IMG/VR virus record: IMGVR_UViG_3300033076_000509
Location: 1 to 60,223 of that record
Strand: one strand, 5' to 3'
DNA length: 60,223 nucleotides
Origin: a virus
Lineage: Duplodnaviria > Caudoviricetes
Shown: piece by piece, positions 1-60,223 of the stretch
Layout of the letters: each line of letters starts with the position of its first letter
Position numbering within the stretch: the first letter of the stretch is position 1
Position numbers and translations under genes: made by a program
Notes under the pieces: generated by a model
What the model saw: only the letters and a program-made list of their open reading frames with translations
The model's database searches: none
Told to the model about the DNA's origin: nothing

Positions 1-14
1 GCCACATGCCCCGT

Positions 15-46
15 AAACCGCCTGGAACGCCCCGCCAGGCGGTTTT
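15..46 (+). terminator. Rho-independent terminator
   Basis: Stem AAACCGCCTGG / CCAGGCGGTTT ending in a T run; it would follow the + gene ending at 60214 if the sequence is circular. Confidence 0.6.
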
Positions 47-131
47 GGCTGTCCGGGGGTAGGACGCACGCGCGATGGGGCTAGACCGGCCTGTAGCCTC
101 ATCCTAGCCGACGCACGCGCACGGTTGGCAT

Positions 132-428
132 TTACTCTCGCGCCCTTCCTATCTCCGCCTCGATCTCCGCGTCCCGTTCTTGGTTTTCCTGCTCCATCTC
201 CAATTCGTGCGCCCAGTTCTCTTCGCTTTCTTTTTCCCGCAACGCCTCATTCAGCATCCGCACGGCGCCGGCTGGGGTCGCGGCAGTTCTGTTGGCGTAT
301 TGCGTGGCTGGATTATCCAAGGCGATTGCCACCCATCCTTCTGGTGCTGGCCAAACCCAATATTCCCACCCCGCCACCCGCTGGGCCAGTGCTTGCGCCA
401 AGTCGTTCATAACCATGACCACCACCAC
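132..428 (-). CDS. hypothetical protein
   Basis: ORF with an acidic coiled-coil C-terminus, last in the leftward operon. Confidence 0.5.
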   Translation of the reverse strand: MVVVMVMNDLAQALAQRVAGWEYWVWPAPEGWVAIALDNPATQYANRTAATPAGAVRMLNEALREKESEENWAHELEMEQENQERDAEIEAEIGRARE

Positions 429-522
429 AGCCGCGACAACGGCGCTGCACGCTCATCTGGCCACAATGCCTCCGCAGTCCAACATGGCCAACCATAATCC
501 GGCCAAGCCTCCCCCTGCCACA

Positions 523-903
523 TCATGCCCGCGCCTCCAGCGCTGCGACGCACAGGGCCAACGCGGCAGTTGCACCTGTTCCGGTAATTTCCAAACAATG
601 GCCAAAATCATCGCCCGGCCCGGTCAAAAATGCCGTGCCTTGCCTGCACACTTCCCAATCCCACCCCTCCGGCACCAGCGACAGCGCGGTGTCGATGGAG
701 GTGGTGTATTCTGGCACAAGGATCAGTCGCCCAGATGCCTCGCGGGTTTCGTCAATGTAGCATGTGCGGCCTGAGGCTTTATGGACATAGCTCGATTGCT
801 TCCGCGTCGCGCCCGGCGTCACCAGCAGCCAAATCTCCGCATCCAACTCCCGGCTCCCCGCCTCCGCCGATTCCAGCGCGGCAATCAGTTCCTCGCGTGT
901 CAT
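523..903 (-). CDS. conserved phage hypothetical protein
   Basis: ATGA overlap with the upstream gene; SRELDAEI...YTTSIDTALSLVPEGW...ALALCVAAL pattern typical of alphaproteobacterial phage proteins. Confidence 0.7.
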   Translation of the reverse strand: MTREELIAALESAEAGSRELDAEIWLLVTPGATRKQSSYVHKASGRTCYIDETREASGRLILVPEYTTSIDTALSLVPEGWDWEVCRQGTAFLTGPGDDFGHCLEITGTGATAALALCVAALEARA

Positions 904-1391
904 GGCGCATCCCCCACCCACGGCGGCGTGATCGCCCCCATTTTCTTCGCCTCCGCATAGGCCAGCCGCAATTGGTCTGGCGTCAGGTAGCGCGGCTCCA
1001 CGCCTCCCGGCCTGGTTACGGCTTCCTTAGCCTTGACCTCGGCCACGTAGGCGGCGGCTTTGGCGGATACTGCCGCTATTTCCTCGGGCGTGTTGACCTT
1101 CGGGCGCTCGGGAATGGCATACCCGTGAGGCCCCATGATCTGCGGCTGGTATGGCTTGTTCTGCCGCCACCACGCTCGCAAAGGCTTGGCAATCTCGTCG
1201 TAGCTCGGGAAGGCCATACGCCGATCATGCAGCGCAACTTCCTCGGCACTGGCTGGGCTAAATGCCGCATCGGGCAAATCCCGCATCATGGGTAGGTAGC
1301 CAACCAGCGTTTTGACGCAGCGGTCAGGATCGAGGGGATACACCAGCCGGGCAACGGCCATGCACCATTCGCGGCGAATGCGGTCGTTCAT
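900..1391 (-). CDS. putative replication accessory protein (lambda P-like position)
   Basis: ATGA-coupled directly downstream of the initiator; function inferred from position only. Confidence 0.5.
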   Translation of the reverse strand: MNDRIRREWCMAVARLVYPLDPDRCVKTLVGYLPMMRDLPDAAFSPASAEEVALHDRRMAFPSYDEIAKPLRAWWRQNKPYQPQIMGPHGYAIPERPKVNTPEEIAAVSAKAAAYVAEVKAKEAVTRPGGVEPRYLTPDQLRLAYAEAKKMGAITPPWVGDAP

Positions 1392-2170
1392 TGCAGCAGC
1401 CTCGGGAAGAGTTCCAACACCTCGCCGTCAAGCTCGTGGCCATGGCCGTTCCGTGGTGGCGTCAGGCCAGCGGCACGATACAGCCGTTCCTCGTCGGTTT
1501 CCACCGGCGCGACCTCATCCGCCCACCTCTCGCCATTCAGCCACGTGCTGGCATGGGGAATATATTCCGGTCGGCTCAGGTCGAAAGGATAGGCAATGAC
1601 AGCAGCAAGCAAAACCTTGTGGCTGACCTTCTTCGCAGCCGCAGCATAGGCGCGGCGGGCTTGGCCCTTACCGACCTTGCGGGGATACTGGTCCCACCAT
1701 GGATCGAATGCGTCATCCTGCGCGGCTCGCGCGCGTTGTTTATCTGTCTTTCTCTTTCTTTCTAGTCTATCTTGTCTATTGGGTGACACCATGTCACCAG
1801 ATGGTGCTGGAATGTCACCAGATTTGATTTCCGAAAATGCAGAAATGTCACCAGATGGTGCTGGAATGTCACCAGATGATATTTCGGCATCTAGTGACAA
1901 CATGTCACCAGTTGGCGCGCAATCCATGTTCAGTGTGTAGGCTGATGTTGCCCGGTTGCGGCGGCTGACGGAGATCAATCCGGCCCGCTCTAGGTCCACC
2001 AGAACCCGCAAAAGATGCCGCTTGGCAATGCCTGAAAGCTCGGCCAACGTGGCAGTCGAAGGCCACGCAATGCCATCGTCACCCGCCTTCCATGCCAATG
2101 CTACTAGGACACTTTTCCTTGATCCTGTTGCCCGGACGCTGAAAGCCCAATTCAGCGCGGCGATGCTCAT
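1388..2170 (-). CDS. phage replication initiator (N-terminal HTH, lambda O-like organisation)
   Basis: MSIAALNWAF...AWPSTATLAELSGI HTH; C-terminal FDPWWDQYPRKVGK...YIPHASTWLNGERWADE; internal iterons; ATG at 2170 overlaps the upstream stop. Confidence 0.85.
   Translation of the reverse strand: MSIAALNWAFSVRATGSRKSVLVALAWKAGDDGIAWPSTATLAELSGIAKRHLLRVLVDLERAGLISVSRRNRATSAYTLNMDCAPTGDMLSLDAEISSGDIPAPSGDISAFSEIKSGDIPAPSGDMVSPNRQDRLERKRKTDKQRARAAQDDAFDPWWDQYPRKVGKGQARRAYAAAAKKVSHKVLLAAVIAYPFDLSRPEYIPHASTWLNGERWADEVAPVETDEERLYRAAGLTPPRNGHGHELDGEVLELFPRLLQ
1738..1911. repeat. putative replication origin (iterons plus AT-rich tract) inside the initiator gene
   Basis: ATGTCACCAG at 1791, 1812, 1845, 1866 and 1902; GTGACA-N3-TGTCAC palindromes near 1783 and 1894; pyrimidine/AT-rich tract at 1738-1780. 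Confidence 0.8.
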
Positions 2171-2418
2171 ACCGGCATTTCCGGCAACGGCGCCCAAAAC
2201 TTGGGGCGCGGGTTTGGCGTAAGGCTCGGCAGTTTCGGGTCTCCCCATAGCGCAAACGAGCCATCGTCCCGGATCAGCCCCGTGTAGGCAATTTCACCGC
2301 CGAACGATAAAAGTATCCAGCCGCCGTAAGGCCAGCCGCGTGGCGCCGTCTCAATTGGCTGCCATAGGTGTTTCCCGCAATTGCAAGCGGGCGGCGTGGG
2401 TGCTATCTCTTCGGACAC
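2167..2418 (-). CDS. DUF551-like phage protein
   Basis: WQPIETAP...WAPLPE motif pair. Confidence 0.65.
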   Translation of the reverse strand: MSEEIAPTPPACNCGKHLWQPIETAPRGWPYGGWILLSFGGEIAYTGLIRDDGSFALWGDPKLPSLTPNPRPKFWAPLPEMPV

Positions 2419-2508
2419 GGAAGTGCCTTTCCGGTTGGCGCGGCTCGTGTGACTACGAGGCCCCGCAGGTTAATGGTCCGGGGTGGCGGCGAACCACTCC
2501 GGACCAAG

Positions 2509-2537
2509 ACTCTAGCCTAGGCACGCGCGCCGAGCAA
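2509..2537 (-). promoter_or_regulatory. putative sigma70 promoter for the replication genes
   Basis: TTGCTC-N17-TAGAGT on the minus strand, followed by two hairpins. Confidence 0.45.
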
Positions 2538-2542
2538 CGGGA

Positions 2543-3844
2543 TCATCTCCCCTCCATATTAGCGCCGGACAAAGCGTCTTCGGGCTTCATCAGTGATTTG
2601 GTCCGGCGCACCCGCTTGACGCGGGAAGGTTGGACGGGGACAGTGCGTATTTGGGTATCACAGGCGCGCTGGTCCCCGTCCCGGCTGGCAATCCCCAATT
2701 GGTTTTCAGACCCTATAGGGCCAGCCAAACTATCGGCGGGGGACACATGTTGATTGGAATCAACGCCATGTTTGGTCCCCCGCCACGCCTGCCACATCTC
2801 CCGTAACAGGCGTTTTTCAATATATCGCAAAGCGCGCTTATGGGCATGCATCTTGGTAATGCCCTCGCGCTCCATCTCAGTCGCCTTGCGCGCCCTGTAG
2901 AGGTCCGCATACGGCCCCCCAGCCCGCACAAGGCAATCGCCAATGACATGCATCTCAGAACGCCGGACGGGGCTGTAGCCGTGCCGCAATGCCTCTTCCG
3001 CATTGGTCCGCTTGCCCTGCGACTTGCCGTCGATCACCGCCAAGCCCATGCGCTTCCACAACTTGCCGGGGTTGGAGTAGTTGCCCAGATCGCCCGCCTC
3101 CCCGATGATTGCTGCCACGGACGGCAAGCCCAGCCCCTTGACCGCGCCGGCCCATGCCATGATCGGCAGCGGCTTCACCAGCTTGAGCAACTCCTTCTGG
3201 CATTCCTTGCGCTGTTGTTCGGTGTAGTCCCGGATGGCAAAGAACCGCGCCCGCGTGGTGATCACCATCTGTTCATCGGTTTTAACCACGTCCGGAAACT
3301 TACCGGTGGGCAGAGGAATTCCCTCCGCCCGGTAGCGACGCACAGCGAACCAGCGCGCCTCCGCTTTGATGCGCCGCTCCATGTCCCCCATTTGGCGCTG
3401 GATGGCGCGATGTTCACGATGCAGAGATTGGATGGCGGCGATTGTTTGGGGATGGACACGGGAAATCGGGATATCATCCACGGCAAGGTCCATCCCCACG
3501 CCGGCAAGGGGAGAAAGGGCCCCATCGTCTAATTGGCCAGCGAATTGGTCGGGAGCGGCACGCTTGCTATGGTCATCAACGGCCATATGGCCGCTCCCAC
3601 TGTTGGCAGGTTCCCCATGGGTATCGCCCGAGGTATGGCCAACAGAAACACTTGCGTCAGGCAGGCCAATTTTGGATTTCACGAACCTTCCGGCCTGACG
3701 CACCGCCTTCCGGCGGATAGGTGCGGGGATGGCATCTGCCATTGGGATATCGAATCCGTGCTGGCCATCCCCGCTGGCGGCAACCGTCCCAAGGTCCGAG
3801 GACACCAGAGGGCTGGCCGCCAATTCCTCGCGGTCGCGCATCAC
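2543..3844 (-). CDS. TasA-like RNA-guided protein (coiled coil plus Nop/IS110 C-terminal domain, no RuvC or HNH)
   Basis: Core at about 2785-3446: helical coiled coil, then AVKGLGLPSVAAIIGEAGDLGNYSNPGKLWKRMGL...YSPVRRS...YADLYRARK...HAHKRALRYIEKRLLREMW; no DEDD domain; flanked by TIGR-type units. Confidence 0.85.
   Translation of the reverse strand: MMRDREELAASPLVSSDLGTVAASGDGQHGFDIPMADAIPAPIRRKAVRQAGRFVKSKIGLPDASVSVGHTSGDTHGEPANSGSGHMAVDDHSKRAAPDQFAGQLDDGALSPLAGVGMDLAVDDIPISRVHPQTIAAIQSLHREHRAIQRQMGDMERRIKAEARWFAVRRYRAEGIPLPTGKFPDVVKTDEQMVITTRARFFAIRDYTEQQRKECQKELLKLVKPLPIMAWAGAVKGLGLPSVAAIIGEAGDLGNYSNPGKLWKRMGLAVIDGKSQGKRTNAEEALRHGYSPVRRSEMHVIGDCLVRAGGPYADLYRARKATEMEREGITKMHAHKRALRYIEKRLLREMWQAWRGTKHGVDSNQHVSPADSLAGPIGSENQLGIASRDGDQRACDTQIRTVPVQPSRVKRVRRTKSLMKPEDALSGANMEGR
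2562..2784 (-). ncRNA. TIGR-like stem-loop guide array, downstream block (4 units)
   Basis: Units at 2735-2784, 2683-2726, 2632-2681 and 2562-2609, e.g. GGACGGGGA-CCA-GCGCGCCTG-TGATACCCA-AATACGCAC-TG-TCCCCGTCC. Confidence 0.85.
3447..3822 (-). ncRNA. TIGR-like stem-loop guide array, upstream block (7 units)
   Basis: Units at 3775-3822, 3723-3774, 3653-3702, 3600-3645, 3551-3598, 3499-3542 and 3447-3498, e.g. GGGAGCGG-CCA-TATGGCCGT-TGATGACCA-TAGCAAGCG-TG-CCGCTCCC. Confidence 0.85.
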
Positions 3845-4383
3845 TGCGCCCCCCGCATAATCTGTGCAATCTTATCCTCTTTCACGCCCTCGCGCACCGT
3901 GCGCTTTTTGCTGCGCCGCAGCATATCCGCCACATGTCGATAGATCGCGCCGCGCGCCTGTTCAGATGCTGCCCGCGCCTCATGATACTGCACGGCAATC
4001 GTCAGGTCTTCCACTGTCGCGTCGCCCAGCCGCACATCACAGCCCGGCAGCGGATAGTCATACAAACTCACCCGCGCCGAAAGCCGGGCTTCGCTCATTT
4101 TGGCCGCATGCTCTGGAATAGACCACACGGACTGACGTTCGATCTTCCGGCGCAAATTGTTCCGTGCGTCCTCCAGCATCCAGTGCGCCGCCTTCTGCCG
4201 AAACCAGGCATTGAGGTGCGGCATCACGTCCAACTGTTCCAAAATCAAATCGGCGCTTTCCTCCAGCGTTTCCTGTTCCGCGCACCGCGCCACCAGTTCG
4301 CGCAAGGCCGCATCAAGCCGCGCCCGTTCGTCGTCGTTGACCCCGCGCCGTGGCGTCGGTATGTTCTGAGTTGCTTCGGACAT
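3841..4383 (-). CDS. hypothetical helical protein, candidate Tas partner
   Basis: 180 aa; its stop overlaps the Tas-like start (GTGATG); LYDYPLPGCDVRLGDAT motif. Confidence 0.75.
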   Translation of the reverse strand: MSEATQNIPTPRRGVNDDERARLDAALRELVARCAEQETLEESADLILEQLDVMPHLNAWFRQKAAHWMLEDARNNLRRKIERQSVWSIPEHAAKMSEARLSARVSLYDYPLPGCDVRLGDATVEDLTIAVQYHEARAASEQARGAIYRHVADMLRRSKKRTVREGVKEDKIAQIMRGAQ

Positions 4384-4400
4384 TGTGTTGACCTTTACCT

Positions 4401-4433
4401 AAGCCCCGCCGGCCCATCCGGCGGGGTTTCTTT
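4401..4433. terminator. strong hairpin with T run on the + strand
   Basis: AAGCCCCGCCGG-CCCAT-CCGGCGGGGTTT-CTTT. Confidence 0.55.
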
Positions 4434-4779
4434 ATGCGTCCAGTTCCGGCACGGCCAGCCACCCGCTGCGCCCATCGGCATCCGCAAACTCCAGCACCAG
4501 CGCGTCGCCGTCCCGCCGCAGTATCACCGCCGTGCGCGTGCTGTTGATGTAGACGCCCAACCCATAACGTCCATGACCTAGCCACGGAATGACGTTGTAA
4601 TCCTGTCCGCGCTCGCCCCATATCACCCGGTAGACCGGCCCCCGGCCTTCATCTTCACGATGCGCCACGATCTTTCCATCGTCCGTGTGCCACGTCACAT
4701 CATCCACCTGCACCAACCGATGCACCGCGCGCACGTCGCCGACCTCCCATTGTGCGCCGCAGACGGATGGGACTTTCAC
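4432..4779 (-). CDS. hypothetical protein
   Basis: Coupled ORF in the operon. Confidence 0.6.
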   Translation of the reverse strand: MKVPSVCGAQWEVGDVRAVHRLVQVDDVTWHTDDGKIVAHREDEGRGPVYRVIWGERGQDYNVIPWLGHGRYGLGVYINSTRTAVILRRDGDALVLEFADADGRSGWLAVPELDA

Positions 4780-5474
4780 GGCAGCAAGTCCAACTGATGC
4801 GCCGGATAGGCTTTATCTTCCTCCACCGGACGGATAAACAGGTCCGCCTGCCGTTGTGCCTCCTCGATCCGCCGACACGCGATGTCAAAATACTTCGGCT
4901 CCAACTCCACGCCGATGAACCTCCTGCCCAATCTCGCGCAGGCTATGCCCGTGGTGCCGCTGCCCATGAAGGGGTCGAGAACAATTCCGTCCGTCATACC
5001 CACGCACCACTCCATAATTGCTACTGGTTTTTGCGTCGGGTGCGCACGCTCCAGCGTTTCGCCCATCAATGAAGTATCGCGCCGACAATAAACGCCGTGG
5101 CCGTCCTTCTTCCATGCTACCTCGGCATCACTGAGAAAGGAGCCGAAACCGCTATCCATGCGCTTAATCCACACAAGCGTTGTGCCCACCGGAAGGCGCG
5201 CAGCAAAATGATTGCATCCCCATAAAATGACTTGTGGATATCCGATCCATAGCGCTGGATCGAATGGCATGTCATCGCCTTCAATCTTTACACCGTAATG
5301 CAGAGCACGCGCGGCAGTCTTCCCGTGACCGTTTTTGCCAACCGACACACGCCCGTCCCATTTCATCCCATAAGGCGGATCAGTCACCACCGCGTCCACG
5401 CGCCCAAGCGTTGGAATCACCTCGCGGCAATCAGCCTGATACAATACAGCGTTGCCAATCGTTTCCACGCGCAT
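4776..5474 (-). CDS. DNA N4-cytosine/N6-adenine methyltransferase (beta class)
   Basis: VVTDPPYG, HPTQKP and VLDPFMGSGTTG motifs. Confidence 0.92.
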   Translation of the reverse strand: MRVETIGNAVLYQADCREVIPTLGRVDAVVTDPPYGMKWDGRVSVGKNGHGKTAARALHYGVKIEGDDMPFDPALWIGYPQVILWGCNHFAARLPVGTTLVWIKRMDSGFGSFLSDAEVAWKKDGHGVYCRRDTSLMGETLERAHPTQKPVAIMEWCVGMTDGIVLDPFMGSGTTGIACARLGRRFIGVELEPKYFDIACRRIEEAQRQADLFIRPVEEDKAYPAHQLDLLP

Positions 5475-5896
5475 CAGACCGGCTCCGGTTTATCGACAAT
5501 GCCATACCACACGATGGACGTTGCCGCGTTGGCGGCGTAACGCTTTTCGAGCACCACGCTGGCAATCTGCTTATCATCGGCCCACGCAATGCCGTTCAAC
5601 GCGTCGCCGACCAGTTTCAGCACGTTGTCAACGTCCGGCTTGACGGCAACCCAACGCCGCTTGGCCGTGGCGTCCACGCGCTTTACTTTGGTCCATGATG
5701 CGGGCGGCTTTAACCAGATGTAAACCGCCAAATGCACCGGCCCCGTCATCATCACCACACGCCTAGCCTGCGCCTCTTGCGCTAGCGCCCGCTCCGCCTT
5801 TACCGTCTCCGGTGGCGTGTAGGTGCCACGACGCGTCACGCGGGCACGCTGCTTGCCGCGCAGGGCATACGGCAAGTCTATGCGATAGATCGTCAT
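5474..5896 (-). CDS. rusA: RusA-like Holliday junction resolvase
   Basis: KPDVDNVLKLVGDALNGIAWADDKQI motif. Confidence 0.9.
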   Translation of the reverse strand: MTIYRIDLPYALRGKQRARVTRRGTYTPPETVKAERALAQEAQARRVVMMTGPVHLAVYIWLKPPASWTKVKRVDATAKRRWVAVKPDVDNVLKLVGDALNGIAWADDKQIASVVLEKRYAANAATSIVWYGIVDKPEPV

Positions 5897-6147
5897 GCCA
5901 CGCGCTCCACCTTCAACCGCTTTTGCGCCCCGGCCTTAACCGTGGTGAAAACCACCCGGCCCTCGCGACGCAGACGGCGCAGGCTGCGATAAACCGAGGA
6001 ATCGTCGCCATCATACAGGACCGCAATCCGTGTGCGTGACGGCAGTAACATATCCCGTTCCTTGCACACCTTCGCCAACGCCAGCAACCATGCGTCACGG
6101 TCAACATCGCGCTGGTTAGAACCGGGAACCTTAGTGCCGCGTTCCAT
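5893..6147 (-). CDS. small winged-helix DNA-binding protein
   Basis: LPSRTRIA...SSVYRSLRRLRREGRV; TGATG coupling. Confidence 0.55.
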   Translation of the reverse strand: MERGTKVPGSNQRDVDRDAWLLALAKVCKERDMLLPSRTRIAVLYDGDDSSVYRSLRRLRREGRVVFTTVKAGAQKRLKVERVA

Positions 6148-6758
6148 CACACAAACCCTATGCCCATGCCGTTGCCGGATTTGTTCGAAACCCACGGCGC
6201 CAAGTCCTTGCCTTCTTCTTCCACGCGGATGTAGCAAGCACGGTAGTGATACTCGCAATAGCTACCTTTCCACAGGCCACCGGAGCATGTGTAGTCGGGC
6301 CACTGGCAATGACGCGGCGGCGGTATCACCCGCACTGCTGGCGGCGGTTCCCAGCCTTCCAGAGCCGCTAGCACGGGCAGCGTCCGCACAGGATCGCGAA
6401 TGATGCGCGGCAGTTCCGGCTCTGGCGGCTGTTCTTTGCGGTTCAGCTTGGGCCGGATATACCGCGTTATCGCCGCAGCCACGGCGCCAGGCGTGCATCC
6501 AAACTCTAGCGCCAGAACCGCCGGGTTTTTCTCATCGTGATACCGCGCTTCTAACCGCTCCAGATTGCCCGCGCGCCAACTCGTTTGTTTTCCCTCATAC
6601 TTCGGCACCCGAATGCCAAACTTATGGGCCGCCTTTCGCGCGGTAGACTCCTCAATCCCCATCACGTGCGCCACGGTCGGCCAGTGTTTGTGTTCGTCAA
6701 TCAACTCGCGCATCCACTGTATGCGCGTTTCGTCCCATCCCGCCCGTGGCCCCGTCAT
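6147..6758 (-). CDS. GcrA-like transcriptional regulator
   Basis: Two N-terminal HTH-like repeats; C-terminal CQWP...C...GSYCEYHYRACY, matching the GcrA C-terminal Cys/His motif. Confidence 0.7.
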   Translation of the reverse strand: MTGPRAGWDETRIQWMRELIDEHKHWPTVAHVMGIEESTARKAAHKFGIRVPKYEGKQTSWRAGNLERLEARYHDEKNPAVLALEFGCTPGAVAAAITRYIRPKLNRKEQPPEPELPRIIRDPVRTLPVLAALEGWEPPPAVRVIPPPRHCQWPDYTCSGGLWKGSYCEYHYRACYIRVEEEGKDLAPWVSNKSGNGMGIGFV

Positions 6759-7042
6759 CGCCAGTTCTCCGCGCCTCGAAAGTGGGGATGCACCCGCACG
6801 TAAAGCGCCAGATGCGTGCCGAATTGGTCACGGACCTCGCCACGAACGGCAGATAATGGCGGCACGGAATAGCGTCCACTCCACAACCGCTCGCGGATAA
6901 ATTTGTAATCGTCTCGCGAGCATGTCGGCACCCAAACTTGATCGCTGGTCATGGTCGCACAGATGCGCCATTCCCCACACAGATCAGACACGGATAGCAG
7001 TTCAGGCGCGTTAATCAGCGGCGGCTTTGCTTTGATTGGCAC
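6755..7042 (-). CDS. hypothetical protein
   Basis: Coupled ORF. Confidence 0.55.
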   Translation of the reverse strand: MPIKAKPPLINAPELLSVSDLCGEWRICATMTSDQVWVPTCSRDDYKFIRERLWSGRYSVPPLSAVRGEVRDQFGTHLALYVRVHPHFRGAENWR

Positions 7043-7496
7043 GGCGCACGTTCCCCAACATTTGAAGTGCTTCAGATTTTCTGTATTTCTTGCGTTTTAC
7101 CAGGAAGTCGTAGTATTCGCGCTCCTCCTTTGTCATTTCTTCTAGATAGCGATACTGCCTTGTCTTGCGGGCCAATACGCTGGCTTCGTTGGCCTTCCGC
7201 GCCGATTCCCGCATTTTTGCCGCGTATTCCGGGTCCGTTCTAACGCGGTTGGACACCCAATTCCCAAACCATTCGCGCCGTTCTGGCGTCCATGCCTCCT
7301 GCACTGCACGGGCCAGATTGGCGATGGATTCCGGCGACTTAATAATGCGCAACATGCGCTCGCGGTATTCCGGTTCCTGCCACTTTTTCTTTAGCCGGTC
7401 GCTGTTTACCTTCGCCATCTTGACCCTGTATTCCGGGTCTTGCCAACGGAGTTTCATCATCTCCGAATGAGTCTTTGTCGTGTAGTTCCCGCCCAT
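7011..7496 (-). CDS. basic protein with W-x-[DE]-P-E-Y-R helical repeats (NUMOD-like DNA-binding)
   Basis: RWQDPEYR, KWQEPEYR, AWTPERR, RTDPEYA. Confidence 0.6.
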   Translation of the reverse strand: MGGNYTTKTHSEMMKLRWQDPEYRVKMAKVNSDRLKKKWQEPEYRERMLRIIKSPESIANLARAVQEAWTPERREWFGNWVSNRVRTDPEYAAKMRESARKANEASVLARKTRQYRYLEEMTKEEREYYDFLVKRKKYRKSEALQMLGNVRRANQSKAAAD

Positions 7497-7600
7497 TACC
7501 ACCACCACCTCACGGCCACGGCAGCGACGCCGATCCATATTGCAGCGCACAGACACAGCGCGATAGCCACGCCTCGGGCTGGGTCTAGGTCGTCAGCCAT
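7496..7600 (-). CDS. small membrane peptide (34 aa)
   Basis: MADDLDPARGVAIALCLCAAIWIGVAAVAVRWWW; TAATG coupling to the next gene. Confidence 0.5.
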   Translation of the reverse strand: MADDLDPARGVAIALCLCAAIWIGVAAVAVRWWW

Positions 7601-7814
7601 ACTTCCCCCCATGCGGCCTGAATGCCGCCGCCATATCCGGCCTAAGTTCATGCGCCGGCACGCCGCTGATGCGCGCCACGGACTTTACCCGTTGCCATGG
7701 CACGCGATGCCACATCGACACAGCAGGCGCCGAAATTCCTAGCTTGCGGGCCAACTCGTTGACGCCGCCGGCATTGATGATTGCCCGTGCAAGGGCTGCG
7801 TCTCGCTTGTGCAT
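7593..7814 (-). CDS. cro: Cro-like (YdaS-type) HTH regulator
   Basis: AIINAGGVNELARKLGISAPAVSMW...SGVPAHELRPD. Confidence 0.85.
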   Translation of the reverse strand: MHKRDAALARAIINAGGVNELARKLGISAPAVSMWHRVPWQRVKSVARISGVPAHELRPDMAAAFRPHGGKYG

Positions 7815-7820
7815 GTGATG

Positions 7821-7910
7821 ACCTTACATATAGCCCGATGCGGGTGCAAGAAAATAATTCAGGCCGCATTAATTTTTTTCTTGCATGCCGCGACGGCGAT
7901 GCGTTAGGGT
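7821..7910. promoter_or_regulatory. divergent promoter pair with inverted repeat
   Basis: Leftward TTGCAC-N17-TAAGGT, 6 nt before the cro ATG; rightward TTGCAT-N18-TAGGGT; inverted repeat at 7845-7859 / 7871-7885. Confidence 0.7.
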
Positions 7911-7937
7911 CTGCTTATCAGCAACGGAGACAGACAG

Positions 7938-8090
7938 ATGGCTAAGCTCATCACACGCTTTCAGGACGAACCCACCGCCGCCAACGCTCGCAAGATCGTG
8001 GCGCACGCAGTAAAGCACCCCATGGCGCTTTGCCTACTCACCGCTGAAGACATGGAATATGTCCGCGCCGCTCGTGCGATGATCGGTTGA
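7938..8090 (+). CDS. small hypothetical protein (50 aa)
   Basis: GGAG RBS; first gene after the rightward promoter. Confidence 0.6.
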   Translation: MAKLITRFQDEPTAANARKIVAHAVKHPMALCLLTAEDMEYVRAARAMIG

Positions 8091-8278
8091 CCATGACGCC
8101 GACAGAAACTCAATATACCGTCCACTTTCTTAGCAACGACGGGAAACTGTGCGGGCACGCTATCCGGTGGCGCCGTGACGCGGCGCTGAAACTGTGCCGC
8201 GATTGGCTGGACGGCGGTTTTGATCGCACAGTCCGGCTTGTGACGGAAGAGGACTTCAAATCGGAGGAAGCCGCGTGA
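8087..8278 (+). CDS. hypothetical protein
   Basis: Coupled early ORF. Confidence 0.55.
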   Translation: MTMTPTETQYTVHFLSNDGKLCGHAIRWRRDAALKLCRDWLDGGFDRTVRLVTEEDFKSEEAA

Positions 8279-8502
8279 TGACAACCGATAAAGGCTGGCT
8301 TGAACGCTGCGCGCCGCCCGAGATCAACCAGGCCCGCGCCCTAATTGCGCTGGCTCAGGAGTTGATTGCAAAGGCCAAGTGGCTGTCCGAAAATGCCGAT
8401 TGTCACGCAGAGGATGTGGGCATTTATTTGACCAGCGCCGACGATGTGCTGCGCAGCGCCATGGGCATTGAGGCCGAACACTGCCGGGAGCAGGGAATCT
8501 AA
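8275..8502 (+). CDS. hypothetical protein
   Basis: GGAGG RBS, coupled. Confidence 0.6.
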   Translation: MMTTDKGWLERCAPPEINQARALIALAQELIAKAKWLSENADCHAEDVGIYLTSADDVLRSAMGIEAEHCREQGI

Positions 8503-8687
8503 TGCCAAAGTTCACAGTCACATTGCGCCGCGTCATCGTGTCGGAGGTTGTTTTTGACGGTCCCGACCTCACTGCGGCCAGCGTTCGCGCACAGATCAAT
8601 GCCGATGGCCCGCACGAGTGGATGCTGGATAACTCGGCCAATGAACAGTATGACGTTGTGACTATTTCTAAGGTCCGCCGGTCATGA
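8502..8687 (+). CDS. hypothetical protein
   Basis: TAATG coupling. Confidence 0.6.
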   Translation: MPKFTVTLRRVIVSEVVFDGPDLTAASVRAQINADGPHEWMLDNSANEQYDVVTISKVRRS

Positions 8688-8884
8688 GACGCGCAACCCG
8701 AGAGGCCCGGACGCTGGCCATCAGCGCGCACGCGGCGGCAGAGGCACAATTTGCTGTCGCCAGATTGTGCAAGGGCAATGCGTCATTGGATGCGCGCGCT
8801 GCCCGTGGGGAGTGGTATTTGCGGCGCGATGACGCAGACCGCTACTGGCTGCGGTTGGCGCGGACGCTGAAGGGGAGGGGGTGA
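8684..8884 (+). CDS. hypothetical protein
   Basis: ATGA coupling. Confidence 0.55.
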   Translation: MRRATREARTLAISAHAAAEAQFAVARLCKGNASLDARAARGEWYLRRDDADRYWLRLARTLKGRG

Positions 8885-9213
8885 TGGACGAGGGATTTGT
8901 TGATCTGCTGCGGAAACGGGCGATGGAAAGCAATGACGGCATTCTGCGCGCCCCCGCGATGTCTGCCGCAAACGAAATTGAATGGGCGCGCGCTGAACTC
9001 ACCCGCCTCCGCGCCGAGCGGGCGGAACTGGTGGAGGCGTTGTCAGATACGACTGCCCATTTACTTGCGGCGACTTCTTTGGCTGCGCGTGGTGGAAAAA
9101 AAGCAGCGCCATCCGACAAGATGTTTCACATGATGTTGGCCGATTACAACGCCAGCATTGGTCGTGCCCGCGCCCTGCTCGCGCGCATCGGGGGCAAGCA
9201 TGATGGCGCGTGA
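8881..9213 (+). CDS. hypothetical coiled-coil protein
   Basis: RBS GGAGGG; AANEIE...LTRLRAE pattern. Confidence 0.6.
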   Translation: MMDEGFVDLLRKRAMESNDGILRAPAMSAANEIEWARAELTRLRAERAELVEALSDTTAHLLAATSLAARGGKKAAPSDKMFHMMLADYNASIGRARALLARIGGKHDGA

Positions 9214-9421
9214 TGGGGCCGGACGAAAGAATTACCGCGAACTCGTTGAGAAAGCGTTGGATTTGGCTGACCCGACCGATCCTCTGGAATTGGCACAACA
9301 CATGGAAAATACCGCTCAAGTTTTGAGGTTCGCAGCCCAGATCCGCAACCAGCACAAAGAAGACGAAGAACGCTTCCGTCTTCTGGCGCCGTGGTTCAAT
9401 AATTGGGGACGCGATCTATGA
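9200..9421 (+). CDS. hypothetical protein
   Basis: Early operon ORF; start approximate. Confidence 0.5.
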   Translation: MMARDGAGRKNYRELVEKALDLADPTDPLELAQHMENTAQVLRFAAQIRNQHKEDEERFRLLAPWFNNWGRDL

Positions 9422-9660
9422 CCCCCGCCGAACGCCTGCGCCGCGTGGCCGCGCTGTTGCGGCAAGCGGAGGACGAACTGGACGCGGTAATCCGTGCCGG
9501 TGACGACGAGACGCAGGACATTATCACCGCCATTGCACAGTCCGTCTACGTGGCGCGCGAGGCAGTGTCTGGGCATGCGGACATGCTGGACCCGCCGCCG
9601 TTCCTGCCGACGCTCTGGCAGTGGGCAAAAGGGCGTGACGTGCCGGTGGTGCGGTCATGA
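9418..9660 (+). CDS. hypothetical protein
   Basis: ATGA coupling. Confidence 0.55.
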   Translation: MTPAERLRRVAALLRQAEDELDAVIRAGDDETQDIITAIAQSVYVAREAVSGHADMLDPPPFLPTLWQWAKGRDVPVVRS

Positions 9661-9845
9661 CCCCCGCCCGAGAATGCGCCCTGCACATTGCCACGTTGGT
9701 GGCTGGGATAGATAGCAAGTTGAACGAGTTGGAACACATTATGTCGGGTGTTAATCCCACATCGGAATGGCATATCATCAAAGCCCACGACGCCTTAACC
9801 CGCGTCCTGGCGGAAACGAAGGCGGCGGTGGAGGCGCAGAAATGA
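9657..9845 (+). CDS. hypothetical protein
   Basis: ATGA coupling. Confidence 0.55.
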   Translation: MTPARECALHIATLVAGIDSKLNELEHIMSGVNPTSEWHIIKAHDALTRVLAETKAAVEAQK

Positions 9846-9988
9846 CTCGCCCGCACTGGCTTCTATACCTCGCCACGGTGGCGCTAATCCCCGTGGTGGC
9901 GGCGCTCTTGGCGGGGCAGCACCCGCTGGCTTGGTATGCAATGGCGATTGGCGCGGGGTTGCGCGCTGGTCGATTTATGGGAGGATGA
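9842..9988 (+). CDS. small membrane protein
   Basis: GGAGG RBS; two hydrophobic segments. Confidence 0.5.
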   Translation: MTRPHWLLYLATVALIPVVAALLAGQHPLAWYAMAIGAGLRAGRFMGG

Positions 9989-9989
9989 C

Positions 9990-10289
9990 ATGCCGGCCTA
10001 TGATTATAAGATTGCGATGCACCCCGATGTCGAGGCATTTGCAAAGGCGCGTTTGAAAGAAACGGTCGCACTCTGCACAGACCGCCAAAAGCGAATGTTC
10101 AAACTTATATATGCGTGGGAAAACCTGATGTATCGGTCGGCGGATCAACCACTCAGAAAGAAGTTGATCGAAACCGAATTGGACGCCCTTCCTATTGGGG
10201 AGGTTATCGACCAGATGCCGACAGGAAAATTGGCGCACGCACAAAAACAGATAGATAGAACTCTTGCCGAGAGGACGCCAAAACTATGA
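9990..10289 (+). CDS. hypothetical protein
   Basis: GGAGG RBS; lower-GC ORF. Confidence 0.6.
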   Translation: MPAYDYKIAMHPDVEAFAKARLKETVALCTDRQKRMFKLIYAWENLMYRSADQPLRKKLIETELDALPIGEVIDQMPTGKLAHAQKQIDRTLAERTPKL

Positions 10290-10813
10290 CCGCACCATCC
10301 GCCTACGCTATGGAACAAGCCATGAGCGCGCTGATGTCTGCCCGCGCCCGGATTGCGGCAGATGGGGAGTTGATTGACGACGCGACGGGGGAAATCCTCG
10401 ACGTAACCCGCGTTGAGGAAGACGCCTACGCGCTGCTGGATGCGACGCTTAGGGCGGCGGCTGAGGCCGATTCGATGGGCAAGATGGCTGGGGATAGGGC
10501 AGACGCCATGCGGGACCGCCAGTCGCGCTACAAGGCCCGCAGCGAGGCTCTACGGGGCGCTGCCTTTGCCGCCATGGACGCACTCGGACTTTCAAAACGT
10601 GAGTTGCCCGATTTGCTGGCGAGTATCGCCAAGGGCACGCCGCAGGTCGTGATCACGGACGAAAGCCTGCTGCCAGCGCATTGCCTGCGGACGGTGCCCG
10701 CGACCACGGCGCCGGACAAGGTTGCGATTGCGGCCAATCTCAAGGCTGGCATTGATGTGCCGGGGGCCGAGTTAAACAATGGATTTCCACGTTTGCAATT
10801 ACGGACACGATGA
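10286..10813 (+). CDS. Siphovirus Gp157-family protein
   Basis: VVITDESLLP...PDKVAIAANLKAGIDVPGAEL. Confidence 0.85.
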   Translation: MTAPSAYAMEQAMSALMSARARIAADGELIDDATGEILDVTRVEEDAYALLDATLRAAAEADSMGKMAGDRADAMRDRQSRYKARSEALRGAAFAAMDALGLSKRELPDLLASIAKGTPQVVITDESLLPAHCLRTVPATTAPDKVAIAANLKAGIDVPGAELNNGFPRLQLRTR

Positions 10814-11259
10814 TGGATCAAAAAGGCGCGCCTTTAATGGATCGTTTGCTGGCCCGTGTTCACCCGGAGCCGAATAGCGGATGTTGGCTATGGCTAGGAG
10901 CGGTCAACAATAAAGGCTACGGGCAAATACGCATTAACAGAAAAACTTATCTGGCACACAGAGAGATGCTCTCTGCCGTCGCCCCTGCTGATGCCAATCT
11001 TTTGGCGTGTCACAGGTGCGACGTTCCCTGCTGCATTAATCCAGATCATCTGTTCTGGGGGACACAATCAGACAATTTGCAAGATGCCATTCGCAAGGGA
11101 AGAATGCGGCCGCACAATTCTTTTTGGATAGCATGCTCGCATGGCCATGCGTTTACCGAAAAGAATACGCGGATCAGCAAGGAGGGGAAGCGTAGATGCC
11201 GGCAATGTGAGCGAGAAAGAATGCGCGTGTTTTACTGGAACAAAAGGAAATCGTCATGA
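10810..11259 (+). CDS. HNH endonuclease with C-terminal Cys cluster
   Basis: SGCWLWLG...GYG...AHR...CHRCDVPCCINPDHL...N; CSHGH...CRQC. Confidence 0.9.
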   Translation: MMDQKGAPLMDRLLARVHPEPNSGCWLWLGAVNNKGYGQIRINRKTYLAHREMLSAVAPADANLLACHRCDVPCCINPDHLFWGTQSDNLQDAIRKGRMRPHNSFWIACSHGHAFTEKNTRISKEGKRRCRQCERERMRVFYWNKRKSS

Positions 11260-12062
11260 GTAACCAGATGGTATTGCGCCCAACCACTTTCGACCAGCTA
11301 GCCAAGTTTGCCGACATGGCCAGCCGGTCGGCTTTGGTGCCGAAAGACTATCAAGGCAAGCCAGAAAACATCATGCTCGCGGTGCAAATGGGCAGCGAGA
11401 TTGGGCTAGCGCCGATGCAGGCACTACAGAACATTGCGGTCGTGAACGGGCGCCCGGCAGTGTGGGGGGATGCAATGCTGGCCCTGTGTAAGTGTCATCC
11501 GAATTGGGGCGGCATTTCCGAGTCTATTCAGGGCGACGGAGAAGACATGCGCGCGGTATGCAAGATCGAGCGCAAAGGGGATAACCCCGTCACCGTGACG
11601 TTCACCGTGGGCGACGCGAAGAGGGCTGGGCTATGGGGCAAGGGGGGGCCGTGGACGCAGTATCCGAAGCGGATGCTGCAAATGCGCGCCCGTGGCTTTG
11701 CCCTGCGTGATGCGTTCCCGGATGCCCTGAAGGGGTTGATCAGCGCGGAGGAAGCGCGGGACATTCCAACCGATGACTTCAAAGGGCCGACCATCGAAGC
11801 CCGCGCCGAACCTGGCCCCGCCACGCGGGACGAAATCAACGCCGCCGTGCCGCTAAAAGAGACGCCGCAGGAGCGCGCCCAGCAGCTTCTGTCGGAAGTC
11901 GGCGCCGTGGAGACGCAGGAAGCCCTAGACGCCCTCAGCGAGCGCGTGAGCCGGGCAGTGGGCTATCTTCCGACCATAGGCATGGGCGAACTGGCGGAAG
12001 AACTCGGCGACGAATACCGGCGCCAGTTGCAGCGACTGCGGGGCGAGGAGGCTGCGGCATGA
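11256..12062 (+). CDS. RecT-like single-strand annealing protein
   Basis: LVPKDYQGKPEN...GLAPMQALQNIAVVNGRP...WTQYPKRMLQMRARGFALRDAFPD. Confidence 0.85.
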   Translation: MSNQMVLRPTTFDQLAKFADMASRSALVPKDYQGKPENIMLAVQMGSEIGLAPMQALQNIAVVNGRPAVWGDAMLALCKCHPNWGGISESIQGDGEDMRAVCKIERKGDNPVTVTFTVGDAKRAGLWGKGGPWTQYPKRMLQMRARGFALRDAFPDALKGLISAEEARDIPTDDFKGPTIEARAEPGPATRDEINAAVPLKETPQERAQQLLSEVGAVETQEALDALSERVSRAVGYLPTIGMGELAEELGDEYRRQLQRLRGEEAAA

Positions 12063-12571
12063 CGGACGAGGAATTGGGGCGGGAAATAATGCGCGGCCAG
12101 ACTTTGACGCCGGGAATGATTGGCGCCCGTGCCCGCGCTCTGCTGACCAAGCCGGTGGCGACGCGGGAGGCGGTCATGGTTCGGCTAGACGAAATGCCGA
12201 ATCGGACCACCTGGAACGCAAACACTGTCACGCAGATTATGGACGCCCTCCAGCACTTCGCCGCGCCGGACAGGCCGAAGATGATGATTGAGGGGATGAC
12301 GGTGGAGGATATTGAACTGCATATGGCGCCATTTACCGGGCTAAACTCTATCAATATCGATACAGCCGCCCGCGTAGCCCACCGCCTCGCCAACACCCCG
12401 GCCCCGGTCGTGGACGATGCCAAAGCCATGGAACTGGCGTGGAAATGGAGAACGTCTGTAATGGCACCCGGTGATCGGGGGCCTCACGATATGCGTCGGC
12501 ATTGGCACGACATGAAGTTGATAGACCAGGATCGCTGGCGCGCGGTCGCGAAGGAGGTGGGCGGTGAGTGA
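12059..12571 (+). CDS. hypothetical protein
   Basis: Coupled ORF with RBS. Confidence 0.6.
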   Translation: MTDEELGREIMRGQTLTPGMIGARARALLTKPVATREAVMVRLDEMPNRTTWNANTVTQIMDALQHFAAPDRPKMMIEGMTVEDIELHMAPFTGLNSINIDTAARVAHRLANTPAPVVDDAKAMELAWKWRTSVMAPGDRGPHDMRRHWHDMKLIDQDRWRAVAKEVGGE

Positions 12572-12797
12572 TGCGGTGGAGGCTGCGTTAAAAGAACTGC
12601 TATCGAATTTTGACGCCGACGAAAGAAAGTCTATGGCCGCAGCATTAGCCGCCGCCGACAGGGCGCGGGCGGTGACGGATGAGGAGGTGATAGACACGGT
12701 ATATGCGTGGATGGCTGCCCATGATGTGGCACACGTCACTGTGTCCGACACAATGAAGGCCCTCCACGCAGCCGGCATGAAGGTGGTGTGGGCATGA
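12564..12797 (+). CDS. hypothetical protein
   Basis: GGAGG RBS. Confidence 0.55.
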   Translation: MSDAVEAALKELLSNFDADERKSMAAALAAADRARAVTDEEVIDTVYAWMAAHDVAHVTVSDTMKALHAAGMKVVWA

Positions 12798-13132
12798 GCG
12801 AGCGGGACATTGTTGATGATCTAGATTCATGGAACGGGCACCTAGATCACGAATTATACGCCGATGAAGCGCGCACACTTGCTAAGGCTTCCGATGAAAT
12901 CCTCCGCCTCCGCGCGCAGGTCGATCATCTATCAAGGCGGGCGCAGGAGAGTGAAGCATCTGAAATTCTCGCGCTGCGAAACAACAAACGCCTCCGTGCC
13001 CAGCTCGCCGCGCTGCTGCGGGTAAAGGAGGCGGCGGTCAACGCGCTGGACGTGATGCACGAAAGCCGACCGTGCGCCGAGTTGCGCGATGCTGTGAACG
13101 CTTACGACAAGGAGCACCCCGATGCCAAGTGA
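12794..13132 (+). CDS. hypothetical coiled-coil protein
   Basis: ASDEILRLRA pattern; ATGA coupling. Confidence 0.55.
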   Translation: MSERDIVDDLDSWNGHLDHELYADEARTLAKASDEILRLRAQVDHLSRRAQESEASEILALRNNKRLRAQLAALLRVKEAAVNALDVMHESRPCAELRDAVNAYDKEHPDAK

Positions 13133-13239
13133 ATACGGATCACCTTGCAAGTTGTGGGGGTGGCTGCGGTGGTTTTGTTGGGAGCCTAGAAGGCCCGTGC
13201 ACCACTCTTGGCAGTGTGTAAAATGTGGGAGGATGTTTT

Positions 13240-13569
13240 ATGACTAAAACCCCGATGGACATTGAAGCCTTCCGCCTCGCGCGTGCTAAGGCGATGCGAC
13301 CTGTCATGAAGAAAAACGCCGCGTGCATCAGTGCGCCTTGTTTGTATGGCGATTGTTTGTGCGCTGATGAACTAGCCCGCGCCATCGAAGCCGCCGACGC
13401 CGCGCTGGGCGTGGTGAGCGTGCCGAGGGAAATCACTGATGACATGAACGCTGCATATGTGGACGCCTACGCGAACAGCGCACAGCCAACGTCTTGGGAG
13501 GCTCGAAAGGAGGCGTATCGAGCCATGCTCGCCGCCAGCCCGCTGCGGGAGAAGTCCGATGAGCAATAG
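13240..13569 (+). CDS. hypothetical protein
   Basis: VPREITDDM...AYRAMLAASP, a common phage motif. Confidence 0.6.
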   Translation: MTKTPMDIEAFRLARAKAMRPVMKKNAACISAPCLYGDCLCADELARAIEAADAALGVVSVPREITDDMNAAYVDAYANSAQPTSWEARKEAYRAMLAASPLREKSDEQ

Positions 13570-13858
13570 GGAACTGATCGAGGAGGCGCGGCAGTTAGCA
13601 AAAGATCAGCGCAGGTTGGGCCGAGAGCATAATGCCATAATTACTGACCGCCTCTCCGCCTCGCTGGAGGCAATGGAACTGCCGGAGGGGTGGGAGCCGT
13701 CGGAATACACTAATGGGTACGGCCACCAGGTCGCAGGCATAGAGGACGAATGGAACGCTCGCCATGGCGGTGGCGAGTGGTTACGCGATGCCACAGGCCA
13801 CAAGGCGATATTCACCACCGCCCGCGAAGCCATGGCCGCGCTGGGAGAGAAACCATGA
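13559..13858 (+). CDS. hypothetical protein
   Basis: RBS and overlap with the previous gene. Confidence 0.55.
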   Translation: MSNRELIEEARQLAKDQRRLGREHNAIITDRLSASLEAMELPEGWEPSEYTNGYGHQVAGIEDEWNARHGGGEWLRDATGHKAIFTTAREAMAALGEKP

Positions 13859-14040
13859 AACAATGTGAAAATTGCCTTTTTAGAGATGACGCCACCACAG
13901 AATGTCGCAAGGGTCTGCCGACGCATGAGCCATTAACCTATCGAGCCAGGTGGCCGCGCGTGGCGCCGGATGAATGGTGCGGTAAATACGAAGCGCGAGA
14001 GAACGTTACTCCCCCGGACGCGGCTTGTTCCCGAGACTAA
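13855..14040 (+). CDS. small Cys-rich protein
   Basis: CENC...CRK...WP...WCG. Confidence 0.6.
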   Translation: MKQCENCLFRDDATTECRKGLPTHEPLTYRARWPRVAPDEWCGKYEARENVTPPDAACSRD

Positions 14041-14248
14041 GCAGCGACCCGCCGAACGCCTCCGCCACGTCGCGCTGGACGATGAATGTGGCAACCTCGA
14101 CAATGACGCCACCAACCGTTTGCCCGAACGTCAAGCGAACGGTATCGGTATCATCGTCAACGTGCGCGGAAAGTGTATCAACGGCTTTGTAGTCTACGTC
14201 CCGGTAAAGCCATTGGCCGCCCTTCGGATTGGTCGGATCGCCGCTCAT
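14006..14248 (-). CDS. hypothetical protein
   Basis: Coupled to the upstream secreted protein. Confidence 0.45.
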   Translation of the reverse strand: MSGDPTNPKGGQWLYRDVDYKAVDTLSAHVDDDTDTVRLTFGQTVGGVIVEVATFIVQRDVAEAFGGSLLSLGNKPRPGE

Positions 14249-14466
14249 CCGCGCACCTGACAGTTCTCATCGACCCACTGGCCGGCCTTCAGGTGGTTGC
14301 CGGGGATGAAGCTGGGCAGCACCCAATGCGAGAAGTCCCCACGGAACGCTTCAGAGATCGTGGTCCCGGTGCAAGCCAGCGCGGCCTTCTGCGCGTCAAT
14401 GCCGTAGGCGGCATGAGCCGGCACGGAACCGGCGGCAAGGATGGCAGCAAGAGCGATGATACGCAT
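14245..14466 (-). CDS. small secreted protein
   Basis: GGAG RBS; signal peptide MRIIALAAILAAGSVPAHA. Confidence 0.6.
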   Translation of the reverse strand: MRIIALAAILAAGSVPAHAAYGIDAQKAALACTGTTISEAFRGDFSHWVLPSFIPGNHLKAGQWVDENCQVRG

Positions 14467-14675
14467 GTCAGTGTCTCCCGGTTGCGGAAAGAAGTGGCGC
14501 GAGCCACAGATACAGTCGGTCGAAAACGATGCCGGCTAACGCTATGCCGACGTAGTGGAACCATCTCATCCGTCATTCCCCCCAGCCGGTGGCGCATCCC
14601 GAAAAGGCCCGTGGCGCCAGTGGTCCCAAGCCACGCCCAAAAGGCAATAGGCCAACACGCAGAGGATGCCGAGGC

Positions 14676-14876
14676 TCACGGCTTGGCGGCTTCCTTGGCC
14701 CGCGCCTCTGCCTTCGCTACCTCTGCGTCGGCCATTTGCACAAGGTCCACGTAGGCCTCGGGGCTGACCTTGCCGTCCGCACCGATGGCGCCGCGCGCCT
14801 TAGCGATGATCGCCAGCACGTCGCCGCCGACCTCAGCCGCTTTCTGGATCAGCGCCAGAATTGCCAGGAAGTTCAT
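14676..14876 (-). CDS. small membrane-associated protein (lysis region)
   Basis: Hydrophobic N-terminus; ATGA coupling. Confidence 0.55.
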   Translation of the reverse strand: MNFLAILALIQKAAEVGGDVLAIIAKARGAIGADGKVSPEAYVDLVQMADAEVAKAEARAKEAAKP

Positions 14877-15268
14877 TGTGCTTTCCCCGTCGCCAATCCC
14901 ACGAACGTCTTCAGCCGGTCCAGATACTTCCGCACATCGGCAATCGCGGCCCATGAGGAATCCGACACACCCGCAGCGGCAATCACCTTGTCCGCGTTGT
15001 CCATGGCCGAGTCCACCTCGCGGATGATCACGGCGCCCTCAATGACTACGCTACGGTCAGCACAAAGCGGCGGATTGGGAGCCGTAGGCGCCCCACAAAA
15101 CGGCTGCGCGGAGTAGGCGTTGAACGTCTTGACGGTGGCAATTTCTGCGGCCCGTAGCCCGACCATGACCTGCGCGGGCGTGTCCACTTTGACGGGCGAA
15201 CCACCGGAACACCCGGCCAGCGCCAGCAGATACAGGACAGCTAGGACGCGGGGTTGCTTGCGGGTCAT
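14873..15268 (-). CDS. lipoprotein, spanin candidate
   Basis: Lipobox LAGC after a hydrophobic signal. Confidence 0.65.
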   Translation of the reverse strand: MTRKQPRVLAVLYLLALAGCSGGSPVKVDTPAQVMVGLRAAEIATVKTFNAYSAQPFCGAPTAPNPPLCADRSVVIEGAVIIREVDSAMDNADKVIAAAGVSDSSWAAIADVRKYLDRLKTFVGLATGKAQ

Positions 15269-15462
15269 CTGTTCACCTTCGGATCTGTCGCATTGCGCGC
15301 TTGGCCGACATTGGAAGCGATGATGTTGACGATCCGGTATAGCACGGGCCACTCTGGCGGAACAACCGGGGCCAGCAATGACGCAATCGTGATCGTCACC
15401 GTGACATAGGGCAGATACGGCCCGAGGACCGGAATGGCTTGGATGGCTTGGATCAGTTCCAT
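15265..15462 (-). CDS. putative holin
   Basis: 65 aa, hydrophobic helices, C-terminal NVGQARNA; AGGAGG RBS. Confidence 0.6.
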   Translation of the reverse strand: MELIQAIQAIPVLGPYLPYVTVTITIASLLAPVVPPEWPVLYRIVNIIASNVGQARNATDPKVNR

Positions 15463-15471
15463 AAGGTCCTC

Positions 15472-15822
15472 CTAGGGCAGCGCGGATTTCACCTGCCGTA
15501 TTGAGTCAAAGATGTTGAAGGCACGCTCAACGCCAAGAATCTGCACGGCAAACAGGATCAAAAACGCGGGGCCGGCAATGTAGATCACCTTCCACGTCAA
15601 CTCGGTCTGCGTCTGGACGGCCTTGGCCACGTCTTGCAGGTCGCGCCGGAAATCAGAATACGCCGCTTTGCATTCCAGAACGTGCCGGTCGATGGCCCGT
15701 TCCGCCGTCTCGGCGACATTCTCGATCTTGTCCACGCGATCCGACACACGCTCAAGCGCGAACCGCAAGCCTCCGTTAGCTTCTGAGTCCGTCGCCCGTG
15801 CCACCATCGTCGCTCCGCTCAT
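15472..15822 (-). CDS. coiled-coil plus TM membrane protein (lysis-associated)
   Basis: Coiled coil followed by one TM helix. Confidence 0.55.
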   Translation of the reverse strand: MSGATMVARATDSEANGGLRFALERVSDRVDKIENVAETAERAIDRHVLECKAAYSDFRRDLQDVAKAVQTQTELTWKVIYIAGPAFLILFAVQILGVERAFNIFDSIRQVKSALP

Positions 15823-15882
15823 TACGCAACCGCCGCGATAAGATCGGGCGCCCCCATTCTATCCGATTGATACCACATAGGG

Positions 15883-16824
15883 CTACCCCATCATGATGAC
15901 CTGAAAGCCGCCGGTAGCCACGCGGGGCGTGTATTGGAACACCAGAATGCCAGCGCCGCCCGTCACTCCTGTCATGTCGGTTGCCGCGCCCGCACCGCCG
16001 CCGTAGAGGCCGCCGTTGGCGCCATTGGCGCTTGTGCCCCGCACGCCGCCAGAGCCGCCGCCAGGCCCCGCCGTGGCGCTGTTGCTGGTCTGTGTCCAGA
16101 TAGACCCCGCGCCGCCCGCGCCAGGCGTTCTCGGTCCCGTCTGGAAGCCCCCACCACCGCCGCCGCCATTTGCGCCCGCTGTGCCATTGGTGGACGACGT
16201 GGCGCCTGTGCCGCCAGTCTGGCCGCTTACTGCGCCGCCGCTGCCACCATTAGACCCATCTCCAGTCCCCCCAGCGCCACCAGCCAGCGTCAACGTCCCA
16301 CCGCTGCCACCGCCACCAGCGCCACCCGTGGAGCCCGCACCTTCGCCGCCAGCGCCACCCGCGCCGCCCGGACCACCCGCACCACCGCCACCACCCGCAG
16401 GGTCATTGGAGCCGCCGCTATTGCCGCCCCGCCCCCCGGATCGCTTCGTGCCGCCGATGCTGGATGCCGATGAGCCGCCATTAGCTCCGGTCGTTCCGGT
16501 CGTCCGTGATCCGCCTTTCGCAAGAACACCTTCAGCCGTCGAAAACGGCGCGGCATTGCTGACAAAGTTGGCCCACGTGTCGCCACCATTGGATGCCGAA
16601 CCACCCGCGCCCACGGAGATGTAGACAGTCTGGCCAGCCGTTGGCGTCAGATTTGCCTGTGTGATTGCCGCATAAGCACCACCACCAGCCCCGCCGAAAT
16701 CGCCACCTGACGCATTCCCGCCGCCACCGCCAATCGCGTGCAGCGTCCACGGTTGTGCCGGATCAAAGTCTCCGGGAATGGTTTTGGACGATCCCGAGGT
16801 CCAGAATACGGTGGTCGTCGTCAT
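15883..16824 (-). CDS. glycine-rich tail fibre / receptor-binding protein
   Basis: GGGGG...GGGAYA and GAGG repeats. Confidence 0.75.
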   Translation of the reverse strand: MTTTTVFWTSGSSKTIPGDFDPAQPWTLHAIGGGGGNASGGDFGGAGGGAYAAITQANLTPTAGQTVYISVGAGGSASNGGDTWANFVSNAAPFSTAEGVLAKGGSRTTGTTGANGGSSASSIGGTKRSGGRGGNSGGSNDPAGGGGGAGGPGGAGGAGGEGAGSTGGAGGGGSGGTLTLAGGAGGTGDGSNGGSGGAVSGQTGGTGATSSTNGTAGANGGGGGGGFQTGPRTPGAGGAGSIWTQTSNSATAGPGGGSGGVRGTSANGANGGLYGGGAGAATDMTGVTGGAGILVFQYTPRVATGGFQVIMMG

Positions 16825-17804
16825 GTGCGAGTGACGCGCAGTGCCAAGGTGACGCGGGTGATCGTGGAGACGCTATCGACGTTGAAGCGCAGCGTGCGAC
16901 CACTGACCAGCGCCGTGGTCCAGCCAGTCAGGGCCGTGCTTTGCCCCTTGTTCGACGCGGAGATTGTGGGCTTGTCGCTGCCCGTGATCGTGTCCGCCAC
17001 GGTCGGGGGATAGTTGGCATAGGTATCCTGCCAAATGTCCACGACAATGGAACCAGACTGGTCCGCCAAAAGCGTCCACTCTGTCACCGTACAGTTCCAC
17101 GGCACCGGCAGATCGCCCTTGACGCCCGTGGTGATAGCCGATCCGCCACCATCGATCGCGATGGCGATCATGGCAGGGGAGGTCGAAACCGCCTGCGTGG
17201 AATTGTCCGGAAACTTAACGCTCGTACCGACGATCACCTGGCCGGACACGTTCGCGTTGCCCGTGACATCCAGCGCCTGCGTCGGGCTTGACTGATTGAT
17301 GCCGACGCGGGAACCGGTGAACACGAAGTTGGCAGACCCGGCAAAGGACCCGGTGGAATTGTATTGGACCTGCTGGTTGGAACCCGCCGCCGCCGTGGAC
17401 GAAGGCGTGTTGACCGACAGGAATACGTTGGTCCCGTCGCACGTCACAAGCGTCTGGTAGCCCTGCGACACCGCAACCGACGTGCCGCCGCCGCCGCTGG
17501 AGATCGTGACCGTAAACGCGCCCGTCGAAGAGTTCTTGACCACCCACGTCCCGCCCACGCCGGTCGGGATTTGATAGGTGACGTTGGCCGTCAGGGTGCC
17601 ACTGATCGCGAGTTGCTGCGCCTGATACTGCGTCGCGGTGAGGGCAATCGTGCCGGATTGGGACGTGACGTTAAGCGACGTAGAACCGCCGAGGGCCTTG
17701 TCGATAGTGTCCCAATCGGCGTTGACCGGAACATCCCACGTGCCCGCGTAGTCGCCGCTGCCGGGCTTCTCGATGTTCTTGTTGGTCGTGTAGGTCGAAA
17801 CCAT
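16821..17804 (-). CDS. tail fibre protein
   Basis: N-terminal IEKPGSGD...TWDVPVNADWD; QVQYN linker; C-terminal beta domain. Confidence 0.75.
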   Translation of the reverse strand: MVSTYTTNKNIEKPGSGDYAGTWDVPVNADWDTIDKALGGSTSLNVTSQSGTIALTATQYQAQQLAISGTLTANVTYQIPTGVGGTWVVKNSSTGAFTVTISSGGGGTSVAVSQGYQTLVTCDGTNVFLSVNTPSSTAAAGSNQQVQYNSTGSFAGSANFVFTGSRVGINQSSPTQALDVTGNANVSGQVIVGTSVKFPDNSTQAVSTSPAMIAIAIDGGGSAITTGVKGDLPVPWNCTVTEWTLLADQSGSIVVDIWQDTYANYPPTVADTITGSDKPTISASNKGQSTALTGWTTALVSGRTLRFNVDSVSTITRVTLALRVTRT

Positions 17805-17813
17805 GTCCCGCTC

Positions 17814-19634
17814 CTAAATCGCGTGGTCGGCAGTCTTGAGGGCATGGGCGATTGTGTTGTCGTCCACGTTCAGAAGCGGCTTTGTCGTCGCGGCGTGTTC
17901 CTTGTGCGCCTTGCCAGAGAGTTTCAGTAGGCGGTCCACGAGATGGTCAATGTCTCCCACCTTGCCGCCGGACGCGCGACCGATGCGACCGCCTTGGTTC
18001 TGGCCGCCGGCAATTTCTCCGCCGTAATACGGGATGTAGTGGACAAGATCGTCCGGCACGCGCGCCAGTCCGGGCACAAGGCCCTCGGCTGCGCGCTTGG
18101 GGGCTTGGGCTGCGCGACGAACCGCACCCGCGCCGTAGTTCATGCTTCCAACCATACGTGGAGACGAACCCATAGCCTGCGCCGCAGCAACAGCCGGGCC
18201 AGCCACGGGATGCACACCGTAAAGTTGGGATGCAATGACGGCGTTCCCGATTATGTGCATGGCATCAGACAAAGATGCGTGCGTGCCCGCTCCTGCCAGC
18301 ATGTAGGGCAATTCCTGACCGGCCTGCGTCGCACCCAACTGGTCAAGAAGCGACTGCTTCTCGGGCTTGCGCGCGGCAGTCCGCAGCCGGCTCACGGTCG
18401 TTGACGCGGGCGCCGTCTGGCCGAGGCCGAGTCCGCGCGTGAGATCGTTTACGTTCTGGATGTGCCCCTGATAGAATTCCATCAGCTTGGCATATTGCGG
18501 GTCCTGCGCCGCAACAGTGGATCGAGCCGCGTCGTAGAGTTTGTTAATGGCCCGCTTGGCTTCGGTGTTGCCGGACTGCTCGCCCAAATCCCACAGGGCG
18601 CGCTTCAGCTTGTCAAAACCTTCCATCGTCTGCGCGGCAGGATTCTGGCGGTAGGCATTGATCAGCGCCTCCGCTCGGTCAATCGTGACGTTGGCAGGGC
18701 CAAAGTTGTGTGGAGACCGGACACCAGCGAATTGCGTGTGCTCACGCGCTTCACCAAGAGCCCTGTCCATTAGCGTAAATGGCAAAGGCGTCTGGTTGGC
18801 CCGAATGGACCCCATTTCAGTCAAATAGCGTTGACTGGCATTGTCGCGAATTTCCTCAAGGGCACGCCGCGCCGTTGAGGATAATTCGGCAATGTCACCC
18901 TGCCCGCGATGGAACCGGAGGAACGCATCACGCAGCGCGGGATTATCGCTAGCGCCGGCCCGTTCTGCGACCTGCAACAGGCTACGGGGCACGCCCGACT
19001 GTGCGGATTGGATGGTCTGCGCTACAGACCCAACGGCCTTGGCGCCCTGTCCAGCGGTAAACATGGCGCCCTGAACCGGATCAATAGCCCGCGCAGCAAT
19101 TCTTGCTGCCCGTCCCGCCATACCCGGCGCAGAGCCCGCCACGGTCAGGGGCAATGACACGTCCATGCCTACGCTGAATGGATCGGTCGCCACGGCCTTC
19201 TTGAACCCCGCCATGGACCCGTAGCGGTTGGCGTAGTCGGCACCGATGGCGTTCACCACGGCTTCGTCACGGGCCTTCTGTTCCGGGTCTTGGTCCGTGA
19301 ACATCCCCTTGGCCTTGGAATACAGACCCGTGCCGACTTGCCCGATGGCGCCCGCAGTTTCTACTGGATTGGTGACCGCCTGATAGATGCTCTTCCCGAC
19401 GTTGAGCGCGCTACCCGGCGCATTCCGCAAAGCACTGCCGGCAACTTCCGTCCACGGTGCGGCGCCCCAATCCTTGGCGTCGGACGCGGCGGCAGGTTCC
19501 GGAACGCCCATCTCCCGGTAAAGCCGCTGCTGCGAAGATTGTTGCGGCGGAATCGGCGGCACGGGCATCGCGTTTGGCTGGGCGTCTTGGTCAACGCCCA
19601 TCTCACGCAACAGGCGGGAGTAACTGTCGGACAT
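17814..19634 (-). CDS. putative DNA ejection / internal virion protein
   Basis: Large Ala/Gly-rich helical protein after the SLT-containing protein. Confidence 0.6.
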   Translation of the reverse strand: MSDSYSRLLREMGVDQDAQPNAMPVPPIPPQQSSQQRLYREMGVPEPAAASDAKDWGAAPWTEVAGSALRNAPGSALNVGKSIYQAVTNPVETAGAIGQVGTGLYSKAKGMFTDQDPEQKARDEAVVNAIGADYANRYGSMAGFKKAVATDPFSVGMDVSLPLTVAGSAPGMAGRAARIAARAIDPVQGAMFTAGQGAKAVGSVAQTIQSAQSGVPRSLLQVAERAGASDNPALRDAFLRFHRGQGDIAELSSTARRALEEIRDNASQRYLTEMGSIRANQTPLPFTLMDRALGEAREHTQFAGVRSPHNFGPANVTIDRAEALINAYRQNPAAQTMEGFDKLKRALWDLGEQSGNTEAKRAINKLYDAARSTVAAQDPQYAKLMEFYQGHIQNVNDLTRGLGLGQTAPASTTVSRLRTAARKPEKQSLLDQLGATQAGQELPYMLAGAGTHASLSDAMHIIGNAVIASQLYGVHPVAGPAVAAAQAMGSSPRMVGSMNYGAGAVRRAAQAPKRAAEGLVPGLARVPDDLVHYIPYYGGEIAGGQNQGGRIGRASGGKVGDIDHLVDRLLKLSGKAHKEHAATTKPLLNVDDNTIAHALKTADHAI

Positions 19635-22600
19635 CAGTTCACCCTCCCCGTGATATAGCGATACATGCCCGGCCCATAGACACGCTCAAACACGGCGGGC
19701 GTGAGTTTCTTCACCATGTCCGGGAACTGTTCCCCGGCATGTGGGTTGATCATGAAATGCAAGGGCGACGCTTTCTGGTCCGCACCCGGAACCTTATTCG
19801 GCGTCATCACATCCATGAGCATATTGCGTTCACGACGATAGTGATCTTCGCCGAAATCCTGATTGAACGCATTGACCACGTTGGCGCCCAACGGGAATAT
19901 GCCGCCTGCGCCCTGTTCATATTTCTTTGCGTATGCGGCCAGATCAACCGCTTTCTGATCCGCAACAAACAGGTCGGCAATCATTGTCTTGATCGTATCC
20001 GGTGACAATTTCCCGTTGACGATTCCCTGCTCAAGAAGCGGCAACGCAATAGCCGACCGTTCTCCCATACCTCTGGCCTGCTCGGCGACGCGTCCAAAGA
20101 ACGCCTTGCGCGCGATTTCGCTTGCCGCAAGTTCCTTGGGGTCGAACTGTTCCTTGAAGCCAGCAATACGCATGGCCGTGTTGATAATGCTAGCCAACTG
20201 CTGCCGATCTTCAATCATGGCGCCAGATGTCAACCATCCATCTGGGCGAACTGCATTATCAGCAAGTTCAAGCAACGCGGCACGATTGGACTGTGCAGTA
20301 TTGCCAGCATTCTTCAGAGACTGAACGTATTCCCGAATCCTACCGCGCGTTGCCTCATCCGGAACTGTCTCTTGATACAGGTTCCGCTCTGCATCCATTT
20401 CACGTTGTCCAGCCGACCGAACCGGGACTGTATAAAGATATTCGGACGGATTGGTTGCCTCTGTGGGCTTGTCAGGCAGGGCAACCCCTTTTGGCAACGC
20501 TTCGGGCTTCGGGGCGACGGGGGCGGGAGAAGCCACGCCAGGAACTTCCGGGACCGCAGGGGCAGCACCTGAAGGAGACGCCGCCGTGGGGACGCCCTGA
20601 ATGCCGTTGGGGACAAGGCGCGGGGCTTGGCCAGAACGCATGCGAGCATAGAAATCATTGGCCAACATGCGCGTCGGCTTGCCATCCGGTCCGAACACGA
20701 TGAACTGACCCGTCGCCTTGTCGTAGGCGTTCAACGTCATCGCGTGTTGCTGGACCTGCTGTTGCAAGCCAAGGTTCGCGGCCTGCGTGTTCTGCCCCAT
20801 CCGACCAGTATCCAGCGCCTGCTGACGCTGTTCCAGTTCCGCCGCCTGCCCAATGCCCTTGGCCGCGCCCGCAGCGCCTTGAAGCAGCGCAGCGCCCAGA
20901 TAGCGGCTCGGGGACGATGCGGTTGTGCCAACGAATTGCAACGCCGGCAGAAGCCAATCGCGGTTCCGGTCAAGCCACCCGCGTTCGCGAGGCTGCTGGA
21001 CTTCGCCCTGCGTCTGGCCGAACGATTCACGCGGGGCAAGGCCCTCGGTCATCGTGGAGACGTTGGTTTCAATCGGACGCTCGGTCCGTGGCGCAAGGCC
21101 CGCTGTCGCAGTCGCGGGGTTAGAAACGGGCATACCCAGCCGACGAGACACATTCTGCCAGTAACGGGGATCGCCGCCGCCGTTATATGCCTCCGCCACG
21201 TTCTGCCAGTGCGCTTCGTTCTGCGGATCATACCCAAGATGCCGGGCTTTTTTCGCAAGGTATTCCATGGCGAAATTGGCATTCGCTTCGGGGTCAATTC
21301 GGCGATCTAGTGGAATAGGCGCGACACCATAACCCGGACGTTCTGCCGTTGTTCCTTTGATCTGTCCGAGGCCAACAGACTGTCCGTTGTCTCCCACAAT
21401 CGTTGGGTTTAGTCCGCTTTCTTGTGCAAAGATGGCATTCGCCAACTTGAGAGGAACGCCATGTCTCTCTGCTGCTGCGGCAATGATAGATGGAATTGAG
21501 CCAGGATCGTCCGGCTCGCCGCCTTCGGCATATCCTACTCGCCCGCCGTCTTCAAACCCCAACAGCCCACCAAGCCAACCCACGCCCTTGCCAATGGTGC
21601 CAGCAGCGCCGATCAGACTTGCGGCATCTTTGATTGTGCTACCAAGTCCACCAGCCGGGGAAGAACTCGGCGGCTGTGCCGGATTTAGTTTCGCGTCGGT
21701 CTTGCCTTGAGGAATACGAAGGCCGGCGGCAGGCTCATAAATCCCCTGCGGCGAGTCATCGTTATCCGCGACCAGACCCCCCGATGCTTTCGGCTCTGCA
21801 TCCCACGGACGGTCGCCCCACTCTTCCTTCGGTGCAAACAGCCCTTTGACAAAATCTTCAGCCTTGCCCGCCGCGCCCTTGAGTCCGTCATAGGCTTTCC
21901 CAAGCCCCTGAGCGGTATTCCCCATATCGGCTACGTCCTTGGCAAGACCGGCCACCTCTTGCAAACCAGTCTTCGGCGGCCCACCCGTGGGGGCCTTGGC
22001 CGTGACCAGAGACGGCACATGCAGCGACGCAGCCGGCACAATGCCTTGCGCCCCACCGCGCGGCGTAGTGCCCGGCTGACCGCCGTAAAGCCCCGCCTGC
22101 GCCCACGGCAACGCGGCATACATCTGCGCCCTCTGCGCCGCGAGAGACGCCAGATCATTAGGATCAGCAAACCCGCCACCGGCATACCGACGCGGGCGCA
22201 ATCCGCCGCCGTATTCCGCCGCGTCGTCCGTCGCCGCCTCATAGTCCACCGTCTTGTAGCCGTGAGACTGGCCGACCGCCTCGGGGTGATGCTGTTCCAC
22301 GTCCTGCGCGACAAGGCCAAGCTGGCGCTGCGGCTGCCCCTTGTAGCGGAACCGGACGATCTTCTGACCGTCGTAGGTCTCGCCAATCGGCTCCACATCG
22401 TCCTTGAGCCGTTCGTCCGAAAAGAACGGCATCGGTTGCGTCGTGGACGTGGTGGACCCGGACAGTGCGCCCGTGCCCATAGCGATGTTTGCGAGGAACT
22501 GCGCCACTTGGAACGGGTAGGACTGCTGCTGGAGGAACTGGTTATACAGCGCCGACAAACCCGCTTGCTCGGTCTGCTGACCCACTTGACCGGCTTGCAA

Positions 22601-23323
22601 CTGCGCCTGCGCGCCCTGCAACGCGGCGTTCTGGGACGCGGCACCCAGTCCCGCCACACCCTGCCCGTAGCCGGTGAACTGGTTGAACAACCCCTGCCCG
22701 GTTTGCTGCAATGCAGCACGATTGGCCTGATCGGCGGACAGTCCGACGCCTTGCTGTTGCTGGGCGGTGCCAAGCGCCTGCCCGTAGCCTTGGTTCAACA
22801 GGTTCGCGATGGTCTGGGAATTCGATAGGTTCTGCTGGTAGGCAAGGTTTGCCTGGCCGATGTTCGCGCGGTCGCCACCGAAGGCGCCGGCCTGGATGGC
22901 ATCGCCCTGCATGGCACTGCGCTGCTGGGCGTTCTGTTGGTTCTGTGCCGCCATGGTCGTGCCCAGCACGGTCCCAAGATAGGGCGACATATATTTGTTG
23001 ATCGCGGCGCTATCGAGGTTGGACGGATTGACCGCCTGCCCGCCCGCGAGCGTGAACGGCACTGCCGCGCCAAGCCCCTGTCCGAAGGCTTCCGTGGCCT
23101 GCCCGAAATAGGGCTGCGCCATACCCGCAGCGGCGTTGGTATTGGCTACGCCGGCCTGCTGGGTGGTGTTGAGCGGGGCAACGAAGGCGTTGGGGTTGGT
23201 GGAATAGGTCTGGAAAGGCGTCTGGGCGACGTTCTCCGCCCGCGCATTGACGGCATTATACCGCTGCAACACCTCCTGCGGGATTTGGACCTTACTGGTA
23301 GTCGTCCCGGTCTTGCCGCCCAT
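19634..23323 (-). CDS. internal virion / ejection protein with S74-type chaperone and lytic transglycosylase domains
   Basis: Gln/Ala-rich N-terminus; SDERLKDD...GLVAQDVE...VDY; AIFAQESG...GLGQI...AYNGG. Confidence 0.8.
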   Translation of the reverse strand: MGGKTGTTTSKVQIPQEVLQRYNAVNARAENVAQTPFQTYSTNPNAFVAPLNTTQQAGVANTNAAAGMAQPYFGQATEAFGQGLGAAVPFTLAGGQAVNPSNLDSAAINKYMSPYLGTVLGTTMAAQNQQNAQQRSAMQGDAIQAGAFGGDRANIGQANLAYQQNLSNSQTIANLLNQGYGQALGTAQQQQGVGLSADQANRAALQQTGQGLFNQFTGYGQGVAGLGAASQNAALQGAQAQLQAGQVGQQTEQAGLSALYNQFLQQQSYPFQVAQFLANIAMGTGALSGSTTSTTQPMPFFSDERLKDDVEPIGETYDGQKIVRFRYKGQPQRQLGLVAQDVEQHHPEAVGQSHGYKTVDYEAATDDAAEYGGGLRPRRYAGGGFADPNDLASLAAQRAQMYAALPWAQAGLYGGQPGTTPRGGAQGIVPAASLHVPSLVTAKAPTGGPPKTGLQEVAGLAKDVADMGNTAQGLGKAYDGLKGAAGKAEDFVKGLFAPKEEWGDRPWDAEPKASGGLVADNDDSPQGIYEPAAGLRIPQGKTDAKLNPAQPPSSSPAGGLGSTIKDAASLIGAAGTIGKGVGWLGGLLGFEDGGRVGYAEGGEPDDPGSIPSIIAAAAERHGVPLKLANAIFAQESGLNPTIVGDNGQSVGLGQIKGTTAERPGYGVAPIPLDRRIDPEANANFAMEYLAKKARHLGYDPQNEAHWQNVAEAYNGGGDPRYWQNVSRRLGMPVSNPATATAGLAPRTERPIETNVSTMTEGLAPRESFGQTQGEVQQPRERGWLDRNRDWLLPALQFVGTTASSPSRYLGAALLQGAAGAAKGIGQAAELEQRQQALDTGRMGQNTQAANLGLQQQVQQHAMTLNAYDKATGQFIVFGPDGKPTRMLANDFYARMRSGQAPRLVPNGIQGVPTAASPSGAAPAVPEVPGVASPAPVAPKPEALPKGVALPDKPTEATNPSEYLYTVPVRSAGQREMDAERNLYQETVPDEATRGRIREYVQSLKNAGNTAQSNRAALLELADNAVRPDGWLTSGAMIEDRQQLASIINTAMRIAGFKEQFDPKELAASEIARKAFFGRVAEQARGMGERSAIALPLLEQGIVNGKLSPDTIKTMIADLFVADQKAVDLAAYAKKYEQGAGGIFPLGANVVNAFNQDFGEDHYRRERNMLMDVMTPNKVPGADQKASPLHFMINPHAGEQFPDMVKKLTPAVFERVYGPGMYRYITGRVN

Positions 23324-23326
23324 GCT

Positions 23327-23815
23327 TTACTCCGCAGGGTGGACGATGCCAGTCGTCGCTCCATACAAAAAGAAGGCCCCAGTCGGTTCCCCAAATTGCC
23401 GCTTGTAGAGCCGGACCTTCGCCTCCGTCCGACTGTTACTCAATACCCCAATTATGAGAGGAATTCCAAGGGTATCAGCCACATGCTTGGAAAACTCACA
23501 CAACCGCCGCGCCCGCCCCCCTTTTGCCGCCCGGAAATCAGGATGAATGAAGATTCCCTTTTCTTCCGCGACAGGCTTGTCGGAATACCACAGGTCCGTG
23601 ATCCGGATCAGCACGGCACCCTCAATCTGCCCACCTTTGGGGCCGATGATGCCGCAGATTCCCCGATCCTGATTGAGCGCCGCCCAGATTTGTTCCAACA
23701 CCTTGATCGGGTTTGGCTCAATGAATCCGTTTTCCTCGCAAGCCTCCCCGGCCAGCGCCATCAACTGGTCCAAGTCCTCTGGCGTGCCTATGCGAACGTC
23801 CAGTTGGTCCGTCAT
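23327..23815 (-). CDS. GNAT-like acetyltransferase-fold virion-module protein
   Basis: FIHPDFR...ARRL...RLY pattern; typical podoviral position. Confidence 0.6.
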   Translation of the reverse strand: MTDQLDVRIGTPEDLDQLMALAGEACEENGFIEPNPIKVLEQIWAALNQDRGICGIIGPKGGQIEGAVLIRITDLWYSDKPVAEEKGIFIHPDFRAAKGGRARRLCEFSKHVADTLGIPLIIGVLSNSRTEAKVRLYKRQFGEPTGAFFLYGATTGIVHPAE

Positions 23816-24033
23816 GTGTCGCCAGCCATATTGCGCTCAATATCGTTCAAAATAGATCGCACGGATTCTTCTCGAATCGTCATGCTGGTTTTAAACAGTG
23901 CAGCATTAATAGCATCCCTCGTAATACTGTATCCAGTAGAACGGGGTCTGGCCTCTGTAAAAGGGATGATAAACGTCTCCATTCCCTTCCGAAAATCGCA
24001 AATAGCATTCATCGTTATTGTTCCCCTTTTCAT
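23812..24033 (-). CDS. hypothetical low-GC protein
   Basis: AT-rich ORF coupled to the GNAT gene. Confidence 0.4.
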   Translation of the reverse strand: MKRGTITMNAICDFRKGMETFIIPFTEARPRSTGYSITRDAINAALFKTSMTIREESVRSILNDIERNMAGDT

Positions 24034-24037
24034 GCAC

Positions 24038-25087
24038 TTAGTCCCGCTTCGGCCCCGGAAGGCCCTTCAACGTCTTGATCGTCTCCGCACGCTTGCGCAG
24101 CACGTAGGCGTCCAGAACCCGATGCCCGCGCTCCATGTCCCCGTCACCAGCAAGAAGGACCTCCTCGGGCGAAGCCACATATTCACCGCCTGCCGCCACA
24201 ATCGGGACAGCGCCAGCGCCGCCGCCACGGGCACGGGGCAGTTTCTCCCCATACGGCGTGTCCGGCTGCCCGTAAAGCGGACCACCCGCGTAGGGGTCTT
24301 TCCGCCCGCTGTAGGGCCGTTTGCCGCCGTCGTAGGCGTTGCCCCCGTAGTTGATGCGCAAGTTCTCGAACATTCGCTGGATGGCCTTGAAGCCCGCCGC
24401 CGTGTTCCCTTCGCCATGCGCGCTCACCACATCTGCCGGAAAGACGTAAGAGCCAGAAGGGACGTGCATCGGCAGGTGATCAGTGCGACCCGCCACATGC
24501 GACTTAATCGGTCCAACGTGTTCAGTCACGGTGGTTGCGGACCCGCCGCCAAGCATGCCGCCTGCGTCGCGGGCCTTGCGGGCGATATTTACGGCAGCAT
24601 CTACTGAACCACCGGAAGCCCGAGTTTTTCCTTTTTTCAAATCGCGGATGTCTTCCATCGTGTAGGCATTCCATCGTTTCCCCGCTTCATCGCGAGTGAT
24701 GAAATTGCCTTCTTTGTCCAGAAACCCGGTATTATCCGTTTCTTCATGCCATTCGTTGCTTAGTCTGCCCCATGCGCCAGTTTCATCGGTCGGGGGAATT
24801 TGATTAATCGCGGCCTGATGTGACCATCCAGAATAAATCTTCCCAGTCTTGGGGTCGCGCATTGCCGCGCGAATACCCTCAACTTCACGCTGCGATTTCA
24901 GCAATCGCTCATAATCCGAAGCAGTGAGTCTTTTGGCGTACGGATCATAGCGGCCACCTGCCGCCCGCGTCTTTCGCGCCACGTTCAACGCGATGGCGAT
25001 GGCCTGCTTCTGAGGCTTACCGGCGCCGATTTCCGTGGCGATGTTCTTTGACACAGCGGCCTTGGATGCGGACTTGATCAGCGGCAT
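24038..25087 (-). CDS. virion-associated protein with xxxGG motifs and an inserted domain
   Basis: MPLIKS...QKQAIAIAL N-terminus; GRTDHLP...GSYV and GGEYV motifs. Confidence 0.65.
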   Translation of the reverse strand: MPLIKSASKAAVSKNIATEIGAGKPQKQAIAIALNVARKTRAAGGRYDPYAKRLTASDYERLLKSQREVEGIRAAMRDPKTGKIYSGWSHQAAINQIPPTDETGAWGRLSNEWHEETDNTGFLDKEGNFITRDEAGKRWNAYTMEDIRDLKKGKTRASGGSVDAAVNIARKARDAGGMLGGGSATTVTEHVGPIKSHVAGRTDHLPMHVPSGSYVFPADVVSAHGEGNTAAGFKAIQRMFENLRINYGGNAYDGGKRPYSGRKDPYAGGPLYGQPDTPYGEKLPRARGGGAGAVPIVAAGGEYVASPEEVLLAGDGDMERGHRVLDAYVLRKRAETIKTLKGLPGPKRD

Positions 25088-25088
25088 T

Positions 25089-25505
25089 CTACCCTCCCGA
25101 TCCAGAGGCCATGATCGTGCAAGTCGTTGCCGTGGCGTAGCACTGGACCGTCTCGCCCGGCGCCATCGGCATCGCTCCCTGCCACTGCATCAAGCTGTTG
25201 GCCGGCACGTTCGCCCCGTATATCAGCGCATTGGACGCGCCTGCAGTGCCACCCGGAGACACGATGGAAACCCACACCTGCGCAGGGGCCGCGTCCGTGT
25301 TGCAGATGTCGATGTTCGTCAGCACGACGTTGTTGTTCGGCTGCACAGTATACAGCGTCGTATAGGCCAGCGCCATTGCGCCGCGCCCCATGTTGATGCG
25401 GCTGGCAAGATAATTGGACAGCGTGTTGACTGCGACGACGCCGTTCTTCAGCGTAGTCAGAAGATCGCTGAGGGACGATGCGTTGGAGAAGATGGAGCCG
25501 CTCAT
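25089..25505 (-). CDS. virion structural protein
   Basis: TTLYTV...NIDICNT beta-rich domain in the tail module. Confidence 0.65.
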   Translation of the reverse strand: MSGSIFSNASSLSDLLTTLKNGVVAVNTLSNYLASRINMGRGAMALAYTTLYTVQPNNNVVLTNIDICNTDAAPAQVWVSIVSPGGTAGASNALIYGANVPANSLMQWQGAMPMAPGETVQCYATATTCTIMASGSGG

Positions 25506-27814
25506 CAGTAGCGCCCGTCTTGCTGAATACGGTAACGGATATTCCCCGTCCTCCAGAACGCATCAGGCGCGGCAGTCTCCATCTTGATCGAGACCAAGCG
25601 CCCCCGAAACCGCGTGTTGAACACAGTGAGCGATTCCGTGAGCGTGTAGGGGCCGAACTCGTTGGGCGTGGCGCCGGGAAAGTCTGTGACATAGAAGGTC
25701 ATGTTGACGCTCGCATTCTGCGTCCCGCCGTAGTAGCCCCACTTCATATCCGGCCAGACTTCATCAACGAACACCTGCACATCCGCGTCGGCCATAGCGA
25801 AGTAACCGGTTTGAAAGGATGCCTCCAGCATCGCGCCGTCCGCGTTGGTCGAAGTCTCATGCTGGTAGAGATACAGGTTGGGATCAGCGCCAATAGGCGG
25901 CCCCAGCACGCTTTCGTTGATCCATGCTGTCCGACCCAGCGTGCCGAAGTCCCACTGGTTCAGGTTCACGTTGTATTTGACGTAGTTGCTGACCTCGCCG
26001 TTGGATGAGGTGGTGGGGTAATACCAAGCCACCTCGCCAAACCGGGAATTGGCCGCAACGGTGATCTTGGATAGGTTGTCCCGGTCCAAGTCCTGAAAGA
26101 TCACGTCCCACAGCGGGCATGGGATCGGATCAACGCCGCCGCCGGCCAACCGGAAGAACTGCGATTGCCCCATCCAGTAGACGATGCCGTTCATGGACAC
26201 GGCGCCACGACGCCCGATCAGCCCGCAGCCAGTGCCCACCTCGTTGAACTGGTAGACGTAGGGCTGCCCCACATACTGCATCGCCCAAACGCCTAGGTCA
26301 GTCCACAGCAGCGCCTGTTGCGGCCCCTGAATGCCCCCGACGATGCGCGAGCCACGTGGTATCCGATATGACCCGGCTTGGTTGGCAACGGTCCCAATCC
26401 ATGCCGTGAAATTGTTGACATCACACCACCGCACCAGCAACGGGTCCTGATCGCCGTTGAAGGTGGATCCCCAAGCGATAATCTGCCGCTGCGGCATGGC
26501 GACGAAGATGCCTTCGTTCACCACGGGGCTGTTGGGGATAATGGTCGCAATCGGCTGCCCCGAAGTCGGGCGCCACTGGTAGATGGCCGAGTAGCCGTTC
26601 ACATACACCTTGATCGTGCCCGCGCCGGTCATGGCACCCGTGGTGGCATTGGTAAAGGTAATGGACCCGGCGGACGAAGCGTTGACGTAGTAGATGCCGT
26701 TGTAGCCCGTAGGCGTCATGCCTGAAATAACCACCGTCGCGCCGATGGGAGCCACATAGGTATTGTCGAAGGTGATTGTGGCGTCGGTCGTGTCGCCCGA
26801 AGCAGAAACCGTCTCAAACGCCAGGTATTCATTGCCATGGGGGCATGCGATCAGGATTTCACCCCAGTTGTCCAACGACCAGTTGTCGGCATAGATCGGA
26901 ATACCGCTTGTCGGCACGATGGCCGAGCCCGTGCCATACCCGCCGCTTCCGTACCCGCCAATGCCATATCCAGTGCCGGCAGGAACCGCGCCGAAACCGA
27001 CGAAATAGACGAGGTTCACGTTGCCGTCATTCATCGTGACGGTGGCCGTGCCGGACGCCTCGTTCTGTGCGTTGATGACGAACACTGACGAGGATGTGAC
27101 CGACTGAACGATGTAGTTGGAGAACAGCGTGATGCCGCCGACCGAAGTGGGCAACAGAACCGTGAACGTGTCTCCGACACTGAAACCGTGATCGGCCAGC
27201 GTCACTTCAACGAAGGACTCGCCGGACGTGGTGTCGAATACCGGCAGAGCGCCCGCGTTGAGAACGGTGGACGTTGCCAGCGCCGGGTTGCCAAGCGTAT
27301 CCGCTGCGTGGATTTCGTAGGTCGTCGGACCCACGCCGTAGCACTGGTAGAGGCCGAACAGGACCAGCCCGCCGATGCTGACGGGCGTGGCAATGAAGAC
27401 GCTATCGAAGTCCGTCGCGGTCGTAACCGGGTCCTCGATCTGCACCACTTCGCTGCCGGCAGTGGTCGAGAAGTCCACGCCGATGTTGTCCGTGATCGTG
27501 CGCGGAGTGATGTCCCGCAGAACGCCATCGCTGATGACGGCAAGCTGCGCCTCGCTGGTGCCGTCAATGGTGACTGTGCCCACGCCGAGGTAATCGACCT
27601 CGTTTGTGTCCCGCCATGGCCAGATGGCACGGACGGTCGCCGCCATGGTGCTGGGATAGTATTTCGTCCATCCGCCAATCGGCTGCACAAGGCCGAGGCC
27701 AGACCGATCCGGCATGAAGCGGATGAGATTGCTTTCCGAGATCGCGGCTTCGTTCAGGGCCGGCGTCTTGGTCTGGTCCACGCCAGGGATGAGTTTGAGG
27801 GAGGCGTGCGGCAT
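25505..27814 (-). CDS. tail nozzle / packaged DNA stabilisation protein (tubular B-like)
   Basis: 769 aa beta-rich protein; WSLDNWGE, LVRWCD and RFRGR motifs; follows the adaptor. Confidence 0.75.
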   Translation of the reverse strand: MPHASLKLIPGVDQTKTPALNEAAISESNLIRFMPDRSGLGLVQPIGGWTKYYPSTMAATVRAIWPWRDTNEVDYLGVGTVTIDGTSEAQLAVISDGVLRDITPRTITDNIGVDFSTTAGSEVVQIEDPVTTATDFDSVFIATPVSIGGLVLFGLYQCYGVGPTTYEIHAADTLGNPALATSTVLNAGALPVFDTTSGESFVEVTLADHGFSVGDTFTVLLPTSVGGITLFSNYIVQSVTSSSVFVINAQNEASGTATVTMNDGNVNLVYFVGFGAVPAGTGYGIGGYGSGGYGTGSAIVPTSGIPIYADNWSLDNWGEILIACPHGNEYLAFETVSASGDTTDATITFDNTYVAPIGATVVISGMTPTGYNGIYYVNASSAGSITFTNATTGAMTGAGTIKVYVNGYSAIYQWRPTSGQPIATIIPNSPVVNEGIFVAMPQRQIIAWGSTFNGDQDPLLVRWCDVNNFTAWIGTVANQAGSYRIPRGSRIVGGIQGPQQALLWTDLGVWAMQYVGQPYVYQFNEVGTGCGLIGRRGAVSMNGIVYWMGQSQFFRLAGGGVDPIPCPLWDVIFQDLDRDNLSKITVAANSRFGEVAWYYPTTSSNGEVSNYVKYNVNLNQWDFGTLGRTAWINESVLGPPIGADPNLYLYQHETSTNADGAMLEASFQTGYFAMADADVQVFVDEVWPDMKWGYYGGTQNASVNMTFYVTDFPGATPNEFGPYTLTESLTVFNTRFRGRLVSIKMETAAPDAFWRTGNIRYRIQQDGRY

Positions 27815-27817
27815 GCG

Positions 27818-28564
27818 CTACCCCCGCGTTGGCGTGGCAACGGGCGACGGCGATTCCGACGACCACGCCGAGGCAGCAAACTTCTTGCGGGCTTCTTCCA
27901 CCGCAGCGCCCTTGAGAAGCGCCTGATATTGGCTCTCGTAGGACTGTGCCATGGCAGGATCGTCCGCTGCCCGCCCAAAATTGCGCTGGTAGCCAGACAG
28001 ATAAATCATGCTCGCCATGATGAACAAGTCGGGCAGATACAAGCTGATGAAGGTCGTGGTGTTTGTATCGGACAGCGATTCGGGCCGGTAGGTGCCGACT
28101 ACCTCAACGTAATATGCTGCATCCGCGAAGGGGCCGACCAGAAACAGGTTGTCATTGAACGGCACGAAGTATTTGGGCAGGCCCCGGTTGGCCGAGGCGG
28201 AACTGCCATAGACAGCATCGAGGAATTCCTTGGTCGTGGGCAGCAACGGGTTCCGCGTGCCCGCGTTGGGGTCGCTGGTGCCCGCCGGGGTGATGACGTT
28301 GATCTGTTCGGACACAACCAGCGTGCCCTCAGGGAGCGTGATCGTCCGGGCGCCGGCTGCGACCTGATAGCCCGTGACCGCAACAGACGTTTGGAGAAAA
28401 TCCAACTCCCGATAGATGCGGTTTTCCGCATACGTGATCATTTGCGGGAGGACAATCAGGTAATTGGGGTCAGACGTGCTGGCAACCGCGCCCATGGTCG
28501 CGATTTGCTGGATGTAGCTGTCGGTCCCGGTTACAGACCCGTCATAGGAAAGGCCAGTGGTCAC
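27818..28564 (-). CDS. head-to-tail adaptor
   Basis: MITYAENRIYREL...GLPKYF...PDLFIMASM. Confidence 0.7.
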   Translation of the reverse strand: MTTGLSYDGSVTGTDSYIQQIATMGAVASTSDPNYLIVLPQMITYAENRIYRELDFLQTSVAVTGYQVAAGARTITLPEGTLVVSEQINVITPAGTSDPNAGTRNPLLPTTKEFLDAVYGSSASANRGLPKYFVPFNDNLFLVGPFADAAYYVEVVGTYRPESLSDTNTTTFISLYLPDLFIMASMIYLSGYQRNFGRAADDPAMAQSYESQYQALLKGAAVEEARKKFAASAWSSESPSPVATPTRG

Positions 28565-28620
28565 GTCTCACCTCGCTAGACAGCGCCTATATTACCTTCC
28601 CCGCGACCAATATACCATAT

Positions 28621-30207
28621 CTAGGCGGCTTGGTCCTCGGGTTCCGAGATTTCCCCACGATACCACGCCAAATTCGTCCGCAACCGCAAGTCATCCGGTT
28701 CCGCTTCAACCGCCAGAACGCCTTGCCGGATGGCTTCATCCTTCATTCCCATGTGCCAGGCCGAGATTGCCGCCAAATCGTGCGGCTGGGCGCCCCAAAC
28801 TGCCGGATCGCAAGTGTAGACCAGCGCCTTGTCGGTGATTTTCAGTGCCCGGCGCGCCGCCGCATAGCATTCCTCCCACCGATGCTGGGTGTAGAGGGTC
28901 ATGGCCAGCCCGCACCACGGTTCACGAGTGTTCGGTGCCTCGGCGCATGCCCGCAGATACCAAGTTTCCGCGTCCCACGGGCGCCCCAACTCGCCGCAGG
29001 TCTGCCCCAGCAGCCGCATGGCGTAGCATCGCTCATTTGGCCACGTGGCCTCGGGCATGGCGAGATACGCCGTCAGGGCGGTCTCCGCTTCCGCCCAGCG
29101 CCGGTTAAAAGTCAGTTCGCGGGCATGATAGAAAGCGTTCCGGGGGCAGCGCGGGTCCTCTTTCACGGACAATTCCAGCAGGTCCATGTATTGCCCACGG
29201 CTTTTGTCCGGGTCCGGGTGGTGGCTGACCAGAAGCGCGTCGGTTTCGGCCCAGACTTCCGTGATTCGGCCATCCGGCACCGGGTATTCGTGACAAGGGT
29301 GGTGCCAGTGATAGCCGTGCCGCGCGTGGATTTTCTCGTATTTGAACCGGATGCCGGCGCCCCAGTCGAAGTAATACCGCAGCCGCGTCGTGCCCGGCGT
29401 CCAAACCCGCTCAATTTCCGCCCGCCAGCCCGGCTCCATCACCTCGTCAAGATCGAGGCTGATACACACGTCAATATCGCGCGGGATTAAGGCCAAGGCG
29501 GCGTTGCGGGCATGGTCGAAGCGCCACGGGCTGATGCAGATTTCATGCACCACGGCGCCGTGAAGTTCGGCCTGATAGGCGGTGTCGTCCGTGCTGCCCG
29601 TATCCGCGATCATGACCATATCGGCGTCATTCGCCGAGTCACAAAACCGATCTACGAAATGGGCTTCGTTCTTGGAAATGGCATAGACCGCGATCCGCAG
29701 CCGCAGGTCATGCTTTGACCACACATAGACGCCGATATCCCCATCCAACTTGTGCCATTTGGGAGCGCCGAACGCCGCCACTACCGCGTCGTGGGTCCAG
29801 TTATCCACCACATGCCGTTCGTAGGGATTGCCCTCGTATTCCCCCTGCGGGTAGTGCCCGATTGGCAAACTGATGATCACCGTATCCGCACAGGTCCGCA
29901 GTTTGTCCAATAACACACGCGCATCGTCGGCAGTCATGTGTTCCAGCACATCGCCGGCAATCGCCACGTCGAAGTGGTTGTCGGGACGCCATTCCCGCGC
30001 ATCGGCTACAATCAGGCGGTCGTATAGATCGTTGAGTCCGAACTGCTCCACATACGGTTCCCAGACTTCAATGCCCGTGACCAGTGCGTCCTCAAACATT
30101 CGCGCGTAAGTGCCGCTGCCGCAGCCCACATCGAGGATGGACGTATGCGGGACACGATCAACGATGTAGCGCGTGAAGTCCTTACCTCGCTCTGAACTGA
30201 ACGGCAC
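28621..30207 (-). CDS. SAM methyltransferase / GT2 glycosyltransferase / TPR fusion
   Basis: ILDVGCGSG, GDVLEH; AISKNE, ADTGSTD, SLDLDE; helical TPR-like C-terminus. Confidence 0.88.
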   Translation of the reverse strand: MPFSSERGKDFTRYIVDRVPHTSILDVGCGSGTYARMFEDALVTGIEVWEPYVEQFGLNDLYDRLIVADAREWRPDNHFDVAIAGDVLEHMTADDARVLLDKLRTCADTVIISLPIGHYPQGEYEGNPYERHVVDNWTHDAVVAAFGAPKWHKLDGDIGVYVWSKHDLRLRIAVYAISKNEAHFVDRFCDSANDADMVMIADTGSTDDTAYQAELHGAVVHEICISPWRFDHARNAALALIPRDIDVCISLDLDEVMEPGWRAEIERVWTPGTTRLRYYFDWGAGIRFKYEKIHARHGYHWHHPCHEYPVPDGRITEVWAETDALLVSHHPDPDKSRGQYMDLLELSVKEDPRCPRNAFYHARELTFNRRWAEAETALTAYLAMPEATWPNERCYAMRLLGQTCGELGRPWDAETWYLRACAEAPNTREPWCGLAMTLYTQHRWEECYAAARRALKITDKALVYTCDPAVWGAQPHDLAAISAWHMGMKDEAIRQGVLAVEAEPDDLRLRTNLAWYRGEISEPEDQAA

Positions 30208-30755
30208 TTATCCCCCCACCTTTGCCGGCTCCGCATTGACCGCGACCGCATCAATCGTGATAGCACCCACGTCTTGCCACGGCGCCTTGTCCGCCGCGTC
30301 CAACTTGGTTGCCTCTTCAGTGAACGCCGCAGCCACGTGCGCCGCGAACGCCTTGAACAATGGCACCACATCGGCTTCCGTGATTTCCACAAATACGCCT
30401 TCTGCGGTCTTCCATAGCGTCGGGCTTGGGAACACACCTGATTGCAGCGCCAGCACCGCTCCCATCACCGGCCCCATGGCTTCGCGCGTGGACACAAACC
30501 GATAAGGACGATCCGCCTTCACAGGCTGGAACATGAAGCCGCCAGTTTCCTTCCGCCAGCGCGCTTCGGCTAGTTCTTCCGCCTTCTGTGCCCTGACGTG
30601 CGCAGTAGGGTCAAACGTATCCGTGATCTCTGCCGCACGCTTTTCGTCCGACGCATACCAAAGGTCGTGGTCACCATTGACGATGATGATGCCCGCAGCC
30701 TCAATAGCTTCAACCAATCCAGGCGGCGGACGTTGCGGGATGTTCAGAACTGGTT

Positions 30756-30759
<4 letters not shown>
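30208..30759 (-). CDS. DUF4376-like tail fibre-associated protein
   Basis: ARWRKETGG...WKTAEG...HVAAAF. Confidence 0.7.
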
Positions 30760-32938
<2,179 letters not shown>

Positions 32939-32942
<4 letters not shown>

Positions 32943-33874
32943 TTGACGATCAACCCCCGAGAGCGCCCGGATGGGGGAGCCGTGTAGTGGCTCATGAGAA
33001 GGCCATAATCCGGCTCAAGCCCGCAGCACGGGTCATTGAAAAATTCTTGATGTTCCGCAGCCGTCAGGGCGCGATTGAACAAGTGGAAACCATAGATTCC
33101 GTCATAGGCATTCCCGGCAGCCAGCCACGGCAAGGATGTGCGGTTGACGTTGAACACATCAAATGCGGTCGTGCTGCTGTTGGGCGCTGTTCCAGTGTTC
33201 CCGACAGCATTAGTGTTGAAGTAGGCAGTGGTGCCGGAACCATTCCATGAACAACCAATTGTCGCGGGGATGCCGCCGTCATTGGAACCCATGAACGATG
33301 CCGAAACTACAACGCGGGTATCACTGGAACCGGACCAGCCAGCATAAAGGTTGCTGTCTGAGAATTTCAAAATCGACAGGCGGTTCGTTGCGGTTGGCGC
33401 GCCAATGTCGAATAGGTTGTAACTGAACCCATCATTATAGGCCCACGAATAGGACGTATGACACAGAACCGATCCAGCGGTGCCACTGAACTTCATGTTC
33501 AGGGCGCTTCCAGCCATGTCATATTGACCGCCACCAATCAAACATGGACCGCCAAGGCGCCCACCCGGATTACCGAAGTTTGACGGCATCGTGCCGTTGT
33601 TCCCAATGGCAAAGCCACTTGTATAGATCGGCAAGCGGCCATTGCCGTTGAAGATGCCGCAGAACAAAAGATCGAGCCCAAACCAATGGCCCCGGTTCAC
33701 CCGCACCGGGAACCACGCCGGCACAGTGAAGTGTGGCGGTCGATTCATCCACAGGAATGCCGCCAGGTCAGCCGTCAGCAACGGCGGCGGCTTCGCCCAC
33801 GAATATCGTTGAACGAAAGCCGGTGCCGCCAGAAGCGTGGCGCCCCCGACCAGTAATTTCCGGCGCGAGATCAT
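32939..33874 (-). CDS. LamG/ConA-like lectin-domain protein with Tat-like signal
   Basis: ATGA-coupled start [19 protein letters not shown]; C-terminal [10 protein letters not shown]. Confidence 0.7.
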
Positions 33875-34416
33875 CCGTTCAGATTGATGTTGGTGGTGCG
33901 GCAATTGATTGTCGCGGCGGCAGAGGCGTTGAAGGCTGCGCCCGTGCCATTGTAGATGGCAACCTTGAACACCCCGCGAGTCGGAATGAAGAAGTAACTC
34001 GTCGTCCACGTGATCGCTGTGCCGCTGCCGACAGTGCCTTTAATCCCAACCGTGGCAACCTCGTAATTGGACGATGGGATAGTCGTGATCTGATCGCCAT
34101 ATGTCGTGCCATCTTGGTTCTGCGGCACGATGTAGAACTTGAGGAACGCGCCGGATGCAGAGGTCGTGCCGCCCATCGTGATGGTGCCGGAAATCTGCAT
34201 CAGCGTATCAAGGTTGGACGAGTTGTCCAGCGTGGCGCTTGTGGCGACAATGCCAGCGGCATTGGCAAGTGAGTTGATGTCACCCGCAGCAAAGCCACAA
34301 GACGTATAAGACCCTGAATTCAGAGCGCCCGGCGTCTGCTTGGCGGTGTTAGCTGCATAGGACGGCGCCGCAATCGTCAGAAAAGCGGCAAGCGAAAGTC
34401 GAAAAAAATTGTTCAT
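33871..34416 (-). CDS. beta-rich protein with Sec-type signal peptide
   Basis: ATGA-coupled start MNNFFRLSLAAFLTIAAPSYA. Confidence 0.7.
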   Translation of the reverse strand: MNNFFRLSLAAFLTIAAPSYAANTAKQTPGALNSGSYTSCGFAAGDINSLANAAGIVATSATLDNSSNLDTLMQISGTITMGGTTSASGAFLKFYIVPQNQDGTTYGDQITTIPSSNYEVATVGIKGTVGSGTAITWTTSYFFIPTRGVFKVAIYNGTGAAFNASAAATINCRTTNINLNG

Positions 34417-35270
34417 GAGCTTTTCCGGCAGTAGAGGGTTACGCGTGCGGTTTCGACCGTGGCGGGGCTTCCGCTGACCTGTAACGCCAACGTGACAGGC
34501 GCCGAAGTCGTTCCCGAAATAGCTGTTGTCCATCCGGTCAAGGTGGTGTCAATATTCTTCGTCGCGGATGATACCGCAACCGGCGCTGATGCGGAAATCT
34601 TGTCCCCAGCGGCGGGGTGCGTGGCACCCGCATCGAAGTTGCTGTAGGTCGTGGACGCCACGTCAAACGAGATAGACCCAGACGGGTTGGCTTTGATGCC
34701 AGCGGCGACAATCGTGCAGGCAAAGCCCACGTCGAGGTAGCATGTCTTCGCGCCGGCAGCGGTTCCATTGTAGACGCAGGACGATGAAGTCAGTGCCGCG
34801 CCACCGCCGTCCACATCGAAGATCAGTTCCGTGAGGCGCGTATTGTCCGAAGCCGTAACCGTGCCCGCTGTGTAAGTCATGCCCGTGCTGAAGACCTGCG
34901 GCAGGCCCGATGAAATGTAGTTGCTACCGTTGCTGGTCAGGATGATGCCCTGCCCTTGCTGCAATACTCGGGAGGACAGGCCGTCGATGGTGCTGGTGGT
35001 GGGCGTGATCGTCACAGCACCTGCGCCGATGTTCACGAACGTCGCGGACCACGTATTGCCGAAGTTCCCGCTCGCGCCGGCCTGTGGCAGCGTCACGGCC
35101 ACGGACGAGCCGTTTGAGAACGAGACTTTCTTACAGTTGTCCGAATTCAGAACGGTGTAGGTCGTGCCGGTCTGCGCGTTGATGACCTGCTGCGGGCAAC
35201 CCTGCGCAAAGGCGCCACCGCTCGCCAACAGCCCAAGCGCGACGATCAGGCTTGCGAGAAGACGCGCCAT
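34413..35270 (-). CDS. fibre-like protein with Sec-type signal peptide
   Basis: MARLLASLIVALGLLASGGAFA; INAQTGTTYT...VTLP domain. Confidence 0.75.
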   Translation of the reverse strand: MARLLASLIVALGLLASGGAFAQGCPQQVINAQTGTTYTVLNSDNCKKVSFSNGSSVAVTLPQAGASGNFGNTWSATFVNIGAGAVTITPTTSTIDGLSSRVLQQGQGIILTSNGSNYISSGLPQVFSTGMTYTAGTVTASDNTRLTELIFDVDGGGAALTSSSCVYNGTAAGAKTCYLDVGFACTIVAAGIKANPSGSISFDVASTTYSNFDAGATHPAAGDKISASAPVAVSSATKNIDTTLTGWTTAISGTTSAPVTLALQVSGSPATVETARVTLYCRKSS

Positions 35271-36091
35271 TGTGTGGCTCCCATGCGAACGTAGATTTTT
35301 CCCGTGTTCGGGAAGATGCTGTCGGGATTGTTGGCGCCAAGGCTGGCGATCTGCGACCCGCTGTCGGGATACTGCAACAGCGTGTTCGCCGTATCGTTGA
35401 ACACGAACCGCTGCGATCCAACCGGATCACTGGCCGCTGCCCGAAACTTAACGCCCGCACCCGCCGCACACGTTGTCACCGTATTAGCGTCAGTCGTCAG
35501 TGCCGTTGCGCCCGCCAGGTCCGTGCCCGCAGCGGATACCGCATCACTGACCGTCAAGGGCGCAAGGCTGGCACTGGCCGTCGTGGCGTTGGTGATGCGG
35601 CCCTGCTGGTCAATGGTGATGACCGGGATCAGAGACCCGGAACCGTAGGAACCCGGCGTGACCGCCGTATCCGCCATGGAAATGGTGCCCGCGCCGACAA
35701 TCGGGCTTGGCGATGCGGTCAGGCCCGTGCCAGCGGCAACGCTCGTCACCGTGCCGAAGCCGCTGCCCGAAATGGGCACCTCAGTCGCGCTGGTGACGTG
35801 CCCGAACTCATCCACCGTAACCTGCGACACGTGCGTCGCATCGCCATAGGTGCCCGCCGACACGCCGCTGGTATCGTGCGAAATCTCGCCAATGGACGTG
35901 ATGATAGTCGGGTTGGCGAGAATCGGCGCCACGGCATCAATCTGGACGACCGTGCCGGGATTTGTGGAGACCAGATTGGCAATGGCGCCAGTTGTCGTCC
36001 GCAGCGAAACGCCGGCCTGGACAATCTCCAACTCTTCCGTGCCGGTGAGCGCGATGGCCGGCCCGAGGTTCGGGATTTGAACGTCTGCCAT
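35246..36091 (-). CDS. tail fibre-like structural protein
   Basis: Repeated GVSAGTYG...VTVDEFGHVT / VTPGSYG...ITIDQQGRIT. Confidence 0.7.
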   Translation of the reverse strand: MADVQIPNLGPAIALTGTEELEIVQAGVSLRTTTGAIANLVSTNPGTVVQIDAVAPILANPTIITSIGEISHDTSGVSAGTYGDATHVSQVTVDEFGHVTSATEVPISGSGFGTVTSVAAGTGLTASPSPIVGAGTISMADTAVTPGSYGSGSLIPVITIDQQGRITNATTASASLAPLTVSDAVSAAGTDLAGATALTTDANTVTTCAAGAGVKFRAAASDPVGSQRFVFNDTANTLLQYPDSGSQIASLGANNPDSIFPNTGKIYVRMGATQWRVFSQA

Positions 36092-36610
36092 TTACGTTGG
36101 CTCCTCGCCGTTCAAAGGCCCCGTCTTGGGCACTTCCTCATAGTTGTAGGGCAGGCCCGGATCAGCGCCGCCAGCATCATCCGGCACAAACGCATCAGTG
36201 CCAGGCTGCTGGTTCAAGCCGCCTGGCGGTTCGCCCGTGATCTGCGTAGACCGCTGCGCATCATCCTGTGTGATTCGGGTATCGCCACCCGGCACCGGAA
36301 TGCCCGTGCGCGCGTTGACGGTGTTCTGTCCGGACGTTTGCCGAATGTTGGACGACGCAGCCACATAGTCCTGCGTGCGCGGGTTCATGATCGGCAGCGG
36401 ATCAGCGGGGATGTTGATAGACTTCAACTGCTCTTGCGGCACGTCAAGGCAATGACGGCACACAAGCATCTTCGTGTTGTAGAGGCCCGAACCCGCAAAT
36501 TCGAACTGCCAGCCTAGCAACACATGGTTGTAGAGAAACCCGCAGCGGTCACAGATCGCAAAAGCCTGCGGATTGCGACTGGAGACGTGGGCGCGGCCAT
36601 GCGGTCTCAC
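36092..36610 (-). CDS. conserved virion-module protein with two CxxC motifs
   Basis: AICDRCGF...VCRHCLD. Confidence 0.7.
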   Translation of the reverse strand: MRPHGRAHVSSRNPQAFAICDRCGFLYNHVLLGWQFEFAGSGLYNTKMLVCRHCLDVPQEQLKSINIPADPLPIMNPRTQDYVAASSNIRQTSGQNTVNARTGIPVPGGDTRITQDDAQRSTQITGEPPGGLNQQPGTDAFVPDDAGGADPGLPYNYEEVPKTGPLNGEEPT

Positions 36611-37290
36611 CTGTAATACCCCCCGATCATCGGGGAGATGTAGTAGTTCGCGGTTTCTACGTTCTGTTCCGCCGCGATCTTGTATTCCTCATCCGCCAGC
36701 GCCTTCATCGGAACGGCCATCTGAGGCGCCCACGCAATAGCCAATCGCGCCGCCAGACCATAACTGAGCGCCGCCTGCCAGAGATAGGGCACATTCGCGG
36801 TCTGCCCGTTGGTGAGTGCCGCGTCTTCCAACTGCTTGACGCGGTAGTATTTCAGCGAGGTCTGGGACCCGTCCGGCACCGGCCAGATGGTCACGGTGGG
36901 GGACAATAGCCGGTCAAACCAGAACTGCGTCGGGAACCCTTGCTGCGTCTTGTTGGGGTAGTTCGCATATTCCGTGCGCGAGATCGGGGACAGAATTCGG
37001 TCAATCGTCGGGTTGCTGCCGATGGTCACATAGGCATCGAGCATGACCACCGTGTTGGCGTCCACGTCATAGGTGGACGTGCCTTGGACCAGCGGCACCG
37101 TGACCAGATCAACCGCCCACAGATTGACGCCCCGATTGCTCCAGTTCGCGAGCATGAGGTTCGTCGCCATCCGGGCATACTCAAGATGCTCTTGAAGGAT
37201 GGCCGTGTTGCGGACGCCGATGCTGTTGTATGCGAACAGCACCGTCTCACCGATAGAAGGGTTGAAGGCGTAGGTTCCGCTGCTAGTCAT
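36607..37290 (-). CDS. head-tail connector (tubular A-like)
   Basis: WSNRGVNLW...YPNKTQQGFPTQFW. Confidence 0.7.
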   Translation of the reverse strand: MTSSGTYAFNPSIGETVLFAYNSIGVRNTAILQEHLEYARMATNLMLANWSNRGVNLWAVDLVTVPLVQGTSTYDVDANTVVMLDAYVTIGSNPTIDRILSPISRTEYANYPNKTQQGFPTQFWFDRLLSPTVTIWPVPDGSQTSLKYYRVKQLEDAALTNGQTANVPYLWQAALSYGLAARLAIAWAPQMAVPMKALADEEYKIAAEQNVETANYYISPMIGGYYR

Positions 37291-37299
37291 CTAGACCCC

Positions 37300-37953
37300 T
37301 TACAGCGGCGCCGCCCCAAGCTGGCGGAATGTGCCACGAACCGAGCCAGTGCCACTGTTCAAGAGGATGCGCGCCCAACGCGGGACCACAGCCGATGTTC
37401 CTGCAATCGTGGCCGTCGCTGTTACCAGCGTCGAATCCCCGATGCTGCTCCACGTCATCGACGCGGGTGCTACGGGATCGCTGGGGTCGTTCGGGTCGTC
37501 CATGGTCTGCTGAACGGTGTAGTTCACCGTTCCCGTCACGACGCACTGAATGGCCGCTTGCGCCGCCGCCCAATCGTCAAACCGCACCCATGGCGAGCCA
37601 GCTACCGTTGTGGTTCCGAAGGTAATCGCCGCCGCAGTGGCTGCCGAGGCGTATATGGAGATAATAGTCTTATAATCCAGCACAGACATGGCGGTGCTGG
37701 AATTGACACCGTTCATCACCTCGCCGATCCGGTCATTTGACCAGTTGGTGCCCACGATGGTGAACGTCTTGGTGCTTTCGCTGCCGTTGGTGGTCAGGAG
37801 AATGCGGCGCGGAGTGTCCAGCGTCGCCACACCACCCGAGGCCAAAGACCCATTGATAGTCAGATACCCAGCGCCTGAAGGCGTCTGGGAGAGGCAGATA
37901 TTGTTGGCGGCGGCGGATGCCAGCGGGCCAACGGAAACGATCATCGGGACCAT
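37300..37953 (-). CDS. virion structural protein
   Basis: Thr/Ser-rich beta protein in the head-tail module. Confidence 0.65.
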   Translation of the reverse strand: MVPMIVSVGPLASAAANNICLSQTPSGAGYLTINGSLASGGVATLDTPRRILLTTNGSESTKTFTIVGTNWSNDRIGEVMNGVNSSTAMSVLDYKTIISIYASAATAAAITFGTTTVAGSPWVRFDDWAAAQAAIQCVVTGTVNYTVQQTMDDPNDPSDPVAPASMTWSSIGDSTLVTATATIAGTSAVVPRWARILLNSGTGSVRGTFRQLGAAPL

Positions 37954-37965
37954 ATCAGTGCCTCA

Positions 37966-38235
37966 TCAACATTTCACATCCCACCGCTTCAGTGCCAGGT
38001 TGATGCGACTATTGGGATCATGTGAAGTTTTAGCAGATGTCAGCTTTTCTTTCATCCCGCACATGCGAGTCCGAAAGTTCTCTCGGCGCTGCGCCGCAGC
38101 CGGGCTCTGGGACGCCTCAGACGCCGTGACGGGCTTCTTGATGTCATGACCTTCGCGCCGCAGAGAAGCACGGCCACGGTCGTTTAAACCGCCTTCCGGG
38201 CTCTTGCCTTCCTTGCGCGTCCAAGCCCCCGCCAT
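37966..38235 (-). CDS. small basic conserved phage protein (DUF6321-like)
   Basis: AWTRKEGK.PEGGLN..GRAS...FRTRM.GM. Confidence 0.7.
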   Translation of the reverse strand: MAGAWTRKEGKSPEGGLNDRGRASLRREGHDIKKPVTASEASQSPAAAQRRENFRTRMCGMKEKLTSAKTSHDPNSRINLALKRWDVKC

Positions 38236-38252
38236 GCGCTATCCCTTCTGCG

Positions 38253-38280
38253 AAAACGGGGGCACGACGGCCCCCGCTTT
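38253..38280. terminator. bidirectional hairpin terminator
   Basis: AAAACGGGGGC-ACGACG-GCCCCCGCTTT. Confidence 0.55.
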
Positions 38281-38306
38281 GTCCGTCCAATCAGGCCGTC
38301 ACAGCC

Positions 38307-38549
38307 TCAGTAGTGGCTGCTCGGCTTGCGCGGCGTGCCGGAAGCGGCAGAGGAAAACACCCCGCCACCGCTCTTGCGCGGCTTGCGACCGGCATGGGCC
38401 ATGGACATAACGCCGGGCATGCCAACGTCCTTCTTGACCTTGCCGCCCTTCTTGAAGCCGTTGGTGCCCTCGCGGGCTTCCTTGGCCACGTTGCTGTCAC
38501 CGCCGGCATAAGCCCGAGTGACCTTCGTATCATCAGCCATCTTAGCCAT
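38307..38549 (-). CDS. small basic virion protein
   Basis: FKKGG and RKSGG motifs; AGGAG RBS. Confidence 0.6.
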   Translation of the reverse strand: MAKMADDTKVTRAYAGGDSNVAKEAREGTNGFKKGGKVKKDVGMPGVMSMAHAGRKPRKSGGGVFSSAASGTPRKPSSHY

Positions 38550-38561
38550 GTCGGGCTCCTA

Positions 38562-39593
38562 TCAGGTCGGGGTAACGGCGTAGCCGGAAGTCGCCGCAGT
38601 TGGGGCGCCACCGTCCACATACATCTGCGAAAGCGCGCCGGCATCGCCCAGCTTCGTGACGCCGATGGTGGACACGTCCTTGAACAGCACCATGCCACCC
38701 GCAGCCGCGTTCATCGAGACCGCCACCGCCATCGTCGCGCTGGTGGATTCGATGTTGTTCAGGACGCAGCAACGGTCGAACTTGGCCCAACGGTCCATGC
38801 CGGAAGCACCAACTGTCAGCATCAGCGCGCCCGTGCCACCACCCGATGCCTGCACCGGGAAGTCGCAATCGATGAACCGGTTGCGGGGAGTCCCGCCAGC
38901 CAGTTCCAGAGACGCATTTGCCGCCGTACGGGCCGTGGTGTCGCCACCGATCTGGCACTGCACGAACAGGTTTTCGCCGACCGAACCGCTGATCTTCAAC
39001 GAACGGCTCGTGGTGCTGGCCGCGCTGGCCGCGTCGTTCATGCCGAGGAAGGACACATTGAAGTAGCTGTTGCGGCCACCCGCGTCGATCCACGCAATCT
39101 GCCCCGTCGCACCGGTCGAGAAGCCGTTGTAGACGGAGAAGTTGGCAAAGTAGCAACCAGCGCCCGTGACGTTGAACATATTACCCGAGTTGCCGAACGT
39201 CGCGGCGGTATAGGTGCCGGTCGGCGGGGCAAAGCGGGCGCGGCTGTTCGCGGTGTAGGAAGCCTGGCCGATCAGATGGAGCGCGTTCTTTGCCCAAGTG
39301 ATCGTGCCCGTGGTGGCCGTGCTGTCAACCGTCGCGGCCAGCGCAGCCGACATCCGGGCGGTGCCCGCAGTCGTGCCGTCGCCAACCAGAACGATCACAT
39401 CGTTGTAGCCGTCGCGAGCCTGCGCGTAAGCCATATAGATGGTCTGGAACGGCGAGTCCGCCGCGCCCGTGTTGCCATCCGAACCGTGAGCCGGATCAAC
39501 GAAAATCCAGTTCCCGGTGAAGAGAGGCGCCCCCGAGATGCCCATGGTGGGCACCCCGGCAACCTCAAGTCCACTCAGATGGGTGATACCCAT
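38562..39593 (-). CDS. capsid-associated beta-helix-like protein
   Basis: FVDPAHGSDGNTG...PFQTI..A motif; follows the capsid gene. Confidence 0.65.
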   Translation of the reverse strand: MGITHLSGLEVAGVPTMGISGAPLFTGNWIFVDPAHGSDGNTGAADSPFQTIYMAYAQARDGYNDVIVLVGDGTTAGTARMSAALAATVDSTATTGTITWAKNALHLIGQASYTANSRARFAPPTGTYTAATFGNSGNMFNVTGAGCYFANFSVYNGFSTGATGQIAWIDAGGRNSYFNVSFLGMNDAASAASTTSRSLKISGSVGENLFVQCQIGGDTTARTAANASLELAGGTPRNRFIDCDFPVQASGGGTGALMLTVGASGMDRWAKFDRCCVLNNIESTSATMAVAVSMNAAAGGMVLFKDVSTIGVTKLGDAGALSQMYVDGGAPTAATSGYAVTPT

Positions 39594-39614
39594 GCTCTTT
39601 CTCCTTGAGGCTGG

Positions 39615-40529
39615 TTAGGAAGTCGGGAACGAACCCCAGATGGCGCGCCAGTTGTAGTAGCCGAAGCTGTAACGCTCATAGCCCTTCACCAGCAGGTTAT
39701 CGGTGACGAAATCGACCTGCATGTCGGTCTCAAACGCCACACGCTCCATGTAAGAAAGGCCGTCGATGTTGGTCAGCAGGAACCACGCATACTGGCTCGT
39801 CAGGTAGTCATCGACCATGTAGCCTTCCGGCAGGCCGCCGGCAGTCATCATGATCGCGTTCACGTCGTTGTCGGCCGTGCCGGGGCGCAGTTCCGTCTTG
39901 GTCAGACGGATGGCAACCGGCTCCAACTGCGGCGGGACGATCAGCTTACGGCCACGGGCGAAAACCTTGAGGCCGGCCTGATCGCGGAAGTTCGTGCGGA
40001 TGGCAATCATGCCATTCAGCAGCGTGGCTTCGTTGAGGTCCGCCTGCACGCTCGGGGTGTTCGCCACGGTGCCACCGTCGATGGGATGGCTGGTGGAGCA
40101 AAGCGCCACGCCGTCGCCGCCGATGTTGCTGTCGTAGGTCTGCGCCGTGTTTAGGACGTTCGCGCCGTAGATTTCCTTGGTCTGGAGGAAGGACTCCACC
40201 AGGCCGAGGTTGGACGGCTGGAACTGGGACTTGTAGAGGTTGTCGTCAATGGCCTTGCGAGTGATCGCGTAGCCGAGGCCGATTTCCACGTGTTCCTGAT
40301 TGTAGATGAAACGCTCGCCGGCCCCGTTGTCGAAGGCGGTCTGGCCGCCTTCTGTCTTCAACTGGGCGTAGCCGAGGAACCGCATTTCAGCGGTGCGTTC
40401 CAGCGCCAACTTGGAATTGTGCTTGGTGAAAATCTTGTCGTATTGCGACGGAATCTGCTCATACTTGCCTTCGATACCCCGGAGGCCGGGGAGCAGCAAG
40501 TCCTTGATCGCGGAAAGATTTACGGCCAT
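39615..40529 (-). CDS. major capsid protein
   Basis: LLLPGL, KTEGG, ITRKAIDDNLY, GDGVAL..TSHP, LIVPPQL, ERYSFG. Confidence 0.88.
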   Translation of the reverse strand: MAVNLSAIKDLLLPGLRGIEGKYEQIPSQYDKIFTKHNSKLALERTAEMRFLGYAQLKTEGGQTAFDNGAGERFIYNQEHVEIGLGYAITRKAIDDNLYKSQFQPSNLGLVESFLQTKEIYGANVLNTAQTYDSNIGGDGVALCSTSHPIDGGTVANTPSVQADLNEATLLNGMIAIRTNFRDQAGLKVFARGRKLIVPPQLEPVAIRLTKTELRPGTADNDVNAIMMTAGGLPEGYMVDDYLTSQYAWFLLTNIDGLSYMERVAFETDMQVDFVTDNLLVKGYERYSFGYYNWRAIWGSFPTS

Positions 40530-40545
40530 GGATCAGGGCTCCCTA

Positions 40546-41151
40546 TCAACCAACGCTCGTGAGCTGCTTGGTGCTCACGTTGTTGAAGGCCACGATGACG
40601 TAGTTGTAGGCGCCGGCAGCAGTGCCGGGGGCGCCGGGCGGGTTCGTGTTCAGGCCCACGATGCGGAACGGATAGGTGTCCGTGGTCGTGGGGGACACGC
40701 TGATGTCCACATACGCGCCGGAAATGCCGTTGGAGGTGTTCCCGGTACCGATGGCATACTGGACGTTCGCGTTGATGTCCGAGACCGTGGCGCCCGTGGA
40801 GGTGGACCCGCCGACCTGCGCGAGGAACCGCGCATTGGGGTCGTTCACGATGTAGCCCTCAACCGTGTCGGTGGAGGCCACGTCGCTACCCGGCCAGTAG
40901 TTGGACCAGACGGTGCGCTTCTGGGACACAGACAGATATTTGCAGCCGACGAAGATGCCGGCGATCTGAACCGTGGAGGGACCAGCGGGATTGCCCTGCA
41001 CGACGTAGCCGCCGTTCGTCGGGGTTACCGGGTCGCCGAAGAAGATGTTGGTTGCGTTGTAGGCAATCCGAACAGGGACCTGCTCATAGGTCGGGGCGGA
41101 ACCATTGCCGCTATACTGACGGAAGCCGAAGGGCGCGAACGTATTAGCCAT
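40546..41151 (-). CDS. capsid decoration / cement protein
   Basis: MAN..APFGFR...IFFGDPV...GIFVGC; immediately upstream of the capsid gene. Confidence 0.7.
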   Translation of the reverse strand: MANTFAPFGFRQYSGNGSAPTYEQVPVRIAYNATNIFFGDPVTPTNGGYVVQGNPAGPSTVQIAGIFVGCKYLSVSQKRTVWSNYWPGSDVASTDTVEGYIVNDPNARFLAQVGGSTSTGATVSDINANVQYAIGTGNTSNGISGAYVDISVSPTTTDTYPFRIVGLNTNPPGAPGTAAGAYNYVIVAFNNVSTKQLTSVG

Positions 41152-41297
41152 CCCTATCGTCCTTCATAATCGACCCTTTGTCTCGCACCGAGCGGACGCG
41201 GATCAGAAAAAGAGGACCATCACACCGGGGATGGTTGGTCGCATTGTATGGGACAATTCCCAACAATGCAATAGGGTATCAGATGGGGAGATTTGGC

Positions 41298-41328
41298 AAA
41301 GAAAAACCCCGGCGATGACACGCCGGGG
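41298..41328 (-). terminator. Rho-independent terminator
   Basis: Minus strand CCCCGGCG-TGTCAT-CGCCGGGG-TTTTTCTTT. Confidence 0.7.
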
Positions 41329-41435
41329 CAAGCTTCATTGGACAGCTGAGAGGAGTCACGTCTGTAGTAAACTGGAAGTCTGACAGGGGAAGGATATGCT
41401 TTTTACCATTCGGCCCCCTTCCCGTCAATTCCGGT

Positions 41436-41633
41436 CTATTGCCTCGCTTCCCACGGTCGCAAAATCTTCATTTCCTCAAACCACACATTAGCTTCTTCTT
41501 CATCATCGACTGGCTTCAAATCTAATATCGTCACTTCCGCGTGCCCCATTTGGGGAGACCCATCTGTGATTACCGCTATTAGACGGTCTTTGGCCCAGCC
41601 AGTGGTAAGCACAAGCCCATACTTTAACTTCAT
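41436..41633 (-). CDS. hypothetical low-GC protein
   Basis: AGGAGG RBS just after the tRNA CCA end. Confidence 0.6.
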   Translation of the reverse strand: MKLKYGLVLTTGWAKDRLIAVITDGSPQMGHAEVTILDLKPVDDEEEANVWFEEMKILRPWEARQ

Positions 41634-41645
41634 TTTTCCTCCTGT

Positions 41646-41721
41646 TGGCGCCCCGAGTAGGACTCGAACCCACATCCTCCGAACTAGAAAATCGGCGCTC
41701 ATCCAATTGAGCTATCGAGGC
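41646..41721 (-). tRNA. tRNA-Arg(UCU)
   Basis: 76-nt cloverleaf GCCTCGA...TCGGGGC-G-CCA; anticodon loop TTTCTAG; GGTTCGAGTCC T arm. Confidence 0.88.
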
Positions 41722-41723
41722 AT

Positions 41724-41918
41724 TGTCACGGGCCGGGCTTGATACCGGCTATAAGCCCCTTGCGGAGCCCTCGGGGGATTTATCGGGTATCTCGCTTAGG
41801 CTTTCGCCGTCACTTACCACACCATAAGAGCCTTCTACTTAGTGTGGACCCTTGGGCCGTCTTGTGCTCCCACTCGCCCCCATTGTCCCATCAGCGTGTC
41901 CTTCCACGCCGCCGTGAC
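41724..41918 (-). ncRNA. tRNA-like structured RNA with a large insertion
   Basis: Acceptor-like GTCACGG/CCGTGAC; D-like GCGTG-GAAGGA-CACGC; T-like GCCGG-TATCAAG-C-CCGGC; about 135 nt insert. Confidence 0.65.
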
Positions 41919-41955
41919 GACGCTTATTTACCGCAACGACGTGAGTAGTGCCATC

Positions 41956-42300
41956 CTAAATCCCGGTCCCCGGCGGCACAAAGCACATCACGCCCAGATC
42001 ACGCCGCCAGCACAAAACCGCCGAACCGGCAGGGTGCGCTTGGTCTTTCAACACCTTGGCGGCGGGAACTTCGGCCTCCCAGCCATCTTCCGTGATCGCA
42101 TACCACTTGCCATCACGAAACTGTGCGGTCGTGATGCGGCAATCGCTTTCGTCGCAGCACGATCCGTTGTTCTCCGGGATACGCAGCCCCCGGAACCACT
42201 TGGACATGGGGCTGTCCGGATCGGCGCCGGGTGGTGGGGCGGAGAATGCGGGCGACGCAACCAGCAGCGCCAGAAGCGCCGTCCGCAGACTTCTACTCAT
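41956..42300 (-). CDS. secreted Cys-rich protein
   Basis: Signal peptide; SCCDESDC...AVLC...CFVP. Confidence 0.7.
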   Translation of the reverse strand: MSRSLRTALLALLVASPAFSAPPPGADPDSPMSKWFRGLRIPENNGSCCDESDCRITTAQFRDGKWYAITEDGWEAEVPAAKVLKDQAHPAGSAVLCWRRDLGVMCFVPPGTGI

Positions 42301-42943
42301 TCCCCGGAATAGCTATAGGCGCGTAGCCTTCCTTGATGCTGGGACGCACGCCCGGATGCGCCTCGCGGGACATGGTGCCGTCCGGCGTCTGGCCGAGCTT
42401 CTGCTTGTTGGCCCGGACTTGGTTCTGCGCGCGAATGCGGTCCTGCCGGCGGGAATCCTCGGAAATCTCTTTAGGGCGTTCCATCAGGACCATGCCCTTG
42501 CGCTCAATCGTGGCGGCGCCATTGCCCATGGGCATCATGTCCGGATGGCGCGACGCGGGCACGGGCTCCCATCCCTTGCGGGCAATGGAGACCTGATAGG
42601 CCGGGTCCTCGGCGCCGAGTGTGGTCTTGCGCTTCCATTCGTAGTCCCAGCCCGGCGGCACGTATTCGCCTGGCACGTAGAACTCGTCGGCACCTTCGTC
42701 GGCATCGCCCAGATGGTTCCGCAGTTCGGCAGCACGGCGCGCGGCGCGGGCACGCGGGTCTTCCTCGCGCATGGCCGGACGCGGGGCGGGACGTTCGGGA
42801 GCCACGGGAATGGCGTCTTGCGCCCCTGCGAACGCGGGTGGGGCCGCAAGACCTTCGGCAAGGGAGGGTGCCGTCACGGGCGCCTGAACGGGCGGAACAC
42901 GGCGGTTGTAGGCCCGCTTGGGACGGGCGGCGGTGTCGGACAT
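42293..42943 (-). CDS. conserved head-module protein
   Basis: PPGWDYEWKR...GWEPV...GMVLMERP. Confidence 0.7.
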   Translation of the reverse strand: MSDTAARPKRAYNRRVPPVQAPVTAPSLAEGLAAPPAFAGAQDAIPVAPERPAPRPAMREEDPRARAARRAAELRNHLGDADEGADEFYVPGEYVPPGWDYEWKRKTTLGAEDPAYQVSIARKGWEPVPASRHPDMMPMGNGAATIERKGMVLMERPKEISEDSRRQDRIRAQNQVRANKQKLGQTPDGTMSREAHPGVRPSIKEGYAPIAIPGNE

Positions 42944-43845
42944 CAGTGCAGTTTCCCTTCACGCTGAAGTGCCAGCTTGTTGCGAGCGTATTCCTCCGGG
43001 GTCATCCCCAGATCGGCGGCGGTTTCCCGCTCAACGGCGGTCAGACGGACCACATTGGGGCGGGTGCCGGTCCCGTTACCTGAACGTGAAACAGGCGCGG
43101 TAGGCGGCGCGCTGCGGCGGCTGATCGGCTTGGCAGCGTCGGTCATCGGGTCGGCATCCTGCTCTTGAACCGGCGCAGCACGGCGAATGCCCAATGTGGC
43201 TTCTACCCGCTCAAAATATTCGTCCGTATCCGGCGCGATGCCGTCCGCCGTGACCAGATTGTGCGCCGCAATCATCTTCTGCATTTTGCGACTGTCGCGG
43301 GCGTAGTCCGGATTGGCCCGCACCCACGCCGCCGACCGTGGCGACAACTGCGCGGCCAAAGCTTCGACCGGATCGTTGTGCTGGACTGGCTGGACGGGCT
43401 GCTTGGCCTGTTCCTCCATGGCCTGCCTGCCGTTTTCCAGTTGCAACAGGCGCGCGGAGTTGCTGCCCATCGCTTCCTGAATCTCAGCCATAGCCTCAAA
43501 GTCGCCAGCCCGCGCCGCAGCCGCGTATTGCGCCTTGAGGTGCGTCTGACTGGACTTCACCGTCTCAATGGCGCCCTCCAGCATGCGAAGATCGCTGTCC
43601 TGCGCGCCTTTCTGGGCTTCCTGCGCACGGATTTCGGCCTGTCGTGCCCGTTCTGCCGCATCAGCACGGGCAGCGCGCTCCGCATCGAGGTCAGCACGCA
43701 ACTTCGCAAGTGCAGCATCCGGTTCCGGGGCTTCCGTGGCCGCCGCTGCGGGCGTTTCGGGCGACGCAACAACGATTTCCGGCGTTTCCGGCTCGTCCGG
43801 CGCGTTTTCGATGACGATTTCGTCGTTCTGGGCGGTTTCAGACAT
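42943..43845 (-). CDS. capsid scaffolding protein
   Basis: Acidic coiled coil; C-terminal VRLT...A..LGMTPEEYA. Confidence 0.75.
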   Translation of the reverse strand: MSETAQNDEIVIENAPDEPETPEIVVASPETPAAAATEAPEPDAALAKLRADLDAERAARADAAERARQAEIRAQEAQKGAQDSDLRMLEGAIETVKSSQTHLKAQYAAAARAGDFEAMAEIQEAMGSNSARLLQLENGRQAMEEQAKQPVQPVQHNDPVEALAAQLSPRSAAWVRANPDYARDSRKMQKMIAAHNLVTADGIAPDTDEYFERVEATLGIRRAAPVQEQDADPMTDAAKPISRRSAPPTAPVSRSGNGTGTRPNVVRLTAVERETAADLGMTPEEYARNKLALQREGKLH

Positions 43846-43853
43846 GATTTTTC

Positions 43854-44264
43854 TCACCAAACCCGGTCAGGATGGGAAACTTTGCCACGAATGAGCGTAT
43901 CTTCAAGGATTCGGCAGATGAAAGCCCCGCCGGTCTTGAAGTTCTTGACGGTAATCGACCATCCGTCGCTCGGGCGGAAGTAAACCCAGTCGTTTTCAGC
44001 CACCTCAACGCCCTGAAACCACTTACCCTCGGGGTCATTGAACGCGGTCGGGCCTTTTTTCAGGACCAACCCCACCTTGCCCTGAATTTTGTCCTCATCG
44101 CGGGTGGCATCAGGCAGAAAAATGCCCCCAGCGGACTTTTCCGGACGCACGTAGATCGCGCACAGAACCTGCGTGTTGAAGACCTCGATGTCCGATACGT
44201 CGCCAATCGCATCCCGCAGCGCCTTCGCGGGGTCAGTCGGATGAACCATGAGCATGGCAGGCAT
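43854..44264 (-). CDS. GroES-like co-chaperonin
   Basis: KSAGGIFLPD...GLVLKKGPTAF...DWVYF...CRILED. Confidence 0.8.
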   Translation of the reverse strand: MPAMLMVHPTDPAKALRDAIGDVSDIEVFNTQVLCAIYVRPEKSAGGIFLPDATRDEDKIQGKVGLVLKKGPTAFNDPEGKWFQGVEVAENDWVYFRPSDGWSITVKNFKTGGAFICRILEDTLIRGKVSHPDRVW

Positions 44265-44278
44265 TGTATTCCCCTTGT

Positions 44279-44479
44279 TTAGTTCTTGTCGGCCAGTTCA
44301 CGGGCCTCTTGCATCAACTCCTGAGCCTCTTTCAGCCCCGCAATCATGCCCGTGTATTGCTTGTATTCATTGAAGGTCGGCACCGCCGCGCCGTTCATCA
44401 GGATTTCCGTGAAGTGGGCAATGCGGCGTTGCAGCAATTCGTCCAGAATGCGTTCAAAGACGGTCGAATAGGTCTGCAT
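44279..44479 (-). CDS. small conserved head-module protein
   Basis: L.NG...FNEYKQYTGMIAGL. Confidence 0.7.
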   Translation of the reverse strand: MQTYSTVFERILDELLQRRIAHFTEILMNGAAVPTFNEYKQYTGMIAGLKEAQELMQEARELADKN

Positions 44480-44551
44480 AGTCTCCCCTTTCTCCCCTTC
44501 TTAAGCTGCGGCCCCGGCGCTGAAGGGGAGGGAACAACGCCGAGGGCCGCT

Positions 44552-44734
44552 TCATCGCTTCCGCTGCTGGCACAACGGGAGCGAGAACCCCGGCGGCAAA
44601 CTCCACGCCACACCGCCAATTGCGTCCTTCACCTCGTCCACCCACGGATGGAGCTTATGCTGCGGCGCAACAGGCGCCCATTTCGGGTCGCACCACTGCA
44701 CGCGCGGCATCGGTTCGGGACGCGTAGAACTCAA
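44552..44734 (-). CDS. hypothetical protein
   Basis: Short coupled ORF. Confidence 0.3.
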   Translation of the reverse strand: MSSTRPEPMPRVQWCDPKWAPVAPQHKLHPWVDEVKDAIGGVAWSLPPGFSLPLCQQRKR

Positions 44735-46089
44735 CGCTTGTGGGCCTGGATTTCGGACTTCTCCAGCCGCCCCTGCCCAGAGAGCGCGCCCGCGTCCATG
44801 TCCTTGTAGGACCGATAGGTGCGGCCACCGGCCTTACGCGGCATCGGCGCCCCACCAGCGGCGGGCATGGGCATCGGAATGGGCATCGGCATCGGCGCAG
44901 GAGCCGCACCAGCACCAGCCGGCGGTGGAACGGCCACTGGCATGCCAGGCGGGCGGCCACCACCCATGGACGGGGGCATGGCATCGGCGCCCTGCGGCTT
45001 CTGGCCGGTCGCGATGATGATATTCACGTTGGTCTTGCCGGCCTTCGTGCGGCCACCGGAGGCGCGTTCAACGCGGCCACCGCATTCCTTGCACTTGCAC
45101 GACGCGGGATGGGCAGCGCCGCCCTTGGCATACTTCCCGAGCTTGCCGGACAGGTCGATGACCGGCTTGGACGGGCCGTTGCGGTCGCTGCCGGACCCGT
45201 CGCGCAGGGGCATCGGGGGCTTGTCGTCGCCGCGCTCAGCGGGGAACTGGTCGTCGGATTTGCCGCCGGATGCGCGCTTAGGACGGTCGTGCTTCTTGTC
45301 CGCAGCGGACTTTTCCCACTGGGCCATGGTCATGCCGTGCTTCTTGGCCAGCGTCTTGTCCTCGGCCTTGTCCGCCGCAGAACCTTCGACGTGGCCGCCC
45401 TTCTTAAGCCCCGCAGCCGACGCCATGACGCCCGGCTTGACGCCCGTGAACCCGAACCGGTTGGGCTGCACCGCAGCGCGATCCGCCGCCTTCATCTTGA
45501 GCGCCGCCATGGCACGGGGATCAACCATCGCGCCGAGGTCTCCGCCGTCCATCTTGTGGGTGCGGCCACCGGCCTTGAGGCCGCCCGTATGCTTGACGCC
45601 ATCCCGCTCTTCGTTCGCGTCCTTAGCATTGCGGTTCACGTAGGCGTTGGCGTCAGACTTGCCGCCAGAGGCGCGGGTTACCCGAGTGTTGCGATAACCA
45701 TCCGCCAAATCCGCTTCTAGCCGAGACCGTTCAGCCCGCATATCTCCCCAATCGCCTTTCGATGTGACGTTCGGGTTTACATTTGCCATTTGCTTTTTCA
45801 GTTGGGCAAGCCTTTGGGCCTTCATACCCAATTCCGACATAATCTTAGCATCCCCGCCAGAAGCACGGGGCTTGCGATCCGCACGGGCCTCGGCCTTGTC
45901 GCCTGCCGCCACGACACCGCCGCGCTTGAAGTTGCGGCGAGAGACGGGCCTTAGGCCAGTTTTTGCTTCGGCGTGCAAATCGGTCGGGATGGTATAGTCA
46001 GACGCATCAACCTTGCCTGCCTTTTCAGAGGCGAGGCGGTGGGCTTTGGCCTTGTTCGCGGCGCGTGCCGCCTTCGACTGAGCGGACAT
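44731..46089 (-). CDS. basic low-complexity virion protein with about 10 xxxGG motifs
   Basis: RASGG x4, FKRGG, LKAGG, LKKGG, YAKGG, RKAGG, KMDGG. Confidence 0.7.
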   Translation of the reverse strand: MSAQSKAARAANKAKAHRLASEKAGKVDASDYTIPTDLHAEAKTGLRPVSRRNFKRGGVVAAGDKAEARADRKPRASGGDAKIMSELGMKAQRLAQLKKQMANVNPNVTSKGDWGDMRAERSRLEADLADGYRNTRVTRASGGKSDANAYVNRNAKDANEERDGVKHTGGLKAGGRTHKMDGGDLGAMVDPRAMAALKMKAADRAAVQPNRFGFTGVKPGVMASAAGLKKGGHVEGSAADKAEDKTLAKKHGMTMAQWEKSAADKKHDRPKRASGGKSDDQFPAERGDDKPPMPLRDGSGSDRNGPSKPVIDLSGKLGKYAKGGAAHPASCKCKECGGRVERASGGRTKAGKTNVNIIIATGQKPQGADAMPPSMGGGRPPGMPVAVPPPAGAGAAPAPMPMPIPMPMPAAGGAPMPRKAGGRTYRSYKDMDAGALSGQGRLEKSEIQAHKR

Positions 46090-46098
46090 TCAGTTCTC

Positions 46099-47031
46099 CT
46101 ATCTCGCCCGGTTCCCGGCGCCTTTGCCGGCCTTGCCCTTCCGGTGGGAAGGTTTCTCTTTTACCGCGCCACCGCGCTTTCGCGCAAGCAACGTATCATC
46201 AAATGGGACAGAGACGCCACCAGTGGTCTCATTCCCCTCAATCTGTCCGCGTCTCGCCAGCATATTGGATGCCGCAGTCTGCTCCGCCATGTTCCGCCAA
46301 TCGGGACGGCCCTGCCCCATGGCGAGGGACATTTCGTTGAGACGATCCGCGCTCAATGTTTCACGTGGAACACTGGCGGGACGTGTCGCGCGGGCCGAGA
46401 CTGCGACCGGCGGCATTTCGACTGGGCGACGCTCGGGGCGGCTGGGGACGAACGATGCGGTCGGTTCCGTGGCCTGCGCCGCAACGGACGGGGTATCGCC
46501 TGGCGGAGACGCAGCCCCGCTTGCCAGTGCCGCAGCGCCCAGCGTTGCCGCCGCCGTGCGCGGGTCCATCTGCCAACGGGGCGCGGCTTCTACCGCGTCC
46601 ATCACGGGACCGCTCGGCATCGGGCGATTGCCCATCGGTTCCGCCACAGGCTCGGCCAACGGGCGCGAACGACGCCCAACGGCAACGGCGCGGGACGGCC
46701 CGGTCAGCATCGTCGGCCCCATCATGGCAGACTGCGCCACAACGTCAGCCTCTTCAGGCGTGATCCGATTGCGCAAGCGGCGCGGCACTGCGTTCATGAT
46801 CCGTTCACCGAGCGAACCGCCGTCAGCTTTCCGGGGCTTGCGGTCAGCCCGCACGTCCGCCTTCGCGCCCTCGACCTTGCCGCCTTCCTGTCGGACGCGG
46901 ACTTTCTTCATGGCCTTATGCGCTTCTGCCAGTTCCGGCAGATACGCCTTGCGGGCACGGATGGCCTTGCCGACGCGGGCTTGGGCCTTGGCCTTTGCGC
47001 CTGCGCGCAGGGTCTTAGCGAGATGGGACAT
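46099..47031 (-). CDS. basic virion-associated protein
   Basis: RQEGG, KADGG, RKRGG; shares RADRKPR with the neighbouring gene. Confidence 0.6.
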   Translation of the reverse strand: MSHLAKTLRAGAKAKAQARVGKAIRARKAYLPELAEAHKAMKKVRVRQEGGKVEGAKADVRADRKPRKADGGSLGERIMNAVPRRLRNRITPEEADVVAQSAMMGPTMLTGPSRAVAVGRRSRPLAEPVAEPMGNRPMPSGPVMDAVEAAPRWQMDPRTAAATLGAAALASGAASPPGDTPSVAAQATEPTASFVPSRPERRPVEMPPVAVSARATRPASVPRETLSADRLNEMSLAMGQGRPDWRNMAEQTAASNMLARRGQIEGNETTGGVSVPFDDTLLARKRGGAVKEKPSHRKGKAGKGAGNRAR

Positions 47032-49891
47032 AGCTGTTCTTTCCGGCCTGATACGCCAACCGCAGGGCGCGATCTATCGCCCCGCCTTCGGACTTTCCTA
47101 AATCGGGGCTGTCCATCTGCGCAGGATCAAAGTTAGCAAACTGCGAACGGACCTGATGCGGCGCAAATGGGATTGCTACCGTATGCCCTTGACCGCCCAT
47201 CTTGCCGCCAGTGTCCAGAATTCCATCATGACCTAGGGCGCGGAGTTGTTCTGTCACCTTGTCGGGAATGGACGTGAACACCATCGGATTGCGACCGGCG
47301 GCAACCTCTTCCTTCAACTGCGCGACCCATTCTTTCGGCGTGAAGCGGTGGTTCTTGTCCCACATATCCGCGCCATAGGATTTGGTGCGCGTCCGGTCCC
47401 GCTTGAATGCGCGATCAAGATGCGGGATGACGACGCTCTGAAGGTATTCGCGGTTCGATGTATCCAGCGGCTTCCGCATGCGCAGCATTGCCGGCATCAC
47501 GCCCTTGGCCTCGGTCCATGGCGCATTGGATTGGTCAATCGGCGCGGGGAATCCGGCAAGTTGGTAGACCTTTGCCAGTTCGGCCTCGTTGCCGATCAAT
47601 TCGCCAGAGTCATGCCAGAGTTCGCGAAGCGCCGCGAGATGGTTCCCACGATGATGTTTCAGGATATATTCGTAATGGTCTGGGCCGGATATGCTGCCCA
47701 TCGTGCCTTCTGGGTGAAGGGTCAGTTCCCCCGTTGCTTCCTGCGGATTTTGATACCCGATACGCAATGCCCGGCGCGCAATTTCCTGCTTCACTTCCGG
47801 TGGCAGAAAATGCCACGCCCGCTCTACCGGGATTGGAGATCGACCGCTCAATCCGATGGCCTTAGGGTGGACGGTGAAGTAGTCCGATGTCTGGCCCGTA
47901 TCCGCCGCAGCAAGGGACGTATCACCCTTAGCCGTGGAATAGTTCGACGCCATCTGCGGATCATCGGTGAAGTATGGCATCGGACCAGATGTGGCACGCT
48001 TGGGGTTCAAGCGCCCCGCCTCCACCACGCGGTCAATCCGACTTGATCCATGATACCACGGGCCGGTGAAGCCCATTTCCTTCGCACGAGCCATGCGATC
48101 TTGATAGGCGCGGGATAGTTTCATGGCCTTCTCAACGCCACCGCCATCCGCAAACCCAAAGATATGCGCGGGGTCAAACACGTAGCCGGGGGCTATCTCG
48201 CCGCCGTCTGCGCGATGGACGGGGCCGCCACGCCATTCCCCATCGCCCCCACCGCCACCTTCGCTTTCTCCACCGCCCCCACCGTCACTGTCGGAACCGC
48301 CCGCATCGGATTCGGCAGCGCCGCCCATATCAGCGCCGGGACCGCCCATGTCGCCGCCATACATGCCGCCGGGGTCATTGCCAGTGCCCGACACGCCAGC
48401 GCCAGCCATGCCCATGCCGCTGTCCATGCCGCCGAAGCCACCCGCGTCGGAGCCGCTATCAACGTCCGCGTCCTTCGTCCCCGGCTCACCCAGCATCCCG
48501 GCGAACCCGGCCTTGTCCGCGCCCTTGTCGCTGGCACTGTCGGCATTGCCGCTCAGGGCATGTGGATCGGTTGAACCACGGAAGCCCAGCGCATTGAGGC
48601 CCATGCCGGCCAGTGACGTTGCCAACCCCGCCGGACCCGTAGCCAGACCAGCTAGAGACGCGCCGACAAAGCCGGGGCTCATTTGCTGGCCCGTGGCCAT
48701 GCCGTAGCCCATGCCCAGCGCGCCAGGCGACATGCCAATGCCACCCGGACCCGTAACGCCGCCCTGCCCAATCTCGCCGGCATAGGAGCCTGTGGACGTG
48801 GACTGGCCTGGTCCTTGAGACGCACCAGCACCGCCGGGGAACGCACCGCTATTGTCTGTCGGCGGAAACGTCGCTGCGGTCGTCGCGGGCGTGTTGAGCG
48901 GTTCCGTGGTCGGCATGCGGTTGGGGCGGTCGCGCATCGGCCAGCCGTTTGGCCCGCGCGTGACGTTCCCGCCACCCATGCCACCCGTGCCCGTTCCCGG
49001 CGTGGCAGGCGTGCCCGTGACTGGCGGCGGCGTGTGGATCGGATACGTGGAAGCCGGCGCCCAACTGTCGGCACCACCCATGGCCCATGTCGGGCTCGTC
49101 GGCGGGCGCCACGCGGCTAGGGTCTGTGGGTCGAACGCGGGCAGACCGCCGAGGGCGAACGCCTTTCGCATCGCACCATCGCCCATCGCCAGTTCCTGCA
49201 ATCGCGCGATGCCCGGCCCCGGCGGCGGAAGTTTGGGAATGGAAGCGCGCCCGCCTCTCTTTCTCAACAAATCCGAGGAATTGTCATCGGGCTCGAATGA
49301 CGCGTGAGAACTACGAATATTCTTCGGATCAAATACAACAATAGATGGGCTTTGACTAGAAACCGACGCGGCACGCCCGCCGGGTAGGACTGCCCCATAT
49401 TTGGCGTTGTATTTGATTCCATCATACCCCGCAGAGCGAATTATTCTTTCAGCCTTAGGGCGTCCAACGGAGTCAATGTAACTATGCAAAGGAGGTGCCG
49501 ATTTATTGCCGTTCCCGTCATCGCTCCAGTATGGCTTTCGTCCAGTTCCCTTTAAAAGTTGATCCAGAATTTTATGCTCATCAGAGCCATGCTTGACCAA
49601 CTGCGTGGCGTCTAAGAATTTGCCGCGCGCATAGACAGGCAAAATATTACCGCCCGGCTTTGATGCATATAGGCTAGCGAAGTCCGGGTTTTCCGCCAAA
49701 TGCACGCCAGCCAACCCCATCGTCTCATCGCGGGGAGCACGCTTGGCTGAGAATTCCTCTATAGGAACATTGGTCCCGTGATACAGTTTTTTACTTGTAT
49801 CAAAGCCCAAAGCATTGGCTTTCGCCACCATCATCGCGCGGCGAATGTCCTTGGCGTTACTCTTGGCCACCAGCACCCTCCGCATGATCAC
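47015..49891 (-). CDS. polyvalent protein with two ADP-ribosyltransferase-like (ART-PolyVal-type) domains
   Basis: LYHGT...A..YA...GYDGI...VVFDPKNIRS and WYHGS...YFTDDP..AS.Y...GHDGI...F.P.QVRS. Confidence 0.7.
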   Translation of the reverse strand: MIMRRVLVAKSNAKDIRRAMMVAKANALGFDTSKKLYHGTNVPIEEFSAKRAPRDETMGLAGVHLAENPDFASLYASKPGGNILPVYARGKFLDATQLVKHGSDEHKILDQLLKGTGRKPYWSDDGNGNKSAPPLHSYIDSVGRPKAERIIRSAGYDGIKYNAKYGAVLPGGRAASVSSQSPSIVVFDPKNIRSSHASFEPDDNSSDLLRKRGGRASIPKLPPPGPGIARLQELAMGDGAMRKAFALGGLPAFDPQTLAAWRPPTSPTWAMGGADSWAPASTYPIHTPPPVTGTPATPGTGTGGMGGGNVTRGPNGWPMRDRPNRMPTTEPLNTPATTAATFPPTDNSGAFPGGAGASQGPGQSTSTGSYAGEIGQGGVTGPGGIGMSPGALGMGYGMATGQQMSPGFVGASLAGLATGPAGLATSLAGMGLNALGFRGSTDPHALSGNADSASDKGADKAGFAGMLGEPGTKDADVDSGSDAGGFGGMDSGMGMAGAGVSGTGNDPGGMYGGDMGGPGADMGGAAESDAGGSDSDGGGGGESEGGGGGDGEWRGGPVHRADGGEIAPGYVFDPAHIFGFADGGGVEKAMKLSRAYQDRMARAKEMGFTGPWYHGSSRIDRVVEAGRLNPKRATSGPMPYFTDDPQMASNYSTAKGDTSLAAADTGQTSDYFTVHPKAIGLSGRSPIPVERAWHFLPPEVKQEIARRALRIGYQNPQEATGELTLHPEGTMGSISGPDHYEYILKHHRGNHLAALRELWHDSGELIGNEAELAKVYQLAGFPAPIDQSNAPWTEAKGVMPAMLRMRKPLDTSNREYLQSVVIPHLDRAFKRDRTRTKSYGADMWDKNHRFTPKEWVAQLKEEVAAGRNPMVFTSIPDKVTEQLRALGHDGILDTGGKMGGQGHTVAIPFAPHQVRSQFANFDPAQMDSPDLGKSEGGAIDRALRLAYQAGKNSYVPSR

Positions 49892-52154
49892 CCGCCACCC
49901 GCAGCACGTCCGGGAACAAGCCCGCGTTCTCCGGATGGGACAGCACGTCGCCGGCCAGTTTCATCAGTTCCAGATGCTCACGGGAACGCCGGTCAAGATC
50001 GCGGTTCCGATCTTCCACCGCCGCCTGCGCAGCCCGCACATCGACCTCACGGGCCTTGGTATGAACCGCCGCCAACTTGGCCTGCGCCTCGATCATGTCC
50101 GCCTGCGTGTCGCCCCTGTCGTCCGGCGCCAGCCCCATCTTGTGCTGGACCTCGGCAGCCTTGACCGCAACCGCCTTCTCGCGCGTGTTCGCGTCCTGCT
50201 TCTCGATCTGAATCTTGGCAATCTTTTCCTGCATCTCGGGCGGCGGCGCACCGAGGCTCGACGGCGGAGCCATGAACTGTTCGGGGTTCGCGTAGCCCAT
50301 CTGTTCAATGATCAGCCGATAGATGGCAATGGGATCGAACATCGACGGGTTGGACTGGTAAAGCTGGAACAGCGCCGTCAGCTTTGCCACCCGCTGTGTA
50401 TGGCTGGCCGTGTTCGGGTCCGCCTGCGGGACAAGGTTGGCGTCCTCCAACGCAGTCAGGAACGTCTTTTCGTCCCACTCATACGAAGGCCGGTTCAACT
50501 TCTGCCAGAACGATTCCGGGTTCTCCTTGAACACCCGCGCCAGCAACTGGAACTCCAACGCCTGCGACGCGTGCATGCGCTTGTGGACCGCGTTCATCAC
50601 CTTTGTGGCCTGGTCCAGCATCGCCAGCGTCGTGCCCACGGGGGCATCTGCGCGCCCCTCGCCAACCTGTAGCTCGGACGTGCCGCCAATCCGCATGCCC
50701 GTGGTGGCGATTTCCTGCCCCAGAGACTGCAACGCAGCCTGCCCGGACGTGTTGTAGGGCATCGGCATGACCGCCTGATTGATCGGCAAGCCGCCCGTCT
50801 TGACCAGCGCACCGCCGCCCGGCGGCACACGGAAAATGGTTGTATTCTGCCGCGCCCCACTGTCCGCAATGAGAAAGCCGGGGAAGTTGGCATACATGCC
50901 GTTGTCCAGCATTTCCCGCCAAGCCGCCGTCAACGCATTGGTCGTGTTGCCCAAAATGTGAAGCAAACCAATGTCGTAGAAGCCCATACCCGGCGTGAAC
51001 GTGTATTTCACGAAGGACTGCCGGGCAATCGGCAAATCCTCGGTTTCCTTGTCGTAGTTCCGAACAATGGACAAAATCTCACGCGAAGATACGTCTATCG
51101 TGACGATATATGGAATCTCAAGACCCGTGCTTTTGCCCTTCAGGGTGTGTTCAAAGCCCTGAATGTCCAGTTCGCAATAGCATTCGTAGATTTCCCGGTC
51201 CCGATCCAGCGGATTTTTGGGATCGTTCGCAATGCCCTGCTGGGAATTCTTCTCATCCCGCACCGCGTCATGCTTTGGTGCCTGCGGGGTGGACAGATCA
51301 ATATCCCGATACACGCCGAGGATTTGCAGCCGCTTGACCGTGGATGGCCGCATCAGAACCCGGTGCGTCACCCGCTTGGCGTTCTGCAAGTCCGTCGCCG
51401 CGTTGTTGACAATCAGGTCGTCGGCATCCACCGTCTCAGAAACTGGACGGTTCCGCAGCGGGCAGTAATAGACCTTCTTGAACGCCGTGCCCCCAAACCC
51501 GAGCATCAGCAGCATCCGGTCAGTGTCCGGATAGTATTCCGGCGCCCCCACCGTCAGGTAGTGGTTGAAGTCCTTTTCCAGCGCGTCGCCCATCCGGTCT
51601 TGATCGACCGTGCCGGTGTTGCTGTCGTTCCTGATCTTGACCGGCCCGTCCGTGGGCAGCAGTTCCGACCGCGCGTTGGCCTGAAACCGCAGCACCGCTT
51701 CCAGCAACAGCGGATGCCGCACGCGGCTCATGCCCTCTACCGGCGCCGCGTCACCACCGCTGGTGATGCCGGGAATCTCAATCTTGAGCCCCAGCAGCTT
51801 GATGCCCTGCGCCCGGTCCTCGATCCAGTCCTGCCGGCTTTCAAGGTCGTCATTGACACCGCGCAGCAATTCCTCGCTGATCCGCGACAGTTCGCCCGCG
51901 TCAATGTCGTCTACAAGATTGGAAAACCACGTCTTTTCGGAAGTCTTGTCCGATGAACCAATCGGGCGCCCATCCAGCGAGACGCTGATTGACCCGTCAC
52001 CGTGTTCAATCCGCAGGATGTTGCCGTGTTCGTCGACATCAGGCGCGTCGCCGCCATCTTCTACAATGACTTCAATGGGTTCTTCGTCATTGGTCGCGCC
52101 AAGAGGTGGCTGATCAAGCCTGATGTTCGGGTTTAGCCCCAACGCAGCCGACAT
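49857..52154 (-). CDS. portal protein
   Basis: 765 aa; HPLLLEAV.RFQA.A..ELLP..GPVK, GTAFKKVY, PGMGFYDIGL. Confidence 0.88.
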   Translation of the reverse strand: MSAALGLNPNIRLDQPPLGATNDEEPIEVIVEDGGDAPDVDEHGNILRIEHGDGSISVSLDGRPIGSSDKTSEKTWFSNLVDDIDAGELSRISEELLRGVNDDLESRQDWIEDRAQGIKLLGLKIEIPGITSGGDAAPVEGMSRVRHPLLLEAVLRFQANARSELLPTDGPVKIRNDSNTGTVDQDRMGDALEKDFNHYLTVGAPEYYPDTDRMLLMLGFGGTAFKKVYYCPLRNRPVSETVDADDLIVNNAATDLQNAKRVTHRVLMRPSTVKRLQILGVYRDIDLSTPQAPKHDAVRDEKNSQQGIANDPKNPLDRDREIYECYCELDIQGFEHTLKGKSTGLEIPYIVTIDVSSREILSIVRNYDKETEDLPIARQSFVKYTFTPGMGFYDIGLLHILGNTTNALTAAWREMLDNGMYANFPGFLIADSGARQNTTIFRVPPGGGALVKTGGLPINQAVMPMPYNTSGQAALQSLGQEIATTGMRIGGTSELQVGEGRADAPVGTTLAMLDQATKVMNAVHKRMHASQALEFQLLARVFKENPESFWQKLNRPSYEWDEKTFLTALEDANLVPQADPNTASHTQRVAKLTALFQLYQSNPSMFDPIAIYRLIIEQMGYANPEQFMAPPSSLGAPPPEMQEKIAKIQIEKQDANTREKAVAVKAAEVQHKMGLAPDDRGDTQADMIEAQAKLAAVHTKAREVDVRAAQAAVEDRNRDLDRRSREHLELMKLAGDVLSHPENAGLFPDVLRVAGDHAEGAGGQE

Positions 52155-52374
52155 CCACTGACTCCTCAGTGGCGCGTTCTGCCAGGAACCGCCCTAGACC
52201 TTCCCTTGCGGCTGCGTCTTCGCTGTCCGCACGGATGGAATACTCCATCCTATCACGGTCGTTGTCGCAATTCCATACCGTTACACGCCAGTAGCCGGGC
52301 GCCCATGACGGGTCCACGATGGCATTGAGCCGTGGGATTTCGCCAGTCGTCTGTGGAGTGGGGAACTTGGTCAT
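52114..52374 (-). CDS. hypothetical protein
   Basis: ORF between terminase and portal. Confidence 0.55.
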   Translation of the reverse strand: MTKFPTPQTTGEIPRLNAIVDPSWAPGYWRVTVWNCDNDRDRMEYSIRADSEDAAAREGLGRFLAERATEESVDVGCVGAKPEHQA

Positions 52375-52386
52375 GGCCCCTTATAG

Positions 52387-52423
52387 CAGAAACCCCGGCC
52401 ATTGCTGACCGGGGCTTCTCTTC
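52387..52423. terminator. hairpin terminator
   Basis: AGAAACCCCGG...CCGGGGCTTCT. Confidence 0.5.
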
Positions 52424-52442
52424 TGCGGGCCGGCCTGAGAGG

Positions 52443-52781
52443 TTACGCCGTGGGCGGGTTCGGGTTCGGACGCGTCACCACGTTGGCGAGGTCAAAGCCG
52501 ACAGTCGCGGCAGGACCAGGCGCCGGCATGCTGACCACCACGTCCAGCGTCGCACCGAGGGACGGCACGGACGCACTGCCAACGGTCACGGTAGCGCCGC
52601 CGACCAGCGCGCCAGCCGCCACGGTGGCGATCTTGAAGTCCGCCGACAGGACCGCGATCACGGACGCATCGGATGACGCGATGGACATATCCGCTGGGAT
52701 GTCCGTAGTCACGCGGCCATCGGCGTCGAGGTAGATCAATTGGATGTCGGCAAGCAGGTTGTTGATGAGATTATAGGCCAT
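52443..52781 (-). CDS. Ig-like small protein
   Basis: AGGAGG RBS; ASSDASV...GGATVTV. Confidence 0.55.
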   Translation of the reverse strand: MAYNLINNLLADIQLIYLDADGRVTTDIPADMSIASSDASVIAVLSADFKIATVAAGALVGGATVTVGSASVPSLGATLDVVVSMPAPGPAATVGFDLANVVTRPNPNPPTA

Positions 52782-52989
52782 GAACGGGGAACCTCCTACG
52801 CGGGGTCGAAGTTGGGGGACATCAAAGCGGACGGAACGCGCTGGGCCGGCATGGCAACACAGCCAGCGGCACAGCCATTGCCGGAACCACCAGAATAGCA
52901 TCGGCATCTCCCTTCCGGGTCCAGCCAATATAGCGCCCCCGGACCGGAGTTGAAAGGCGTGTCATGGAACGGTGATATTCAACCGACGG

Positions 52990-54615
52990 TCACGCGGGAT
53001 ACAACGGCACATCAGCCCCCATAGGCCGCGACCGTTCGTCGTCCATCTCCGCAAGTCGCTCGGGCGCGCGCTGGAGCATGCCGATCATGCGCAGGTGCTG
53101 CAACGCCTGTGAGCACGTGTCCACGAGGTCGTCGTTCCGCCCCTTTGGGAACACCGCAACCTGCGTGATGACCATATCGGCCCACGACCGATCCGGCGCG
53201 TAGACCATGCCCTCAAAGAACAGATGCTGCACCGAATACAGCCGCGCCAACTTATCCTGCGCCTTCGGATCCACAAGTTGCACGCCCCATTGATCGTGTC
53301 CGAACAGCCGCCGAATCTCCTGCGCCACGCTAATGCCGGCTGCCTTGTTCTCGATCAGCAGCTTGTCCACCTTCATGGCCTTGCACGTGTCGGCCACCTT
53401 CTTGACCAGCGCGTGCAGTTCCAGCCGTTCCTGCCAGGCGTTCATCAGCATCACCCGTGGCGAGCCCTGTTCATATTCCCGCTCGATGACCTCCATACGC
53501 CCGCGCACGCCCGCCGAGTGCGTCGCCTGCGCCTTGTAGTCCCCCGAGAACACGCCCCACACGGTCAGGGCGGAATAGTCGTTCTCCTGCTTCAGCGTGT
53601 AGGCGGTATCCAGCGACGCAATGATGTAGTCGAACGGCGGGTAGCTATCTTCGGGCCACAGTTGCCACGTGTCGCGCGGCACCACGCCACCACCTTTGAC
53701 CTCGGGCCTCTGCTGGAGTTGCCCAGCCGCAGCGAACGGCCCCAACGCACGCTCAAGCCCCGCAACCTCGTCCTCGCCAAATCGTTCTGGCCATAGCAGT
53801 TCCCCTTCTTCCTCGCGCGGGTCCTGCCAGCCGATGGACGTGATGAATGACCGATCCCGTTCAAACCGCATGGGCAACACAAGATGCGTCCACTCGCCTG
53901 CGTTCTTGCTCAGGATGTGCCCGGTTAAATCATCCTCGGCCAACCGTTGCTGCACGATCACGAACGCGCCGGTCTTTGGGTCGTTGTGCCGCGTGGACAT
54001 GGTGCTGTCCCACCAATCCTTCGTGGCCTCGATCGTTGCCTCTGAGAAGGCTTCCGAAGCCGAATTGGGATCGTCACAAACTATGATGGCGCCGCCTTCG
54101 CCAGTGACCCCCGCGCCGATAGACGTGATCAACCGCTCGCCGCCCGCCGTGTTCTGGAACCGCGTCTTCTGGTTCTGGTCCGCCGCGAACTGGACACGGT
54201 GCCCCCAATACGTCTGATAGAACGGGCTTTCGATCAGGCGCCGGCACTTCACACTATCGCGCAGGCTCAACCGCATGTCGTAAGACGCGTGCAGGAACGG
54301 CACTGAAGGCCCGCTGGTAGGTCCATCGTATCTCTGCGCCCAAACCCACGCGGGGAATGCCACGCTGATCAGGCTGGACTTGGCGCAGCGCGGGGGGATG
54401 TTCACGATCAAGCGCCGTATCTGGCCGTCGCACACGGCTTCAAGGTGCTCGGCCACGGCCTCCATGACCCAGCCATCGGTCCACGGCGCAGGGTCGATGT
54501 AGCGCCACGCATTGCGGAGGAAGACATAGAGCGACTCCTCCATGTCCATGCGGTCCAACTCGCGCAGGGACGCGTCAACGTCGATGATCTGGTTGGGGAG
54601 GCGGAGGAGGGTCAT
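52990..54615 (-). CDS. terL: terminase large subunit
   Basis: NIPPRCAKS Walker A, IVCDDP Walker B, SLDTA, LIENKAAG and NDDLVD nuclease motifs. Confidence 0.95.
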   Translation of the reverse strand: MTLLRLPNQIIDVDASLRELDRMDMEESLYVFLRNAWRYIDPAPWTDGWVMEAVAEHLEAVCDGQIRRLIVNIPPRCAKSSLISVAFPAWVWAQRYDGPTSGPSVPFLHASYDMRLSLRDSVKCRRLIESPFYQTYWGHRVQFAADQNQKTRFQNTAGGERLITSIGAGVTGEGGAIIVCDDPNSASEAFSEATIEATKDWWDSTMSTRHNDPKTGAFVIVQQRLAEDDLTGHILSKNAGEWTHLVLPMRFERDRSFITSIGWQDPREEEGELLWPERFGEDEVAGLERALGPFAAAGQLQQRPEVKGGGVVPRDTWQLWPEDSYPPFDYIIASLDTAYTLKQENDYSALTVWGVFSGDYKAQATHSAGVRGRMEVIEREYEQGSPRVMLMNAWQERLELHALVKKVADTCKAMKVDKLLIENKAAGISVAQEIRRLFGHDQWGVQLVDPKAQDKLARLYSVQHLFFEGMVYAPDRSWADMVITQVAVFPKGRNDDLVDTCSQALQHLRMIGMLQRAPERLAEMDDERSRPMGADVPLYPA

Positions 54616-54627
54616 TCTCTGCCGCCA

Positions 54628-54843
54628 TCAAGTCGGCGACATTTTTACAACACCGTGACGCGTCATGGGCGTCTTATCGACAACGGCTCGGATACCTCCC
54701 AGCATCCATTGCCGTGCGTCTTCTGTTCCCCACGGATAAGGACAGAGCGGCTGATGGGGCGACAGCGCCGCTTCATATCCTTCGCGGTAAGGCCCAGCGG
54801 GAAGGCCGCCCGAGGTGTTCTTCTTCATGGCCACAACCCCCAC
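54628..54843 (-). CDS. small Rmf-like-motif protein
   Basis: YREGYEAA...CPY...WMLG. Confidence 0.5.
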   Translation of the reverse strand: MGVVAMKKNTSGGLPAGPYREGYEAALSPHQPLCPYPWGTEDARQWMLGGIRAVVDKTPMTRHGVVKMSPT

Positions 54844-55022
54844 GCCCCATAGGCCGCCAGAAAGCCCGCAGCGGCCATTACGAATGGCGGGGCCACCTCG
54901 CTAGGCTCGCGCCAGTCCAGACGGAACGGCAGCGACACGCTCGCCGCGAACACCAGCCCGAACGCTACGCACCAGAGGAAGAACGACGCACTGCCGGCAA
55001 AGAAGTTGGCTATGTGCTGCAT
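54825..55022 (-). CDS. small two-TM membrane protein
   Basis: Two hydrophobic helices. Confidence 0.55.
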   Translation of the reverse strand: MQHIANFFAGSASFFLWCVAFGLVFAASVSLPFRLDWREPSEVAPPFVMAAAGFLAAYGAWGLWP

Positions 55023-55023
55023 G

Positions 55024-55320
55024 TCACCCCTTCTTGATCCCGTGCCGCTTGATCAGATGATCAGCCAACCGCATGCCAGGCGGCATCACCGTGATGATAA
55101 CACAATCCACCGGGCAGTAGACCACGGAAACTTCCCGCCCTGCCAACGCCACGCGCCATCGCTCACGACCGTCTGGCAGCTTCGCCTGCATCACGGCGGC
55201 GGCCCGGCTGCCAGAGATCGTGTCCACGATGTCCAGAACCACCTGCCCCCAATCGCTATCGCACGGGACGAAGCCGAGACGGTCCTTGGCGCGGGCAACG
55301 GCATGATAGGTGGCGAGCAT
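55024..55320 (-). CDS. hypothetical protein, possible RelE-like fold
   Basis: TYHAVARAKDRLG...VVYCP...IITVMP. Confidence 0.55.
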   Translation of the reverse strand: MLATYHAVARAKDRLGFVPCDSDWGQVVLDIVDTISGSRAAAVMQAKLPDGRERWRVALAGREVSVVYCPVDCVIITVMPPGMRLADHLIKRHGIKKG

Positions 55321-55664
55321 TAGTCGAGCGCAGCCATCGCGGCGTGGTCGGCAATGCCAACCTCAATCATGTGGTCAACCAACTCCCGCAGCGCCTCAAC
55401 GCCAGCCGGCGTTTGCAATGACGGGAAGAGATTCACGTTCTCCGCAAAGGTCATGCCCAGAGCATAAGCTAGGCCCGTGATGACGGAGACGTGATTGGCG
55501 TCGTTGACCTTATCGTTCGCGGCCAACTCGCGCATGAACTCCCACCCGGCCTTGCGGCCCTCGTCCTCCATCATGGACTGCATGAGATCGTGGTGCGGCT
55601 GGCCGTCCAGCGCCTTCTGCGCCAGATGGACGAGGGACGGGTTGAGTGTGGCGAACCTGCTCAT
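55320..55664 (-). CDS. hypothetical protein
   Basis: Coupled ORF. Confidence 0.6.
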   Translation of the reverse strand: MSRFATLNPSLVHLAQKALDGQPHHDLMQSMMEDEGRKAGWEFMRELAANDKVNDANHVSVITGLAYALGMTFAENVNLFPSLQTPAGVEALRELVDHMIEVGIADHAAMAALD

Positions 55665-55867
55665 AAGGGAACCTTCTCGCTGGGCTTAACCCCTATCTCC
55701 GCCACCATCGTGGCCTTCATCGCGGCAATCACGGTCAGGATAGGCGTCTCCGGATGTTCCGTTATGGCCTTGACGATCAAGTCGCAGGCATCGACGCACC
55801 CTTCGACATAAGCCCGCCGATAAACGCGGTCGCCGATGTCCAAGACATTCTCCTGCGTGTAATTCAT
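55661..55867 (-). CDS. hypothetical protein
   Basis: ATGA coupling. Confidence 0.55.
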   Translation of the reverse strand: MNYTQENVLDIGDRVYRRAYVEGCVDACDLIVKAITEHPETPILTVIAAMKATMVAEIGVKPSEKVPL

Positions 55868-56151
55868 CGCGGCGCCCCCGCCTGGCCAAGGGGTGTGGAC
55901 ACAAAGTCGCCCAGCGCGTCCCGATACAGGTCCAGCAACGCCTGCTGGTTCTCAACCTCCGCCGCGTCCTTGCGCCGTTCCACGATCAACGCCCGCAGCG
56001 CCTTCACGTCGAAGCCGGCAGACTTGGCTTCCGTGTAGATGTCCTTGATGTCGGAGGTCAGCCCGCGCTTTTCCTCCTCCAACCGCTCGATGCGGTTCAC
56101 CAGGCTTTGCAGCCGTTCCTTGGCGATGCCGTTGTGTCCTGCTTCGGTCAT
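55864..56151 (-). CDS. gapR: GapR / DUF2312 nucleoid-associated protein
   Basis: RLQSLVNRIERLEEEK..L.SDIKDIYTEAKSAGFDVK.LR. Confidence 0.9.
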   Translation of the reverse strand: MTEAGHNGIAKERLQSLVNRIERLEEEKRGLTSDIKDIYTEAKSAGFDVKALRALIVERRKDAAEVENQQALLDLYRDALGDFVSTPLGQAGAPR

Positions 56152-56525
56152 GTCAGTTCCCCTTCAAACTTGGCCTTCAGGCGTTCGTATTCGGCGCGTT
56201 CATTTTCTTCCGCGATCCTCTGGGCCTCAATAGCTCGTTGACGCCTCATGTGCAGCATGAGTTCCAACTCTGCACAACGAAGCTTGAATTCGATATCCGT
56301 TTCCATCCGCTCCCACGAAATGGTGAGGTGAAGATCGCTCCCGTATTCATCGTTGCGGCCATATACGCCCAACTCGGCACCGTTGACGGTCTCTTCCGGC
56401 ACCTTGGCCAGAATGTCCTGAAGCATGGCGATCAACTTCTGCGGGGTGTCCGGGCATTCATGGCCGTGCAAAGGTATTTCGTAGGATTCGTAGATCAGTT
56501 TGCGCGGCAGTCGTTCGGTCGTCAT
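56148..56525 (-). CDS. hypothetical protein
   Basis: C-terminal ERAEYERLKAKFE; flanked by 18-bp direct repeats. Confidence 0.65.
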   Translation of the reverse strand: MTTERLPRKLIYESYEIPLHGHECPDTPQKLIAMLQDILAKVPEETVNGAELGVYGRNDEYGSDLHLTISWERMETDIEFKLRCAELELMLHMRRQRAIEAQRIAEENERAEYERLKAKFEGELT

Positions 56526-56688
56526 GTCAGTTCCCCTTGGTTGAAGTCGCGCTGCCAGCCTTGCCGCTATACCATTAAGCCGTCCGGTTTACCCATGCCG
56601 CACCGTTGAAACGTCTTGGGGCAGTGCGGTTAGGGAGGCTGGCCGTCTCACCCTTGCGCGGTCAGGTGCGAGGAGACGGCCCCCAATG

Positions 56689-56931
56689 TCATCTAGGCAC
56701 GTATGGCCGATAGTCATTCATGGGCCAGCGCATGTCATCCGGATCATATCCATTCGGGATACGCTCCAACCAACCAGCGTTCCGCCAATGGGCGAGTTCC
56801 CCCAACCAAAACCCATACTTCGGCTCTGGTTGCTTATCCCGCGCCGCATCGGCTTCAGCGTAAATACGCTCAATCTGCTTGGCGAAATAGGATGACGTGC
56901 AGGCACTAATCACGCCATGAAACCGGTCCAT
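56689..56931 (-). CDS. hypothetical protein
   Basis: AGGAGG RBS. Confidence 0.5.
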   Translation of the reverse strand: MDRFHGVISACTSSYFAKQIERIYAEADAARDKQPEPKYGFWLGELAHWRNAGWLERIPNGYDPDDMRWPMNDYRPYVPR

Positions 56932-57013
56932 CGACCATCCTCCTTTCAGTCATCAGGTGCGATCCACCATAGGAACGCGGCGGCTAGGATCGCGGCCCAC
57001 ACGCCTATGGACA

Positions 57014-57235
57014 TCACGGCGAATACTTGATTGCGCGCCCCACAGCCTCGTCACGGGCCTCGCGCTGCGGATCAGGCTTCTGGTCCTTGCCCGCGTCTGT
57101 ATCCCGCTTCCATGCGTCGGACGTGAGGTCTGGGAGCCAGTCGGGGAACGTGGGCGTGGTTGCTTGCACTACATCCGCAGCGCCGTGCCCAGACACCCCC
57201 GCCATGAAGCCGGGCACCTTATACGGAAGTCCCAT
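57014..57235 (-). CDS. hypothetical protein
   Basis: Purine-rich RBS. Confidence 0.45.
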   Translation of the reverse strand: MGLPYKVPGFMAGVSGHGAADVVQATTPTFPDWLPDLTSDAWKRDTDAGKDQKPDPQREARDEAVGRAIKYSP

Positions 57236-57256
57236 CCGCCTTCCCCTTCGCTGCCA

Positions 57257-57988
57257 TCATACAACCTCCATAATCGCCCACCCGATCAACTCTGGGATTT
57301 GCGGGACGACGGCGTTGCCGAGTCCGTGTAGACGGCGGCGCTCCATTCCAATGGATAGCCCATCACGCTCTCGTAAATTCGAGAAATCATTGTCCAATGC
57401 GCTCCAGCCGATAGCGCCCGCGTCGCTATCGTGGGACTGTGCCTCAATCTGGCGGATAAGTGTGGGCCACTGCGGCTCAAGTCCTTCCCATCCCTCGTGT
57501 TGGGAGTGGGCAATAATCCAGAGACGGTCATGGTAATGGGGCAATCCAACGCGCGCCGCTCGTATGCAGTGCCACTCCGCATCATACCCGAGCGCGGCCA
57601 GGTCTCCGAGAACGTCTCCAAGCCCTCGATAAAGCAAAGCTGCGACGTTTTCCACGATGACGTAGCGTGGTCGTATCTCGCCAATGAGCCTGGCATATTC
57701 GCGCCAGAGTCCTGACCGCTCGCCTGCCAGCCCTGCGCCTTTTCCGGCAACGCTGATATCCTGGCAGGGGAAGCCGCCACAGATGACATCAACATCAATT
57801 CCATCGGCCCGCAGCCTATCGGCGGTAAGGGCACATACATCGTCATAGCATGGAACCCCTGGCCAGTGCTTTGCCAGCACGCGTCGGCAAAACGGGTCAA
57901 TTTCACAGAAGGCAACGGTCGTCATTCCCGCGCGTTCTAGACCGAGGGAAAAGCCGCCGATGCCGGAAAACAGGTCGAGGACCTTCAT
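57257..57988 (-). CDS. DNA cytosine-C5 methyltransferase, alpha-like chain
   Basis: DLFSGIGG, GGFPCQD, ENV, GNAVVP; no TRD or motif IX in this frame. Confidence 0.92.
   Translation of the reverse strand: MKVLDLFSGIGGFSLGLERAGMTTVAFCEIDPFCRRVLAKHWPGVPCYDDVCALTADRLRADGIDVDVICGGFPCQDISVAGKGAGLAGERSGLWREYARLIGEIRPRYVIVENVAALLYRGLGDVLGDLAALGYDAEWHCIRAARVGLPHYHDRLWIIAHSQHEGWEGLEPQWPTLIRQIEAQSHDSDAGAIGWSALDNDFSNLRERDGLSIGMERRRLHGLGNAVVPQIPELIGWAIMEVV
57286..57915 (-). CDS. overlapping-frame C5-MTase beta-like chain
   Basis: SSWKTSQ...TWPRSGMMRSG...LLPTP...YESVMGYPLEWS (motif IX-like); true start uncertain. Confidence 0.65.
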   Translation of the reverse strand: MPSVKLTRFADACWQSTGQGFHAMTMYVPLPPIGCGPMELMLMSSVAASPARISALPEKAQGWQASGQDSGANMPGSLARYDHATSSWKTSQLCFIEGLETFSETWPRSGMMRSGTAYERRALDCPITMTVSGLLPTPNTRDGKDLSRSGPHLSARLRHSPTIATRALSAGAHWTMISRIYESVMGYPLEWSAAVYTDSATPSSRKSQS

Positions 57989-58188
57989 TCCTCGTCTTTC
58001 AGCCGATGGGCCACGCGGATGTAATCACGCGCTGCCCGCACTGAATTGAACTGCGGGGACTTTCCCGCCGGCTTGTTGATCAGCGGCCCTGAGATGCCGA
58101 TGGGCGGTCCAGCCTTGGCGCCATCTGCCGCAAAATCTTGCGGGGCACGAAAAATCTTGTGCCCCATGAAGGTGTCTCCTTTAGCCAT
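57985..58188 (-). CDS. hypothetical protein
   Basis: Coupled ORF. Confidence 0.5.
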   Translation of the reverse strand: MAKGDTFMGHKIFRAPQDFAADGAKAGPPIGISGPLINKPAGKSPQFNSVRAARDYIRVAHRLKDEE

Positions 58189-58657
58189 TGCCTCTCTCCT
58201 TCGCTGCCATCAGCGCCACCCGCAACGCCTCACGCTCCTTTGCCGTCAGGGCCGAGGCGTCCACGGTCGTGGTCTTGGTCTCCATCTGGATCGCGCCGCC
58301 GTCCTTGCCGACGACCTCGTTGACCTTCCGCTCCGTGTAGTCCTCACGGAAACGTGCCTGCATTGAGGTCTTCCAGACCAGCGCGTTGAACTTGTCCGCC
58401 TTGAGGCCATCCATGGCGGCTTGTTCCCACCAAGCTTGGGCAGCAACTCTGGCGCGCGTAAGGGCGTCTAAAAATTCGGGATGTTCTTCACCCCAGTTAT
58501 CAAGGGTTTGTCGGCTATTGAGATCGAGGTCGTCCGCGATCTGAACGAAGGAGTAGCCCTTTTTACCAAGCTCGACGACCCGCTCGCAATACTCCGGCCG
58601 GTAGAGCGACGGGCGCCCCCGCTTGAGCAGGTCAGCCGGGTCTTTGCGCTTGGTCAC
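58181..58657 (-). CDS. terS: terminase small subunit
   Basis: GRPSLYRPEYCE...TLDNW.EEHPEF.DA...GKDGGAIQ. Confidence 0.8.
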   Translation of the reverse strand: MTKRKDPADLLKRGRPSLYRPEYCERVVELGKKGYSFVQIADDLDLNSRQTLDNWGEEHPEFLDALTRARVAAQAWWEQAAMDGLKADKFNALVWKTSMQARFREDYTERKVNEVVGKDGGAIQMETKTTTVDASALTAKEREALRVALMAAKERGNG

Positions 58658-58976
58658 GCGCTACCTCCATTCGGTCCCCAGATTATCCACAACCCACCAG
58701 AAAAGCCAAGAGTATCCTCGTGCTGCCCATGTTGCGCCGGCCATGGCGAAGGGGAGCGCCACGACGAGGGTGATGACGGAACCTATAGCACGGATCATTG
58801 CCCCTCTCCACGGAAGAACTCTGTTCCCGGAGCGTCCCAACGCGGCCAGGTCAGGATCGGATGCACAATGCGGTTGGCAAGCCGCTTTTTGATTAACCGC
58901 CGCGTCATCTTGTGGCGCTTGCGCTTGTCGTTCTTCCAGTCCAGCAAGCCGAGAAGGCCATCGTTGCCGGCACCAC

Positions 58977-59192
58977 TCACCGCGCCCGCTCCACGGTCAG
59001 GGACTGGCCGGGCGTGAGCCAGATCAGGACGCGGCCCGTGGTGGTTTCGAATGTCCACGGCCCATCAGCCCTGAGGTATTCACGATCGCCCATAATATCC
59101 AACAGCACCTCCGCCTGATGATCCGGAATTGTCCACCACCGCAACTGCCCTTCCGCCGTCGCGTGCGTCACGGTCCAGAGTTGGTCAGGCAT
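58977..59192 (-). CDS. hypothetical protein
   Basis: ORF in the leftward cluster; start approximate. Confidence 0.4.
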   Translation of the reverse strand: MPDQLWTVTHATAEGQLRWWTIPDHQAEVLLDIMGDREYLRADGPWTFETTTGRVLIWLTPGQSLTVERAR

Positions 59193-59370
59193 TTCTATCC
59201 CCCGCCAATCCCACAATGATCACGGCGCAGATACCGGCCAGGATTGAATAGGCCCCGAGCCTATCTGGCTGACGTTCTGCGCTGCTACCCGCCGCGAATA
59301 TCATCATCATCGCAAACACGACAGCCGTCCATCGCGCGAACTCCCTAAACATTTTCTTCACACTCCCCAC
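59185..59370 (-). CDS. small membrane protein
   Basis: Two hydrophobic helices. Confidence 0.45.
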   Translation of the reverse strand: MGSVKKMFREFARWTAVVFAMMMIFAAGSSAERQPDRLGAYSILAGICAVIIVGLAGDRNA

Positions 59371-59379
59371 AAAAACTCG

Positions 59380-59408
59380 TTGACATTTCGTCGCTGCTGC
59401 GTCATCCT
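59380..59408 (+). promoter_or_regulatory. sigma70-type promoter
   Basis: TTGACA-N17-CATCCT, then GTCGCTA and an RBS. Confidence 0.6.
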
Positions 59409-59434
59409 GTCGCTACCAACGCAGGAGACGACAG

Positions 59435-59692
59435 ATGGCTATCTACCTTCCCAACCTTCGCACCAAGAGCATGAAAGCGCGCCGTGAATCCCTTGGCGGC
59501 TTTCACGACTCCAACGCCTGCGAATTGTGCCTGAAACCTCTCCGCGCCGAGGGAGAATGGCTTTGGATGAACCATGAAACTTACGAATGCGTCACCGAAG
59601 CCGAAGCTGTCGCGCTGGGCGTTGACCACGCCAGCCAATTTCAGTTTGGCGCGGATTGCGCCAAGCGAGTGCGAAAGGCGTTGGCCCAATGA
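59435..59692 (+). CDS. small Cys-motif protein
   Basis: AGGAG RBS; CELC...FGADCA. Confidence 0.65.
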   Translation: MAIYLPNLRTKSMKARRESLGGFHDSNACELCLKPLRAEGEWLWMNHETYECVTEAEAVALGVDHASQFQFGADCAKRVRKALAQ

Positions 59693-59937
59693 CTCCGCAA
59701 ACCCTCTCCGCCCACCTGAAGTCCCTCGGACTAAGCGCCGGGGGCTTCGCGCGTCTGATCGACGTGAGCAAGCGCACGGTTGAGCGGTATTTGAGCGGCG
59801 CCGTAGCGATACCGGGGCCAGTGGCAAGGCTGTCCGATCTGATGATGTTTCAGACCATGCAACGCGATGTTGGCATCCGCGCAACGCTGGAACTGTGGGC
59901 ACAAAAAAACATCCACGCCAGCGACAAAATGTCTTGA
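59689..59937 (+). CDS. XRE-type HTH protein
   Basis: LKSLGLSAGGFARLIDVSKRTVERYLSG...IPGPV. Confidence 0.75.
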   Translation: MTPQTLSAHLKSLGLSAGGFARLIDVSKRTVERYLSGAVAIPGPVARLSDLMMFQTMQRDVGIRATLELWAQKNIHASDKMS

Positions 59938-59962
59938 CACCACCGGTCATTTGCGGCACATT
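59934..59962 (+). promoter_or_regulatory. sigma70-type promoter
   Basis: TTGACA-N17-CACATT, then GTCGCTA and GGAGG. Confidence 0.6.
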
Positions 59963-59989
59963 GTCGCTATCAGACAGGGAGGCAGACCG

Positions 59990-60214
59990 ATGACCAACCG
60001 CCGCGAACTGGAAAACCTGATGGCCCGCATGACCCGCTGGGGCGTGGAATTTGTGGTCAACCGCGACACCGAAGGCCGCATTGACGGCATCCAGATCATC
60101 ACACGCAACGCTTGGATTGGGCGCGGCATGCCTCCGGTGTTTTGGGACCCTCTGTCTGCCGCCGAACGGATGCGCGAATGGCTGCACGGCATTGGGGAAT
60201 ACGAAACAGCCTAA
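59990..60214 (+). CDS. hypothetical protein
   Basis: GGAGG RBS. Confidence 0.6.
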   Translation: MTNRRELENLMARMTRWGVEFVVNRDTEGRIDGIQIITRNAWIGRGMPPVFWDPLSAAERMREWLHGIGEYETA

Positions 60215-60223
60215 TCCCACCCC

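Follow-up and report, generated by a model that had tools for sequence, protein, structure and literature searches.

A phage TIGR-TasA locus with a stem-loop guide array nested in the reading frame of its effector gene

Stem-loop TIGR arrays within tas coding sequences are already in print. In the text of their preprint, Xu et al. (bioRxiv 10.64898/2026.09.09.750476, September 2026) report arrays that sit within the coding region of tas genes "without disrupting the reading frame," state that either the tas transcript or internal promoters could be the source of in-CDS guides, and propose that tigRNA maturation and Tas translation may be linked. A stem-loop TIGR-TasA system on a Peromyscus leucopus gut contig was described by Faure et al. 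(Science 2025; PMC12045711). The locus studied here, on a 60,223-nt stretch of phage DNA (the window), is a further case: a phage-borne TIGR-TasA system with its guide array inside the effector gene. Like the Bifidobacterium longum TasA (BlTasA) in the text of Xu et al., it has a TasA effector, and its units lie where the protein is disordered and not in the Nop fold, but the intragenic unit of BlTasA lies in the wedge loop, whereas here long N- and C-terminal tails carry 7 and 4 units. The CUU described by Xu et al. at stem bases was absent, by eye, from the stem bases of all 11 window units. With the P. leucopus system as Faure et al. describe it, the locus shares a TasA that is a solo Nop-domain protein, an array of tandem hairpins whose palindromic stems vary, paired spacers of 8 to 12 nt between box C/D-like nucleotides, and a phage or mobile-element setting. 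The P. leucopus array, however, is divided into three sub-arrays beside the gene that an intergenic region of ~450 nt separates, whereas all units detected here lie in the ORF.

IS110 recombinases with a bridge RNA (IS621; PDB 8wt6) have an RNA-binding domain homologous to that of TasA, and their guide RNA is likewise encoded on the 5′ side of the gene. IS110-like signals on the TasA studied here were a weak Pfam Transposase_20 match, a match to PHROG 4285 (named "transposase"), and Foldseek ranks 12 to 17. In contrast with IS110, TasA is without a RuvC/DEDD domain, its locus has many tandem guide units and not one bridge RNA, and the guides are inside the tasA ORF. Identity as an IS110 transposase was rejected, as there was no PF01548 (RuvC-like DEDD) match at an E value of ≤0.1 and the N-terminal 130 amino acids are array encoded and disordered. 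In annotation, genes of the tasA type come out as long ORFs named "transposase" that have odd repeat tails.

The tasA ORF (2543 to 3844, minus strand) encodes 433 amino acids if read from GTG 3844 and 432 if read from ATG 3841, and it ends at TGA 2545-2543. Its two possible first codons form the sequence GTGATG (3839 to 3844, minus strand), in which the stop codon of the upstream ORF (TGA, 3843 to 3841) and the ATG (3841 to 3839) have an A in common. The upstream ORF (3841 to 4383, minus strand) encodes 180 amino acids, and a G-rich stretch of six G's lies 8 to 13 nt 5′ of GTGATG. In a 72% identical relative (L002), the C-terminal QIMRGAQ of the upstream product is kept with synonymously changed codons, and the homologous stop/start overlap is TAATG rather than TGATG. 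The conserved ATG overlapping the upstream stop fits a translationally coupled start of tasA, as judged from sequence. Frame 0 contains no stop from 3844 to 3447, so the first-pass annotation of this DNA was correct that the frame stays open from the GTGATG at the upstream stop through seven units.

The folded part of TasA is confined to amino acids 131 to 354 (2780 to 3451, minus strand; 224 amino acids), a coiled coil plus Nop-type RNA-binding domain with a pLDDT of >95 in the AF2 model. It is a solo Nop protein with no nuclease domain; a Pfam search of the tasA product returned neither RuvC nor HNH, its sole match being the sub-threshold Transposase_20. A profile of eight cores matched TIGR-TasR (PDB 9mty) with an E value of 1.3e-17 and TasH with an E value of 2e-7, and Foldseek ranks 1 to 10 of the AF2 model were TasR and TasH chains, with IS110 recombinases at ranks 12 to 17. 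The earlier description of a Tas-like ORF with the array on its sense strand thus holds for both the core and the array. The array-encoded tails, ~130 amino acids on the N side and ~78 on the C side, are predicted to be disordered: in the AF2 model, amino acids 1 to 127 and 356 to 432 had pLDDT values of 41 to 56 and no secondary structure, and helices started and stopped exactly at the hairpin borders. By analogy with published work on other TasA proteins, this TasA would be an RNA-guided DNA binder or repressor.

Seven stem-loop TIGR units lie on the N side of the core (3823 to 3447) on the sense strand of the tasA ORF. Four more lie on the C side (2785 to 2562) within the same ORF, whose stop codon is 17 nt past the last unit; the first-pass annotation had counted the seven but overlooked the four. 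All are on the minus strand. N1 (3774 to 3823; amino acids 7 to 23) is a variant with 8-bp arms, a 34-nt loop, and an 8-nt linker between its two spacers that is able to form a mini-hairpin. The other six of the seven N-side loops are exactly 30 nt, and N-side arms range from 7 to 11 bp: N2 (3723 to 3774; 11-bp arms, phase 0, amino acids 23 to 40), N3 (3653 to 3702; 10 bp, phase 2, amino acids 47 to 63), N4 (3600 to 3645; 8 bp, phase 0, amino acids 66 to 81), N5 (3550 to 3599; 10 bp, phase 0, amino acids 81 to 98), N6 (3499 to 3542; 7 bp with one G-U pair, phase 0, amino acids 100 to 115), and N7 (3447 to 3498; 11 bp, phase 0, amino acids 115 to 132), whose 3′ arm borders directly on the first core helix. 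The C-side units also have 30-nt loops: C1 (2734 to 2785; 11-bp arms, phase 2, amino acids 353 to 370), whose 5′ arm specifies the conserved W-R with which the last core helix ends, C2 (2680 to 2729; 10 bp, phase 0, amino acids 371 to 388), C3 (2632 to 2681; 10 bp, phase 0, amino acids 387 to 404), and C4 (2562 to 2609; 9 bp, phase 2, amino acids 411 to 427). For N3 and C2, the phase used is the sole stop-free one. The repeated peptides noticed earlier, GQHGFDIPMADA, GHTSGDTHGEPA, GHMAVDDHSKRA, and GQLDDGALSPLA, were found in the translation and correspond to four units of one common phase, which five N-side units share. The observation that TGA boxes always fall out of frame was true but draws on few cases, the three of seven N-side units (N3, N5, and N7) that have a central TGA.

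Tandem units on the tas strand, variable palindromic stems, two ~9-nt spacers, and box-like flanks mark these hairpins as a stem-loop TIGR array, and its units lie in the tas frame, without a stop, outside the folded domain. Ten of the 11 units fit CCA-N9-TG-N4-CCA-N9-TG with at least 7 of 8 closing pairs; a motif-plus-stem scan found no such units on the opposite strand or in the rest of the window. Tandem Repeats Finder returned no repeats in 3300 to 4000 because stems and spacers vary. A search of Rfam yielded only a sub-threshold match, to an miRNA model at 2722 to 2789 (26 bits versus 100 needed), and no family for the units. Among relatives, loop length likewise peaks at 30 nt (840 versus a background of ~220). 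The stems covary, with 98.8% of cells pairing versus 65% in shuffles and six of eight pairs changing on both sides, a measure that is partly circular since units were chosen by their stems. A search for 18-bp dual-spacer targets in the phage's own 60 kb gave seven matches, all with three mismatches, which is the chance level. Several of the seven were the units themselves.

Our overall explanation, to which we assign a probability of roughly 0.68, is a TIGR-TasA system in which the N-side array is translated from ATG 3841 to make a tailed TasA. Translation would most likely begin at that ATG by coupling to termination of the upstream gene; the ribosome would cross seven sense-strand stem-loop tigRNA units and then the 224-amino-acid coiled-coil/Nop core, and would go on to read the last four units up to TGA 2545-2543. 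The N-side frame would stay open because ribosomes can get to the core only by way of the array. The tail peptide would be filtered only against stops and against a Cys/Trp/Pro-rich phase and would otherwise be a tolerated by-product. The tasA transcript would also be the source of the tigRNAs; if so, a copy that is processed or bound by TasA would be untranslatable, and protein and guide output would be coupled.

Coupling would be lost if the ORF were translated through the array while the guides were made from internal promoters or by other transcripts reading through. We regard this arrangement as doubtful, although both guide routes are possible according to the text of Xu et al. (10.64898/2026.09.09.750476), the sole paper on in-CDS arrays. 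A promoter and terminator scan of 2000 to 6500 stayed at shuffle level with nothing inside tasA: by a sigma-70-type consensus only, two promoter-like sites were found versus 1.8 expected, none of them in 2543 to 3844 on the minus strand. The units also adjoin one another, with linkers of 0 to 20 nt.

A further possibility is that the array here is an untranslated leader, that translation starts at the last unit, and that the frame is open by chance in GC-rich DNA. In-frame start codons are indeed present there: ATG 3493 and GTG 3481 lie in N7 and GTG 3499 lies just 5′ of it, and there are no other in-frame alternatives near the core. Because of these three codons, no unit of the window tasA is obligatorily translated. 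The first-pass annotation had seen no clear ribosome binding site plus start between array and core. The first half of that statement holds, as none of the three had a Shine-Dalgarno match of at least 4 nt at the scanned spacing, but the codons themselves are present. All three lie within or adjoin an 11-bp GC-rich stem, and L002 has lost two of them yet retains the upstream ATG overlapping the stop, both of which argue against a start at the last unit. The best score in the 4-nt Shine-Dalgarno scan belonged to an internal ATG, at 3586 inside N5; the sequence before ATG 3841 is merely G-rich.

The window-level statistics give some room to an untranslated leader. Frames 1 and 2 over 3844 to 3447 contain three and five stops, including that of the upstream gene, and over both arrays together the other two sense frames contain 16 stops versus none in frame 0. 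For the window alone, the probability of an open frame 0 was 0.026 on the N side and 0.057 on the C side in dinucleotide shuffles, and 0.099 and 0.066, respectively, when phases were randomized per unit plus linker. These values, which reach only 0.026 to 0.1, and the composition of the array, which is not that of coding sequence (GC3 of 0.63 versus 0.77 for the core), speak for a leader. Against it, the C-side frame is open as well, with a joint shuffle probability for both sides of ~0.0015. Taken alone, the open frame of the window exceeds chance only weakly and is no more than suggestive; it is the relatives that supply the strong evidence.

The family set comprised 136 non-redundant loci, of which 85 entered the N-side frame test, 77 the start test, and 61 the C-side test. 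Of 85 loci, 59 had a core frame that ran open across the N-side array, versus 28 and 13 for the other two frames. Random phases predict 25.4 ± 3.0 open loci, and 59 was reached in 0 of 200,000 simulations, which answers in the affirmative the question, raised earlier, of whether homologous loci keep the frame open more often than chance. Because all 652 spacer pairs were unique, with none common to two loci, and the embedded state has changed at least 13 times on the tree, the loci are largely independent trials. Of 77 loci, 39 have one or more whole units 3′ of the last possible ATG, GTG, or TTG before the core; such units number seven in L008, eight in L040 and L086, and five in L060. Strong Shine-Dalgarno-plus-ATG starts lie 5′ of the array in L008, L060, and L045. 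Translation across N-side arrays is therefore strongly implied for the family, and both the excess of open frames and the loci with no later start codon support a start upstream of the arrays. Together with the obligatorily translated units, that excess makes an untranslated leader in the window unlikely.

The family also shows that embedding of the array in tasA is optional. In-frame stops, which if common in homologous arrays were to count against dual coding, do occur within the N-side array of 26 of 85 loci, as against the 59 that are open. In 11 of 77 loci the whole array lies 5′ of the ORF, and 9 of these 11 have a start with a Shine-Dalgarno match of at least 4 nt just before the core (for example, L097 and L100, with the array outside the ORF), an arrangement that an untranslated leader would resemble. 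Dual coding thus does not survive as an obligatory feature. On the C side, the frame was open in 30 of 61 loci versus 23.6 ± 2.8 expected (P = 0.02); C-side openness is marginal family-wide, and we make no claim of a selected C-terminal tail.

The phases of units within ORFs were strongly skewed: of 361 units, phase 0 accounted for 206, phase 2 for 151, and phase 1 for just 4, whereas stop avoidance alone would leave 20.5% in phase 1. With one unit counted per locus, phase 1 accounted for 3 of 94. The real frame had a Cys content of 1.5%, versus 5 to 7.7% in the other frames, and Trp and Pro were depleted too. In the two phases used, only 13 to 20% of unit sequences would bear a stop. Exchange of one spacer for another leaves the frame unshifted, as the loop is always 30 nt long; with that small share of stop-bearing units, the earlier statement that new spacers must preserve the frame was too strong. 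Comparison of frame-preserving indels at a core identity of ≥90% was informative only for L015/L089, L097/L100, and L114/L119, most pairs at that identity being the same contig in two collections; between L015 and L089, every spacer differs.

If the peptides were under coding selection, in-ORF spacers and linkers should show a codon-usage (GC3) signal. None was found there among relatives: spacer GC3 was 0.50 to 0.53, and linker GC1/2/3 was 0.63/0.61/0.59, versus a core GC3 of 0.76. Coding composition switches on sharply at core codon 0 (GC2 of 0.32, GC3 of 0.76), and the first core helix is therefore translated. Because the array stretches are without a codon-position signature, the array-encoded peptides look like tolerated by-products. 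That the tails are instead functional protein, with a G-H/Q-x3-D-T-H/Q-x3-A peptide selected (e.g., for metal or nucleic acid binding) and the hairpins secondary, would accord with the skewed phases and the depletion of Cys, Trp, and Pro but is very improbable given that spacer pairs, and hence most tail residues, differ between loci (0 of 652 common) and even between L015 and L089, that the GC3/GC2 signature is absent, that tail pLDDT is <56, and that in relatives and in published systems such arrays function without being embedded in an ORF.

With the N-side array translated from ATG 3841 as the preferred reading, we infer, as had been proposed for this locus, that guide processing may make expression self-limiting. 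A stronger version, that ribosome passage through the array is a selected control device and not an accident of layout, such that each transcript yields either protein or N-side guides, is tentative, and we lean against it. Under such control, a translating ribosome would melt the hairpins, whereas TasA that bound or processed the hairpins of its own 5′ coding region would block or sever the message and so adjust its level to the supply of guides.

For one TasA clade, the analysis adds a test for frame selection, with a positive answer on the N side and barely one on the C side, as well as a start-codon argument for obligatory translation of units and a phase rule; the text of Xu et al., figures and extended data aside, has neither frame statistics nor an analysis of start codons nor a rule for phases. 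Together, these three make the question of translation directly testable. The layout matters for annotation, given the long "transposase" calls, and for the engineering of compact TasA tools, from which the tails could probably be dropped. Guides nested in frame in the gene of their own effector represent an unusual packing, and possibly a coupling, of the two halves of an RNA-guided system, and the arrangement bears on how spacers are gained or swapped in arrays without Cas1/2-like genes. If passage through the array is indeed a control device, the almost complete avoidance of one phase (4 of 361) would amount to a constraint on the coding content of guide arrays, and it would show that the tails are made in vivo and that uptake of spacers and units is filtered by translation.

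The tasA ORF on the minus strand of this complete 60-kb virus record encodes 433 aa, starting at GTG 3844 (or ATG 3841) and ending at TGA 2545-2543. It opens with GTGATG, as the first-pass annotation had noted: the stop of an upstream 180-aa ORF (TGA, 3843-3841) has its A in common with ATG 3841. The window was scanned for hairpins with perfect arms of at least 7 bp, with G-U pairs admitted afterwards. Nine perfect hairpins with 30-nt loops lay within 2562-3774 and only seven in the remaining ~59 kb; allowing G-U pairs brought the units in tasA to eleven, all on the minus strand. Seven precede the core (the Nop-domain part, aa 131-354), namely the variant unit N1 (3823-3774, 34-nt loop) and the hairpin units N2 (3774-3723), N3 (3702-3653), N4 (3645-3600), N5 (3599-3550), N6 (3542-3499), and N7 (3498-3447). 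The earlier observation that these seven lie in frame was confirmed by the scan and by an open frame 0, and all four repeated peptides quoted with it are present in the tasA translation. Four further hairpin units in the same ORF, C1 (2785-2734), C2 (2729-2680), C3 (2681-2632), and C4 (2609-2562, 17 nt from the ORF end), had been overlooked.

The same-strand neighbors of tasA encode RusA, a DNA methylase, and an HTH_36 replication-type protein. About 40 nt past the tasA stop, a GC-rich hairpin (~2473-2503, minus strand; 7-bp arms, 17-nt loop, no T run) does not match the unit motif and could mark where the transcript ends or is processed. Within the HTH_36 gene (ORF 1388-2248), several direct copies of the 11-nt word TCTGGTGACAT at ~1790-1910 (minus strand) encode repeated SGD(I/M); by analogy with lambdoid phages, they look like origin iterons within an initiator gene.

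Using the core as query, 162 related loci were fetched; with the window these made 163 sequences, all matching the core HMM and forming 136 clusters at 90% core identity. Their hairpins showed a sharp loop-length peak at 30 nt (840, versus ~220 at neighboring lengths). The logo of the 30-nt-loop hairpins reads GGC + CA-N9-TG-(4 nt)-CCA-N9-T + GCC, that is, two variable 9-nt stretches, each flanked by CCA and TG, within a stem of variable sequence. A detector requiring this motif and at least 7 of 8 closing pairs found 10 units in the window, all in tasA on the minus strand, and none on the plus strand or in the rest of the window. In the related loci it found 769 units on the tas strand versus 19 on the opposite strand. 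Stem pairing in the ten window units reached 98.8% of cells, versus 65% in shuffled and no more than 52.5% in slid controls, and six of the eight stem pairs showed changes on both sides. This covariation is partly circular because stems contributed to unit selection. The units share the architecture that Faure et al. (2025; PMC12045711) describe for stem-loop TIGR arrays, with variable palindromic stems, two 8-12-nt spacers, and box C/D-like flanks.

N1 represents a second unit type, in which an 8-nt inter-spacer linker (GTGTCYTCGGACC context) can form a UUCG-like mini-hairpin. Many 34-nt-loop units occur at 376-974 of the related locus L002, where they belong to a higher-order repeat of 183 nt that, at 61 codons, is neutral for the frame; this locus is open for ~413 codons ahead of the core. 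The N2 and N7 stems (3764-3774 and 3447-3457, minus strand) are nearly identical, and in the MFE fold of the whole N-side array the N2 5′ arm pairs with the N7 3′ arm, enclosing N3-N6 (z = -4.8 versus shuffles).

Pfam gave a sub-threshold Transposase_20 match to the tasA product and nothing else, and the matching PHROG 4285 bears the name "transposase." A profile built from eight cores matched TIGR-TasR (9mty, E 1.3e-17) and TasH (E 2e-7). In an AlphaFold2 model (input alignment of 110 sequences), residues ~128-355 had pLDDT >95 and were all helical apart from two short strands; Foldseek against the PDB placed TasR/TasH chains at ranks 1-10, followed by IS110-family recombinases. TasA has no RuvC, DEDD, or HNH parts. 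The core is a Tas homolog, and the protein is a solo-Nop TasA under the naming of Faure et al. Both tails (aa 1-127 and 356-432) were modeled without secondary structure at pLDDT 41-56. The first helix begins at aa 131, where the N7 3′ arm ends, and the last ends at aa 354, where the C1 5′ arm starts. The last core helix closes with a nearly invariant W-R, and the codons for these residues form the C1 5′ arm (2775-2785, minus strand). The same bases truly serve both a conserved stretch of protein and an RNA stem there, an overlap also present in related loci L002, L006, L008, and L009.

Across both arrays of the window, frame 0 had no stops and the two other sense frames had 16. Dinucleotide shuffles left frame 0 open with probabilities of 0.026 (N side) and 0.057 (C side), and randomizing the phase of each unit and linker gave 0.099 and 0.066, so that the open frame in the window alone is no more than suggestive. 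TGA boxes had been said always to fall out of frame; frame 0 is indeed stop-free, but only three of the seven N-side units carry the central TGA. The check on homologous loci proposed with the dual-coding idea was more telling on the N side. There, 85 loci had an array chained to the core, and the stretch from first unit to core was open in the core's frame at 59, versus 28 and 13 for the other frames (68, 172, and 285 stops, respectively). Random phases predicted 25.4 ± 3.0 open loci, and none of 200,000 simulations reached 59. The C side was open in 30 of 61 loci against 23.6 ± 2.8 expected (p = 0.02; 67, 88, and 89 stops by frame), so frame upkeep there is marginal at best.

An open frame need not be translated if initiation occurs late, near the core. 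In 39 of 77 loci, the last in-frame ATG, GTG, or TTG ahead of the first helix is followed by one or more complete units, which places 80 of 319 units beyond the last possible start (the other eight of the 85 loci had a truncated core or no start in the available sequence and were left out). At L008, an ATG preceded by GAGGAG is followed by ~170 codons and 7-8 units without a start codon; L040 has 171 start-free codons and 8 units; at L060, with an ATG preceded by AAGGAG, the last possible start is 138 codons ahead of the core; and L045 has one ATG, preceded by GGAGGG, and 3 units. Base composition shifts abruptly where the core codons begin (50 loci; GC2 from 0.56 to 0.32, GC3 from 0.64 to 0.76), which indicates that the first helix is coding and that initiation lies upstream of it. 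In the window, the earlier statement that no clear ribosome-binding site plus start lies between array and core held for Shine-Dalgarno (SD) matches, yet in-frame starts do exist at 3499, 3493, and 3481. All three lack an SD match and are located within or next to a stem of 11 bp, making a late start unlikely here. The overlap of ATG with the upstream stop is TGATG in the window and TAATG in L002 (72% core identity), and the end of the upstream protein is kept between them, with synonymous changes.

The embedded sequence does not look like ordinary coding sequence. GC3 in relatives was 0.50-0.53 in in-ORF spacers and 0.76 in the core, in-ORF linkers had GC1/2/3 of 0.63/0.61/0.59, and GC by codon position in these spacers and linkers showed no trace of ordinary coding selection. 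Of the 361 in-ORF units, phase 0 accounted for 206, phase 2 for 151, and phase 1 for 4, while filtering for stops only would give 39%, 40%, and 20.5%; with one unit per locus (n = 94) the counts were 54, 37, and 3. Unit phase is therefore restricted well beyond avoidance of stops. Phase 1 turns the conserved CCA and TG into Pro and Cys/Trp, and Cys makes up 1.5% of residues in the real frame versus 5-7.7% in the others. The most economical interpretation has the tails produced, hypervariable, disordered, and filtered for harmlessness only. That new spacers must preserve the frame was overstated: because the 30-nt loop is invariant, exchanging spacers leaves the frame in place, and the sole risk is a stop, expected in 13-20% of unit sequences for the phases in use.

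Embedding is optional. In-frame stops, whose common presence in homologous arrays had been named as counting against dual coding, fall within the array at 26 of 85 loci, the remainder staying open. The whole array lies upstream of the ORF in 11 of 77 loci, and in 9 of these a start backed by an SD match of at least 4 nt sits right ahead of the core. Loci L097 and L100 are of this kind: for the excluded phase their units carry TGACACCC, and the first helix is directly preceded by an ATG. Both represent the non-embedded form of the same TIGR-TasA system. Their long regular arrays, in which two or three stem sequences alternate over as many as 20 units, flank tasA on both sides wholly outside the ORF. 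In a FastTree phylogeny of 117 cores, with 19 partial ones excluded, the state of having every chained unit inside the ORF (50 loci, versus 24 where some lie outside) changed at least 13 times, against 16-22 in the ten shuffles listed.

None of 652 spacer pairs was common to, or repeated within, loci; together with the repeated changes of state on the tree, this makes the loci largely independent trials of the frame. The frames of L015 and L089 (at least 90% core identity) are both open across the array; comparison of L015 1986-2291 with L089 1172-1477 showed stems and linkers mostly the same unit by unit and every spacer different, which suggests spacers swapped within a fixed hairpin scaffold. 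TIGR systems are not known to have acquisition genes. Contigs from two sequencing runs (X1 and X2) contain two relatives that match the core and diverge from the window exactly where core and array meet (3445 and 3439). Relatives that occur together therefore carry different arrays, in agreement with fast array turnover.

The central idea of the first-pass annotation is already in print, since Xu et al. (bioRxiv 10.64898/2026.09.09.750476, September 2026) report in-CDS TIGR arrays that leave the reading frame intact and are located in disordered regions, and they suggest that tigRNA maturation and Tas translation are linked. They detected intragenic tigRNAs of B. longum TasA by small-RNA-seq and left co-transcription versus internal promoters undecided. 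A full-text literature search, including passages of Guan et al. (10.64898/2026.08.11.744272), returned no further paper on in-CDS arrays. Relative to the main text of Xu et al., the quantitative test of the frame, the asymmetry between N and C sides, the argument from start codons, the rule on unit phase, and the missing codon signature appear to be new; its figures, extended data, and supplements may contain frame statistics. The phage's own genome held no dual-spacer targets above chance in the geometry of Faure et al. (adjacent 9 + 9 nt on opposite strands, gaps of 0-2). The proposed interpretation, of a message that is also a guide precursor with self-limiting expression, is partly supported. 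Translation in this phage would start at ATG 3841, the tas mRNA would double as tigRNA precursor, and processing of the N-side units, or TasA binding to them, may shut off translation.
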